From positions 17,982,001-18,046,000 of the forward strand of contig NC_045696.1 of assembly GCF_009834535.1 (NCBI RefSeq): a DNA stretch of 64,000 nt. Reading direction: 5' to 3'. Made by a program: the position numbers and the translations under genes. The notes below the pieces were generated by a model. The model made no database searches, was not told where the DNA came from, and was given only the letters and a program-made list of their open reading frames with translations. Positions within the stretch are counted from its first letter, which is position 1. Each line of letters starts with the position of its first letter. The DNA comes from Camelus ferus (lineage: Eukaryota). This document shows positions 1 to 64,000 of this stretch, piece by piece.

Positions 1-289
1 CAGCACACTGTGAGATGAGATAATGATCTTGAGATTTGGAAATCACGGTTTTAAGATTTCCTTAATGTTTGTTTTCTGAAAATGTCTCAGCTTTGTTCCC
101 CTGTGTGTGTAGTACAGTAGGGGGCTATTAGCATGACACAGTGACTGTGAGTAATATTCCTGAGAGAAGTGAATACCTTGATAGTAACTGGGCAAACTAC
201 AGTGGATTACTTAAATAGATGTGTTTATGTTTTTTTTAGCAGTATGAGCCCCAAATCCACCCAGACACTCTTTGCACTCACTCTTCCTG

Positions 290-440
290 GTAGAAGAAAG
301 ATGTTATAATACATAAAGCTCAGCTCTGATCACATTACTTCCCTGCTCAAAGATGGTCAATTCCAACTGTTTACAAATAAAATATAACATTTTAGCCACA
401 CTTTAAAACCCTTCACAATCGGGTCCTGTTTAACCTTGTT
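290..440 (+). mobile_element. LINE-2 fragment
   Basis: TCTGATCACATTACTTCCCTGCTCAAA...AAACCCTTCACAATC. Confidence 0.55.
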
Positions 441-759
441 TTCTAAACTTGCAACACATACATTTTTTCCCCACATATATGAACATTTACAAAGCTGGGA
501 AGAATCTCACTATAATTGTTCCTTCAGCATGAGTCTTTCTTCCTATTCCCTTGAGTTAGTTGCTGATCAAGCTGATCCTTTTGGGATCTCCTTTTTAAGC
601 TTTATTTGATAGATCTACATTGCCCCTTAGTGTTAAAGCAGGATCCTTAAATGGAGTCTTTGCTGAATGCCTAAGGTATTTGGTAAAGTCTAGTAAGGAC
701 TAGAATGTTTCCCTACTCTGTTTGAGCCTGGAATCTATTCATCTTACAGTGCTTTAGTA

Positions 760-1200
760 GTGGTTACTTCCTGGCTTCATGAAGTTCCCACTTACATGTG
801 CAACTTAGCATTCTCAGAAACTCAAGAAGCTCGTGCATTATTGTGTCTCTTCAACTGCAGATTTCTCATCTCTTTGGCACCATGTCCCATGGCTTCTAGC
901 CATCTCTGCCTAACTCCTTTTTTCTGTCCTCGAATCAGTGAGACTGCTATAACTTTTTGGGTTGCCCTCCTTGTTCTCCATCCTGGAGGGTGCTTTCAGA
1001 TTGAAAGCCTGGGTGATCAAAGCACTCAACTCATTTGTTTCTTTTCTCTTGTTGATCACTCTCCAAAGCTGTCTGAAAACAACTGATTTTTTTTTCCTTC
1101 CAGGTTTTTAGTGTAAGGTGTTAGGGTAAGTTCAGTATTAGTTACCATGTCATAAGCAAAAGCAGGAGTCAACATGATTTTAATATATGAGTTTCTAGCT
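760..1200 (-). mobile_element. Probable old L1M 5'-region fragment
   Basis: AAAGCCTGGGTGATCAAAGCACTCAACTCATTTGTTTCTTTTCTCT..CTGAAAACAACTG motif (recall). Confidence 0.45.
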
Positions 1201-2681
1201 TCAAGATAATTCCCCATCAAGATTTTGATATTATTGTTTCCTTGTTTTCTTGTATCCAGCATTGTTGATGTCATTCTGAATTTTGTTTCTTCGTAAATAA
1301 TTTTTTTTACACAGCATTTCATAATTTTAAAAATTATTATTTTCAATGTTCTAATATTCTCTAACAGTAAGGTTCATTATTATTACTTCTGTTGTAATTA
1401 TTTGCCTTTTTACTTTATATTTCATTCCTTCTACTCTTCTCTCCTTTTAAATTTGGCCCATAGGAGGTCTAACTGGGGGACCAAATTGGGGAGGTAAGGA
1501 ATCAGCCAGTGAGCTCACTTTCTACTTACTGTCAGGTATTGTCCCAGACAAAGATGACATCACCTCTTCGACTCCAGTTCTTGTAAAAAAGCTCCCACTT
1601 CTGTCTTCCTTGCTCCTGTTCATCACTATATTTTCCTCACTCTGCTCTCTGGAAACCAGCTGTGGCACTAATGTTTTCAACCATGTCAATCAAAGATGCA
1701 TTTATGTTTGTCTTGTCAGATTATCTGATGTGACATAGAGCATTTAATTGGAATATCAGACTAATTTTATACAAATATGACAAAATAATTGGTGACTTTT
1801 CGAAGTAATTTTTCTTAATTCTTGTCTCTATTTTGAACTGGATAATGTTAGACAGTATTTCTAAAACTAATTGAACAACTTTACACAGCTCTTAAGAGAG
1901 CTGATTCCCAACAGTATATTTTTAAATAAGTTATTCTATAATCCATCCATCCATTATTTTTTTCTGAGGTAATTCATCTCTTTCACTGACCATCAATAAT
2001 TCCTTCCAATGTTACTAAAAAATATCAATGCACATTTAAAATACAAATTCAATAGATTCTGAATGTTTGTTCCACTATTTAAGATAACTGAGAAATATGT
2101 AAAGTTTTTCCACATAATTATAAGACTTGAGAAAACTGAACCAAATTAATATTTGGAATCTTACTACAGTCTTATTTATATATTTATCCCAGGACTCTAT
2201 TAAAGTTTATGGATATTATATACACATTCTAAGATTAATATAATAAATAAAATACTACAGAGAAATAAAGAAAACCACTCAACTTTCTACCATCTGGAGT
2301 AGATAATTGTTAATATATGTGCATGTAGCTCTTCCTGAAATAAAATAAATACAATATTATATACAAAATTTGGACTCTTTTGATCTCTATTCAAGTTGTC
2401 ATTTCTCTAGTTGAGTCTCTAGAATTAATTGCTGTCATGAAGATGGTGGCACTTCTTACAGGGCATTTTCCATACTTTGATAAACATAAGTACTACAATG
2501 GAATGCTGCAACATTTTTTGCATTTTTAATTTGCAATAAATAACCTCAGAGTACACATATAACTCAGCAATTTGATTTTTTTTCATTATGCTTTTATAAT
2601 ATGAATATATTTATGGGTAGTTCTAATTCAACTCTTTAGTTTACAGTGATTTTACTGATCACTTTTTATGTCCATACTGAT

Positions 2682-2890
2682 GAGCGGGTTTGCTGGAGCT
2701 CTGCAGCTAAAAGGTCTTGAAAGCCCATTACATGTATTTTTCTCAAATCCATATTCAATGACATTACACTGATGGATCAAAATCGGCCATAGGAGGTGGC
2801 ATTTACATCATGAAAATTGGCAAATGCTACAAATCAAGACTTTCTTCCCCCTAAATATCTAGTTCTTACACATTTACCAGCACACCACTT
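2682..2890. mobile_element. Ancient non-autonomous DNA transposon (hAT-Tip100-like)
   Basis: Imperfect TIR GAGCGGGTTTGCTGG ... CCAGCACACCACTTG; internal AAATTGGCAAATGCTACAAATCA motif. Confidence 0.5.
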
Positions 2891-2894
2891 GGTG

Positions 2895-4270
2895 AACATG
2901 TTGTTTCCAATGTAATATTATTATCATAAAAAACCCTGAAATAAACATCTTGGTGTAAGTATCCTTGTCTGCATACACAACTCTCACTAGGAAATATACT
3001 TGGAAATATGTATTGGGTTGCTATATTGCTATGTTAATTAACTATTAATCAATGGCTTAAAGGCTGTTTGCAAGAAATGTGATTAAATTACTCTCCAAAG
3101 TAGGTATAGTAATTTTCACACATACCAACAAAGTTAAAAATCTCTTGTCTTTCTACCTCCAGACCATCATTAGAGATTGTAAGGTTATTATTATATTATT
3201 ATCTTGGCTTATAATTGACTTACTTGACAATTTCATGATTACAAATTTGGCTGTATTTTTTTTTTTTTATTCATTATCTCCCTCCACAGATTTTAAGTCT
3301 AGCTCTATCATATGCCAAGTTCCTACTCCATCCACTGAGATGTTTATCTTTTCCTGCACCTATTTAAAGTGCTTTGTCTGTGTTTATTCTCCATTAAGTC
3401 TAATACCCAGGAACACAAGAACCTTTCATTCACTACTTATTTTTCACTTTTAAAATTACAGTGATATCCATGGTCCTTTACCATACACATTTTAGAATAA
3501 CTTTGTCAAATTATATGAAAAAGTTCTAGATATAAGTTAAATTAAATTTTATTAAGATTAACTTGAAAATATCAGTTAATTTTGAGAATTTACTACTAGG
3601 GCAAACTGAATCTTCTCACCTGTAGATATGGTGATTTTTCCTATTCAGACCTTCTGTTGGGGCGATCCATAATTTTTAAAGTTACATTCACTTTACTCAA
3701 GCCCATTTTTTAATTTACCACTAAGTACATTATAAATTTCATTGATATAAGAATGATTATGTTGTTTTAGTGTTTGTTGCTGATATATAGGAACAATGTT
3801 GATTTTTAAATATTGCTGCTATTTGACAGGAATCTGTCTGAACTCTCTCTTCTTCAGTTTACTATTCCAGATTCTCTTGGATTTCTGTACAATTATAAAT
3901 AACTAAAGCATTGATATAGTATCAGGATCACTTCTTCAATCCGATCCCTTTCAATAGTAGTTTTGTTTTGTTTTTTAACTGTTGCTTGGCCTAGAGTCAG
4001 CAGTATAATTTTCAATGTTGTGCTCCATTGAATTCATCACATTTTTATTAAAAATGGCAATGATTCAATAATTCATCATTGATGTTTGATGAAGTTTATT
4101 TGGTAAATATCTTTTGAAGTTTAAGAAATTTATTTATTTTGAAGTTCATTCATATTTATTTGTATTGAAGTTTATTTATAATCTTAGATCTGTATGTTTA
4201 AAATCAAATTTTTTCAACATATTCACACATTGATTATAACAGTAATATAACTTTTCTCCTTTAGTCCACT
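2895..4270 (-). mobile_element. Highly decayed L1ME-like antisense fragments
   Basis: ATAAACATCTTGGTG, TTTTAGAATAACTTTGTCAAATT, TTGCTGATATATAGGAACAATGTTGATTTT, CAGATTCTCTTGGATTTC. Confidence 0.6.
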
Positions 4271-7149
4271 ATACACATCAGTGTGTCTGTACATCCTTTC
4301 AAGTCAGTGATGAAGCCAGAATATGTTATATGAGAGGCTGCCCGGACACTCTGGTCTGAGGCCAACAGTAAAGTGAGTTCTTGGATTTTTTTTAATCTAT
4401 AGAGTCAACTTTTAAATAATGCCAACTAGCAAGAAATGTGATGTCAACAAAAAATATATACTTAAGATTTTATGATTTATGACCTGATTTGGCTTGACCA
4501 GAGTTCATGGAAGAAGTAGAGGTGTATTACTCCTAAGTTGTTCCCAAATATAAAAGTTTGGTTTCATATATATACATATATATATACAATACATAATTTA
4601 AAAATACCTTTATTTTTAAAATTTAGCTATTCACTCACATTTTCTTAATTATTGCCCTTGGGGTAATCTTATAGTGCAACCTACCACATAGCCATTTTAG
4701 ATGAGAGGTTTGAATTTATTACATCTTTTTTTCTTTTTTTAAATCACTGATGATGACTGATATAGAACAGTCTGCTTTTTCACTAGCTTTGTGTTATTTT
4801 ACTCTAACAGGAGCTTGTTTTATGTTGCTTTTTAAATTAAAAAAAATAAACCTACTTTTATATTTTATTTCCCACGTCCATAATATTTGATGGTAGTGTA
4901 TTATTTTAATATTCTACTGGATTATTTCGAATTTAATTTTGTAGTTAGGTGAGACTGCTTTCTGGTTTCATTTACAAAATTATACCATTCTCATAAAAAA
5001 GCAGGCTATCCTGGCCTGCTTTTCTACTGTCTATATTCAAAAAGAGTTTTTAGAAGATAAGCATTTGATAATTTAGTAAAAATTTTTTTTCATTGTATTT
5101 CAGATAATTCTCATTTTAACCTTAAAATATATTAGAATAAATTTATTGATAATATAATCCTGATTTTTTTCCCAATTTTCTTCTTTTCTCTCGTGTATTA
5201 ATATTTTTAATTGCTTTACTCTTCCAGCTTGAAAATGTTTATACTTTATTCCTCCAAAAATCTCTAAAATTATTCCACCATTTTATTGGTCTTTTCTCTT
5301 TCATGAATTTCTGCCTTTAACTTTATGATTTGTGTCTCTTATCTCTTGTCCAGAAGAACTAATTTACCTAGATGATTCTCATGTTCTTCAAAAAAAATCT
5401 TTAATGCATTTATTGATTAGCTTTCTTTCACTTCTTGCTTGTTATTTGATAAGTTTCTTTAAAAATTCAATTTACTTCCTAATTATGACTATGTATCCAT
5501 CCCATATGTTTTGTTATGTATTTCTTCTGTTAGTTTTCTTTTTATTTATGGAGACAGTAGTAGAAAGGTTTTCCTGTCAACAGTTCACTTTGAGGATGGT
5601 ATCCAGGTATAAAATAAGGCCCCACTTAAAGGGACTACCTTACTGTATGCATTTTATAAACTATATGATTGGAAAAGCATTAGGTCCCTCTGCTGCAGTG
5701 ATAAGAGTTGTACTCCAAGCCTCAGGGTTGCAATAAAATGTAGCAGGAACTTAGTTTCCAGCCCACTTCTACCTAATTAGTATTCACAGCTGGGAAAGAA
5801 CCAGCCGCTTCCATGCCCACACAGCTGAATGAATTCCAGCCGTGGAAGTCACCTGCTAAAGCACTACTCCATAGCTGATTTCCATAGAGCTCAGTAGAAA
5901 GCCAGTTCCCTTTCTGGGATAAGTTATCTCTTAAATGCCATAAATATTTCATAATTCCAGAACGACTGCTCTTTAACTTACCAGTTAATACCAAGAGAGT
6001 TATTTGATTTCCAAATGTTGGTAATTGTATTGTTTCATATGTTACAGGAAAATAAAATAGGATAAGTGAGATTGGAAATGTCAGTGGGTTTTCACTTTTT
6101 TCCTCATATCCTCTGTTAACTAAAAAGTTAGATACCCTTGTCAATCTTTTCTTGTATTAGCTTTAAAATGCTGAAGTATGTAGATACAGATATAATATAG
6201 ATATATTTTCATACCTATATTGTGGCTGTGTTATCACAGTTTTAGATTAACTCCACTGCGTCACTATCACTTTAAAGAGAAGCTAATTTTTTTGTGCCTT
6301 GAACATTATTACTGAGATATAATTGTCAGTTAACTTTCATATGGTTAATAAAATGCATAGGAAGTAAAGAAAAATGGGTAATTCTTCTGAAGAGGAGATA
6401 TCTATTGAGAAAGAATGCCAATTTAACTCAAGACAATTTTGTTTTCAGAGAGACATACTGAAATGTTAGGTTTATTTTTCAGAATAGGAGGAACAGTTTC
6501 TCAATTTTAGAATTTAAAGGATTTGCTTATCTCTGGTCAAATGATAAATGCTGAATGCTGCTAGCTGACTGAATCAAAACCAGGGGGTTTGATCTAATCA
6601 ATTATATGTTACTAAATTAAAAATGTTAACATTTGAATCATACATGTTAAAATGAGAGGATTGTGGTCAATTATTCTGATCAATAATTATGATCTATAAA
6701 AGTTCTGTGTTGTGTATAAAGAAATATTCTTGATATAAATATATGATTTTATTGCAGCAAACCATAGGATGTATTTCACAGTAAATAAAAGAAAAATTAT
6801 GTTCAATATTTGTAACAGTACTGCATGATCTTGAATTCTTCTCTAAGCATGCATATAAATTATAGATAACTATTACAGTAAATGATTTTATCTTTTGTAA
6901 TTAAGTAGCAGATAATAAAGACATCAGACATTTCCTCACAGTATTACAAAATGTTATTTTTGTTAGCAACGGTTTGCCATATCCACCATAAACAAGTCAA
7001 AACGATCATATACCATGATGACTCATTGTTTTTAAATCTAAGTGACATAAATTCCCCATTAGAGCAAACTCTGAACCATTAATATTTTATTAACTTACAG
7101 GCCTGTATCTGGATATTAGAAATGATAAAAAAAATTCAGAAGGATCCAC

Positions 7150-7980
7150 TTATTCATTCAATAATATTCATAAATACTCAAATACCTTAATATGGAATAG
7201 TTTCTTGCGATATTCTAGTACACAGAATAAATTAAAATACTTTCGGTATAAGCTCGCATTTTTTTTGTGGGGAGACAGGCCATAAGCATTTGAAATAATA
7301 CACTCGCAAATTATACAGTATGTTAGGAGGCACCTACTATATGTGCCATAGGAAAGTAGTGCAAGGTACATGGGATTGGAAATGTCAAGATTCAGAAGAA
7401 TGCTAGGTTGTAATTTTAAATAGTGTGGTCAGGGAAGCCCCACTAAGATATGACTTAACCACAGATAACAAAGGACAGAAAAGAATTAGCTATGAGGATG
7501 TCATGTATCATGAGCAGAGGGCACAGCCAGTATAAATAGTCTGTGGGAGAAGCATATGTGGAACAGCAAGAAGGAGAATGTGCCTAAAAAGAGTAAGAGG
7601 AAGAGTGGTTACTGAGGTCAGGGTGGTGAAATTTCTTATGTAGGGTATATAAGCCTTTGCTTTAATTCTGTTAGAAATACTGAGCCATGACATAGTTTGG
7701 AGCAGAGAAATGACACATATTGACTCAAGTTCAAGAGGATCACTCTGGCTGCTAAGTGGAGACTTTATCATAGGGGGAAATAGTGTAAGTATTGGGATAA
7801 GATATAATGTTATATTGGCGAGAGGTAATGTCATCCTGAATCAAGACGGTAGCAGTAAAAGTACTTGAGAAGAGTTCATATTTTCGATATGTTTTGGGGG
7901 TAAAATGAATCAGATACACTGACAGACTGCATATAGAATTTGAGAGGCAAACTGTAGCCAAGGATGACCTCAGGTTGGTC
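7150..7980 (-). mobile_element. LINE-2 fragment
   Basis: ATTCATTCAATAATATT, CACCTACTATATGTGCCA, GTGGTCAGGGAAG, GAGCAGAGAAATGACA, GATCACTCTGGCTGCT, AAGGATGAC. Confidence 0.8.
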
Positions 7981-8189
7981 AGCTATCATTGCCTTATAAA
8001 GTTTTGCTTGTAATTAAAAAACATAATGTACTTCTTCTGGAAATGTATTCAAACTCTAAGTATACAAGCAATGACAGAATATATTATTTTAAGGTGTTTA
8101 TCCTCTGGAAAAAATGTTGGAGGTTCATATGGCTATATTAAATTAATTAGCTGTAACTGGTCAACTTAGAACAACATTGATATTATAGC

Positions 8190-8540
8190 ACTCCCCCGAC
8201 CTTCCAGATTTGCAACTCTATTCCTTATCAGTGAGAAACCTGGTTTCTGTTCTCATTAATACATGTCCTTATTTGATCAATACTCCTGCATGTAACCCAT
8301 CTCTCACTGCCTCCTTCACACAGATAACCTTTAACCACACAAGTTCCACAGTGTGAGCTGGGCCACTTCCCACGTGGGTGCACTCACATTTCGATTAGCC
8401 TCTGACAACCCACAGTTGGCAGTCTCTGCTCATGGATGCCCTCTTACTCCTTCTCAAGTTCTAACCCTATGTCGGTTGCTGCTCCAAAGGGAAGACTTCT
8501 TGTCTAGCTTGTGCTCTTAGATACTGTCTGTACCAGGCCA
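8190..8540 (-). mobile_element. L1MC-like 3' fragment
   Basis: CAGTGAGAAACCTGG, ATGGATGCCCTCTTACTCC-type repeats. Confidence 0.5.
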
Positions 8541-9919
8541 ACCTCAATCAATGCCCACAAACTTCTCATCCAACTTTAGGTCTAACTCAGTGTAGAGGCA
8601 ATTACAGAATTTTATCCATTTGTCAAAGCACACTGAAATGTACATTTTGACTATTATTATATGTGGACAATTCCTCAATTTAAAATAAATATGCCCAAGT
8701 GTTTGGAATAAAACATTCTTTCTCATTGAACTACTTTGTGTTGCAATTGTACCTTTATGTTTCCTTCTTCCTTTCTTTATTTTATTATTAAATATATATC
8801 CCCTTTTAATCCCCTCAACTTCAAACAGAGAATGAAAGAGTTATTTTAATCAGAAACGGTCTTAAATTTCAATGTTTTTCTTACATGCTGATTTATCTGC
8901 AGACTATCTTCTGTTAGTACATGTCAGACACTACACTCAGCACAATGAGGTATTTCTCATTGTTTTAAATCTCTGTAAAACATATTTTATGATACTTTGT
9001 ATAAACCTTCAATGTAAAAATAAACTGAATTTGTTACAGCTCTATCAAAGATGGATCCATCTGGAAAGAATCTGAAAAGATAATGAGCAGGTACTTATGT
9101 TTGCACCACCATATTCAAAATGGTACATAGAGATTTTTCTTTAAAATTATGAACATAAAATATACTACATTGCTGTTCCACATGGCAAGTATGGCAATTT
9201 GGATCTCACATTATAATTTTTTCTCAATCACATTATCTCCTGCCTCAGGATTAATAGATTGCAGATTTAATTTCTAAATTGAAGTTGTACATAAACAGTC
9301 TTCTAGTCTTTTCTCCATAAGAAAGAGAAACTTTGGGATGGACATTTTTTAATACAGCAAACATCTCTTCTATCCCATTATACTAATGCAGTCAATGTGT
9401 TCTCCCCAGAGATTGTACTTCTATCTCTTGTGACACATAGTGTGTCCTTCTCACTATGATTTCCACAAGAAAGTAAGTCTGGTGCAACTCTGAAAAAAAA
9501 TTACAATTTATTTTTCAAGGGATTTACTTGTGTATCAAAATTAGAATAGTGTGATATGAGTGGGTGATTATATCCTGTACTTCCAGAGTAAAACCACTGT
9601 CGAAGCGGTTTTCGGTAAGTATGTGCATTATGCTTAGGAGACTTGAAGTTATTATTTGTATTAAGTTTTTGAGAAAATTGTGGATTCACATTCAGTTATA
9701 ACAACACAGAGAAATCCTATTTATCCTTCACCCAGTTCGGGGAACTTTATATTTTAAAATCAATGTTGGTGTAGGTTATCTTTGTGTCTTTTCATTCATT
9801 TGATCATTCATTGATTGGAAAACTATTTCCTAGTGCTTTCTGAGGCCCTTTGATGGATGAAGCATAGGTATACAATCAAATACTCCCATTGAGTACCTCT
9901 TGAATTTTTCAGGAATACT

Positions 9920-10210
9920 GAAACTAAGGAATCTCTCAGTTCCAGGTGACTAACAACCCAGATAAATCTGACTTAAGCAAGTATGGATTCACTGGCACAC
10001 ATAAAAGTAAGACTAGAACCACCTTATGATTCAACTGGTTTTGCCAATACTTCCTTTCTTTTCCCATCACTCAGTCAGTTTTCTCTGTATTGATCTGTTA
10101 GGCAGACTCAGATATCCACATTCATTCCTTAGATAACCAGTGAAATATAGATAGATTCCTTTCCTCTGAAAGGTTCTAATCCCCCAAGTAGAGACTCATA
10201 TGAGTTTCTT
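9920..10210 (-). mobile_element. Old MLT1 (K/L-like) LTR fragment
   Basis: CAGTTCCAGGTGACTAACAACCCAGATAAATCTGACTTAAGCAA..ATTCACTGGCACACATAA. Confidence 0.5.
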
Positions 10211-13200
10211 GTTTTGAGTGTTTTTGTAATATAAAGGCAACTGCACCATATACACGTTAGATACATTTAACAATTGAATTTAATAATAATTAGTATTTCT
10301 TATACTTAGCAATTATCCAGTACAGCTTTAAGCATTTTCACATCCTTTAATAACAGTATAACGTCCCTACCATGCCTATATAAGAGAACAGGACTACAGT
10401 CCTATAAGCAGTACACCCAGTATTGTTTATGTGAATAAGTGATTTATTATCTGTTGAAGCTTTTCATGTGCGTTTCCAGGGACTGTCTATTCAAAAAATT
10501 CATGATATCAAGATAATCCAAAATAGGGTAATTTTTAATACTACATTTCAATACACATAACTGATTTCTTATTTTATATAATGTTATTTATCTGTGCTTT
10601 GTAGAGGAAAAATTCTCAAGTTCTCCCTTCCCTCACTAAGTAAATGTTAGAGATCTTTGTTTTTTAAAGATCATTAATTTAAAGGGGCACCAAGTTGGTG
10701 GTTTGCTGTGGGTGCCCAATTTCTCAGACCAGGCACATGACTACTCAGAGACAAGCAGCTCCTAATTGGATTATTGACCTTTTCCAGAGTTCTCAATTTC
10801 TCTGCCCTTGCTTTCTGCTGAAAACCATTATTTTTAAGGAGAGGAATTTCTCTTATGAAATGGCCTTTCTATTTCCTTTTATTCTTTCCTATTCACTCTA
10901 TGCTTATCAGTTTCGTTTTTCTCCCTGCCTTTCACATTTAAGACCTATTTTCTTTCTTTCTTATCAGAACTCCTTGCTCCTTTGTATTATCTATTCTCTT
11001 GTTTTCTTAATGCTTGAAAATTCAGATTGTTTTCATCATGAATGTTGCCAGAAATACGAAATAAAATTTTATCTTGCCTTATGAACCCCTGATCATGTCG
11101 ATACTGTGACTTCATAATTTAGACTGTCAACTTTAAAACTTAAATGTAGTAGTCTTAAATAAATCATAAAATTAAAAGTTAAAGTAAAGAAGCCAATCAT
11201 CCTTAAAAACAAGATTACCCTGGGTAAGATCAAAGACACAGTTGAAACTGTTTCAGAAATCATTGTCTTGCTGGACTCCCAGGGCAAACATAAAAAGACC
11301 CAACTAATAAATAAAGCATTTTGTCAGAAGCCATCTTTGCTAGGCTCTTGTTTGGTTCTGCTCTTTAGTGTAAATTCTTGATTTTGGAGAATTTAAGTTC
11401 AAAAGCCATGATCACTATCAGGACTGAGGCATCCACTGCACTCCCAACTGTGACACTAGGGCATCTCGAGGGCCAGGCTAACTATCAGTTTGAGGACAGA
11501 CCTGTAAAATTCTCAGGGAGAACCATCCTCAGAGCACTTGATTAAGAGCTAGTTCTGAAATGAGGAACCTAGGGATTCAGACAGTAGTGGTCATATATAG
11601 GATGACTGTAAGAGAAGGGAATGTAAATGCTCATCCACACCCACACACCCCCCTAACATGTATGAACACATGTAGACCATATGTAGGTAACACTATTAAT
11701 TTATAGCATTATGATATTTTATGTATTATAATACTTTTTAAATCAAGACATTAGCTTACCATTATGAACATTATAGCATTATAATAAGAAGCTGAAATTT
11801 GGTGTTAGGAATATCATAAAGAGATAAATTATGATTTTAGAGGAATTAAATAGATTTATGAAAAATATTTTTATTTGAACATGATTTTAAGGCTTACTTT
11901 TCATTTTTTTATGTAGCATTTATTATATCTTAATAGAAGCTTTGTGGATCTCATTTTTGGTGAAATAGTATTAGGTAGGGTTTTAAATTAAGTATCTTAT
12001 TACTGCTATTTAACTTATTTATTTTACCACCCATAAAGGTATTTTAGTTCTATACATATAGAATTTCAATGTCTAGAGAAATAATTATTGAGTAAATATT
12101 TTCTCATATCTAACATACTTTCATTTTTATTATTTTCATTTAATTTAATATCATAAACACTTATGAGTAATATACTGCATTTTCAAATATTAGATAAAAC
12201 TCAAAAATATTTATTGATGATGTTAGACTAGATATAAATTGTTCAGATTTTTACTGAATTGATTTTAATGTAGCTTATTTTAACAATCTCCATTTGCATT
12301 TGCTGAAGTCTGTAACAATAACAAAACAAAATTCTTCATGGATGTCCCCTTTGGAGTAAACTAATTTAGCACAAATATCTAGCAATGTATCTTTTTCTGT
12401 GATTTGTCTATAAATTTTAAAAATACTAATTTAAGTAGGTTAATTTTGAAATGTATTACAGTTGAGATAAAATAATTTTATCAGGGACACTGGCTTTCCC
12501 AGTCCATCTAAAACAACAAACAAAAACTTTTCCTTTAGTTTTAAACCTGGTACCTGCTATTCTATTTTAAAATTTATGCTGCTCTCTGTGAGATGAATTA
12601 CCATTGGCACTTTTAGTTCAAATAGTAGTAAATATTTAATAGAAACTCTGCTCTTAGAATTATATGCACGTAGGCACATGCACTAACACACAAATAATTT
12701 TTGATACAAATAACCTTCCACTTCAGTTGTGACTTGTTAGGCTCCTAGGAAAATGCAATGGACAATGCAAGGAACTTTAAAATGAGACCTGAGAGCCAAC
12801 AGCCTATAAAATATCTGGAACAGCTTTGAACGTTGGGCACACACACACACAAAAATCCTGCTGGCTTAGCCAATGTCTGTTTATTGTCACTTCAGCCCCA
12901 ATCAAACACATCCCTAATAAGCTGAAGGCAATTCAGAGGTCATTTTACTTGTGCTGCATCAAATAGTCATCAGTCCTCTTGGCTTGCATACAACAATTAT
13001 GAATTTTCTTATTTACTCTCCTGCCTTTTTTTCCTCTCTGCTGGAGTAATATCCAAGGGCTGGTGCCTGCCAAAGGCAATGCCTGTGCAGACACGCTACT
13101 GGAGCTTCTATTCATGCCAGTATAACCGAAGACTGAGCTACTTAGTATGACATCTGCTGCTGAGGGCATTTCTCCCGAAGCCCTAAACATGCTGGCACCT

Positions 13201-13534
13201 GTATGATTCTCCCAAAGTCTCCACCACAATGGTGCTTGAAAACTGGACCTTAGCGTCTACTGTAATTTTTGCTGAACCAATCTTTTCAGTTTTTCTTACT
13301 CATTAAATGCAATCCTATCATTGTAAGACTCAGGAATAAGTCCACTTAGGGCAAAAAACTAAAGGCAAAAAGAATAATAGACAGTCTGTTTTAAAATAAG
13401 CCTTTTACAATGCTGTTATATTATCCTTGATAAAAAACCTTAGCACCCATCCTTTTTTCTTGGAAATGACTTATTTCCAAGGTGATCTTTTTCCTTCATG
13501 AAGCAGGTGAAGAGCCCAAATGAACAAATACATA

Positions 13535-13597
13535 TTTGTTTTATATTCTAGATTTATATTCTAGAATATAAAACAAACCTAGAATTTATATTCTAGA
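13535..13597. repeat. Perfect 17-bp inverted repeat with nested palindromes
   Basis: TTTGTTTTATATTCTAG (13535-13551) / CTAGAATATAAAACAAA (13561-13577), with a 9-nt spacer. Confidence 0.9.
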
Positions 13598-14026
13598 TTT
13601 GTGTATACATGTGTAGACCTCAAAGTACCAAAGTTTAGGTCAAATTCTCATTGACATATATCAGCTATGTATAATTATAATGAATTTAATTTTGTTAGAC
13701 CTTGGTAAAAACACTGTCTTCTTACTGATTTCTGAATGTGTAAATACATATTTGTTTGTTTGGTATTTGGTGGGAGAGAGGGCTCTGATTTCCTTTATGA
13801 GTGGGTTATCAAGCAGCTGCACACATTTCCCTCAGCTGCAGGCAGGAAGGACTTCTGACATGACAAGCATCACAAGCGAGTATTCAGTACAGAAAAGAAA
13901 TGCAAAACCCACAAATCTTCAAAGCTCCAACTAATTCGGTAAGAATCTAAGTCTGAAGAAGAGACAATTCCTTTTAATTATTCAAAGAAATTGTCCCTTT
14001 AGAAACTCAATTTGGCTGAAGAAAGC

Positions 14027-14063
14027 CAAAAAAAAAAAAAAAAAAGCAAGCAAGCAAGCAAGC
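14027..14063. repeat. Poly(A) followed by (GCAA)4
   Basis: Read directly from the sequence. Confidence 0.9.
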
Positions 14064-16389
14064 TCTCTTTTGCAAATATATAAAACAAATTTGCAGTCTA
14101 TCAAAAATTCTTTTGGGGGTCAAATCTAGTCATATAGGAATTATCTATCATTGGCAGTGTTTAAAAAACATCTATAAAATCCAGAGTTGCTATGGATGAC
14201 ATGATTTGACATGAAAGTTTGCAATCTCAGATAAAGCATCTGGAAGCATCGTCACTCAAATGGGGACTATATTTCCACTAGAAAATTGTAAAGAATATCT
14301 ATAAAAGTCAGTCCCACTCTGAACAATGTGCTTATACACTTATATGTCGGTTTTCAAACATAGGTGTGCTCAATCCCAGTTCTAGTATGTTGACTGTGTT
14401 TTAAATCACTATGATTAGGACCTAATTCATTAATGATTATGATCAGACTGTTAAATAAATATTAACCTTTGAAATCTATACAGAGTGGGACAAATGACAG
14501 GATTGACACATATATGTGAATTTATGTTTATGGCATATATATGTGCCTATGTAGACAGAAACACACATACACATAAGCTTAAAATGAGTTCATGTGAAAG
14601 AAATATGAGCATCAGTTCTGTGGGAATTATTTCATGCAATATGTTGCTTTCCCAAATATTGGTTTTGGAATGTCAGAAATTAAAACAAAACAACAGACAA
14701 CAATAAAAGCAAAACAAAAGATAAGAAAATAAAAACCAGATGAGACATTTCCTTTCCCTTTCAGGAAACTTGTTACTGGAAACTTAGTCTCTATCCTAAA
14801 ATTTAGGTCTGCTCATTTTTGATCAGGTTGGCATTTGTGTTCTATGATACTCAACATTTCATTAAATATATAAAGATTAATTTTTGCTGATTATAAAAAT
14901 TCACTTATTTATCAGAATTGTTTGATGATAGGCATACCTAACATATTCAACTTACATATTTTCGCTCTCTACTACTCACCAAAGAATTAATAGCATAAAT
15001 TTTTTTTACATCTTTATCTTCCATGTGAAATGTAACTGCATTGGATAGGTAGCTAACACCATACAAGCAGAGCTGCCATCAAGATGCCAGACTACAGTTC
15101 AGCCAACATGTTTGGTTAAGATTTTCTGCAACTTGTAAAGCTATGGCAAGGTGATTTCAGACTGGGGAACATGGGACCAAAATAATTGATCTTCAAACTG
15201 CTAATTTCTCCTAATAAATTATTAATTTTGAGGCTAATAATTTTGCCTCAAGCTACTCATGTGATTTTTGACCCTGTCTCTGTTTTTTAAATTTTTTTAT
15301 GGTTTAAATTGTAGATATTACATTTAATAAATATGTGATAATGTTATTTTACTATCCACTGCATTAGACTTCTGTGTTCTTTCTACAGAGCTCATAAAGT
15401 TAAAATGTATTTCTATAATTCAGAATAAGATATTCACTTAAATTTGCAAATTTAACTGCTTACATTTTAAAAATTACATTTATTTAATTTATATACAATT
15501 AATTTTATTTTTTATGTGAAGATTGAAATGGTTATATTTATCTTTCATGGTCAACATAAGATTTCCTTCAAGAGTATGATTCCCAGCACCACTGCACACA
15601 AGAGTTCACACTCCCACTACTATTCTACCTAAAAAAAAAAAGTATGTAACCCCAAGATTGTAAAAAAATTTTTCCTAGTAATGTGATTATACCATTCAAC
15701 CTCATAGTTCATGGCAGAGATCAGGCACGTCCCCTTTCTATTTTGCCAGGGGAAACAGGGGGTGAGTGGCACGCAGCATTTGGTCCCTTTTAGTACTTGA
15801 CATTTGCTCACCTGATACGGCATGAAAGAGACATAAATTTGAGTCATGAACTTAGTTTCAGGCTAGAAAATCTGGATTTCTACTGTATCTAATAAAATTC
15901 TTGAGACTCGCTAGATAAACTGAAGGAGGAATCTTCATATTTCAAAACTAGAAGGAAAATTTAACTTCAGGCTTAACCCATGACCTAGATTGAGCCTGAC
16001 CCAGATGATTTAAAGTTGGAAATCTTAATTATTTGGTAGTGTCTCACCATTAACTCCTTGAATCAGAACATAGGATAAAGAAACCTGCGTCATTAAAACA
16101 GAGACAATTTACCTTTAACCTTCCTCAAATTGAAGCATCTTCATTCAATTTACCCATTAATTTAACTATGTAGTTTCTCTCTTTTTCATTATCAAATGGA
16201 ATATGAGATGTGATGGCTAATTTAGCCAGTACTTAAAAGTCAAAAAGTTGTCTGTGAATGGAGTAAATTACTCATAGTGGAGAGCCTTTCTATGGAAAGG
16301 CATTTCAAAATTATGAATCACTTTAAATTAGGCTATATGGTAAATGCTTACATAAATATATTTACAGAAATGTCAATATATCACTAGGA

Positions 16390-17306
16390 GCATCAGAAAA
16401 TCAGGAAGAAAAGTTTACTGAAACTTTAATAGATATCATTCAATCTCAGGAAAAAGAGGCTAAAACTTGATGGAAAAAAAAAAAAAAAAAGAGTTTCAAT
16501 GACCAGAGGGAAGTAACAAGTGGTTTAATATATGTGTACTTCAGATTTGAACAAATGAGAAGAGAGGGAGTGGGGAAGAAAAATATTGAAATAAACAACT
16601 GGATTTTTTTCTATAAACTTACAATTCAAGAATTGCTGACTACAAACCCTCTGCTGTAATTTAAGCCTATAGAGAAAGAGAAATTATAAAATAAAGTGAA
16701 AAAAATCAATCATATAGAAAATAGGATAATGATACAGAAAATCAACTAAACCAAAAGTTATTCCATTAAAAAGATCAATGAAATTGATAGAACTCTAGCA
16801 AACTTAGAAAAAGAGAGAAAATGAAATTACCAAAAATAACCAAAAATGAAAGAGGGGCTGTCTCTATTTAATCCTATCAACACTAATATTTAATAATTGA
16901 ATGTTACTAATCACTTAATGCCACAAGTTTGATAAATTAGATGAAATGGACAAATTCCTTGAAAGGCAAAAGAACAAACAAAACAAAGAGAAGTAAACAA
17001 CCTAAATAATTCTCTATTATTAAAATATTAAACAAATAATTAATAATCCTACAAAAAGGAGAAACTCCATTCTCAGGTTTTTTAAGTGATAAAATTCTAC
17101 CAAACATTTAAGAAAGAAATAATACCAATTCTCCACATTCTTTTCCAGAAAAAAGCAGCACAGGAAGACTTCCTACCTTATTCTATGAGTCAAGCATCAC
17201 CTCAGTACTAAACTTAGATAAAGACACTACAAGAAAACAAAACTCCAGACTGTATTTTTCCCAGGTACACATCTCTCATGAACATAAACACAAAAATCCT
17301 CAACAA
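16390..17306 (+). mobile_element. Old L1 fragments (ORF1 remnant and ORF2 EN-RT linker)
   Basis: AAAAGATCAATGAAATTGATAG, TTAGATGAAATGGACAAATTCCTTGAAAG, TTCTACCAAACATTTAAGAAAGAAATAATACCAATT, ATGAACATAAACACAAAAATCCTCAACAA. Confidence 0.88.
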
Positions 17307-17309
17307 GTG

Positions 17310-17760
17310 ATATCATTAAGATGGAAGGCTAGAAAACTGAAAGGCAGAATCTCCCATAGAAACAAACAAACAAACACAAAAAAACAACTAGAGACTGGCA
17401 AAAATAGCTGTATAGAAACTCTGAAAAATATTCAAAGGTACACAGCAACCAAGCAAATGACCAGTGAAGCAAAAGTCCCACTCAAATTCTTAGGAAATTT
17501 TGTGGTGTTTTGCTTACCCTTGTCCATTCCTTCCTGTAACTTGTGTGGTCTTGGTCTGGAGAAGGTGGCAACCCAAATCCCAGTTCCCTGCCCTGAATGG
17601 GAATGAGCAGAGCAGACATTTTACACAATGTTCTCACCTGTCCCAGGTGCCTAAAGGACTGGTCTCTATTTCATGTAACCTGAAGCTCCCGTAGGGAGAG
17701 GCAAGGTAACTGGGATCTCAGGCTGTAAAGAGCAGCTGAAGCAGCGGTCACTGTCCATAA
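17310..17760 (+). mobile_element. Probable old L1M 5'-region fragment
   Basis: GAAACTCTGAAAAATATTCAAAGGTACACAGCAACCAAG and GTGGCAACCCAAATCCCAGTTCCC resemble L1M 5' sequence (recall). Confidence 0.5.
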
Positions 17761-19147
17761 ATTCAGAGCTAAACAGGAAGTGTTTTGGACAAATTAATCT
17801 TTCAGACACCACATAACAGTAGTCATTTTAATAAGAGTGAATTATTCTATTAAAAGACAGAATATAAAATATCTATATAGATGTATTGTTTACTCTCAAA
17901 GCAATAGCAGTACAAGAGAAAAAGAACACCTAGTTTGCAGTACATTTTGTCAAAGTAGCCAGTAACTGTAACATAAATACATTGATTATATTTTAATATA
18001 TTTTCCTGGCATCATAAAGGCTAGTCATAAGTGTTATTTATTCCTAAAGTTTACCATTTTTTAAAAGATGACTTTCTCTCTTTTTTTTCTTTTTTTTTTG
18101 CATGTACAAATACAAGAAACTCACTTTTATTTCACTAGTGTATGGGTAAAATCGTCGGAAACTTTATTTCACTTCAAACACCCAATTTGTTCACTGTAGT
18201 ATAGTTAGGATGCTTGTGTTATTTGTACACATAAAATATGCTCAACCAAATCAAAAATAATGGCTCTGGGCAATCAGGAATAAAAGACTGCAAATTAGTC
18301 TTGAATAAGTATCTGAATGGAAAGGAAATATCACATAAAAGTGTTTCATCTCAGATTTTTATTTGTTTGTTTTACAATTGTCTAGCATATGGTGTTGCAT
18401 GGTGTTACCACCAAAAATACCTGGGCAATAATTCTCCAACTTAACAATTAGCATACAGTTTTTGTCAGTTCTTAGAAGATCAATAAAAGGATAGCTTAGT
18501 TATCTTAAGTTCTTTGAGATTCTAATTACTCATTCAGAATAATTTACAACATCAACAGTAAACATATTATTTAGACAATGGTCATTAATATAATTAAAAT
18601 ACACTTTTCTACTTAGAGACATGTATATTTTAATAATTGCCAAATTGCAAAGAAAATTGATACAACTTAAGTCATCACAAAATATAATTTATGAAGTGTT
18701 AAAGGTTAATTAACGCATTTCCAAGAACACTAAGCAAGGCAGTGAAAAAATGTTTTCCTTTTTTACCAGAGTACCCGATATTAGGATATCATATTTAGGT
18801 ATCCTTTAATGCAAGCTGCTACAATGTTAGAAGTTCTGTAAATAAGTTATTACAGATATAATGGGACTGATAATTGTTTTATTTATTATAATTTTGAATT
18901 AATTTAATCTTTACATTTCAAATAAAAAGGGCTACATGTCTAATTCTTAACAATTATCTTCAATAGGTAATAAAAGTGGAGTTATTCATAAAGTTTTCTG
19001 AATCAGAAGCTAGTCCGTGTCATTTACTATAATTTGCTGAGTGGAATTTAGCCCATGTCCACAATATGTCATATATCTTAACCAGTGATTTGGGGAATAG
19101 GAAGCTTAGTCCAAGTTGAAATGTACCCCTACCTCCACAAAAGCAAA

Positions 19148-19500
19148 CTGTAGTCCCCTCTTATCCATGGGGGTATATTCCAAGACCCCCAGTGGATGCC
19201 TGAAACCATGGATAGTACCAAATCTTATATATACCATGTTTCTTCATATATATGTATATATGTGTGTGTGTGTATATACATATATAAATATACACATACA
19301 TATATACACACACAACTATGATAAAGTTTATAAATTAGTCATGGGAAGCGACCAACATTAACTAAAATATAGAACAATTACAATGATTAACTATAATAAA
19401 AGTTATGTGACTGTGGTCTCCGTCTCTCTCAAAATATCTTATTGTACAAATTTAATGCCTTTTGCATCTTAACCAAGCACTTATCAAACTGGGGCCATAA
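19148..19500 (+). mobile_element. MER44/Tigger7-type TcMar DNA transposon fragment with an internal (TA/TG/CA)n microsatellite
   Basis: TAGTCCCCTCTTATCCATGGGGGTATATTCCAAGACCCCCAGTGGATGCCTGAAACC...GTGGTCTCCGTCTCTCTCAAAATATCTTATTGTAC. Confidence 0.85.
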
Positions 19501-22500
19501 CCCACTAGGAAACAAAAGTTAAAAACACAAAGGAGGGATACATCTAAGCATTGGTATATTTGATTAGGAAAAAATTAAAACTTAGAGTACTTCCCCTTCT
19601 AAAGTAATTTAGTCATATAATATTCCTAGTATCTTTTGTAACATGGAGGTATAAATGATGCTTAGGTCTGTTCCCTAAACTGTTAGGAATTTGGGGATTC
19701 TGTTTTAAGTACATTTGTGAGTCAGAGATAGTTAAAAATCCAGCTCTTTGATATCTATTAGTGGATTTTTGTACAATAACATATTTGCTTTTTAAATGTA
19801 GAAATATTAAACACAACAATTAAGAGCTTAGAGTATCTATACTCATCCAGAAGGAAAGAAGTGTTGCTACTTTACTGTAGGTCCACTCTGATCATGGCTA
19901 AATTTCTTCCAGCTCTCAACATGCTTTATGTGTAGAGACATACAGGAAAGCTAAATAAATGGATGGCTTTGGAAAACATAATTTTATCTATTCAAAAAAA
20001 AAAAAAGTTGGATATGCCATGGGATAACAAATTTACCACAGAAATTTAGGTGCCCTTTCTGTTCAATGAGGAAAATATGTGAACTGGGTTAAGTTTGTTT
20101 GGAGTTCATATGCTTTCTTGTGCTAATAGATACATGCATTTACATAACAGTCCCTAGTGGTGGTGTTTATTTTCTTACAGTGGAAATACAATTAATTTTA
20201 ATTCATAGAATGGAAAAATCCTGTGTGGTATCTGGCAGTTGTGAATAAATATTTCACTTATTCTTATTGAAAGTGAAACAAAACAGACTTATTTTAAACT
20301 TTTCATAAATTTTAGTCCACAAGTAGAAAGAGCTGCGGAGAAAGTGCCTTTGCTTATATACAATTTTAAAAGCTATGAGTTATATTTTTGGGGTCTGGGT
20401 GTTTTGCCACTAACCCTGCATTTATGTGTATTAGCTTTTATGGACTCTAAGCCATTGACTCACTAACTTCTGACTTAGCATTTTTGAGAATATTTATGTT
20501 TGTAATAACCCTATCATAAACTCTGATTTTGTAACTTTAAATATATTTCTGACCTAGTATTGGGTTTAGATTTCCTTCCAGATTAATTCTGGATTGAGGA
20601 GACAAAGGCTATATATTTTATGACTATTACCCTCTAGCAAAGATTTAAGCTTCTGCTTAACCATAATCACTATAACATACATGAAATGACAACTTTGGAA
20701 TATAGACACGTGGGATCATTAATAAAGCTGACCCTTCCTCTTGGCAAGGGCAATGATATAGTCTCTTGTACAAACAGATTAGGCAAAGAGATTAGAAAAC
20801 AGACTTAGTGAAAATAACCCTGGATAATTTTGCTGAAGTACAGAATGTCCACAGGGATTTGCTAATTGAATTGTTACAGGCATGGATGAGCAAGTTAACT
20901 ACTGTGGTGCCACGTGTTCAGGGATTTGCTATGTCTCATGATGTCAGCCAAGACTGATTGCCAGGACAGGGGTGTGTGTCTCAACAGTTTAAAACAGTTT
21001 GTCTCCCTGGAGGTAGGTTCAATGTTGTTGCAGTGATAATTGAAATTTACAGGCAATGACACTATGAACTTGTCTTAATGGATACATTTTACAGTAGGGA
21101 AGCAAGAATGCAGTCATTTTTTCTCTTATCATTTGACTAATTTTCCAAGCTAACAATTAATTTATTATAAATAATATACAATAATTGGTCCACATTTGTA
21201 AACCAAACCCAAAACCTGAGGGTATTATATTATTGAATAATGTTCTTTATGAAACATAGCTTATTTTTAGTTAAATGTGAACACATAGGAGGAATTAGAG
21301 AGTTACTAGTGGAGTATTATTTGGATAATTGATATAGACAAACTCCTACACAACCTCTGAAAAATCTCTGGAAAAGACAATAGAAATTAGCCAAAATACC
21401 ATTCTGCACACAATAGAACTGTTTTCATGATACCTTGTCTTTCTAAATCATCTAGGTTTGAGTTCTTATTTACAATTCTGAGTCTTCTTATAATAGTCAT
21501 CTATTTTTATCCAGTTGTATGTCCTATTATAATGATATTTCTATGATTTTAACAGTGTTTTGGGGTGAATGTATATGTATGTGTGTGTATATATAACAGT
21601 TGAATGTTTATTTGCTATTTATTTAGGATTCTTTGTTTCCATTTCTTTTAAAGTCATTTTTCCTCTTCCTATTTACCAAACAGCAATGTATTTGATTCCC
21701 CTACAAACTGTAATTTGTGCAAAAAGAGTGTTTAAATTACATTTCAATCAAATTTTGCTTATTATTTTTCTGTATGATGGAATAATGGAGTAGAAATTCT
21801 ATTATGTAGAAGTTCCTTCATTTTTTATTAAAATCAGATTACCTTTTCCCATTATATCATCAGGTATATTCCTACCTGGAGATGAGAAAATGTAAGAGAA
21901 TTTGCAGAGAGGAGGAAGACATTTTCTTTTCCCCCGTCAAAAGACACTAGAAGAACTTGCATAAATAGTGATTTGTCATATAATCATTTAAATAGTAATT
22001 GCTGAAGTTTTTTGAGAAGCTTTTAGGAACTTTTACATATTCTGGGAAGGTTAAAAAATAATTATAGAGCTATCCTTAAGGCTTTTTACAAAAAATATTT
22101 ATAGTCGACAAAATCTTCAGCCTATTCTAACTAGCTTTCCTGTACAACCCTGAAAACCACTAAATAAAGCTATAAAGCAGGTTAAAATGCAGAGTAAGTA
22201 TCAGTGATGAACGGAAATCATGAATGGTAAATTCTGAAGACTGACTTTTTACGTGCTTCCCAATTGCCGATAAAAATCACAGTAAAATTTGTTTCTGTGA
22301 CATTACCTTTGAAGATTATTACTCTGTATTCTAGACGTAGATTTTCCATTCTCTATTCACAACCCCTTTGCATGTATGTAAGAAGCAGCGTAAGTGCTAG
22401 ATACCAACATCTTCCAACATGCATTAGCAGAGAAGTCACAGGTGTATGACAAATGCTAATAAAATTCTTAATGAATCTTCTCAGACATTTCTTAAATATA

Positions 22501-24124
22501 AGAGTTACACATTTCCTTATTTATTTTACTTAGAGAACAAACATTGTCCAAACACTCCTTACAGTTCACAGGTTTACTGTAGATTCTAAAGGAAAATAAA
22601 AATAAAATTTGAGAGCTCTTAAGTATTCTTAGGTACTTTGTGATTGCTGTAGTGATAACCGCTACCTGCCTGCTTTGTTCAAAGCTCCTAAGGAAGAAAA
22701 AATAGGCACTCTGATATTTGAAGATTGTTCAAGACAAAGATATTTTTGGTGTTTTTCTCTTAGTCTGATAGCATATGGGAAAGTAAGGAACAGATTTACA
22801 AAGTTGATGGGTCAGTCAAAACCCTGAATTCCATCACCAAAATAATTATTTTCATTTAGATGAGCAAGCTGAGTCAGAAATTCCTTTAAAGATCTTTATG
22901 TCTTTCTTTCTCGCTTTGCTTCCTATTTACCCTGTTTCTGTCTCTCTCTGTTTATCTTTACCTTTCTCAATTATTTTTTCAGTGCTTAATTAAACTACCT
23001 TCAATTTAAATCTGAAATAAAAAATATACATTTCAGTGGAAAAAAGCATAGAAGATATAAATGTATATTTTTATAGAAGCATTTTACATGAAAGGTAATG
23101 TTACAGCAGTAATTACTATGTCTTCATTTTAAAGTTCCATTTTTTCATAGTAGTAAATATGACACAGTTAATATTTTCATATAGGACAAAATCATGACTT
23201 TTCCTGAAAGTTATTCTGTGACATTTTACACAGAAATTACTTACTATAAAAAAAATTTACAAAATTTCTTCCAAATGAAAGTCTTTACACCAGACTCTGT
23301 TTATTTTAGTAAATAATATATATCTTTATATATCACATTATCATATTTGTAAACATTAAAAGGCAAAGAAATCTGGTACCAGCTCATTAATATACATCTT
23401 GAGTCTTTTTTTTTTTTTTTTTTTTTGCATAGCTTTAGTTGTACAATAAAACTACAGAACAGAAAACCATTAGATCTGATTAGGCTAGATACAAAAAACA
23501 AAATAATCATCACTGTTTACTGTTTTTGTTTTCATAAACTTCCTTATTTACTTCCTACCCTTTCTCAAATAGATCTGTGATTAATTCTATATTGTTCAAT
23601 TATTATATGACAAAGGAAAATATACTGTTTGAAAAACTTTTTGTTGATACAAGATAATATTATCATATTTATTCACGCTATTTGGAAATACGTCTATTTT
23701 ACTTTGAAAAGAGAATGTTTATATATCTTCATTAGAATTACAACTGAATTTTTCCCACCATTGGTTTTATACATCTTTTTTGTGAATCCTCTACTTAGTG
23801 AATAACATTGTGATACACCCTACCAATGATTTAGACACACATATACACACAACTACACACGCACAGGAAAAAAGCAAAAAAAAAAAAGGCAACAAACAAA
23901 AAAATCCTCTCAACTTGTTAGTTTTCTGCCTTAATTTTGGTTAACTGAAACATTTTTGTTGGTCCTATTTGAGCTTGATTCATGTTACAAAATTAGAGAA
24001 TTTAGCACACTTACTCTTTCTTTTTCTTTCTTTCTTTCTTTTCTCTTTTTTCTGTCTGTCTTTCTCTATTTATTTATTCATTTAGTTCATCTATTAATGC
24101 CATGATAGAAAAGTAGAATCAAAA

Positions 24125-27100
24125 TGAACTTCAACAATGCCTCAAGCCTCACTCCGCCATGCTCTAGACACCAGTGTCTCTCAGAGGGGAGCTCTTATAC
24201 ATGCCCGGTGTCCCAGTTTTTACATCAAGTGCCCTGGATATTGTGGCTGACAGCCAGGGGATACCTTTTGATCTCCTGGCTCTGATGGCTGGGGACGGGG
24301 GGTTCCATTCTGGGCTCTATGGGACTAAAAGGACCAGAAAGACAGTTCTTGGCAGGCCACCACCCCCAGAGAATTATACAGACAGCAGACTGAAGTACAC
24401 CCACAGCCCTTCTGTGAAAGAGACCTACTTGCTTGTCCTGGAGCTCTGGCCTTAAGAGCAGGCCTCAGGTTTGGCACCCATAGAGAGGCCATGGAGTTTC
24501 CTTCTGGGAATGCAGTCCAGGGGAGGCTATCTTTACACTTTGCCTCTACCTCACTACAGCTCATTTGTCATTTCTTCCAGAAAGGAGCTTATATACTTAT
24601 CTGGAGCTCTTATTTTTATGAGTGCCAACTAGGGGATACCTCCAGACTGCCTGGCTCTTGGGGTTTACACTTGTGGTCCCCTGTATATATTTGCATTATT
24701 AAAAGCTACTGCCTGAGGGTCTGGCTTCCAAGCACCCTGAATCTAGGTGCTAAATGAGACCCTCCTCGTTGGGACACTGAATGGTCTTGACATACCTTCA
24801 GTTACTCAGAGCTATTAAAAATAAAATAGACTGGTCGGACAATTACAAAGATTTGAGCTACAACCAAGAAGGGCAAGGTTGAATGATAAGTTTTATCTCC
24901 TACACAAAGTCAACCCTTAAGGCTGGAGAGGTGGCTATTTAATGCATAGAAACAAAATCAGAGGGTCAAGAAAAATACGAGGAATATGTTCCAAACAAAA
25001 GAACAAGCTAATACCTCAGGAAAAAAAAAAAAACTTAATGAAATGGAGATAAGTAACTTACTTGATAAAGCGTTCACAGTAATGGTCATAATTATGCTTA
25101 CCAAATGCGGTATAAGAATGGATAAACACAGTGAAACCTTCAAAAACAGACAGAAAAATAAAGTATCAAACAGAAGTCACAGAGCTGAAGAATACAATAA
25201 TTCAACTAAAAAATACACTAGTAAGGTTCAACAGCAGAACAGTTGAAGCAAAGAAAGAATCAGTAAACTCAAATATAGGCAAGAGAAACTCACCCAATCA
25301 TAACAGCAAAAAGGAAAAAAGAAAGGATGAAAAAAGTGATGACAGTTTAAGAAAATAATGGGACAACATTCAGCAGACTAATTCTCATTAAAGGAGTCCC
25401 AGAAGGATAAGAGAGAGAGGTGGGCAGAAAATGTATTTGAAGAAGTAATGGCTGAAAACTTCCCAAACCTGGAGAAAGAAACAGATCTACAGATCCAGGA
25501 AGCCCAGAGAGTTCCAAGTAAGATGAGCCCAAAGTGTTCACACCGAGACACATCATAAATAAGCTATCAAAAGTTAAAAAAAAAAAAAAAGAAAGAAGTT
25601 TAAAAGCAGTAAAATAAAAACAATTTGTTACATACAAGGAACCCCCAATAAGACTATCAGAAGAATTTTCAGCAGAAACTTTGCAAGCAAAAACAGAGTG
25701 ACATGATATATTCTAAGTGCTGAGAGGAAAAACTTCCAACCAAGAATACTCTCCCTGGCAAAGTTACCATTCAGAATTGAAGGAGAGATAGAGTTTTCTA
25801 AACAAGGAAAAGCTAATGGAGTTCATCACAACTGAAACAGCCTTAAGAAATGTTAAAGGGACTTCTATAGCTTTTAAAAAAAAATGGCACTAATTAGTAA
25901 CAAGAAAACACCTGTAAGAACAAATCTCACTGACAAAGTTAATTATATAGTAAATATAGTAGATTAATCACTTATAAAGCTAGTATGAAGATTAAAGACA
26001 AAAGTAGCAAATTTAACTGTAACTATAATAATTAGTTAAGGGATGCACAGGATAAAATATGTAAAATGTAACAATAAATCATAAAATGAGGGGAGAAAAA
26101 TTAATAGCTTTAGAATACATTCAAACTTTGTTCAAATTCAAAGTTGGCTATCAACTTAAAATAGACTGTTATAAATTCTTATACCTATAAGACTCATAGT
26201 AACCACAAAACAAAAACCTATAGTAGATAAATAAAAGTTAATAAGAAAGGAATCTAAGCATACTATTAAAGAAAGTAATCAAACCATCAAAAAAGATAAT
26301 AAGAGAAGAAGAAACAGAGGAACTTAAAAAAAAGAAGAAGAAAGAAACCAGTCATAAAACAAGTAATAAAATGGTAAAGTACATCCCTATCAATAATGAC
26401 TCTAAATATGAATGGACTAAATTCTCCAACTAAAATACAAAGAGGGCAGAATTAATTTTAAAAAAGGCATATCTATATACTGCTTAAATAATACTCACTC
26501 CAGACGTGAGAATATGTACAGAGTAAAAACGAAGTGATGAAAAAAGATATTCCATGAAGATAAAGGAAAGCTGGGATAACTATGCTTATATGTGACAAAT
26601 AGACTTTAATTCAGACTGCAATCAGAGACAAAGAAAGGTATTGCATAATGATAAAAAGATCAACCTAAAAAAAGAATGTAAGATTTGTAAATATATATGC
26701 ACTCAAAAGAGAATATCTAAATATATAAAGCAAATATTAACAGACCTAAAGGGAGAAATTAACAGTCATACAGTGATAGTAGGGGACTTAAACAGCCCAC
26801 ATCAATCAATGGATAGATCATTGAGACAGAAAATCAATAAGACAACAGTAGTATTAAATGACATGTTAGACCAGATTGACAACAAATATATACAGAGCAT
26901 TTCATCAAAAAATGAAAAAAATACATATTCATCTCAAGTGTACAAGAACATTCTTCAGGACACATTTTATGTTAGGCCATAAAGCAAATCTTAATAAATT
27001 TAAGAAGACTGAAATCATCAATCATATTTTCTGACCACAATCGTATGAAACTAGAAATCACTTACAAGAACAAGAACGAAAAATGCACAAAAATGTGAGA

Positions 27101-28365
27101 ATTGAACAATATGCTACTGAATAACCAGTGGGTCAATTTTGATATCAAAATAAAAATTAACAAAATAACTTGATATTAAAGAAAATGTAAATACAATATA
27201 CAAAAACTTATGAGATGCAGCAAGAGAAGTTCTAAAAGGAAAGTTCGTAGCAATAAATGCCTACTTTAAGAAACAAGAAAAGTTTCAAGTCATGTAACTC
27301 TACACCTCAAGGACCTAGGGAAAAAAAAAGCCCAAAGTTAGTAGAATAGAAGAAATAACAAAGTTCAGACCAGAAGTAAATGAAATAGATACTAAAAAGA
27401 TAATAGAAAAGACTAATCAAACTAAAAGCCAGTTTGCTGAAAAGATAAACAAAATTCACAAACCTTAGGTAGACTCCGTAAGAAAAATATAGAGAGGACT
27501 CTAATAAACAAAGTCAGAAATGAAAGAGAAGATATTACAACTGATACCACAGAAATACAGTGAATCATGTGACTACTATGAACAAATTGAACAATTTAGA
27601 TGAAATGGATAAATTCCTAGAAACATAAATTTTTCTAAAATAAAACAGAAAATCTGAGACCAATTAGTAGTAAGATTTAATCATTAATAAAAAAATTCCC
27701 AACAAACAAAAGTCCAGGACTAGACAACTTCAGTGGTAAATTTTACCAGACATTCAAGGAAATGTTACCAATCCTCAAACTCTTTCAGAACATGGAAGAG
27801 GGGAAACACATATTCATTTTACAAGGCCAGTATTCCCCTGATACCAAAACCAGACAAGGACATTACAAGAAAGAAAAGATAATTTCAGACCAATATCCCT
27901 GATGAACATAGATACAAAAATCCTCAACCAAATATCAGCAAACCAAATTCAACAATGCATTAGAAAGATCACGTACCATGATCAAGTGGGATTTATTCCA
28001 GGATGCAAGGATGATTCAACTTCTGCGTATCAATCAATGCTAACACACCACATTATCAGAATGAAGAATAAAAATCATATCGTCATCTCAATAGATGCAG
28101 AAAAAGCATTTGACAAAGTTCAACATCTGTTTATAATAAAAACTCTATTTAACATGTGGGTGGAGAGGGAAAGTACCTCTACATTCTGTGGGTATCACAA
28201 ACCCACAGCTAAGGTCATACTCAATGGTAAAAAGCTTAAAGCATTTCTTCTAAGATCAGGAAAAAGAAAAAGGTGTCCATTATTGCCACTTTAATTCAAC
28301 ACAGTATACTGGAAGTCGTAGGCCAGAGCAATTAGGCAAGAAAAGAAATAAAAGGCATCCAAAGA
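24125..28365 (+). mobile_element. Degenerate L1: 5' UTR, ORF1 and ORF2 up to the RT domain
   Basis: ORF1 remnants ~24940-25870 (MFQTKEQ...EMLKGLL*). ORF2 from ~26371: endonuclease (IVGDLNSP) and RT ([34 protein letters not shown]). Many stops and frameshifts. Confidence 0.93.
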
Positions 28366-28371
28366 GAAATG

Positions 28372-28770
28372 GAAACCTTGGATGGACCTAGAATTTATCA
28401 CACTAAGTGAAATAAGTCAGACAGGGACAGAAAAATACTGCACATTATCACTTACATGTGGAATCTAAAAAACAAAACAAATAAATCAATATAACAAAAA
28501 GAGATACAGACTCATGAATACAGAGAACAAATTAGAGACTGTCAGAGGGGAAGAGACTGAAGGGGATGGTGAAAGAGAGGAAAGGAAGTATGAGCTACAA
28601 ACTGTCAGTTTTAAAAGAAGTAAGTTACAGGAATGTAATGTACAGCACACAGGGCAAACAGTCAGTAATACTGTGAGAACTTTGAGTCGTGCGTAATGTT
28701 TAAAAAACCAAATCATTATGTTGTTCACCTGAAACCAACATAATATTGTGGTTCAACTCTACCAAAAAAA
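28372..28770 (+). mobile_element. 5'-truncated L1 3' end (L1MA/artiodactyl-type) at the deletion junction of the older L1
   Basis: ORF2 end (TGGATGGACCTAGA...CTAAGTGAAATAAGTCAGACAG), typical 3' UTR and an A-tail. Confidence 0.8.
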
Positions 28771-28784
28771 CTTTTGAGTTAAAA

Positions 28785-29950
28785 AAGATAATGTCATGTG
28801 TGTATACAGAAAGTTAACTATTGTCCCTTCCCATCCCCCTCCCCCTTGGCAACCACAAGTTTGTATTCTGTATCTATGAGTCTGTTTCTGTTTTGTATTT
28901 ATGTTTCAAAATGTAGAATAGATAAACAAGATTATACTGTTCAGCATAGGGAAATATATACAAGATCTTGTGGTAGCTCACAGCAAGAAAAAAAATGTGA
29001 CAATGAATATATGTATGTTCATGTATAACTGAAAAACTGTGCTCTACACTGGAATTTGACACAACATTGTAAAATGACTATAACTTAATAAAAAAAAAGT
29101 AAAAAAATTTTTTTAAAAATGGACAGAGGAAAAGGACCTGAATAGACATGTTCCCAAGGAGGACATACAGAAGGCCACAGACATATGAAAGGATTCTCAA
29201 CATCACTAATCATCAGGGAAATGCAAATCAAAACCACAAAGAGATACTACTTCACAGCTGTCAGAATGGCTATTATCAAAAGGACAACAAAAAGCAAGCA
29301 TTGGTGACAATGTGGAGAAAAGGAAACCCTTGTGTATGGCTGGTGGGACTATAAATTGGTGCAGCCACTATGGAAAACAGTATGGAGATTCCACAAAAAA
29401 TTAAAAATAGAACTACCATATGATCCAGCAAAAAAAAAAAAAAGAGAGAAAGTTAACTATTATTCAGACATACAAAAAGAATGAAATATTGCCGTTTGTG
29501 ACAACATGGATGGAACTTGAGGGCATGATGCTAGGGGAAACAAGTCAAACAGGGAAAGGCAAATACCATATGACCTCACTTATATGTGGAATCTGAAAGA
29601 AAAAATAAACAAACAAATTCATAGATAAGAGAATATATTACAGATTGGTGATTGTCAGAGGCAGGGTGTGGGGAGACTGAAAAATGGGTGAAGAGAGTCA
29701 AAAAGTACAAACTTCCAATTTTAAAATAAATAAGTCATGGGGATGTAAGGTACATGACAGTGTTTATAGTTAATAATATTGTATTGCATAGCTGAAAGCT
29801 GCTAAGAGAATAGATCTTAAAAGTTGTCATAATAAGAAAAAAATATGCAACTATGTATGGTGACAGCTGTTAATTAGACTTGTTTGGGTGATTATTTCAC
29901 AATATATATGAATATCAAATTTTCATGCTGTACACCTGAAACTGATACAA
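28785..29950 (+). mobile_element. Older L1 ORF2 end and 3' UTR (L1MA/MB-like), interrupted by the 28808-29461 insertion
   Basis: Removing the insertion restores ...GTATACAGAAAGTTAACTATTATTCAGACATACAAAAAGAATGAAATATTGCCGTTTGTGACAACATGGATG, close to the L1 consensus. The 3' UTR continues to GCTGTACACCTGAAAC. Confidence 0.8.
28808..29461 (+). mobile_element. Young lineage-specific L1 insertion with 5' inversion and 3' transduction
   Basis: TSD AGAAAGTTAACTATT at 28808-28822 and 29447-29461. Inverted 3'UTR piece 28823-28905, sense 3'UTR 28906-29107, extra 320 bp at 29108-29429 and a second poly(A) at 29430-29443. Confidence 0.88.
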
Positions 29951-30889
29951 TGTCTAGTAGCCCTTCCTCTATCCCCAGCTCGGGGATACCATACTATGAA
30001 AACAGAATGCACTTCCATTGTAGAAATAGGCTTAATCGTACGATATAAATAAAACTTTAAAAACAATGTACTGATTGCACTCTATTAAAGGAACTTACAT
30101 TTCTACAGAACATTCATGTTAATCAGTAATAAACAGGAAGATTTACTTGATAGCTCATGAGAGAGTGCTTTTAAGTTCAAATATATATATATTTAGGCAA
30201 GAAGAAACAGTTTGAGTACTTGTTTTTATCTACTCTTACTCTCATCTGCAAATTAAAATGATGTTAACCAAGCTGGGAAAAAGGAAGAGAGGTGAAGAGT
30301 ATACATTGCTCTAGGCCATCCCTTCACCCTGTGGGCAGAGTCCTGGGAGATACTTGAAGTAATAGTTCTCAAAATATGAGATGTTCAGGTGAATCCCTTG
30401 TGCCATGCTTTCAACATCTATACATGGATATAGCCAGTTCCTGACAAAGAAACATCAAAGACATCTCAGGAAGGCATGTCAAAGTAGAAATGACAGCATA
30501 ATGGGTATAGGCATAAAAGAACAAGACAAAGTATTATTATTAAAGGAAAACAACATTTGACCTTATCCTTTCTTAATCTCCTGTCCTTATGTAAAAGTGC
30601 TCCTACATCTCACCACCACCATACTTCCCTCCCACCTGGGAATGGTGGCATTAAGCAGATCAAATTTTCCTGCTTCTGAGAGAGGTACATGACATGTTGA
30701 AGGACAGCTGTGGACCAGAGGGAGATTGTGGATTTGAAGAGAAAGAAATGTGAGCTGATACAAACCAGATACATGAAGGCCTCATGTGACAGCAACAGGG
30801 GCAGCAGGGACAAGAGCTCTCAGCAATTATGTGGGACAAGTTCCACCTGCAGTAGAGAGCAAAACAGAACCAAGACAAGAGGCATTTAC

Positions 30890-31875
30890 TAAGAACCCAC
30901 AGAGAACATCAAACTTAACAGTGAAGGACTGAAATCATTGCTCCTAAGTTTAGGAACAAGACAATGATGTTCACTCTTGCCACTTCTATTCAACGTTTTC
31001 TTGGAGGTTTTAGTCAGGGCAATTAGGTAAGGAACTAAAATAAAAAACATCAAGTTTAGAAAGGAAGATTCTATTCACAAATGACATGAACTTGTATACA
31101 GAAAATCCTAGGAAATTCACACAGACAGCCCCCATTATCCCCGAAAGAACTAATAAATGAGTTCAGCAAGAATACAGGATACAAGATGAACAAGCAAAAA
31201 TCAACTTGTATTTGTATAAACTCACACTGAACAATCCAAAAATAAAATGCAAAAAAATTCCCTTTACAGTAGCATTAAAAGATTACTTAGAAATAAACTC
31301 ATACACTAAAAACTGCAAAATGTCTTTGAAAGAAATTAAAGAAGACCTGAATAAATGAAAAGACATCCATTGTTCACACATTGGAAAACTTAATAGCGCT
31401 AATATGGCAACACTTGAAAACTGATCTACTGATTCAACACAATTACTATTAAAAACCTAGCTGGCTTCTTGGAAAAAATTGACAACTTGATACTAAAATT
31501 TATATAGGTATGTAAAGGACCTAGAATAGTCAAACCAATCTTGAAAAGAAGAACAAAGTTGGAGGATTCACACTTCTTAATTTCAACATTTACTATAAAG
31601 GTACAGTAATTAAGACAGGGTAATAGCTGAATAATACAAATATATAGGCCAATGAAATAGAATATATGTCCAGAAACAAACCTGATATCTATGGCCAATT
31701 GATTTTGACAAAGGTATCAAGGCAATTCAATGGGAAATTTAAAAAATGATTATTTAATAAATAGATAATAATTGACACTGAAACAACTAGATATTCACAT
31801 CCAAAGGATAAAAAATAACTAAACAAGAATCAAAGACCTAAATATAAGGGCTAAAACTTTTAGATAAAAACATAG
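30890..31875 (+). mobile_element. Old L1 ORF2 fragment (RT and downstream)
   Basis: GGAACAAGACAATGATG..CTATTCAAC, AATGACATGA (degenerate FADD region), AAAGAAGACCTGAATAAATGAAAAGACATCC. Confidence 0.88.
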
Positions 31876-32126
31876 CCGTATTTCAAAGAAGAAATTTGAA
31901 CGGCAATTGAGAAAATAAAATACAGAGGAAAAACACCTAAATACAATAAGAAGTATAAAATATTTTTCTCTCATTTTATTTCAAATTTTCTAAGAAGAAC
32001 ACTGAGCTATATAAAATATTACAAAATACAATAAAATTAAGTTTATGCAGTTGAACTAATAGGAATATGCTAATGTCATTCTTAAAGTATCAGGTTGTAA
32101 CTTTGATTTAAAAAAGCAAAAACTGT

Positions 32127-32585
32127 CATGGAAACAACCTAAATGTCCATTGACAGATGACTGGATAAAGAAGCTGTGGTACATTTATATGATGGAATAC
32201 TACTCAGTGATAAAAAAAGAATAAAATAATGCCATTTGCAGCAACATGGATGGACCTGGATATCATCATTCTAAGTGAAGTAAGCCAGAAAGAGAAAGAA
32301 AAATACCATATGATATCACTCATATGTGGAATCTAAAAAAGAGAAGAAAAAGGAGGAAACTAATGAACTCATCTACAAAACAGAAACAGACCTGCAGACA
32401 TAGTAAACAATTTTATGGTTACTGGGGGAAAGAGGGTAGGAAGGGATAGATTTGGGAGTTTGAGATTTGCAAAGGTTAACCACTATACCTAAAAATAAAA
32501 AATGAATTTCTTATGTATAGTACAGGGAACTATATTCAACATCTTGTAATAACCTTTAACAAAAAAGAATATGAAAATGAATCCA
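32127..32585 (+). mobile_element. L1 3' fragment (ORF2 end plus 3' UTR), a distinct lineage subfamily
   Basis: CATGGAAACAACCTAAATGTCCATTGACAGATGACTGGATAAAGAAG...GCAGCAACATGGATGGACCTGG; G-rich tract near 32425. Confidence 0.9.
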
Positions 32586-33949
32586 CCTATTTCTGAAGAC
32601 TCAGGATCAATCCATACATACCTCCACAGCACTAAATCAAATAAATGTGAACAGTAAAAGTATCAAACAGTTATAATTCTAGTATATTTAATTTATCTTA
32701 TTATAAGGTCATAAAAACAAATAGCTGCATTCTATATTTCACTAACATACTATAAATTGTATTATTTATTTTCTGTCTTCCCCAACAAAAAAATTTGTAT
32801 CTCTCTTGCTTGGTAGACAGTAAACTTGTAGACAAACATTAAATATTTGTTTGAACAAATGAATGTTAAGATACATTATAAAAACAACAAGTAGGATAGT
32901 TAAGTGTTTGGATTACTTGTAGGTAACATAAAGAATTGCACTAGAAAGCGGAAAAGGATAGTCAATATGCATTAGTTAAGATTCTGCTTAAATGGGAGTG
33001 ACAAAAGGAATAAAATAAGTTTGGTGGAATAGAATTTTTACATAATTTACTTTAAAAAATCAGACAGTGGTGGCACGTTGCTGCAAAGTATAAAAAATGC
33101 AAGGTCCTTCTTTGTCAGTGCTCCTTGATACCTTGTTTCTGTTACCAAGGTCAACTCATCGTTCAAAATTGCTCCTCCAGTTTCAGCAGTCAAGTGATAT
33201 CTCAGCCAACACAAAGGAGGTAACAGAAGAGATTATCCCCTCTTTGAAGGAGATCGGAAAATCATACGAAGTAAGTATTTTAGGAAACACGATCACTTTC
33301 ACTCATGAGTTAACTAGTAAATGGACACTTAAGAGCCAGTTTTATTTTGAAAAACTTGATTTTAGAGTTATCTATATTTAACACCAAGAGTAGAGAAAAT
33401 TATCAGTTTCCAATTGTTTCAAAGCTTTTAGTTGAAAAAGACTGCATTTCATTTAGCTTTATTTTACTCATAGAACACAGTGCCTTGTATTCTAAAGATA
33501 CACAGAAACACACACATGCATATATGATAAATGGATAAAAACATATTTTCAAGCAAAAAATTGACTAAACCAGAGAACAGTATATATCATACTCATTACA
33601 TGTAAAATAAACTACAGAGCATATAAAAGACCCCCAATGCCTGTATCACTCACCAGAAACCCAAAAATATCAGGGCTGGGACAAAAACTCTAATTACAAA
33701 ATCTCTATTATTCCCACCAATAAAAAATAAAATGTAACTGTTGGTGAATATTTTAAATAGTAGAAAATTTCTTGACACTGAGAAGTGCTGAGAGACATAT
33801 TGTTTATCTGACATGAGACAAAAATTTTCCTGATTAGTAAAATGGCTGAATCACCACATTTATTAAATATGATTTTATTATTCTTTTATTGTGACTGGGC
33901 TACACAAGAAAAAACTATTCTTCATAAAATATATTAAAACACTATACCA

Positions 33950-34225
33950 TTAGGAAGAGGAAGAGGGGAGCAAAATAGGGGTAATAGATTACACAAACTA
34001 CTATTTATAAAATAAATAAGCAACAAGGATATATTGTACAGCACACAGAAATACAGCCAATGAGGCATTATTCTGTAATAAGATTAAATGGAGTATAATC
34101 TTTAAAAATGTGGAACCACTATTGTAACTAATACACTGTAAATCAACTATACTTGAATAAAATGTAAATATATATAAATGAATGAAGGAATGAAAGAATG
34201 AACGAATAACTAAATAAATAAAATG
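33950..34225 (+). mobile_element. L1 3' UTR end with A-rich/GAAT tail
   Basis: AAATAAGCAACAAGGATATATTGTACAGCAC...GTAAATCAACTATACTTGAATAAAA. Confidence 0.8.
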
Positions 34226-36569
34226 TTGAGTTATTGCTGGTGATTTGGTTTTGCTTTTTTAAAATGATTTTCTAAATTTTACTTTAATTATGATCACCCA
34301 ATAACATGCATCATGGCATAAGTTAACTAAATTAGTAGTTAACCTAAAATCTAATTAATTAATTATTTAAAAAATTTCTTAGTAAACAAATAGTCTTATT
34401 AAGAGATTTGTTTAACATCTTACTGTAACTCTAGTACATTTTATATATTCCATATGTGTTTGTTAATTGAGGCACTTACTATATTTTCTCCATTTTTTTG
34501 TTTTGGTTTGCTTATAATTATGCTTTGAGGTAGAAGACAAAATACAATCTTTCAAATGCTAAAATATGGAAGTTGGTTATATTCTCAAATAACTTCTTCT
34601 AAAACTACGTTATTTTGAAAACTGAAATCATCTCTTCGGTTTAACATAAATTTTCACAATCTGTTGACACATTTTATGATGTTCTTTTGTATTTTTCTCC
34701 CCTGCTCACTTGAAGATTAGATACATCTGGCAACTCATTTATGTCAATGACATTAATTAATCACTTCCCATTATTTCAGTTATGATGTATGAAGGCTTTC
34801 ATATTTGTGAGACTTCAAAAGTATCTAAAACTGATAATTCCCATTTTCTCATTTAAAACCTATTATAAAGTGCTCTCCTGAGAAAACAGCCACCTGTGTC
34901 CAGTTAGCAGCTTATGGTCATCTAGAATTCCTGACTGCAGAGCTAAAATTTGCTTACTTCCTATTCCTATTTTTCCACTAAAATGCCCTTCAACTAGATT
35001 GTCCTCATTTGTTTATTATTAATATATCTTTTAAAGTAATTAATCACTTATCCAGTTAAAAATCCACATTCTTTACATGCAATTTCTGTCAATTTTGGAT
35101 TGTTGAAGTTAGAGACCCAAGTGATATGAATATATCAAACAACAGCACATAGATATCCAATGGTCCATAAGTAAACAAAAAGTATTTCATATTAATTAGT
35201 TTTTCAGATCCGTATATTTAACATGTGATTAGCTTGCATAAGATAAATTTATAAAAAAAGGGGCTAGGTTAGGCAAATAAATATTGTATCATAGAAGAAT
35301 ATTATTCCAGACAATTTATATCATTTTTAATATTTTAATAAAAGTAAACAAAAGTGGATGAAAAAGATCATTTAAATAATACTCTCACTCTGTCCTCCAG
35401 AAAGTGTTATATAGACTTTCATATACTTTTCTCTCTTTCTCCATATTCAGGTATATATATGATTTAAAATATTGATAATCAGTACATAAATAGATAAAAG
35501 ATAATCTTACAAAATGAGATTGTTCTAGTAATTAATCTTCAAATTTTTCAATACATAACAATCATGTCTCTAACTGATGATGACTGGCAGTAGCACCTTA
35601 CAAGTTTCACATGCACGAAGGAGACATTTAATGATTTTAAATATTTGTAACAACAAATGTGAGAAATTATTGTTTGAAAATTAAAATAGAAACAAAAACA
35701 TTCTCAAAATATGATAAAAGTCTGATTATATGAAAACTAGAAACATATGTAAAATGACTAGAGAGTTTCATATAAGTCCACGCTGTACAAAATTAAGAAT
35801 GATCAACACACCAATATTTCAGGATAGTTATTGTTGACTAATATATTTTATGCTTACCAAGTTGCCTTTGGCCAAATTAATTTTTCACTTTTTCTTAAAT
35901 AAATTAAGTATAATAAATGTATTATCTTATGCTTACATATAGCAGTATACTCATAATATTCCAAATAGAGAATATAAAAATGAGAATGCCTAAGTTCCAG
36001 AAAGGTCAGAAAACTCCTACATCTTGGATGGAGCTACAAATTCAAGATAATTGGGTATGCTTAGCCTTCTGGGCAAGAGATGGTTTGCAAATGAGATGGG
36101 AATGTTTTGTAAATAGGTTCACAGGGGTCATGCTATATTTTCTAAAAGGCATCAACAGCAATAATGAAATGTTATAAAATAAGCTGGGATCTATTCATTT
36201 GTAATCTCCTTAGTATGAAGTAAAAGCATTTTTGATTCTAGGTAAAAACAGAAATTGGAAAGTCAAATCTTGAGCAGTGATTTTACATTTGCTTAAAAGT
36301 ACAGAATATCCTGTATTTGGAGGTGAGTTGAATAAATTTTATCTCACTTTCACCACTTGATTAAAATATCTTAAAGACATCTAACTTGCTCTGTCCCAGT
36401 ACTATATATTCTGAGTAATTCTGCAGGGAATAATTTTGCTTTAGTATAGATTTACAAATTTGGAGTAGCCTGAAACAACGCATGTTATCAATTTTCTTTC
36501 TAAGGTTATCAAGTTAAAAGGAATAAATTTGAGTTTAGATATATTTTGTTGCTAAGAACCTTTGCTTAC

Positions 36570-37501
36570 CTAAACAAGCAATTCTCTCAGGAATAAATAC
36601 AAATGATCAACAGGCACATGAAAAAATTCTCAGTATCACTAATTATCAGAGAAATGCAAACCAAAACTACGATGAGGTATCACTTCACACCAGTCAGAAT
36701 GGCCATCATTCAAAAGTCCACAAATGACAAATGCTGGAGAGGCTGTGGAGAAAAGGGAACCCTCCTGCACTGCTGCTGGAATGCAATTTGGTGCAGCCAC
36801 TGTGGAAAGCAGTATGGAGATTCCTCAAAGAACTAGGAATAGACTTACCATGTGACCCAGGAATCCTGCTCCCGGGCATATATCCAGAAGGAACCCTACT
36901 TCAGAGAGCCACCTGCACCCCAATGTTCATAGCAGCACTATTTGTAATAGCCAAGACATGGAAACAGCCTAAAAGTCCATCAACAGATGAGTGGATAAAG
37001 AAGAGGTGGTATATTTATACAATGGAATACTATTCAGCCATAAAAACGACAACATAATGCCATTTGCAGCAACATGGATGTCCCTGGAGAATGTCATTCT
37101 AAGTGAAGTTAGCTAGAAAGAGAAAGAAAAATACCATATGAGATTGCTCATATGTGGAATCTAAAAAAAAAAAAAAAAAAGAACATAAATACAAAACAGA
37201 AACAGACTCATACATATAGAATATAAACTTGTGGTTGCCAAGGGGGCGGGGGGTGGGAAGAGACAGACTGGGATTTCAAAATTTGTAGATACTGACAGGC
37301 ATATGCAGAATAGATAAACAAGATTATACCATATAGCACAGGAAAATATATACAAGATCTTGTGGTAGCTCACAGTGAAAAAAAATGTGACAATGAATAT
37401 ATGTATGTTCATGTATAACTGAAAAATTGTGCTCTACACTGGAATTTGACACTATATTGTAAAATGACTATAACTCAATAAAAAATGTTAAAAAAAAAAA
37501 A
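36570..37501 (+). mobile_element. Young 5'-truncated L1 (ORF2 C-terminus plus 3' UTR plus poly(A))
   Basis: Peptides [27 protein letters not shown] and CTPMFIAALFVIAKTWKQPK. The 3'UTR is nearly the same as at 28823-29107. AATAAA at 37477. Confidence 0.95.
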
Positions 37502-38328
37502 GAAATATATCTTGAGGAAATAAATGTATACGCATATAGAAAAAAAAAATCTTTCCTTACACCTTCTTTAGTCAAACAATGGTCCCAATTACTAGGACCC
37601 ATAAATCTGATAATCTTACTTTTGCTCATGTGAAACTTGTAAGATGCTGCCAGTCTATTATGTACCAACTAGATTCTCTGTATTTGACAACTTTCATCTG
37701 CACTTCCAAATTACATTTTTTTTATTTGTGAAACAAGTTCCATGATATTTTGCTTGTGGCCACAAAGCATGGTGACATAGACATTCTAAATTAAGAAATT
37801 ATTTATACCATCACTTCTTACAGTTTTTCATCTTTCCTAACAAATCCTTGTAATACAGAATGATACTTTCCTTTAGAGTGCTCCATAATCATTCTCCTAG
37901 TAAAGCGTCTTTCAGAAATGGATGTTACTCCTACAATGTCTTAACATAAAATTTCACCCAGAATGCTTAAATTACAGAGGAAACTCATCTCTACCTCCTC
38001 TACTCCCTGAAACTAACAGGAAAGAGTATATTATAGATGGAACCACTTAGAAAATACAGATGTAGTCTCCAAAAAATGAAATGAAATCAACATTTGAATC
38101 ACAGTCTCCAGAACAAAAGAGCTTAAAATATACGTATGAGAAATTGAGAAGAATTAGTACAACATACAATTGAAAATTAAGTTGGGAAAGGTCAGAAAAA
38201 TAAATAGAAAATACTAAAAAAAATCATTCTGGCCATTTTTTTTAAAATAAAGCAATAGAAAGATGAATATACACCATTAAAAACACTCATGTATATTGAG
38301 GTCAAGGCAGAAGTAAAAATACAGCTAT

Positions 38329-38450
38329 GGTGGTGAGGGTAATAGCTCAGTGGTAGAGCCCATGCTTAGCATGCATGAGGTCCTGGGTTCAATCCCCAGT
38401 ATCTCCATCAAAAAAGTTAAATGAAAAAATTAAAGAAATTTTTAAAAGAC
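38329..38450 (+). mobile_element. tRNA-Ala(AGC)-derived SINE (camelid Vic-1-like)
   Basis: A-box TAGCTCAGTGG (38343-38353), anticodon loop TTAGCAT, B-box GGTTCAATCC (38386-38395) and an A-rich tail. Imperfect TSD TAAAAATACAGCTAT (38314-38328) / TAAAACTACAGTTAT (38451-38465). Confidence 0.88.
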
Positions 38451-40054
38451 TAAAACTACAGTTATATATGAGAATTACTGGTATAATCTTAAAAATCTAT
38501 GGAGAAATAATGCTAAGCATAATGCCAAAAAACATCCCTCAGACTTCTTTAGTGGGAGGAGTATCTTGAGCAACTATGACAAAATAGGCCTTAAGAATTA
38601 TTTAGCAAGAGGATACTCTGACGGAAACAGTAGACTGAGAATAAACATTAAGAATGCTTCTTTAGTGTGGAACCAAATTTTTATTTGATAAAACTATTAG
38701 TCTCTCTCCCTCTGTTTTTCTCTCTCATGAGAATAAAGTTTTACTAGCCTGAATCTCAAATGTGGCTAAAATTATACAGGACAATGGGAAAATAAAATTT
38801 AAAAAACATGCAAATAATATAATCATACAATAAATTTTACCAAGCTTCCCTGAGAGTGAGCAAATTTAAGTCCTTTCTGAAAACTTTGATACCTCTTTTA
38901 GATTCCTCAGAAGTAGGAAGAGTCAGGTGCCAGAAAAGAAACCTGTATTTCATGTGTTTGTGGTGTGTGTGGTGGAGGAAGGGGAGCAGTGAGGCGTGAA
39001 AGCTCAAAAATATGTGCAGAATAATATGCTGACCATTTGTATCTCAGTTTAAGCAAACGAAAAGATTTCCTTTATTTTCATAAGCCTGATGAGATATTCT
39101 CCTTGGTTCAACTCTTCTACCACTCACAGCAGCCATATTTGCTTATACTTCTTCTAGAAAATGGAGACAAAGTTAATATTATTGTTGGGTTTCCTCGTGC
39201 TAAATCTAATTTCTATTTGCAAATACTTTTCAACATATATATATATATTTTTTTTTTTACCTGCATATAAATGCAGGAATTCAGGTGAAAAATAAGCTCA
39301 AATAGTTCTCTTTTTTTTTTTGCCTATATGTTTAAATGATTGCATCTAAAACTTAAAAAGCTACGTTTCTCAGAAGGCATGTAAAGATGCTTGTATGGTC
39401 CTGTTCTCACTTGGGAATAAACTAAACCAGATAAAAGTGAAAGTGTTGCTAAAGGAAGCTGTTCATTTGATGCATTTTTTATGGAGTTGATTATAACTAG
39501 GAATAGTCAATCTCAAACTCTAGTTTGAAAGCCCTCAGGAATGACACAGGAAATCTTTTGTATCCCTGCTGAGTAAAGTCAAAACAAACAAACTAACAAA
39601 CTTAAACATGATCTAATATAGTTCAAAAGTTTAAATAACTACATAGTATATAGAAGGGAACCAAGGAGTAGTTGCGCTAGATTCCAGCCAAGAACAAATA
39701 CAGAAATAAAGCCTGAAGCATGTTCTGTTCAAACTGCTTGCCAATCAAAAAGCTAAAAATTAAGGGTGATATTTATTTTTTAATGCCAGAGTTGAGGTAA
39801 AAATACAACATCCAAATAATATGATTCATGGGCCTTAAGAACCAGAGTTCAAGTGAAATATAGCTTAAGAATTAGAAGTACAAATGATTCTATAGCTTAA
39901 TTACATGTTATTTGAAAGGAAAATATTTACTGCCGCTTGAAAAAGGCTTGAAAAAATGAATGTGTTTGCCATGAGGTCAAGCAGGGGAGGAGGGCTGGTC
40001 TGGTCAATGGATCAAGGCCTGTGACATGGTGGTTTAAGGAGTATCCAAAACTGA

Positions 40055-40235
40055 AGGCTCAGTTTGCTGAGTGACCTTGATCTTGGGCAAGATATGAATT
40101 CCAGTGAGCCTCAGTTTACTCAACTATAAAATTGTAATTATCACAGTATTTCCCTTATAGGTACTAACCAGTGTATAATACATGTAGGCACTTGGAATAC
40201 ACAGTAAACACTAAGTAAATGTCAGTTATTATTAC
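40055..40235 (+). mobile_element. MIR SINE
   Basis: GTGACCTTG..TTGGGCAAG..TGAGCCTCAGTTTACTCAACTATAAAAT..CACAGTAAACACTAAGTAAATGTCAGTTATTATT. Confidence 0.8.
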
Positions 40236-42461
40236 TAAATGTACAAAATTTTGTCTGTTACACTGATCTTCCAATGTCATGCTGTTTATCTAACTTAGTT
40301 TTCTTAACATAGCTTTAAGGTACATTTCGTAACTGATTAATGGCCTCCCCACATTATTCTTCAGGTTAGCTTTAGTATGTCTTGACTATTTTAATTATTT
40401 CAATTTTCATGAAGCTTAGAATTATCACTTAATTTCCAAAAAAAATTTGTTTGATAATTTGATTGATACTGTATTTATTTGATGAGATTTGCTCTCCTTA
40501 TGATACTTCTTCTTAATCAGGGACATGGTATCTTTCTATTTATTAGTCAAAGAATAAATATATGTACTTAAACTGATGTTTTAATTAACATTTATTATAG
40601 CATTCTAAATAACATGTGTTAGTTTTGGGGGAAGGGAAATGTGAAGAAGAACTAAATCATACTTCTCTGTTTAAATGTAAACACATATACTTTGTTTAGA
40701 ATTTCAAGTATTGAAGTTCCAAGTATTAAAAGGTGTAAGAAATGAAACATAATTTTTACTCATTACTCTATTACTGCCTTTTCTATATTCTTTAGTCTTT
40801 CTTGTTATTAACATAAAATTATTCAGTCTTTATGATTTTTGTATAACTTTCAAAGTATATTTTTATCAAATATTGCATTTAATTATTTTGTTGACATAAA
40901 TAGCAATTGAATCATCTTGAATGTAAGAAAACTTTATTTCATTAAAACATATTTTATATTTTAGACAAGCCCTCATTTTTCCTTAATTTGAACTGCTACT
41001 ATTTTTACTATCTGTTTGGGGTCTATACTATTACTGTAAATGGGTCGACTTCACAGGAAGCAGAATACTATATAAGAGAAAGCCACAGTTGCATCATCTG
41101 GCCCATTAAATGCATCCAGGCAGAGACCAGATTGTTTCCCTCCAACTCTACCCCATCAATGCTGTTAAAGGTGACTGGATTTATCTGACTCTATTGACTC
41201 TGATATAAAGAATGTTTATAGTTTTTAAATATTTTAGTGGGAATGCAAATTGTCTCAATACATTAACATTCTAAACATATAAAATGTAATCAAGGTAGGA
41301 CTGTGATGTAAGAATAATGTTTGTAAATTGCTCTTTAGCCACAGAAGTATATAGTTGCTTCTCATGTTGCACTATTACAAGCCCTGATATAAATAATTAA
41401 ATAGTAGTAGCATTCTCTGAGCAAAGTAACAGGAAGTATACATTTTGTTCCTCTTAGAAATAACAATTCCATTATTTGTTTTGTGTATTCTTTGCAATTT
41501 CCCTCTGGGACTGCATCTATTTTAATACTAGGACAAATATGTTTTCTACCTTATGAACATTTACAGGAACAATATTAGTGATCGTAAATTCATTAGATGG
41601 CTGAAGATCACACTGCGTTTGTACTATGGACATAGATTTCAAGAATATATAAATGTTTTTAAAATATCATCATCATTATTATTATTCCCATATTTGCTTT
41701 AGACTTACCTAAAGATTTTTGTAGATTTACATATGTTAAAAGTTCTTTTATTCCTTTGCTCTAATTCTGGTGTTTCAGAAATATTTTTAAAAACTGTACG
41801 TAAGATTCAAACTGTGATTCTAAAGTTATTTGTTCCTTTGTTTTAATTCATATTAATAAAATGTTTTGTGTGTATCTTTTGAGACAAATTCTCCCCATCC
41901 TTTTCTCCAGTGTCTGTAATTGGCATTTTCTGTCGAAGCAGTCTACTGTGTGAAGTGCTCAAACTCGAAGAGGCTTCTTTAAAGCGTTCCCAAGGAATTC
42001 AGTTATCATAAGCAACCGACAGAATTCAGCAGGAGTGTGTGAGAGAATATAAAACAGACAGCAGCAGCTTGCTGCTAAGTAGCATGAGAATGAAGAGAGC
42101 ACCTGTAGTTGACTGTATTTTTCCCTCTCTGCTTTATACTGCCTCATGATTAGTTATTTGTCCCTTTTATAATTTTCATCTGGCACATACATGGCACTTA
42201 GAACAAGAGTGAAAACAAATCACAGATAAGAGTGTAGCAAAACAATAAATTTTCCTCATTTCATATATCACTTGTCCCTGCTGTCTTTAATCAGGTTTAT
42301 TTTGCACTGACTTCTTAAATGAATTATAGGATGTTTATCAGTGCAACTCGTGGCTGTGAATATAAATAGCAATGGGCAGAAATGAACTGTCTTTCCTAAT
42401 CTTTCTGACATGCTCAGCTAGCACCGTTATGACAGAAAACAGATTTACTGTAATAAACATT

Positions 42462-42575
42462 AGAGAAGGGAGGCAGGAAGAAAGGAAAGAAAAGAGGAAG
42501 GAAGGGAGGGAGGAAGGGGAGAGGGAGAGAGAGGAAAGAAGGGGGAAGAAAGGGAGAAAAAGACAGGAAAAAAAT
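42462..42575. repeat. GA-rich low-complexity polypurine tract
   Basis: Read directly; ~110 bp of almost pure purines. Confidence 0.9.
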
Positions 42576-42953
42576 GAATTTTAAAAGTAGTCAGATATGT
42601 GTTTATAAAGTGCTTCCTGACAATTTCTTGGACGGTCATCAAAATATCTTGATGCAGCAAAAATTGAGTGTTGGGATACTTGCCTCATGACTTCACTATG
42701 AAAATGAACTTAGCAAGACCAAGCTCAATACTTTCCCTTCATCCTGCCCTTTCTTAACTGCCAGATTTAAAAGAAATTCAGTATCCAATGTAACTTATCA
42801 GTTATATTGCTAGTATTGGAAGAAAATTAAATTCATTTGTTCATTACAATGTCCCTTTTAAAACATTATCTAAGCCTGAATAAAATAAAAATATTTTGAG
42901 AAGTATAGCATAAAACTATAAATATAAATTAATTTGAAAATAAACATATTAAA

Positions 42954-43062
42954 AAGATACATGCACCTCAGTATTCTTGGTAGCACCATTAACAACAGCC
43001 AAGACATGGAAACAACCCAAGTGCCCATCAATAAGTGACTGTCTTAAGAAATGTGGTATATA
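42954..43062 (+). mobile_element. Short L1 ORF2 C-terminal fragment
   Basis: AAAGATACATGCACC..AGCCAAGACATGGAAACAACCCAAGTGCCCATCAA..AAATGTGGTATATA. Confidence 0.8.
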
Positions 43063-43309
43063 CCTTGGCCCCCTTTAATCCAGCAATCACATCACTCTGA
43101 CCTCTGCGTCTGTCCTCACAGCCTCTTTTCTGAATTTTGTTTCCATCTGTCTCTTATAAAGACCTTTGTGGTTACATTGGACCCATTCAGATTGTCCAGA
43201 ATATTCTACCTTTCTCAAGATCCTTAACTTAACCACCTCTGCAGATACTCTTTTGCTGAGATTGGTCATAAACATCTTTGGAAGAAGGAGCATTATTCTG
43301 CTTCCCACA
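43063..43309 (-). mobile_element. MLT1 (ERVL-MaLR) LTR fragment
   Basis: CTCTTATAAAGACCTTTGTGGTTACATTGGACCCA..TCTCAAGATCCTTAACTTAACCACCTCTGCA..CATTATTCTGCTTCCCACA. Confidence 0.85.
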
Positions 43310-45479
43310 TGTTCTATCTGCTTAACTTCATTCACTCATTTAAAGTGTGCCCTCAATGGTTTTCAGGTGCTCTCCTCAACCGATCCCACCTCACATTTTT
43401 GTCCTCTAGGTGAAAATTTTGCATTTCATAAACTTTAGCACTACCACTAAATCCTATTTTTAAGCTGAAAGGTTGCATAAAATTAGGTCTCAGTTCAGCT
43501 ATCCTAAAGAGTTAAATAACAACAAAAAGTGATGTTACTTGATTTTTAGTCAAGAATTTTTTAACCTCAGGAAACTAGCAGCGCTCCTTCATTGAGGTTA
43601 CGTTAGAATGACTCCCTCACTTTCTTTCTTTCTCCTCTCTCTCTCCTTAGAAAGTTGGCTTTTACTAAATATTGTAGGTACAGAAACAATACATATAATT
43701 AGAATCAATGTTATTGTAAACTTTATGATTATATAATTCATATAACCATCAATTGTGAATAAAATAATTGCATTGGTAATTTAATAAAATTAAAGTAAAT
43801 CCAAGATTCAAAATGATATTTTGTACTCCAAATTGTCTGAGAATGGAAATTCTTTTCAGACTGTCTCTTGCATTTCCTTTGCCCTTTCAGTGTTCCTCTC
43901 CACTTCTAGCCCATCTTCCAGCATCTCAGTAAGAAATACAGAGAGAATCATAAGTAATTCTGAACCTAACAGAGTAAATCTCTTTTCAGGCACGTCACAT
44001 TTATGTAACTTCCATTTCTTCATGGTCATTCTCTAAAGCTAAAAGAGCCACCTCAATGTTCCACATCTTCTGAAGGACATTTCTATTCTTATTTCTTAAT
44101 GAACCCTTCCACAAATATTTTAAACTCCATCAGTCATCTTTTTCTTGTTTTTCTTTCAAAAACACAAATTATTTTTTCCTACTTAACTGTATTATATTGT
44201 TGTAGGTGTGAATGACTTAACTGGGGCATATCATTATTCAGAAAGGTATACAGAAAACCAAAATACCTCATTATCCAAAGTAGTGAAATGCGTCTCATTA
44301 ATTTACAACAACACATATATTTAATGTTCTTTCCTCTCCAAATATTTTTCTATGGCCTTGAGTAAAACAATATCAAAAATAACTTTTGTAGAAATAATTT
44401 AAATACTTCTAGCTGAGTAATATTTATTATAATAAATATGTTCCCTCATTCTGAATATAAAATATGTTAATACAATCATAATTCACCTAATTAAAAGACA
44501 AAAATCTTTAGATTCTACTAAAATTGCCATTTCCAAAGTTGGCATGAATGTTTTGATAAATTATTATTCCATTTAAACAGGAAACTAACATTTCTTTAGG
44601 TGAATGTAATGAGGAATATTAGCTATCCACTAACATTCAAAAATGTCAACTACTATTTCTAAAGAAATTTAAAATAAAAGCAATTATTTCATATGTGGGG
44701 TTGAGAGATTCTCCTACAACTTAAGTGGAGCCTCCTACACATTTCTTTTATTGCTTTGTTCAGGTGGTGAAATTGAGATATGTGTAGACCTCATGATGAT
44801 ATCTTAAATTATCATTCATTTAAGAAAATCCAAGTTTTGTAGATTTTATTATTAGCAAAGTCTTTACTTAATGAATTAACATTTATTACAGACAGTCATT
44901 TATGAAAGAGCTCTCAGCTTAGAAAGTTCAATTAATACTTCATTGTTGGAGGTTCCTCAATATCTGTAATAAACCTTTCAAAAGATGATCACAATGCAAG
45001 AAAAATGCCAGCATAGTCATTAAAACAATTTTGCTAAATATCCAAAGAAAGTTTAATCAGACCAGAATTTCTCCAATTATGCAGTCAGGGTACTGTTTAA
45101 ATCTGGTAGAGGGAGGGTCCAGGAACATTCCTCTAACCTCCTTTCTGTTGAACCGATGTCTAAATAGGAAGAAAAAAAATTGCTTATCACTTTTCTTTAT
45201 ATTCTGAAAATATTGTAGCAAGAATGTTTTCAGATGTAAATCCAATAAAATATATTAAACTTTATGATGCCTATCTTTTTCTGAGTGTTGGGCATTTTCT
45301 TTTGTTTGGGAATATTAACTTATATAAAAAAAAGAAATCAAAATATCTTAAGGTGCAAAGACTGATATAGTACATGACAATTTTAATAACGATGTACTTA
45401 CACTTAATTGCTTTCTGGTTTTATTCCCAAAAAGCCCACATAATTTTAATCAGTGGTTATACAAATTCTTACTACTGAC

Positions 45480-46160
45480 ACAGCTACTGCCCTCACCTAA
45501 GTCACCATGACATTTCACTTAGATTGTTGCAATAGCTCCTAAGACTCCCTGCTGCCACTTTTGCCTCTCTGCCGTCTTTTCTCAACAAAGCAACCAGGGC
45601 AATTCATATAAAACATCAAAGCTACATCATGCCACCTCAGTACTCATAAATTCCAGTGGCTTTGTACCTTATCAAGACAGAAACCAAGAGTTCTTAAAAT
45701 ACCATCAAGGGACTATGTGATGTGCTCCCTAAATGCCATTCCCTCAACTCACACCCTATACTAACTTCAGATTCTACTTCACTCTCTCCCTTCCTCTTAC
45801 TCTGAGCTGTATTAGCTGCCTTGCTGTTTCTCAACCATAATACGCTTGCTTTACTCTCATGGTTTTTACATATGTGGTTTTCTTTGCCTGATGCTCTCTT
45901 CACTCAGATAACTTTATCCCACTCTTGCTCCAAGTCTCTACTATAGGTCACCTATTAGTGAGGTCTACACTGACCGTCATAGAAAATGCTCCCCCCAACC
46001 AGGCCTTGGCATACACTGTCTTCTCACTCACTTGCTTTAATTTTCTTCAAAACATTTATTGCCACCTGACTTGCTTTAAATTCACTTGTTTTATCTGTTT
46101 ATTGCCAGTCTACCACCAATGAAGCGTGTAAGGGATAAATAAGTAAGTAAGGGACAAGCT
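45480..46160 (+). mobile_element. LINE-2 fragment
   Basis: GATTGTTGCAATAGCTCCTAA, TTTTCTCAACAAAGCAACCAG, TTTGCCTGATGCTCT, GGTCACCTATTAGTGAGGTCT. Confidence 0.8.
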
Positions 46161-46201
46161 AAGAAATGAATGCAAGAAAAGGAAGAGGTTTTCTTCTGTA
46201 C

Positions 46202-46421
46202 CAGAGTTAGGCAATCTGAAGCCCTCAGGATAAAACCAGCCAGCCACCTTCATTTAAAAACTGCTGTATCAGAAAATTCCTTCACATTTGTTCACATATT
46301 GTTAATGGCAACTTTTGCACAACAATGGCAGAGTTGAGTAGATGTGATGGAGAATGTGACATTAACAAAGTCAAAAATATTACTATCTGTCTCTTTACAG
46401 AAAAAAGTTTGCTAACCACTG
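46202..46421 (+). mobile_element. MER58A-like hAT-Charlie MITE
   Basis: Ends CAGAGTTAGGCAA...TTTGCTAACCACTG form an imperfect TIR; internal ATGGCAGAGTTGAGTAG and TTTACAGAAAAAAGTTTGC. Confidence 0.8.
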
Positions 46422-47419
46422 TCTCATACATGATTTCCATTCTCCACTCTTCTTTTTCAAATAGGTAGAAGTAGCTACTATTACAGCATTCAATATTTTC
46501 ATCAAGAAATGGAAATGAGATTTTAGTAACTTGTGGGAATCAAGATTTATACCAGATCAGAAAATGTGGTTTTGCAGTCACAAATTTCACAAGAAAATTA
46601 TTGATTATGTAAAAGGAATTTTAACATTTCTGTTAGCATTCCCTAGGGAAGTCTACTAAGAAAATCTGGTAAGATTGAAACAAAACATGACGGGGTAGTT
46701 ACTTAATCAGAAGAGTTAAAGAGATCACTGAAAAATGAAAGGAAAGCAATGTGGATGTAAGAGATGACATTTCACTGAGATATGTTGTTTTATCTTATGT
46801 GGAGAAGAACATGTGATGTTTAGTTCCATTGAGCAATTAAATATTTAATGAGAAGAGCACTAATTGGTAGAAAATGCTCTTATTGATTGTTTTTTAACCA
46901 GTTAGTAATTGCATATAAAAGTCATATATTAGAGGCTTAATGAGCAATACAAATTACTCTGCCAAAAATGGCATATCATTATCACAGAATTTATGTTGTT
47001 GCCATCCTCACTTTCCCTTGTGGGTTTGAAACCTTAGCAGAGTAAAGAACATTAAATTGAAGTCGATGATTTGTATTCTTTCTCGAAATCTGTTCAATTG
47101 TTTGACTGTCAAAGTCTAGACTGTCAAAGATTCCCTAAGATCTAGGTTCTCGTATGTAAAATATGATTAGTTGTTTATTCCCCCAATTGCTTGATAAGGA
47201 AATAACATGATAAATGAAGTAGAGTAAGGTTGGTAGATGGAAATTGTATTAAATAGTCAATATTTTACATTTATTCTTAAGAAATCTATGCCATGATTAG
47301 ACACACTTCTTTAACAAAGGAAGAACAAAATAAAACTACTTTTATTTCAAACTTAATTGTTTTAATTTTGTGATAACTCAGTCAAATGAATTTTCTTTAC
47401 TTAACTCAGTGAATAATAA

Positions 47420-48370
47420 GTTAAACATACTCGTGTCCACTCTGTAGGTTAAGGGATATCATTTTCCTGGCCATTCCTAAGACCCTCTCTGTGCTCCAAA
47501 CCAATCACAGCTCCATTCCTCCCTCCAACAGTTAATCATTATCCTGATATTTATAGCAATCCGTGACTTGAATTTCTTTACCGTTTATCAAGCAAGTGCA
47601 TAGCGTTAGACACCAGAATTTCGTTTTCCCATTTTTCAGCTTATTGTGTCTTCTACTCTCCATCCCTTTCTTTTCTTTATAATTTATCTGTTTCAGAATC
47701 TGTGAAGACTGACTTAGAACGATTCCCTGAATCTGAATCAGGCTGATTGCAACGCATGGTGCAGCTTAACACATTTCTAACAAAGATTTGATTAAATCTT
47801 AACGTAATAATAGATCTTTTAACAGGAGGCATAGAATGTCTGCCTACTGGCTTTTACTTTTTGTTGTTGCTGTTCCAGCCATTTACACCCAATTTCTCAT
47901 TCTATCTTCCAAGGGAAGCTAAAAATGAAGATTATCTAATTCTATCATTTTATTTTCACTTTTCAGCTGAAATAATTTTGCAAAGTAATACTACCTTTCA
48001 TCTACTATCTGGTTACCCACTGGTACAGTTCATAGAGCAAAGTTGGCACAATCAACTGGATCTTTTATGTCACTCAGTTTAAAACATGAATTACTATTTT
48101 TCACATTAATATGAACTCACTAATTTATGATGGGTTTCAATCCATTACACCTCTTTTCCATATTAAATCTCAAATCTCCCCATCCTTGACAAGTGGGAGG
48201 CTCAGCAGGTTGGACCTTGAATCCTTGGGGCATGTCCCTAGTGGTCCTTAATAGCTATCTTGCTATCTGTTGTGTCAGAAGAGTCCATATTCATTTTGTA
48301 CGTTTTCTTTCCTAGATATGGAATCACCTATTTCTCCAAGAAATTCATTTTTCTTTTAATTGGACAGTAC
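47420..48370 (-). mobile_element. L1MC4/5-like 3' region
   Basis: GGTTACCCACTGGTACAGTTCATA, CAAGTGGGAGGCTC, CCTAGTGGTCCTTAATAGCT, GGAATCACCTATTTCTCCAAG. Confidence 0.7.
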
Positions 48371-48877
48371 AACAATCTGAACTGATCATTTTCCTTAACA
48401 TCCTTATAGGATTTAGGACGAAATAGGTACAGATAAAGTTATATGGATAAAAAAGCCTTGTGAGACATACTAATAATTTCCATTTACATTCCAATAAAAA
48501 ATTATGGAATTTATATAGGACTTCATCTATATTACCTTTGCGTCACATTTCATACACATTGATAATTCTCATTTTCAAGGACATGGGAGATAATAGAATG
48601 AGAATATCCTGTGTTTATTTGTCTGCTTTATTTCACATGGTAGTACAGCTGCCTCAGAATTACAATACTGATGCCACCATCTCTAATTATGATTACTAAC
48701 ATGAGATTTGTTGGTGTTAGTGGTTTGTTTTGTATTTTCTCTATGCTCCAGTTTTTATCATTTCTGTCTTGGTAATGTACATTTTCTCTCCTTGTTCCTG
48801 ATCCAGAGAACATCTGACAAGAGATTATCAATTGTATTGATTTCTCAGTGAAACTGCTTTTGGTTTTACTGCTTTTA

Positions 48878-48922
48878 CTATGTATCTATGTATCTATGTA
48901 TCTATGTATCTATCTATCTATG

Positions 48923-48955
<33 letters not shown>
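48878..48955. repeat. Compound microsatellite (TATGTATC)n/(TATC)n
   Basis: Read directly from the sequence. Confidence 0.95.
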
Positions 48956-49603
48956 CCAGGATTAAGTGGTCTAGGTATGTTTATTTGATCAGTGTGGCTT
49001 CTTTCAGGTCCTTACGTCTTTCTTGCTGACTTTCTCTTTCTGTTTTGCTTGACTTTCTTATTTTCATCCTTCAGGTGTTAAATCAAACAATTTTTCTCCC
49101 CAAAGTCCCCATCCAATTTTTAGATTTGTTTCCAGCTAAAGTGTATCTGTCATGGCAGATAATTCCATATTTCATTGATCTAATTTTCAAAAGTACTAGA
49201 ATGCTGTATTATTTCCAATTATAGTTTTATTTTCATATAACCCACAATTTTAATATATTAGTAATAATCCTTTATAGTTAGATCTATTTAATTTTACATT
49301 GTTTTTATCTTGATCATTTTCACGTGCAAGATTCTAAAGGGTGATTCCAAGATTTATATGGAAATATTATAAAATTACACAGGTTTTTCCCTGAATTTTC
49401 ATGAAAGGATTAATGTAATCCCTGCAATTAATGAGAATCTATCACTACTTAATGGATTTGGAAGTCTGATCATATTATGTTTTGGTAAGCATGATATAAC
49501 GTGAGAAATCAGGTCAGGAGAGAAGATAAATGAAGTATGTTGTGAGTACACAGGTTGTGTTACATATCCCTATCCATTTTGTAGTTATATCTACTATGTA
49601 TAT

Positions 49604-49841
49604 CAGGGGTTGGCAAATTATATCCTACGGGCCAAGCTTAGCCTGCTGCCTGTTTTCGTAAATAAAGTTTTACTGAAACTCAGCCATGCACTTGTGTTTA
49701 CACATTGTCTATGGCTGCTTACATATTACAGTATTACAATGGCACAACTGGGCAGTTGTGACAAAGACCTGTATGGCCCACAAGACTGAAATATTTAAAC
49801 TATGTATGGTCTTTTACAGAGAAAAAGTTTACTTACCTCTG
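49604..49841 (+). mobile_element. MER58A-like hAT-Charlie MITE
   Basis: CAGGGGTTGGCAAA...CCTGTTTTCGTAAATAAAGTTTTACTG...TTTACAGAGAAAAAGTTT; homologous to 46202-46421. Confidence 0.85.
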
Positions 49842-51894
49842 GCCTATATCATCAATATTATTATCTATATCTTATCATGTATATGTAATCTATTTACATG
49901 TATGTATACATACATAGATGTGTATGCATAGGTGAATATATGTCCAAATATATATATATACATATTCCTCCAAGTAAATACTCTCAACATGTATATTCTT
50001 CCAGAAGAGGTTTTTGATGATCCACAAGTAAGATGGATAGATCCTCAAGCAGGATAGGAGTAAGAACACTGAAACAGTAAAAGGAGAACAACAACAAAAA
50101 TAACAACAAAAAAAAGAACAATATTTTGAATCTGGTAAATCCTTCAATTTGGGTCCAAGTTTGTTTTGAGGCTTGGAGCAGATATGAAAATAATGATCAA
50201 ATATGAGCTCACTGTTCTCCTTACTAGAAAATATAATAGATTAAAGCAAATTCATGAGAACAAATAGGTCTCTTATTTTCTTATGTAAATTTAAAGAAAG
50301 TAGCTTAGCTGACCTTGAGAATATAATCTCCTTATTTGAAGACTAGGTTTTAAATATAGAATGCCTCATAAAGCAAGTTTTCTGAGAGTTTTAGCAATAA
50401 AACATATACAGTAAATTGAAGTTTACTTTATATATGAAGGATAAATCAATTGTAATACAAGGAGACATATAACTGAATTGTAAACATTAACATTTTTATA
50501 TTTTCAGTAAAAAAGAAAACACTTGTAATAGCCTATGTAAATAAAATAAGTATATATAAACATACATATATATGAGGGTCTTTTTCATTTTCATTTATTT
50601 TTATGTGCTTAAATGCTGATATCAGTATAAATTTCCCTAAAATCTAATATGACAGATTTACGTGAATGATTTTAGTATTTTTTAGCTCAAAGTGTTCAAA
50701 ATGTGTTTATTTAAGTTAGTGTCTTTGTCCTTATGTATGTAGGGACAGGTGATACTGGCTTATTTAGCCCAGGGAAGTGTTGAGACTTAGAGAAATTGTG
50801 GGAGTGAAATAACACAAGAACTAAGGACTCTTGATGGATAGCGCCATTCTCTTTCTTTGTATGAAGAAAAAACAATTTCACTACAGTAACTCTGTATTCA
50901 ATTGCAAATCCTATACCAATATATTAACATAATTTTTATCATGCTGACACCTCATTAATTACAGCTGATTCTGTGACATAAGTATTGTAAATATCTGATA
51001 CTTATTTTCTCAATATTGTACTGGGTAATACACTTATGTACTAAGTAAGATAACAAGTAGAAAAATATGTTTTGCATTATTTCACATACGGAAGATGATA
51101 GGTTTTATAAACGTATTATTTGCTTTGAAGTAAATGTACAAAGACAGTATAAAATGTAAAGAATAAAATCTTTTTCCCCCAGAAACTCTACCTAATACTA
51201 TTAATATTAGAAACACTTATCTGGCTAAGTATAGTAAAACTCCAAAAAGGTTTTCACAATGTATTACTAAATTTTAAGGGAAAAAAATTTTTTTTTAAAT
51301 TGCTTCACTGCTTGAACATTTCAGCCACTATTTCACTATTGTTTACAATCCTATTTGACCAACTTGTCTGGGTGACTGTGTCCAGCATCTGACCTGCAAT
51401 GTCACAGGGACCTGAGTGTGAATTTTCAGAAGTGAGAAAGGAGATTCAGAATGACATGTCATGTACTGAATAGAGTAATATTTTTTCTCATCATTTCTAT
51501 TGGCCTTTCATGATACCTATTACCCTTTGCCTTTCCAGAGGGAAGGGTTACGTTTCCATTTTATCCCCCTTTTGGTCATTTCTTCTCTTGCCTGCTTACT
51601 GTCACATTCACATCCCTATAAAGGACAATGGCAACAAAAGGAAACAAATCATATAAACACACGAGACAATTATTTCAAGGTAACCAAGGTTTTGATTTCA
51701 AACAGATAACCACTGGCTATTAGGAACTAGTTTTAGGAGCAACAGTTCATTTTACTAGAAGGAAAAACAAAACAAACCATAAAATTATTATTAGACTTAC
51801 AGGAACATGTCCTAATTTTTCCTTTTGTTTATAGTTTGATCAAACTTTAAAGAAGCAATAGTAAAAGTAATAACAATAAAGAATCAATAATAAA

Positions 51895-52100
51895 CAATAA
51901 TAATAATAATAGAGCTCTGATTCTCTACCAGACTCTTTTAAACCCTTTCTATATATTGTCTCTGAGAAGTATTTGCTATTAGAAGTAAGCCCATTTTACC
52001 AATAAGGAAACAAAGTCTTTGAGAAGTTAATCAACTTGCCTGAGGTCACACTATCAGTGACAGCATGAGTCACAATTCTGACCTATGTAGTCAAGCTCTG
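51895..52100 (-). mobile_element. MIR SINE
   Basis: CCCATTTTACCAATAAGGAAACAAAG..AGAAGTTAATCAACTTGCCTGAGGTCACAC core. Confidence 0.75.
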
Positions 52101-53019
52101 GAGAAGCTATATAGCTTCTCACAAAAGAAAATATCTTTTCTGAAAATGAAACATTCCCTATTGTGGTATAATAAATATATAAATCACACTGAAAATCACA
52201 GACAGTAGAAGCTAAGCTTGTGTTCCTTAATTTGTCTTAATAATAATAGTAAAAAAAAAAAAAAAAAACCAAAACCTCTGCAACAGTCACAAGCTGAACA
52301 TTAAAATTATTTGAAAATAATTCATGGCAGTTAGGAAGGAAGCATGGGATAATCCTGTCCTCTTAGGAAGTTATCTAATTCTGTTCAGCAGACATAAGTG
52401 TCTTATCTGCATTTACTCACTATATTCACCTATATTATGAGAGATATTCAAAATTTGGACTTTTTTTTTATCACTATTGTAATTCAGATCAAACATTAAA
52501 GAGACATGATAATTATATATCCAAAATAGTGTTTGAAATACCTCTCCTGACTAATTTTCTCCCATCAAACATGACTTCAAGCATTTAGAAATGATCATTC
52601 AGTAAAATCTTATTCTGAAAGTAAAGTACCTAGCCCAGTTTCCCTGTGACCTACTCTGAGCTTATTTTGTTGATTGAAAACATAAGACTGCTCTTTCAAT
52701 ATGTGAAAACTGCGACAGTCTCAATTTTGTCACTGTTTTATCAAGCAGATATAATCTTTCATAAGAGATTAAGAGCAACACATTCTGGCGTACATTTAAG
52801 CTATGAGAAAATCTTTTTGAACTATTCAAAAGGGAAGGTTTTTTGTTATGAACGTTTGCATATTTAAACATGGACTCGGTGCTGGCAAAAGATAATTTAT
52901 AGCTAGTATGTCACATATCATATTGTCTATACTTTTTCCTGCCAAAATTCAGGTCATTCGTAATAGCAAGTTATGCATTTTATGGGACATTAATCAGGCA
53001 ATCAGCTGTTGCAGGATAT

Positions 53020-53300
53020 TAAAAAGGGCCTTGCTAACGGAGAAGAGTGATTGGAAAATTTCTTAGGAAAACTCAATTATAGATACAACAGTTCATTTAT
53101 TTCAGCTGGCTGGTTAGCATCAACCCTATGGGCAATAGCACATGGGAGTGACAGAACTCAAAATGTATGGAAACTGGGTCCCTGACACCATCAAGCTACC
53201 AGATCAGCCATGTTGTTAGGTGAGAGGTAAATTATAACCAGTTTAAAGCACTGTCCTAAGGTCTCTTTTATAGCAGCTTCACTTATACCTGATTATTCAT
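53020..53300 (+). mobile_element. Old MLT1 (J/K-like) LTR fragment
   Basis: ATGGAAACTGGGTCCCTGACAC..GTTTAAAGCACTG..TAGCAGC..CCTGATTATTCA. Confidence 0.55.
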
Positions 53301-53906
53301 TACATCACATTAACCAATGCTAACATATCACTCAATGAATCTGAAAGCTTTCATTATAACGGGTACATTTTATAAATATATTTTTTCTGTTATTTCTCTT
53401 AATTATTTCTATATGCCAGTTCACTAATCTATCATAACTAAATATACTAAAATATAGAGATAGTGTTCACTCAGTTTGTGCTTTCTGTGTGTGTGAATTA
53501 AAAGTTTTGATTGGTTAATCTATAAATAATTGCACACAGAGAGAATTTTATGTTATCTATACAAATCCTATTTTTCATACTATTTCAAACCCAATCAATC
53601 ATTTGAGAAAAATAGGATTCCATTAAGAAATGGCTTTCTGCAGAGCAACTGCAAAGCAAATTACACAAAAGAAGACAGTTTCCCTCCTCCTGAAATTCAA
53701 ATTTCTGACATAGAGCACACAGTCCTCCGCGCATTAAATAATCCACGCGGTCCATCCTCCTGCAGCTTTGGCTTCCACTCAGCTTGGAGCTAGATTTTGC
53801 TTTTCTGCTCCCATTTCAATACCTTAGTGATGATGGGAAATGAAGTCAGAAAGGGAACAAAGGGCTTGATGTTACTCTACGTAAGTATTTCAGAAGATCT
53901 ACTCCT

Positions 53907-54184
53907 GCCACCCCTCTCCCTCCCTCTCTGGAGACAGCCCACACTCTGTCTATGGACTGTGTACCTACTTTTAATCTGAGCTCCCAACCCCCACACCTCA
54001 TGGCCTTTCTCTTGCCTTTCAATGTATCTCTCTGGATAAATCTACCTTCACTCAACTGTGGCTCGCTCTTGAATTATTTCCTGCGCGAAGCCAAGGATCT
54101 ACGCTTGGCGGGGCACGTCCCAGGGGCTCAACCGAAGCCTGGGACACGGCCCTCCTCATGCCCCATATCTGTTTTCCTGCATCA
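53907..54184 (+). repeat. 5' truncated LTR (R + U5 only)
   Basis: 53907-54051 aligns without gaps to the 3' R (17 mismatches in 145). The following sequence ends in ...GCATCA at 54184, complementary to the TGA... LTR start at 58815, and the PBS follows. Confidence 0.88.
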
Positions 54185-54190
54185 TATCTC

Positions 54191-54210
54191 TGTCACCCAA
54201 TGTGTGGGGC
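54191..54210 (+). promoter_or_regulatory. Degenerate primer-binding site, tRNA-Lys(CUU) type
   Basis: TGTCACCCAATGTGTGGGGC versus canonical TGGCGCCCAACGTGGGGC: two CpG-type transitions, one G>T change and a 2-nt insertion. It lies 6 nt after the U5 end. Confidence 0.7.
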
Positions 54211-55214
54211 ATTTACATAAAGAAACAGGGCTCAAAGGGCATAATTGCGATCCGCCTATTGGGCTACAGCTCCCCCCTCTTCGGAGGGTGGCAGGGGGTT
54301 TCTCCTGTGCCGTGCAGATTCAAGTAGCCCTTAGGTGGCAGCTGACATGGCCTGCAGGATCTGGTAGAGACCAGTTCTCTAGCGGTGAAGGAGCCCACCG
54401 AGCCCAAGGCTTCTCTCCCCTTGATCTTTTCTCATTCCCTCCTTTATCGTTCTATCTCTTTGGACTTGAGAAGATCCACTAAGGCAACCACTCGGACATC
54501 CAAATTAAGACCACGTGGCAAGTAATTGGCAACTTGATTGGGTGAGCTTCCCCTCCATGGCTCTTTGAGCCCAATTCCACCTCTCTGCACGGAGCTGTTC
54601 TGGTTCCGGGATGCCAGAACTGTGAAAGGGGGCCCAAATTAGGGGACTCCGGGAGTTCCCCTTTAAAAATTTGTGGCCCAACCCTTCCCGAGTGCCCTTG
54701 GGGCATATGGCCTCACTGCATCCATAGGCGAAGGTGAGAGTCGCGGGCGGGCACTCCCTTTGCAGATTGTGGGTTTTGCACTCCTGAACGAGAATTACCA
54801 GCGAGTGCTCTGTCACAGGTTTGCAGGTTTTAGCACCCCTCGTTGGGGTCACAGGTTTAAGCACCCCTGAGTGAGAGTTGCTGGCGAGTGCTCTCCACAA
54901 GTCGCAGGTTACAGTGCCCCTGGGTGGGAGCCGCAGGCGGACGCTCCCTCAGTGGGCCTACGGATCTCTGGTCTGGGAAGCATGGAGGCTATAGCATTCC
55001 TTTTTCATTCTAGATTTCCACCTTTCAATGCTATTTGTTTCTCTTTCACAAAACGTAATTTGCTTAGTTGACTCAGGACCCGGGTCTCCTCCTTCCATCT
55101 AAAGGATTTAGACTCTGGGACTCTAGTCACCTCTTCTCCCTCTGGCCCTTGCTCCTTTCCTTAACTAGTCTAAAGGAGCCACCTCAGGCTCACAGATAGG
55201 ACATCCTACCCAGA

Positions 55215-56748
55215 ATGGGAACAACTACAAGTATCCCAAAGGACTCCCCGCTAGGATGCATATTAGTAAATTGGAAAAAGTTTAAAAAGAATAGTTTGAA
55301 GAAAAAGGAATTAATTTTCTTTTGTAATACTGTATGGCCCCAATACAAACTAAGGGACCAAGAATTCTGGACAAAGAATGAGTCACTAACTTACAATGCC
55401 ATCTTGCAGCTAGGCCTATTTTGTAAAAGAGGCTGTAAATGGGGGGAAATCCCATATGTCCAGATGTTCCTGACCCTATACCAAAACTCAGGTCTAAGGA
55501 ACTCCTGCCGGATATTCCTGGCCCGCCTCCCCTCTAAGCATCTCCTCCCCAGGAGCTTGATACTCTAGATGACCCCCTTACTGAGTCCAGCTCCCTAAGG
55601 TCCACAGCCAGAAGTTCCTATTTCCCCCAACTCTGAGGGGGAACAGTCTTCCCCATCATCTCCCTCACCAGAGGAAAGTCCTCCAAGTACTATTCCAAGT
55701 GGGGCCAACTACCAACCTCCTATTACCAAACTCTGCCCCTTAAGGGAAGTGCCAGCTGGTGATGGAGGAACAGTCAGAGTTCACGTCCCCTTTTCTATGA
55801 ATGATTTGGCTACCTGCAAGGAGAAATTTGGACATTTCTCTGAGGACCCCAGAAGGTTCATGGAGGAATTTGCCAGGCTGACAATGGCCTATGAGCTCAC
55901 CTGGAGGGACCTTTCAACCTGCTGCACTTTCAAGGAAAAAAGCCGGATCCTCAGCGCAGCGCAGCCAGGGCATATGCTGATGAACTGGCTGCCCGCAACC
56001 AGGGGCACACAGTCTCCCTTACTGGGGGGATGCAATCCCTGACCAAGACCCCCACTGGAACCACCACCAGGGAGGTAGAGGGCTTGAATGCAGAAACCAT
56101 ATGGTTACTTGCCTCACAGAGGGGATGAAAAAATGTGTTGTTAAGCCCATCAACTATGACAAAGTCAGGGAAGTAACACAGGGAAAAGATGAGAATCCAG
56201 CCCTCTTCCAGGGTCGCTTAGTGGAGGCCTTTAAAAAGTACACTAATATTAACCCCAAAATCCCTGCGGGGGAAGCCCTGGTAAACACCCACTTATCACT
56301 CAGTCAGCCCCAGACATCAGGAGACAATTACAGAAGGCAGCTCTGGGACCCCAGACCCCGTGAATCAGCTCGTGGATCTGGCATTTGGAGTATTCAACAA
56401 TAGAGACAGGGTTGAAGAGGTAAGAAGGATCCAGGGAAAACAGCAAAAGGCAAAATTCCTAGTGTCTTCCCTAACCCTTGCACCACCTCAGGGTTACCCT
56501 CCTTCAAGAAGACCCACGGTGAGGACAGGATCCAGGATGCCTGGATCAGAGCCACTGTCTTGCCAAAAAGGGACCTGTTTTAAGTACAGCCAGGAGGGCC
56601 ACTGGAAGAACAAATGCCCCATGTATGGGGAAAGTCCACCAGGACCCTGCCCTATATGCAAACAAAAAGGCCACTGGAAGCAGGACTGCCCTCAGTCCCA
56701 AAAGGGGCTTGGGCTCCCAAACCAATGATGGCTGAAATAACTGAAGAC
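55215..56748 (+). pseudogene. gag: ERV gag (MA-CA-NC), frameshifted
   Basis: MGTTTSIPKDSPLGCILVNW...LIFFCNTVWPQY (HERV-W/9/H-like matrix with Gly2); RVHVPFSMNDL (capsid start); VTQGKDENPALFQGRLVEAFKKYT (MHR); zinc knuckles CFKYSQEGHWKNKC (degenerate) and CPICKQKGHWKQDC. Split over several ORFs. Confidence 0.93.
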
Positions 56749-57080
56749 CGACGGGGCCCGGGACCCTCCCTGGCTCCCACAGGACACCTGGTCATTTCTC
56801 TGGAGGAGCCTTAGGTAACCCTTGACATGGCAGGTAGAAAAGTTGTCTTCTTACGAGATACAGGAGCCACCTACTCTGTGCTGACTGATTTCCCTGGACC
56901 CTTGTCCTCCCAATCCTGTGTAGTAATGGGGATTGACAGAAAGCCCCAAACCAAGCGATTTACAGCCCCCCTTAGCTGCCTGCTAGAAAATTTTACCTTT
57001 GCACATCAGTTTTTGCTTATGCCTGAGTGCCCCATCCCCCTTTTGGGAAGGGATTTACTCACTAAATTCCAGGCAAAAAT
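56749..57080 (+). pseudogene. pro: ERV aspartic protease
   Basis: FLRDTGATYSVL active site (DTG at 56857-56865) and CPIPLLGRDLLTK motif; in-frame TAG at 56812-56814. Confidence 0.92.
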
Positions 57081-58354
57081 TCTAAAATTCCTAGAAGCAG
57101 TCCAGCTTCCAAAAGAGGCTGCAGTCATACACTGCAGGGGTCACCAAAAGGGCAATTCCTCCCTTATACAGGGGGACGCCCTCGCAGAGAAGGCTGTGGA
57201 AGCTGCAGCCAGAGAACACACAGTCTTATAAGCTGCAGTTCTCCCACCTGAGGACCAGCCTCTCCCAACGGTGCCGTCCTATACACCTGAAGTGGTCGAA
57301 TGGGCTAAACACAGGGGGCTGGAAAAGAATCTCTCGGTGGCTGACAAGCTCCTCATTCCTGGGGACAAACAGTGGAAAATAACTAAGCATCTCCACGAGT
57401 CCACCCACCTAGGGTGGCACTGCATGCTCAGACTAATCTCTCAAGTGTTCCCAGGCAAGGAACTGTCCCAAACTGTTAAGGAAGTCACTGGGGCCTGTGA
57501 ACTTTGTGCCCGCAATGACCCAGGGAGTCACCCTGTACCCCGACCCCTACTCCGGCCCACACAACATCGGGGAACGTATCCAGGGGAAGATTGGCAAATG
57601 GGCTTTACCCAGACGCCCTCTTGTAAGAGATGGAAATACCTGTTGGTACACATAGACACCTTTACAGGGTGGGTAGAAGATTTCCCCACTAGAACAGAAA
57701 AAGCAATAGAAGTGTTAAATTTTCTGCTGAAAGAAATAATCCCAAGATTTGGGCTACCAAAAAGCTTACAGAGTGATAATGGACCCTCCCTTCACTGCCA
57801 AGGTGACTCAACAGGTTTCCTCTGCTCTGGGTATTAACTATCACCTTCACTCTTCCTGGAGGCTCCAATCCTCAGGCAAGGTGGAAAAAGCAAATCATGT
57901 TCTAAAGAGAACTCTTGCTAAGCTATGTCAGAAGACTTCAGAAACCTGGGTCCCCTTCCTGCCTATAGCCCTTCTAAGAGTAAGGATGGCCCCTAAGGGA
58001 ATTTTAAAACTTAGCCCATTTGAAATGATTTATGGGAGGCCCTTTTTAACTTCAGATTTCCTGTTTGATGAGGAAATTCATAGATTAGTTTCCCACATTG
58101 TTGGCTTAAGTCAAGTTCAAAAGGTTCTCCAAGAATATGGAAATAAAGTGTTGCCCTTTCCTACAGAGGAAAAGGTTGAAGTCCCTGTCCAATCAGGGGA
58201 CTTTGTCTTACTAAAAACTTGGAAGGAGGGGTCCCCTGAAGACCAGCTGCAGCCAAAATGGAAGGGATTATATCAGGTACTACTGAGCACCGCAACTGTC
58301 GTTAGGCTACGAGGAATTGCTAGTTGGCTACATCTGTCCATAAAAAACCTGTAA
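57081..58354 (+). pseudogene. pol: ERV pol remnant: C-terminal RNase H plus integrase; reverse transcriptase absent
   Basis: RNase H end LEAVQLPKEAAVIHCRGHQKG. Integrase HLHESTH...CELC zinc finger, PGEDWQMGFT, IDTFTGWVE, LQSDNGP, SSGKVEKAN and KWKGLYQVLL (GPY/F-like). Stop at 57229-57231 and a frameshift near 57790. Confidence 0.92.
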
Positions 58355-58439
58355 CTTATAAGCCCCAACAGGAGCCCAGAGAGACCTATGCTTACGAGGC
58401 AATAGAATACCTCAGGTAGCTGTTTAAGAAAAACAAATA

Positions 58440-58800
58440 ATAACGTGTAGCGGTGGTTACAAATGTTTAACCGTGCCTTTTAAATCTTTTTGTTGTTACA
58501 GACTGTCAAACTGTTGTTATGAAGGTGCTTCATCTTTAAGAAAATTCATCAGAAGTCAATGGAAACAGTGGGTTACAGCAGCCCCACATCAGATGCTGGC
58601 TGTGCGAGGATTCCAGCCCACACCCTCAGCCCTTGGACGCCAAAAACAAAAGGCTGTCCTGCCTCTGGGACCTCTAGATTAGGCACTGAGAGATTTTTAC
58701 TTCCTGATAGGCAGGGTCAACGCCCCTACTCAGCCTGGAAGCAGTTTCAGAAGAGGGACCTTCGTCCCTCTGAAACTCCATAAGATTATGGGAGTAAAAT
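58440..58800 (+). pseudogene. Probable env cytoplasmic-tail / 3' UTR remnant (env almost wholly deleted)
   Basis: Only ~450 bp separate the IN end from the PPT. The peptide QMLAVRGFQPTP...LGPLD resembles class I env tails. No SU, furin site or CX6CC motif is seen. Confidence 0.45.
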
Positions 58801-58804
58801 CTCT

Positions 58805-58814
58805 GAGGGGGGAA
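58805..58814 (+). other. Polypurine tract
   Basis: GAGGGGGGAA immediately before the TGAGAC LTR start. Confidence 0.85.
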
Positions 58815-59293
58815 TGAGACAGGGCACAGCCACTCAAGGAAGGCCATAGCAATTAACATCAAAATGGTGAAAGATTCAACCCCTAGAAGGCCTCGAGGCT
58901 CAGGATGATGAGAGATTTAACTTCTAGTAGATCTTGAGCTTTCATTACAAGCCCACTGTAATATATTAACATTGTGAATAACATGACCACAGGCACCGTG
59001 GCAGTCCCAAGGCTAGCCACAAAAGGTCAAAGGGTGGGAAATGGCCAACTTCCTGGGAATCCCAGCCCCTTCCCCTTAGACTGGTCCTTCTACTTATTAG
59101 CATATGAAGCCACCAAACCCATAAAAACCAGCAACACGGCACCTCACGGCCGCCCCCCTCTCTCCCTCTTTGGAGGCAGCCTACATTCTGTCTATGGAGT
59201 GTGTACCTACTTTTAATCTGAGTACCCAACCCCCACACCTCGTGGCCTTTCTCTTGTATTTCAATATCTCTGTCTGAATAAATCTACCTTCAC
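58815..59293 (+). repeat. 3' truncated LTR (U3 + R only)
   Basis: Starts TG after the PPT. TATA-like CATAAAA at 59120-59126 lies ~25 nt before the R start (59149). AATAAA at 59277-59282 is followed by a CA end and poly(A). Confidence 0.9.
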
Positions 59294-60149
59294 AAAAAAA
59301 AAAGAAAAAAAAAGATCTACTCCTGGCTTCTGTGTTCTGCCAGATCCAGGAGGAAACAGTGAGATCACTTAGGAAGTTCCTGCAATAAAAGGGACTCAGT
59401 GTGATAAAGGTGACTCTAGAGTCATAGCTGAGGAGATGGAGAGATCTGGTCGCACTCTGCACGTGATAAACTTCCACACACACGCGTCTTGCTGTGCTGT
59501 ACTTGTTCCTAGACTCGCAGGACTGTACTCCCTCCAAACCCCTCTCTCGTGATCTAATCCTCGAAAAATTTCAGGCATTCAAAGAAATGAATAAGACATT
59601 CTTTCAACTGTATACTTCTTTGGCTCTTGCAACCTAAATTTTGCTGACACAGGGAATATAAATGTCTTGCCTGTTGGTTCAGGCAGAAGGGGTGGTCAAC
59701 CCTAGAAAGACCAAAACATATATCAGTATCTCAGAAAATTTTCCTTTATATATATATATATTTTTTTTTTCTGGAAACATATTTATTTCTATCCCTGCAT
59801 TAAATATATTAGGTGGTGCAAGATGAGAATAAGTTTTAGATAAGACTTAGTTTTAGATGAAACTAAGCTGCTGAGTGGATTGTGTGCATCCCAAGGAGGT
59901 TTTTCCTTATAACAAACTCCATTGGGATGCAAGAGGAACATAATTCATTAATGTGCATATCTATAAGAAATATGTGCAAATGCACATGTGTACCAACATG
60001 AAGATTTGCTTATATAGATACTGAAAAACTAAATTGAAATTAAGCTTTATCATGTTTATAATATGGAATATTTATTATATCTTTCAAACATATTTTACAG
60101 ATATTAGGTGTCCCATTTTGTAAGCCAGGTACTCTGGAGATGACTTTTC

Positions 60150-61225
60150 TCTATGATTAGGGACAAGGCTAAGATAATTACTCTTATGATTTCTATTCCA
60201 TATGAAATGGAGGTTCTATTCAGTGTACTATAAAAATAAAATAAATCAAATAAAAATGAAATAAGTACAGTTTGAATGAAATAAAGTTGTCTGTCTTACA
60301 GAGGATATGACTACTTAGAAAATCACAGAAATCTATAAACACACATGCATAAACATACACTAATTTGCAAGTTCCCAGGTTATAAGGCTAATATTCAGAA
60401 AACAATTTTATTTTAATATACTAGCATTGAGCAGTTGTTAATTGAAATTAAAAATAGAATACTACATGTAATTTCATTCCAAAACATAAGGAATGCTTTT
60501 AGGTATAAAACACATCTATCCAAATATCTAAACAGACAAACAAACTGACCAAGTACTGGTGAGAACACAGAGTAAAGGAACTCTCTCATGCATTGCTGAT
60601 GGGTATACAAAATGTTAACAGATATTGCAAAAAATAGTTTGAGAGTTTTCTCACAACATTAAACATATATTTATAAGATGATTCAGTAATTCCACTTCTA
60701 GACATCTCAAGTGAAATAAAAACTTATGTTTACATAAAAAAACCTGTATAAGAATGTTTATAGCAGCTTTATCCATAATATACCCAAACTGGAAACAATA
60801 CAATTGTACAATTGTACTCCAACTGAGGAACAGATAAACTGTGTATCTGTGTGTACACTATGGAATACTACTACACAACAAAAATGGCAAACTAGTGATA
60901 CACTCAGTAGCACAAATGAATTTCAAATGCATTAAGTGAAAAAAGCCAAAGTCATAATGCTATCTATCATGTAATTTTATTTATATGATATTCTAGACTA
61001 GGCGAAACCATTGGAACCTGAAAACAGATTACTGCTGGATGTACAAAGACAATAACTACAGCTACAAAGGACATTTAAGGGAAAATGTCTTACGTGATGG
61101 AACTGCTGGTGTTGATCACTGTGGTGATTATATGGCTGTACTGATTTGCCAAAACTGGAACCATCCACTAAAAATGGTGAATTTTATTGCATGTAAATTA
61201 TACCTTAATAATGACAATGGAAAAA
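60150..61225 (+). mobile_element. Old L1 (L1MC/ME-like) ORF2 end and 3' UTR
   Basis: GGAACTCTCTCATGCATTGCTGATGGG, AGAATGTTTATAGCAGCTTTATCCATAAT, GGTGAATTTTATTGCATGTAAATTATACCTTAATAA. Confidence 0.8.
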
Positions 61226-63529
61226 AAATGACAAAATATAGTTATAACTGCAATTTAAACAGCCGTTACCTGTCAAAGTTTCCCTTTCTAACCATTTTCT
61301 TCATTCCTGCAGTGACACAGTTCAATCTGGGATCATTTCCCATATATACTATTTCTTGTAGAGCACATTGGCTCACATTTAATCACCTTAGCTTAATTAA
61401 CTTTCTCTTTTGAAGAACACTTTTGCTGGTATAGAATTGTAGATTAATATTTTCTTATTGTTTGTTTATTGTTTTGTCTTTAACACATTCAGTACATCAT
61501 TCTATTATTTCTGCCATCCAAGGTTTTATTAGGAATGAGTCTGAACAGATAACTAGATCTCCGTAAACCAGATCAGTTTTAAATATAGTCACTTACTTCC
61601 CTTAGAATAAAACACGAGACAAAATGAAACCCAGGACAGTACTGCAAGTTGGAGAACTTCTGCAAGACCATCTTGAAAGATTCTAGAGTATTTTCTTTTT
61701 TCTTCCCTTTCGTTAAATAATTTTTGCATAAAATTGAGCACAGATAAATAAAACTGACAAATTCTTAGTATGAGTATATTATACATATGTATATACAGTC
61801 GGATTGATTTTTTGACTTTTATGCTAAACACTATTTATATGAAGCATCAATAATTTGTACTCAGTATTAATATCTGGTACACCTAGTACAGTCCTACACT
61901 CACACTTTTATAAATTTTGATAAATTCATGCAGTCTCCTAAAACATAATAAATATAATACATTTAATATGTAATAAATATGTTATATATAACCTAATAAA
62001 TTCTGAGGTGTAACTCTGGTCTACTAATTTTATGATATTTGCAAGCATATAAAATGATTTAAAGTAAGTGCATAGTAACGTAACTTCATGATTTTATCAC
62101 TAAGATTGTAATATGTATGTTGGATGTGTACCTGAAGCGATAGATAGCAATACTGCTCCATTATTATGGAATTTTATAATCAGTTTATCATGTTTACCCC
62201 TCACCCATCTCACCCTCATTATTTTCCTACAGTTTTATAGGTCAATATATAAAGATATTTGAAAAGTTAACTTGAAGACAGCTGTTTTGTTTTTTTTTTT
62301 AAACTAGGCAGCTTTGATTTGCATTTCCTCTCTGTATAGAGGGTATTAACTGAAGAATGACAGAAACAGGAAACAAAACACTTCCGTTCTTTTATGTGCG
62401 GTTCAGGACAGATTACTCACAAAGTTGATTGGAAATTGTTAGTGTGCTGCTCTAGGACCATCCATCCTCCGCATCTGTTTGTTGAGAGGGTTTGTTCCTA
62501 GTAAGTTTTCAATGACACTTTTTATAATAATTATTTAGCCTCTGAAATCACTTGCATTATAATATATTCTTTAATTCTAAAGCTAAATCAAATGCAATGA
62601 GGAAAACCTATTTTCTCAAAATTAATTTTCTGTTGTTCTGGTTAAAAAATTAAATTTAAATGAACAACAACTGGATCTTATATGGATAAGGAAAAAACTA
62701 TTAATTTTAAGCAGCATCATGGATATGACTAAGGGACAAGCAAATGATAGCAATGATAATATTATGATGAGGTGAGTCCTACCACTGTGGAAAAAAGAAA
62801 CAAAAAGGAGAATATTTCATGGGTCATCTAATTAATGCTCTTTAAAAAAATTCTAAGACTAAGAGAGCAATCGTACTGACCTATGAAGCTTATTCTGGTC
62901 ACCTCTACCTTGAGATGATCATTGGTGGTTTTTGGAAAACTAAGTAATACAACTCATCTGCTGAATCCATTTAGTTCTGTTGGCTTTTCTTTCAAGGAGT
63001 ATTTTGATTTCAAAATAAAGTAAGATTTAAAAGTTGTACTTTATTTCCATAGAGATATAAAGTATCAATTTAAGTTAATAGCTAGAGTAGGGAGGTACCG
63101 ATTGAACACCATCAAATTTTCATGAAGGCTTTCAGCTATAAGAATGCAGCATTATGAAGATACAATAAAGTGATGTGTTATTAATGTTTTTCTCTCTACT
63201 TGCAGAATAACACGGCATCCTTTCCCATGGTACCATGAATAGCAACTGACATGGGAGTAGGCTGAGCTTCTTTGTATAATTTGTGGAGTAATCAAGACAC
63301 CATGGCACTTCTTCCTTCTAAATTTCTCAAGTTTGAACAGATAACTCAAGATGATCAGGATAAAAATCTTCTTTGTGGTTTGACACCCAATTTTACCTTG
63401 TGCAATTTCAATATCCAAGCCATGCAAATGACAATAAAAACTTTGGTTTACTTAATACATGCAAATTATAAAGCTCTTTGTAACTTTTCTTTTAAATTCT
63501 AGAAAAATCTCCTTAAGATAATAAGGTCA

Positions 63530-63680
63530 AATATTGTAATATCCAAATGCCAATTGTCATTTGAGAAAAATGATTCTCCGTGTGAACAAGTAAATTGCCT
63601 GAGGTTAAACAGCAAGTAACTGATAAAGATTTCAAATGAATAATTTTGATCTTCTGACCCTGAATCATTCTGCTACCTTG
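63530..63680 (-). mobile_element. MIR SINE (degenerate)
   Basis: AAGTAAATTGCCTGAGGTTAAACAGCAAGTAA..TCTTCTGACCC. Confidence 0.55.
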
Positions 63681-64000
63681 TGCAGCTTCCTATCGAAAAA
63701 TCTTATTTAATTCTCGAGTTGTTCCTTCAAAGACCCAATGTCTTCTGAAAAGACGTTAAGTTTTAGAACCACAGGATGATCATAAAAAGAGATTATTTTG
63801 TTTGGTGGAATGTTACTGTACTGTGCAGTAGCCATATATTTAATGAGCTTGAAAATTTATTTTAAAATTTATTTGTATCCATAGAATATTCTGTATGTTA
63901 CATTTAAAAATGGACCACACCATATTTATAATATATAAGTAGCAAAATATTTAAATGTAAAATTACAGAAGGTAATTTAAAATTATACCTTAAAGTATAT

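Follow-up and report, generated by a model that had tools for sequence, protein, structure and literature searches.

A probable L1-type retrocopy of a defective gamma-like endogenous retrovirus in Camelus ferus and the processed copies of its family

In mammals, poly(A) tails combined with target-site duplications of 7-20 bp are the product of LINE-1 (L1), and poly(A)-primed insertion at TT/AAAA-like sites is the signature of mammalian L1. SINE-R/SVA elements are L1-dependent retroposons built from the 3' end of HERV-K. Among endogenous retroviruses (ERVs), the closest described system is HERV-W of Catarrhine primates, the processed pseudogenes of which are characterized, according to Pavlicek et al. 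as quoted in PMC5016936, by R-U5 and U3-R ends, a poly(A) tail, a TT/AAAA target and a 5-15-bp duplication; a passage of the same article gives 135 processed versus 65 proviral loci in human. The HERV-W literature (PMC5537654) names W as the sole HERV group mobilised by L1, and the relevant section of PMC6995185 states that no processed copies were found for the New World monkey relatives of HERV-W. For the artiodactyls, the section of PMC9604959 on ARTenvV in Hippotraginae describes a single L1 retrocopy of a co-opted ERV gene.

The window analysed here (64,000 nucleotides of Camelus ferus, contig NC_045696.1, positions 17,982,001 to 18,046,000) contains, at 53894-59325 on the forward strand, an ERV relic of 5.4 kb that starts at the U3/R border and ends with R and an A-tail. 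This element is very probably an L1-type retrocopy of a genomic RNA, unspliced and of full length, from a defective gamma-like ERV. It is bracketed by a perfect 14-bp direct repeat, AAGATCTACTCCTG, at 53894-53907 (preceded by TTTCAG; the final G may be the first base of the element) and 59312-59325. The 5' R (53908-54051) begins at the family transcription start, and the two R copies, compared as 53907-54051 and 59149-59293, are 88% identical over 145 nt (12% divergence). U5 (54052-54184, 133 nt, ending in ...CTGCATCA; its LTR end was mapped on the C10 provirus, and its length is also 133 nt in the sampled solo and 3' LTRs of the family) occurs once in the window, with none after 59293. Likewise, U3 of the 3' LTR (58815-59148, starting with TGAGAC; solo-type matches begin at query position 112) occurs once in the window, with none upstream of 53907. 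The original prediction of a start at R, of an end in poly(A) 11 nt after AATAAA and of a perfect flanking duplication holds in each particular: a TATA-like ATAAAAA (59121-59127) precedes the R start at 59148/59149 by about 21-27 nt, and the AATAAA of the 3' R (59277-59282) is followed after 11 nt by A10-G-A9 at 59294-59313, the last two A of which are shared with the duplication. In terms of class, the element lacks the 5' U3 and the 3' U5 that an integrase-made provirus has, and its duplication, at 14 bp, exceeds the 4-6 bp of such a provirus; the R-U5 5' end, the U3-R 3' end, the poly(A) tail and the long duplication are those of a processed pseudogene.

The interior, on the same strand, is that of a degraded retroviral genome. 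A decayed stretch at 54191-54210, 6 nt past the LTR end, resembles a primer-binding site, which may be of the tRNA-Lys type, and the leader includes the major splice donor (54537-54548, GATTGG/GTGAGC, cut at 54542/54543). Primer-binding sites for tRNA-Trp/Arg characterize ERV-W and HERV-9, and one for tRNA-His characterizes HERV-H. The gag region (55215-56728; MGTTTS start, Gag_p30 capsid, CCHC knuckle) is broken into at least four reading-frame pieces, and the protease (RVP, 56815-57075) extends up to the junction of a deletion of about 1.9 kb (57075-57076; breakpoint at query 3164-3168) in which RT and most of RNase H are gone. The RNase H tail and the integrase (H2C2, rve, MLVIN_C; 57076-58354) follow in two frames. 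The post-pol region (58462-58502) has no env and, near 58462, is about 300 bases longer in relatives; it includes splice acceptor 1 (58483/58484, AG in relatives, AA in the window copy) and splice acceptor 2 (58501/58502, TTACAG/ACTG), and the polypurine tract GAGGGGGGAA lies at 58805-58814. The Pfam domains detected in the window copy are Gag_p30, zf-CCHC, RVP, Integrase_H2C2, rve and MLVIN_C, with no match for RT or env. The source virus had gag, protease and integrase, the 1.9-kb RT/RNase H deletion and no env.

The gag, suggested at first to be HERV-W/9/H-like, is placed only as Gag_p30/MLV-type (Pfam, PDB, Atlas), the nearest solved capsids being MLV-type, and the class I (gamma-like) features comprise the Gag_p30 capsid, the MLV-type C-terminus of the integrase and, in complete members, RT/RNase H. 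The C10 provirus retains the latter (RVT_1, RT_RNaseH_2, RNase_H), whereas the proviral copies C5:840 and C7:236 are colinear with the window copy and have the same RT deletion, the junction of which is identical in the alignment of two proviral and two processed copies. The window copy belongs to an RT-deleted, env-less, gamma-like lineage whose relatives keep RT, and this sub-lineage multiplied by both routes, proviral and processed. The characterization as an RT-less, env-less ERV is correct for the window copy and a sub-lineage but, as regards RT, not for the family.

The two ends of the family members go together. Among 12 copies in which both ends are present, 7 combine the lack of U3 with poly(A) (the window copy, C2:868, L004, L030, L031, L021 and L025/L046), 5 combine U3 with U5 (C10, C5:840, C7:236, C12:513 and C6:931), and none is mixed. 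The proviral LTRs run TG...CA, and a search of five proviruses for the 4-bp duplication found one perfect case (CACC), one with 3 of 4 positions and three without a match. In the best 30 loci with a 5' R-U5-leader, U3 is absent from 17 and present in 13; all 17 U3-less ends begin within about 2 nt of one G, with the full GGC(C/T), as at the U3/R border of proviral LTRs, in 13 of them. Three of the 17 (L022, L026 and L035) have at least 1.4 kb of upstream flank in common and so count as one event. At the 3' side, 8 of the best 9 other ends read TTCAC(TC) plus poly(A) and one runs on into U5. Truncation at the 5' side occurs in five copies at differing points (query 4457, 4705, 4764, 4782 and 4825), and 5 of the 8 U3-bearing poly(A) ends are 5'-truncated. 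The copy in the window was expected to mark where transcripts of the family begin and are polyadenylated, and it does: its start is the U3/R border of proviral LTRs, and the ends are common to dozens of copies.

Other processed copies are spliced. In L004 and L030, the GG/GT donor is joined exactly to the AG/ acceptor, and in L031 a second acceptor, 18 nt downstream, is used with the same donor, so that these three copies, together with the chimera L027, define the donor mapped above. In L027, this donor runs directly into coding exons of the host that specify an F5/8 type C domain; a poly(A) tail follows, and the flank repeat measures about 19 nt.

Genome-wide, pattern matching (2 or fewer mismatches) gives, as lower bounds, 386 R-poly(A) and 1409 R-U5 junctions (exact matches, 150 versus 538), and the reversed patterns give 0 of either kind. 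Two samples of 20 junctions were taken stepwise, not at random, among the matches listed. The R-U5 sample shows U3 upstream in 20 of 20, all of them solo or 3' LTRs, with no 5' LTR followed by a leader. Given these counts, the family LTRs do not themselves start at 53907 with an A-tract, and given the 386 R-poly(A) junctions, the window copy is not the only one of its kind; relatives classed across the genome include proviruses, solo LTRs and R-poly(A) copies with long duplications. The R-poly(A) sample of 20, among the matches listed, consists of 17 R-only minicopies of about 145 nt and 3 copies with U3. These minicopies, a new observation of this analysis, bear flank repeats of their own, start at the same U3/R-border position in 16 of 17 cases and, by this stepwise sample of 20, are the most numerous kind of processed copy. 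The same route is supported as the origin of hundreds of members of the family, which fall into five kinds: full-length copies that have or lack RT, copies truncated at the 5' end, spliced copies, the host-exon chimera and the R-only minicopies.

For the R-only copies, a different origin has to be considered, namely that they are the analogue of solo LTRs ('solo R'), produced when recombination between the 5' R and the 3' R of full-length processed copies deleted the interior. In principle, such recombination would give the identical product (duplication, R, poly(A), duplication), and LTR-LTR recombination was very efficient in this family, given that solo or 3' LTRs account for every R-U5 junction in the sample; compared with solo LTRs, however, the R-only copies have no U3 or U5, carry a poly(A) tail and are flanked by 10-22-bp rather than 4-bp duplications. 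The recombining R is only 145 nt long, and the prevalence of truncation among the U3-bearing poly(A) ends, set against the 17 to 3 ratio in the sample, implies that about nine tenths of the L1 insertions of a 5-7-kb RNA would need to have been full length, which would be atypical for L1. Conversely, the start site and AATAAA both lie within R, so that a short transcript of any LTR, begun at the one and polyadenylated after the other, would account directly for the R-only excess. Recombination is therefore a possible but rather doubtful source of the minicopies.

The attribution of the processed copies to L1 draws on their flanks. An exact flank repeat of at least 10 nt is present in 18 of 28 processed copies versus 7 of 756 control pairs, in which the flanks of the 28 copies were mismatched and the longest match was at most 11 nt; hence a 14-nt match placed exactly at both ends of the window element is not due to chance. 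Of the remaining copies, 8 of the 28 have no exact repeat of 9 nt or longer, among which decayed repeats are visible in several (14 of 17 positions matching in L005, 11 of 12 in L006) and the status of three or four is doubtful (L053, L055, L056). In the 24 copies with a clear duplication, its length ranges from 10 to 22 nt, with a mean of 15. At these 24 target sites, T occupies positions -4 to -1 in 12, 10, 16 and 12 cases, respectively, and A occupies positions +1 to +5 in 18, 17, 19, 15 and 14; the A-richness at the start of the duplication is partly forced by extension of the repeat into the A-tail, the upstream T-richness is not. The window copy itself is inserted at TTTC/AGAAG, which resembles the L1 endonuclease motif TT/AAAA only loosely, so that the original prediction of an L1-like target is weak for this single site; the sites of the family are T-rich, then A-rich. 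The other HERV-W hallmarks listed above are found at the family level.

Given what is established about the origin of poly(A) tails with 7-20-bp duplications in mammals, the enzyme was probably L1 rather than another LINE. Under this scenario, transcription of the source provirus would have begun at its cap site, the U3/R border, and the RNA would have been cleaved and polyadenylated 11-13 nt past the AATAAA of the 3' R; a LINE-1-type enzyme would then have made a nick in an AT-rich target and begun reverse transcription, primed on the poly(A) tail, yielding R-U5-gag-pro-IN-U3-R-A(n) between the 14-bp target-site duplications. It is very unlikely that a different reverse transcriptase was responsible, be it that of another LINE clade or the retroviral RT and integrase acting on an aberrant RNA. 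The family does encode RT and integrase, but integration by a retrovirus depends on LTR ends and leaves duplications of 4-6 bp; it produces no poly(A), no 10-22-bp duplications, no random 5' truncation and no T-rich/A-rich target.

Nor is it at all likely that the structure arose in assembly or by segmental duplication of another processed copy. Duplication of processed copies does happen in this family, as the common flank of L022, L026 and L035 indicates, but the 608-bp 5' flank of the window copy is unique in the genome, so that there is no paralogous empty site, and its nearest relative is only 88-91% identical. Furthermore, in a comparison of word content, 20 sequencing runs from 8 studies under three organism labels contain 66-73% of the words sampled from the 7.2-kb stretch, although the flanks make up only a quarter of it. 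The notion that integrase made the element as a provirus from which deletions later removed the 5' U3 and the 3' U5, the A-run and the 14-bp repeat being coincidental, is effectively refuted, notwithstanding that old proviruses are often damaged and that the R copies differ by 12%, because both breakpoints fall exactly at the transcription start and poly(A) site of dozens of independent copies, the repeat at both ends is longer than any match in the 756 control pairs, and the paired structure recurs in six other copies with both ends present, no copy being mixed. The central claim, an L1-retroposed mRNA rather than a provirus, is thus supported by hallmarks that recur in many independent relatives, with full proviruses alongside.

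The suggestion that the family spreads by means of L1 needs to be moderated. Hundreds of processed copies exist, but 'spreads' overstates the case: without the U3 promoter, such copies are dead ends, and in a tree built from 30 5' regions they lie scattered among the proviral copies, with 10 label changes (331 of 500 shuffles gave as few). The processed copies thus look like dead-end by-products of expressed proviruses or LTRs, not a self-propagating L1-dependent lineage, and their RNA sources were presumably U3-bearing proviruses or LTRs. In SVA, as probably here, L1 mobilised in trans a sequence that derives from an LTR and ends at the poly(A) site of the retrovirus; however, SVA is a self-propagating lineage that keeps transcribed source copies, whereas here neither an own promoter nor a master lineage of processed copies on the tree is found. 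With the processed pseudogenes of cellular mRNAs the copies share the mechanism, intron loss, poly(A), target-site duplications and 5' truncation, but the template was a retroviral genomic or subgenomic RNA, so that partial LTRs were carried along, and the copies per source family are far more numerous than for a typical gene.

The resemblance to HERV-W, as that group is described in the passages cited, extends to R-U5...U3-R copies colinear with proviral RNA, with poly(A), long variable duplications and a target that is loosely TT/AAAA-like here, to their occurrence beside true proviruses and many solo LTRs, and to the share of processed copies, about half or more of the loci bearing internal sequence (here, 17 of the best 30 5' ends). 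It is a likeness of structure; the host is a non-primate with a 2.09-Gb genome, and the present family, unlike HERV-W, is env-less, includes an RT-deleted sub-lineage multiplied by both routes, and has exactly spliced copies, a host-exon chimera and numerically dominant R-only minicopies. The ARTenvV retrocopy, as presented in the section cited above (PMC9604959), likewise stems from a spliced ERV mRNA that L1 retroposed in an artiodactyl, and it has a 14-bp duplication and an A-run, but it is one copy of one domesticated env gene, in contrast to the present family, in which copies of genomic, spliced and R-only RNAs number in the hundreds. The pasting of ERV messages by L1 has been known so far mainly from primate HERV-W; the family described here is a large non-primate case.

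The original prediction had described the element at 53894-59325 as a retroviral mRNA copy without 5' U3 and 3' U5 that ends in poly(A) between 14-bp duplications, and this description is exact: the duplication, R, the U3 and U5 losses and the poly(A) are all located as stated. The element lies between two copies of the perfect direct repeat AAGATCTACTCCTG (53894-53907 and 59312-59325). The first 145 nt inside the left repeat reappear within the window at 59149-59293 with 88% identity; upstream of this 5' R there is host DNA only, and directly after it lies a U5 of 133 nt (54052-54184) ending in CTGCATCA. The U3 of the 3' copy (58815-59148, 334 nt) starts with TGAGAC directly after the polypurine tract and includes an ATAAAAA box (59121-59127). 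The 3' R is followed by an A10-G-A9 tail that begins 11 nt past AATAAA (59277-59282). U3 and U5 each occur once across the whole 64-kb window, which is AT-rich (33.8% G+C) and in which no further copies of this ERV family were found.

The interior contains a decayed gag (Gag_p30, CCHC), protease, an RNase H tail and integrase (H2C2, rve, MLVIN_C), and a domain search of it found no RT or env domains. Comparisons with the PDB and the ESM Atlas, aimed at a finer virus classification, give generic gamma-type or retroviral matches only. A primer-binding-site-like word is present at 54191-54210, and also just after the 5' LTR of a related locus, L012; it lies 6 nt past the LTR end, the usual spacing being about 2 nt. 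We take this word to resemble a tRNA-Lys site with CpG decay, and such a site would be an unusual naming for a gamma-like ERV. The 608-bp 5' flank of the copy is unique in the genome, so that there is no paralogous empty site. In 20 public runs (8 studies, three organism labels), 66-73% of the sampled 31-mers of positions 53000-60200, only a quarter of which is flank, are present, and this content argues that the copy is real and shared.

The genome-wide sorting of relatives for which the original prediction had called, made across the same 2.09-Gb assembly, reveals both processed copies, which have no 5' U3 and end in poly(A), and proviruses. In 8 of the 9 best other 3' ends, R passes directly into poly(A), and in one into U5. 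Among the best 30 5' loci with R, U5 and leader, 13 have U3 upstream and 17 have none; three of the latter (L022, L026 and L035, at G000:C1:95177776, C8:4880792 and C8:47114666) have at least 1.4 kb of upstream flank in common, at 84-86% identity and with the same junction, and are counted as one event, either a single retroposition duplicated later or one component of a larger repeat. The two kinds of end go together in all 12 copies for which both are available: seven have no U3 and a poly(A), five have U3 and U5, and mixed pairs do not occur. The start points of the 17 copies without U3 all fall on, or at most about 2 nt from, a single G, and 13 of these copies show the complete GGC(C/T) typical of the proviral U3/R border, some 20 nt downstream of the ATAAAAA box.

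A search of the genome with the 26-nt pattern of the R-end/poly(A) junction (at most 2 mismatches) identifies 386 sites, and the same limit gives 1409 R-end/U5 junctions; reversed-pattern controls give 0 for both. Exact matches number 150 (33 + 117) for R-poly(A) versus 538 for R-U5. All these junction counts are lower bounds given that, at 12-15% divergence, the 2-mismatch limit is expected to lose well over half of the true sites.

The proviral members have complete TG...CA LTRs. At five proviruses the 4-bp duplication is perfect in one, matches at 3/4 positions in one and is mismatched in three, so that these duplications are too weak to serve as a contrast beyond the absence of a long duplication and poly(A). 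For the three mismatched proviruses, L012/L010, L013/L042 and L036/L045, recombination between proviruses or decay may account for the lack of a matching 4-bp flank repeat. One U3-less locus, L021 (G000:C37:61088187-61091818), breaks off a few bases short of the splice donor, where it ends with a short A-rich word and a poly(A), and has a 15-nt flank repeat; internal deletion, template switching and an odd 3' end are the candidate explanations. On the same contig, two near-identical partial copies, C37:88607870-88608543 (-) and C37:88623412-88624085 (+), are inverted 15 kb apart and may represent an inverted segmental duplication.

The enzyme responsible for the processed copies left several marks. 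When the 45 nt before the element are compared with the 89 nt after R in 28 processed copies, an exact common word of at least 10 nt is found in 18 and of at least 9 nt in 20; among 756 mismatched control pairs, the corresponding numbers are 7 and 38, with no word above 11 nt. Clear duplications, 24 in number, span 10-22 nt and average 15 nt. At the four bases preceding them T is found in 12, 10, 16 and 12 of the 24 copies, and at duplication bases 1-5 A is found in 18, 17, 19, 15 and 14, an A-richness that is partly forced by extending the repeats into the A-tail. Five copies are 5'-truncated, each at a different point, and three of these have clean duplications of 11-21 nt. Such duplications, T/A-rich sites and truncations are hallmarks of L1 target-primed reverse transcription. 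Duplication, poly(A) and partial LTRs are also given as criteria for HERV-W processed pseudogenes (PMC5016936).

That the intermediate was RNA is proven by exact donor-acceptor joins in U3-less copies, several of which lack everything from the leader to the post-pol region. Two of them, L004 and L030, share the join GATTGG|TCTTT. Its left side corresponds to GATTGG|GTGAGC in the window (54542|54543), and its right side is preceded by AG in unspliced relatives and by AA in the window copy (58482-58483). A third, L031, uses a second acceptor 18 nt further downstream, TTACAG|ACTG (window 58501|58502), and its join carries a few substitutions. L027 (G000:C17:11830901-11834521, minus strand) has R, U5 and leader spliced, by way of the major donor, onto coding exons of the host in which Pfam recognises an F5/8 type C domain; downstream come a 3' UTR, a poly(A) tail and a flank repeat of roughly 19 nt. 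Here an LTR-driven chimeric mRNA was retrocopied, and it implies that a host gene transcript was once driven by the LTR in the germ line. The copies also serve as natural 5'/3'-RACE and splice-junction records: the expectation that they map the transcription start and the poly(A) site is borne out to the base, and the major donor and two acceptors are added, all without RNA data.

The missing RT goes back to a recurrent breakpoint at positions 3164-3168 of the whole-element query, where complete members, such as the provirus on contig C10, carry 1.9 kb encoding RVT_1, RT_RNaseH_2 and RNase_H. The identical junction (window 57075|57076) is present in the window copy, in a processed copy (C2:868) and in two proviral copies (C5:840 and C7:236), and therefore one RT-less lineage multiplied both ways. 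The spread of RT-less proviruses would require RT in trans. Retroposition also affected at least one member with RT (L025/L046, with a 15-nt duplication containing one mismatch). Relatives including L047-L049 contain about 300 extra AT-rich bases near window position 58462, between integrase and the splice acceptors, a stretch that neither the window copy nor its RT-deleted relatives have. Neither env nor an env remnant is present in any copy examined.

The 30 5' regions give a star-like maximum-likelihood tree, whose end branches have a median length of 0.1 (0.08 for the window copy). Processed and proviral copies are interspersed on it, with 10 label changes, a number as low being obtained in 331 of 500 shuffles. 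A separate clade of processed copies is ruled out by this interspersal. It indicates that processed copies were drawn from the same expressed pool as the proviruses, in more than one subfamily. The processed copies, which carry no U3, are dead ends. Hence the proposal that the family spreads by means of L1 holds insofar as its RNAs were heavily retroposed; the spreading itself was overstated, the copies being U3-less and interspersed. The branch lengths, together with the 12% R-R divergence, suggest an age of tens of millions of years at a typical, uncalibrated mammalian neutral rate.

Most of the 386 R-poly(A) junctions, about 300, probably belong to minicopies that consist of R and poly(A) only. 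In a sample of 20 such junctions (9 exact matches new to the analysis and 11 of the commoner TTTAC variant, picked at steps among the matches listed and not at random), 17 are R-only (L050-L062, L064 and L067-L069; e.g., L050 at G000:C1:44054975-44055780, minus strand) and three bear U3. The R-only copies start with GGC... in 16 of 17 cases, reach the poly(A) site some 145 nt further on and continue into an A-tail. Each has its own flank repeat of 8-19 nt, clear in 13 and decayed or not clear-cut in four. All 20 sampled exact R-U5 junctions have U3 upstream and host DNA past U5, which makes them solo LTRs or 3' LTRs; processed 5' ends are absent from this sample.

It is possible that the R-only copies are products of R-R recombination within full-length processed copies. 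Five of the eight U3-bearing poly(A) ends are truncated, yet U3-bearing ends make up only 3 of the 20 sampled; with this truncation rate set against the rarity of U3, recombination would seem to need about 90% full-length insertions of a 5-7-kb RNA. In view of this demand, the origin that we favour with reasonable confidence is L1 retrocopying of short RNAs made within an LTR. Both signals sit in R, and solo LTRs lack the donor further downstream that might otherwise suppress use of the 5' site. A short RNA would start and be polyadenylated inside one LTR, and L1 would copy it into an R-only unit. On balance, R may then be a self-contained Pol II mini-gene, with 130 nt from the cap site to AATAAA, and the polyadenylated RNA of about 145 nt from thousands of solo LTRs would have been copied by L1 several hundred times.

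ERV copies made by L1 form a category already recognised (PMC6114882), of which the large case on record is ERV-W of Catarrhines. L1 is said to have mobilised no other HERV group (PMC5537654). In human, ERV-W has 135 processed and 65 proviral loci (PMC5016936); from its Platyrrhine relatives, processed copies are reported to be unexpectedly absent (PMC6995185). In artiodactyls, the one example found is a co-opted env gene that was retrocopied a single time (PMC9604959). The accessible text of a Camelus/alpaca TE survey mentions no processed ERV copies; the word "processed" appears there a single time, with another meaning, and "pseudogene" never (PMC8605555). In the openly accessible full-text literature, we came across neither a description of R-only retrocopies nor, outside primates, processed ERV copies at the level of a whole family. 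The phenomenon is thus of a known type, and the R-only class is possibly new. The family resembles HERV-W, the textbook case, in having L1-made copies of retroviral RNA but is an independent, larger instance from a mammalian order other than the primates. This second case offers a comparison for the question why some retroviral RNAs serve L1 well as templates, candidate factors being the level of germline expression, a poly(A) signal in R and the loss of env or RT. For annotation, several hundred "LTR fragments" of this genome are probably R-only retrocopies, which are not to be tallied as retroviral integrations. If the reading of R as a mini-gene is correct, the genome contains a SINE-like retrocopy class derived from retroviral R, beside an independent non-primate counterpart of the HERV-W burst.

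Follow-up and report, generated by a model that had tools for sequence, protein, structure and literature searches.

An RNA-derived copy of a class I endogenous retrovirus with the protease end joined in frame to the RNase H tail

The window, by which we mean the whole 64,000-nt stretch of DNA that was analyzed, contains a 5.4-kb element that is an L1-type processed copy of a genome-length viral RNA. Its open reading frame (ORF) at 56815-57231 (+ strand) was confirmed as the protease end of a class I (gamma-like) endogenous retrovirus (ERV) joined in frame to the tail of RNase H, with no reverse transcriptase (RT) between them. We consider this loss most likely to have come about by a microhomology deletion of an ordinary kind, and on balance we favor the view that the deletion arose in a defective source provirus from which the copy inherited it.

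The fused frame is open for 138 codons (138 aa), reads ...PLLGRDLLTKFQAKILKFLEAVQLPKEAAVIHCRGHQKG... in the ORF translation, and is divided as follows:

56815..57069, + strand: protease side of the fused frame (RVP match, 6.4e-11; P0100 alignment)
57070..57075, + strand: probable junction at the Gln86-Ala87 codons, with ~1.9 kb missing (position-by-position comparison with relatives)
57076..57228, + strand: C-terminal third of RNase H plus linker, followed by the stop codon at 57229-57231 (translation, P0100 alignment, and RNase H structure matches)

The Pfam RVP match covers residues 2-89 of the ORF. Among solved structures, the ORF from 57070 onward resembles the RNase H domain of XMRV at residues 110-155 (3p1g, 3.2e-9) and an RT p80 chain of MLV type at residues 626-671. 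With the full-length Gag-Pol P0100 as reference, ORF residues 1-89 align with residues 515-603 and ORF residues 89-133 with residues 1224-1268, and 620 residues are absent (RT, connection, and most of RNase H; ~1.9 kb). The P0100 landmarks VQDLR (718), LPQG (794), YVDD (826), LFVDGS (1127), QQAEL (1166), and TDSKY (1189) all lie inside this gap. We compared the spacing from the protease end to the RNase H tail across 44 loci, 31 of which had both ends; it was 1,893 to 1,911 nt in 29 of the 31, 1,832 nt in one, 800 nt in one, and 0 in none. Both motifs were found in 16 of 267 relative proteins, 619 to 677 residues apart in 14 and 170 and 190 residues apart in two, versus 30 here, and in the 270-protein set none of the 16 motif-pair proteins had them fewer than 100 residues apart. 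The spacing in these other loci and proteins thus indicates that ~1.9 kb is missing from the element, in frame.

The original prediction, that RT had been removed in frame and the protease fused to the RNase H tail, is borne out by the P0100 alignment and the locus spacings alike. Its statement that the element lacks LPQG and YxDD also held, as both motifs are absent from 53900-59320 in all six frames. It had described the entire RT as gone, which is correct, and the loss in fact reaches further: the RNase H remnant is only the C-terminal third (the last ~50 residues), about two thirds of the domain having been lost together with the first three of the four catalytic motifs. The fused frame also ends before the integrase.

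Other internal parts of the element could be identified around this frame, those with no other support given being read from the sequence:

54191..54210, + strand: decayed primer binding site (PBS)-like stretch
54730..54741, + strand: splice-donor-like site in the ~1-kb leader, GT at 54734, unspliced (sole match in the leader)
55215..56728, + strand: gag, with MA, CA, and two zinc knuckles, the first degraded (tblastn of P0100/P0101; Gag_p30, 5.2e-12; zf-CCHC, 7.8e-6)
57232..58443, + strand: integrase, frameshifted near 57785-57792 (rve, 2.3e-11; Integrase_H2C2, 3.6e-9; MLVIN_C, 7.5e-10; 3' end placed at ~58443)
58444..58804, + strand: env remnant, ~360 nt between integrase and polypurine tract (length from sequence)

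The assignment to class I rests on Gag p30, retroviral protease, and MLV-type integrase C-terminus matches in Pfam, all above curated cut-offs, and on the matches of the RNase H part to MLV/XMRV RNase H chains. We assume the PBS-like stretch, which is decayed, to be tRNA-Lys-like; the type expected of the ERV-W group would be a PBS for tRNA-Trp or tRNA-Arg. For the donor-like site in the leader, we estimate that ~0.3 matches would be expected by chance. Just after it, at 54734-54946, the leader carries short imperfect direct repeats of 17 to 41 nt in two or three copies. The gag region is disrupted by stops and frameshifts, and tblastn pieces of P0100/P0101 fall in several of its frames. The env remnant, which had no matches in Pfam or Atlas, presumably represents the TM cytoplasmic tail only, and an Rfam search of the leader and the 3' end gave nothing near gathering score.

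Within the env remnant, ~45 nt in another frame at 58471-58560 separate a motif, which we take to resemble the start of an env TM tail, from its apparent continuation. The same stretch can also be read as a branch point, a pyrimidine tract, an AG at 58500-58501, and an ATG at 58519. The TM tail may have received an insertion here, or the stretch may be the env acceptor and start; Rfam and Pfam searches of the stretch were blank.

A functional fusion protein was considered and rejected. Evidence against selection on the fusion comes from the stops and frameshifts in gag and integrase and from the stop that directly follows the RNase H tail.

The two ends of the element show how the copy was made. 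Their features, again read from the sequence unless stated, are as follows:

53894..53907, + strand: 5' target-site duplication, 14 bp (identical to the 3' copy)
53907..54051, + strand: 5' R, with no U3 upstream (128/145 identical to 59149-59293)
54052..54184, + strand: U5, ending in CA and absent at the 3' end (repeat ends at 54051/59293; U5 end placed from the CA and the PBS-like stretch after it)
58805..58814, + strand: polypurine tract (PPT), then TG
58815..59148, + strand: U3, 334 nt, with the TATA-like CATAAAAA at 59120-59127
59149..59293, + strand: 3' R, with AATAAA at 59277-59282 and no U5 after it
59294..59313, + strand: poly(A) tail, 20 nt with one G, its last two A's overlapping the target-site duplication
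59312..59325, + strand: 3' target-site duplication

The order is thus R-U5 ... U3-R and poly(A) between 14-bp target-site duplications that are identical at 14 of 14 positions. Only 145 nt are repeated at the two ends; the 5' end is R-U5 without U3, and the 3' end is U3-R without U5. The 5' R directly follows the 14-bp word and starts ~28 nt past the position corresponding to the TATA-like box of the 3' U3, which is the expected cap site. The insertion flank, TTTCAG|AAGATC, is only a loose match to the L1 TT/AAAA site. The R-U5/U3-R ends, the poly(A) tail, and the 14-bp duplication show that the copy is RNA derived, as had been proposed earlier. The copy, from which RT is absent, cannot supply its own. 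Its cis signals (R/U5/U3, the PBS-like stretch, and the PPT) were kept while the enzymes were lost. The Kimura two-parameter distance between the two R copies is 0.129 over 145 sites, corresponding to ~29 million years, with wide error, at 2.22e-9 substitutions per site per year (PMC9604959). This figure dates the source provirus, and the retrocopy is younger.

To place the cut, we made ungapped alignments of the proteins, using the LLGRD-like and HCxGH-like motifs as anchors, and collapsed identical rows. After removal of those in which a motif was too near an end, P0097 among them, 141 protease-side and 41 RNase H-side rows from the 270 proteins remained. Residue counts at the crossover were taken from the 20 closest rows on each side, and these relatives belong to other families (77% amino acid identity at best). 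Agreement with the protease side versus the RNase H side was 9 versus 0 for L81 and 4 versus 0 for F85; both sides agreed at Q86 (4 versus 8) and A87 (11 versus 3), and the RNase H side was matched at K88 (0 versus 4), L90 (0 versus 19), and L93 (1 versus 20). After the protease, the closest relatives read FQT, LQT, FQA, or LQA (FQA/LQA in P0127 and P0124), and before the RNase H tail they read HQAK, HQAE, or HQVK (HQA in P0096 and P0174). Because the switch falls between F85 and K88/L90, the crossover probably lies in or next to the Gln86-Ala87 codons, CAG GCA (57070-57075). P0001 and P0002, the closest relatives on the protease side, have Gln-Thr; on their reading, only the Gln codon would be shared. 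Short homology in the same frame at the crossover would account for the preserved frame at the join, and selection need not be invoked.

Two further sequence words at the junction had been singled out by the original prediction. It had noted repeated AAATTC words as possible microhomology, and the cluster is real, three of the four copies within 56839-58450 (1,612 nt) being at the junction (57064, 57077, and 57085). However, a crossover leaves one copy, and here the copies flank the join and all survive, so we rejected AAATTC as the crossover, which the relatives place at Q86-A87; the words may have helped in pairing. It had also likened a CCAG|G to an exon-exon join. The CCAG|G is present (57069-57073), but a canonical GT there is disfavored by the relatives, and GC-AG or shifted cuts are the forms that a splice could still take. 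A splice at CCAG|G itself is therefore a disfavored reading of these alignments.

The account that we favor would run as follows. An earlier class I ERV provirus would have lost ~1.9 kb of pol in a jump between two short look-alike stretches, one being the Gln-Ala codons at the end of the protease region and the other the Gln-Ala codons that precede the last third of RNase H. A template switch by retroviral RT or microhomology repair would be the likely cause. As both stretches would be in frame, the join would be too, without selection. The env of this provirus would also have been reduced to a remnant, while its long terminal repeats, PBS, and PPT would have been retained. The second step is shown by the ends of the element: L1 reverse transcribed a genome-length polyadenylated RNA of the source, unspliced at the leader donor-like site, and inserted the product at this locus. 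The retrocopy then decayed, and its fused frame has no function. Besides the L1 hallmarks and the position of the switch, we counted two features of the element in support of an inherited deletion: the presence of two large losses, in pol (~1.9 kb) and env, in one copy, and the unused leader donor-like site. Similar defects are described for HERV-W, in which 28% of sequences are reported to lack nt 4513-6184, from 318 nt into pro-pol onward, and 85% to carry an env deletion that spares the TM tail; these deletions are found in every type of sequence, proviruses included (PMC5016936). Defects common to canid and deer gammaretroviral lineages are reported to have spread by complementation (PMC6407205 and PMC8662619).

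Alternatively, the deletion could have been made at the locus in the window, by a jump during L1 reverse transcription or by microhomology repair after insertion, with pol intact in the source. We consider this possible and rather unlikely. It would leave the same microhomology signature, the 17 differences among the 145 sites of the R copies indicate time for decay, and a second copy of the junction was not found among the matches listed in contig and protein scans, which is weak evidence. Against this, it requires either an independent large loss of env or a source that had already lost env, and the pol and env deletions of HERV-W recur across sequence types, proviruses among them (PMC5016936).

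A somewhat less probable origin, and one we doubt, is splicing: a source with intact pol would have given an RNA from which a cryptic RT-spanning intron (GC-AG at CAG|GCA, or GT-AG one or two codons later) was removed, and L1 would have captured the spliced RNA. The element was copied from RNA, and there is precedent in L1 capture of HERV-K rec RNA (PMC4351823) and of HERV-W lacking the pre-gag intron (PMC6995185); it is because these captured ERV splices are real that we still give the reading some weight. We examined the splice sites by an amino acid proxy, using relatives from other families, and compared the three cuts that an AG on the RNase H side would allow. Such an AG before the cut is available there (His-Gln-Ala in P0096 and P0174; Q/E/K in 15 of 41 rows). 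A GT donor at CCAG|G would need Val after Gln, which is seen in 2 of 141 distinct protease-side relatives and in 0 of the 15 with Gln at that position. A GC donor after CAG would need Ala, as in 69 of the 141 protease-side rows. A cut one base into codon 88 would need Ser on the protease side (19/141) and Glu on the RNase H side (18/41). A cut after codon 88 would need Val89, found in 9 of 141 rows yet in all 4 of the closest protease-side relatives, where it would make a GT six bases later. This last point speaks for splicing, although the resulting exon end of AAA and intron start of GTN-CAR would be a poor donor. In the 6- to 8-nt ambiguity window, CAG|G would be present by chance at 6 to 8% and AG|G at 14 to 19% of positions in the pol of this element. 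Moreover, the leader donor-like site, which is nearer the consensus, was not used, env was gutted as well, and HERV-W has comparable pol and env deletions in all sequence types (PMC5016936). It is improbable, more so than a splice as such, that the junction reflects an alternative intron over RT and most of RNase H that yields an in-frame Gag-Pro-(RNase H tail)-integrase message in a non-primate class I ERV with many HERV-W-style L1-processed copies; if true, it would show that retroviral RNAs can lose RT by splicing and that a second lineage is readily captured by L1.

Defective ERVs without RT and env are already known, as are ERV RNAs processed by L1, and HERV-W combines the two. Our element works like a HERV-W processed pseudogene, yet it is not ERV-W. 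The likeness lies in the R-U5 and U3-R ends, poly(A), and 5- to 15-nt target-site duplications reported for HERV-W processed pseudogenes (PMC5537654) and in a recurrent ~1.67-kb pol deletion just after protease with env cut to the TM tail (PMC5016936). In contrast, the deletion in the element spans more (~1.9 kb) and reaches further into RNase H, the integrase is kept where HERV-W often loses part, and the host is probably not a primate. ERV-W membership was rejected on the second zinc knuckle, which is Cx2Cx4Hx4C rather than the ERV-W Cx2Cx3Hx4C (PMC6995185), and on the leader, which is ~1 kb (PBS-like stretch at ~54191, gag homology from 55215) versus ~2 kb in HERV-W. The HERV-W env is given as 1.6 kb (PMC5016936) versus the ~360 nt from integrase to PPT here. 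Large internal deletions with cis signals kept are likewise described for CfERV-Fc1(a) of canids and CrERV lineage B of mule deer (PMC6407205 and PMC8662619), although the common large deletions described there are in env and the copies are two-LTR proviruses. HERV-K rec loci and HERV-W copies without pre-gag resemble the element as RNA-derived copies missing an internal segment, but the ends of their missing segments are described as matching known GT...AG sites, whereas the leader donor-like site of the element is unspliced. In alpaca, ERV1 is reported to form large clusters of short, possibly non-autonomous elements, mostly without recognizable domains (PMC8605555).

The modest value of the element lies in its being a class I ERV copied by L1 from cap to poly(A) in an apparently non-primate (camelid-like) genome. 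Among human ERV groups, HERV-W is described as unique in its L1 processing in PMC5537654, which states the determinants to be unknown. If many copies of the present family were processed, they would offer an independent case for asking which properties turn an ERV RNA into a substrate for L1. The element also allows a cheap genome-scale test of splice versus deletion.

Searches for a relative spanning the junction, in protein, metagenome, viral, and genome-contig collections, which are poor in host DNA, gave none among the matches listed, and no sister copies, intact or deleted, were found among the metagenome and genome matches listed, in viral contigs, or in protein searches of these collections. 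In the protein searches, no match crossed the junction in register; P0003, P0137, and P0162 pass the protease only by weak alignment. For viral contigs, the ORF query returned one locus, a chance match, and the exact junction pattern returned none, while the junction peptide returned 12 loci, of which 10 were full-length gammaretroviral pol regions and 2 were weak matches. The metagenome scan gave at least 31 confirmed among 592 stretches listed, and the best nucleotide matches among those listed were short integrase stretches only (67 to 86%). In genome contigs, at least one was confirmed among 600 stretches listed, on the protease side only. Our literature search found no account of the element or of camelid processed ERV copies; subscription papers, supplements, and Repbase/Dfam fell outside its scope and may describe the family.

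For sequencing runs, 54100-59700 (577 words) was found in part in 20 of the 24 runs listed, from 10 studies, and by half or more in 16. The best word share was 0.70, in an RNA run, with 0.61 to 0.67 in DNA-type runs of organisms A and B; these shares are silent on junction, copy number, and expression. Among the 24 runs listed, shares of half or more came from organisms A and B plus two RNA runs. The word shares fit ~1.4% divergence or broken contigs rather than paralogs 6 to 10% apart.

Some matches were of interest in themselves. An MLV-like metagenome copy (L036:1497-2295) has 800 nt from the protease end to the RNase H tail, which is its own ~1.1-kb pol deletion. In P0126 and P0133, early RT is followed directly by the RNase H tail, which may reflect gene-model joins. 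L045, a 2,177-nt contig filed under a bacterial genome, codes for the end of a retroviral protease and is likely vertebrate contamination.

The window is AT rich, with a GC content of 27 to 39% outside the element and 51% at 54001-58000, and it contains L1 remnants. Decayed L1 pieces lie at 26596-29900, 32100-32600, and 36600-37500, with repeated 3' ends that, we presume, match camelid L1s; endonuclease- and RT-like L1 frames lie at 26596-26982 and 27842-28294. These 3' ends and the tRNA-Ala copy described below provide a lead, short of a result, toward a camelid-like host. The segment 28822-28905 is an inverted copy of 37182-37265, which suggests a 5'-inverted L1 insertion. ARAGORN identified an isolated tRNA-Ala(AGC) at 38334-38409 with an A-rich tail to 38440. 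The whole (38334-38440) is probably a simple tRNA-derived SINE, which we take to be vic-1-like. SINEBase lists vic-1 as a simple SINE of camels (PMC3531059).
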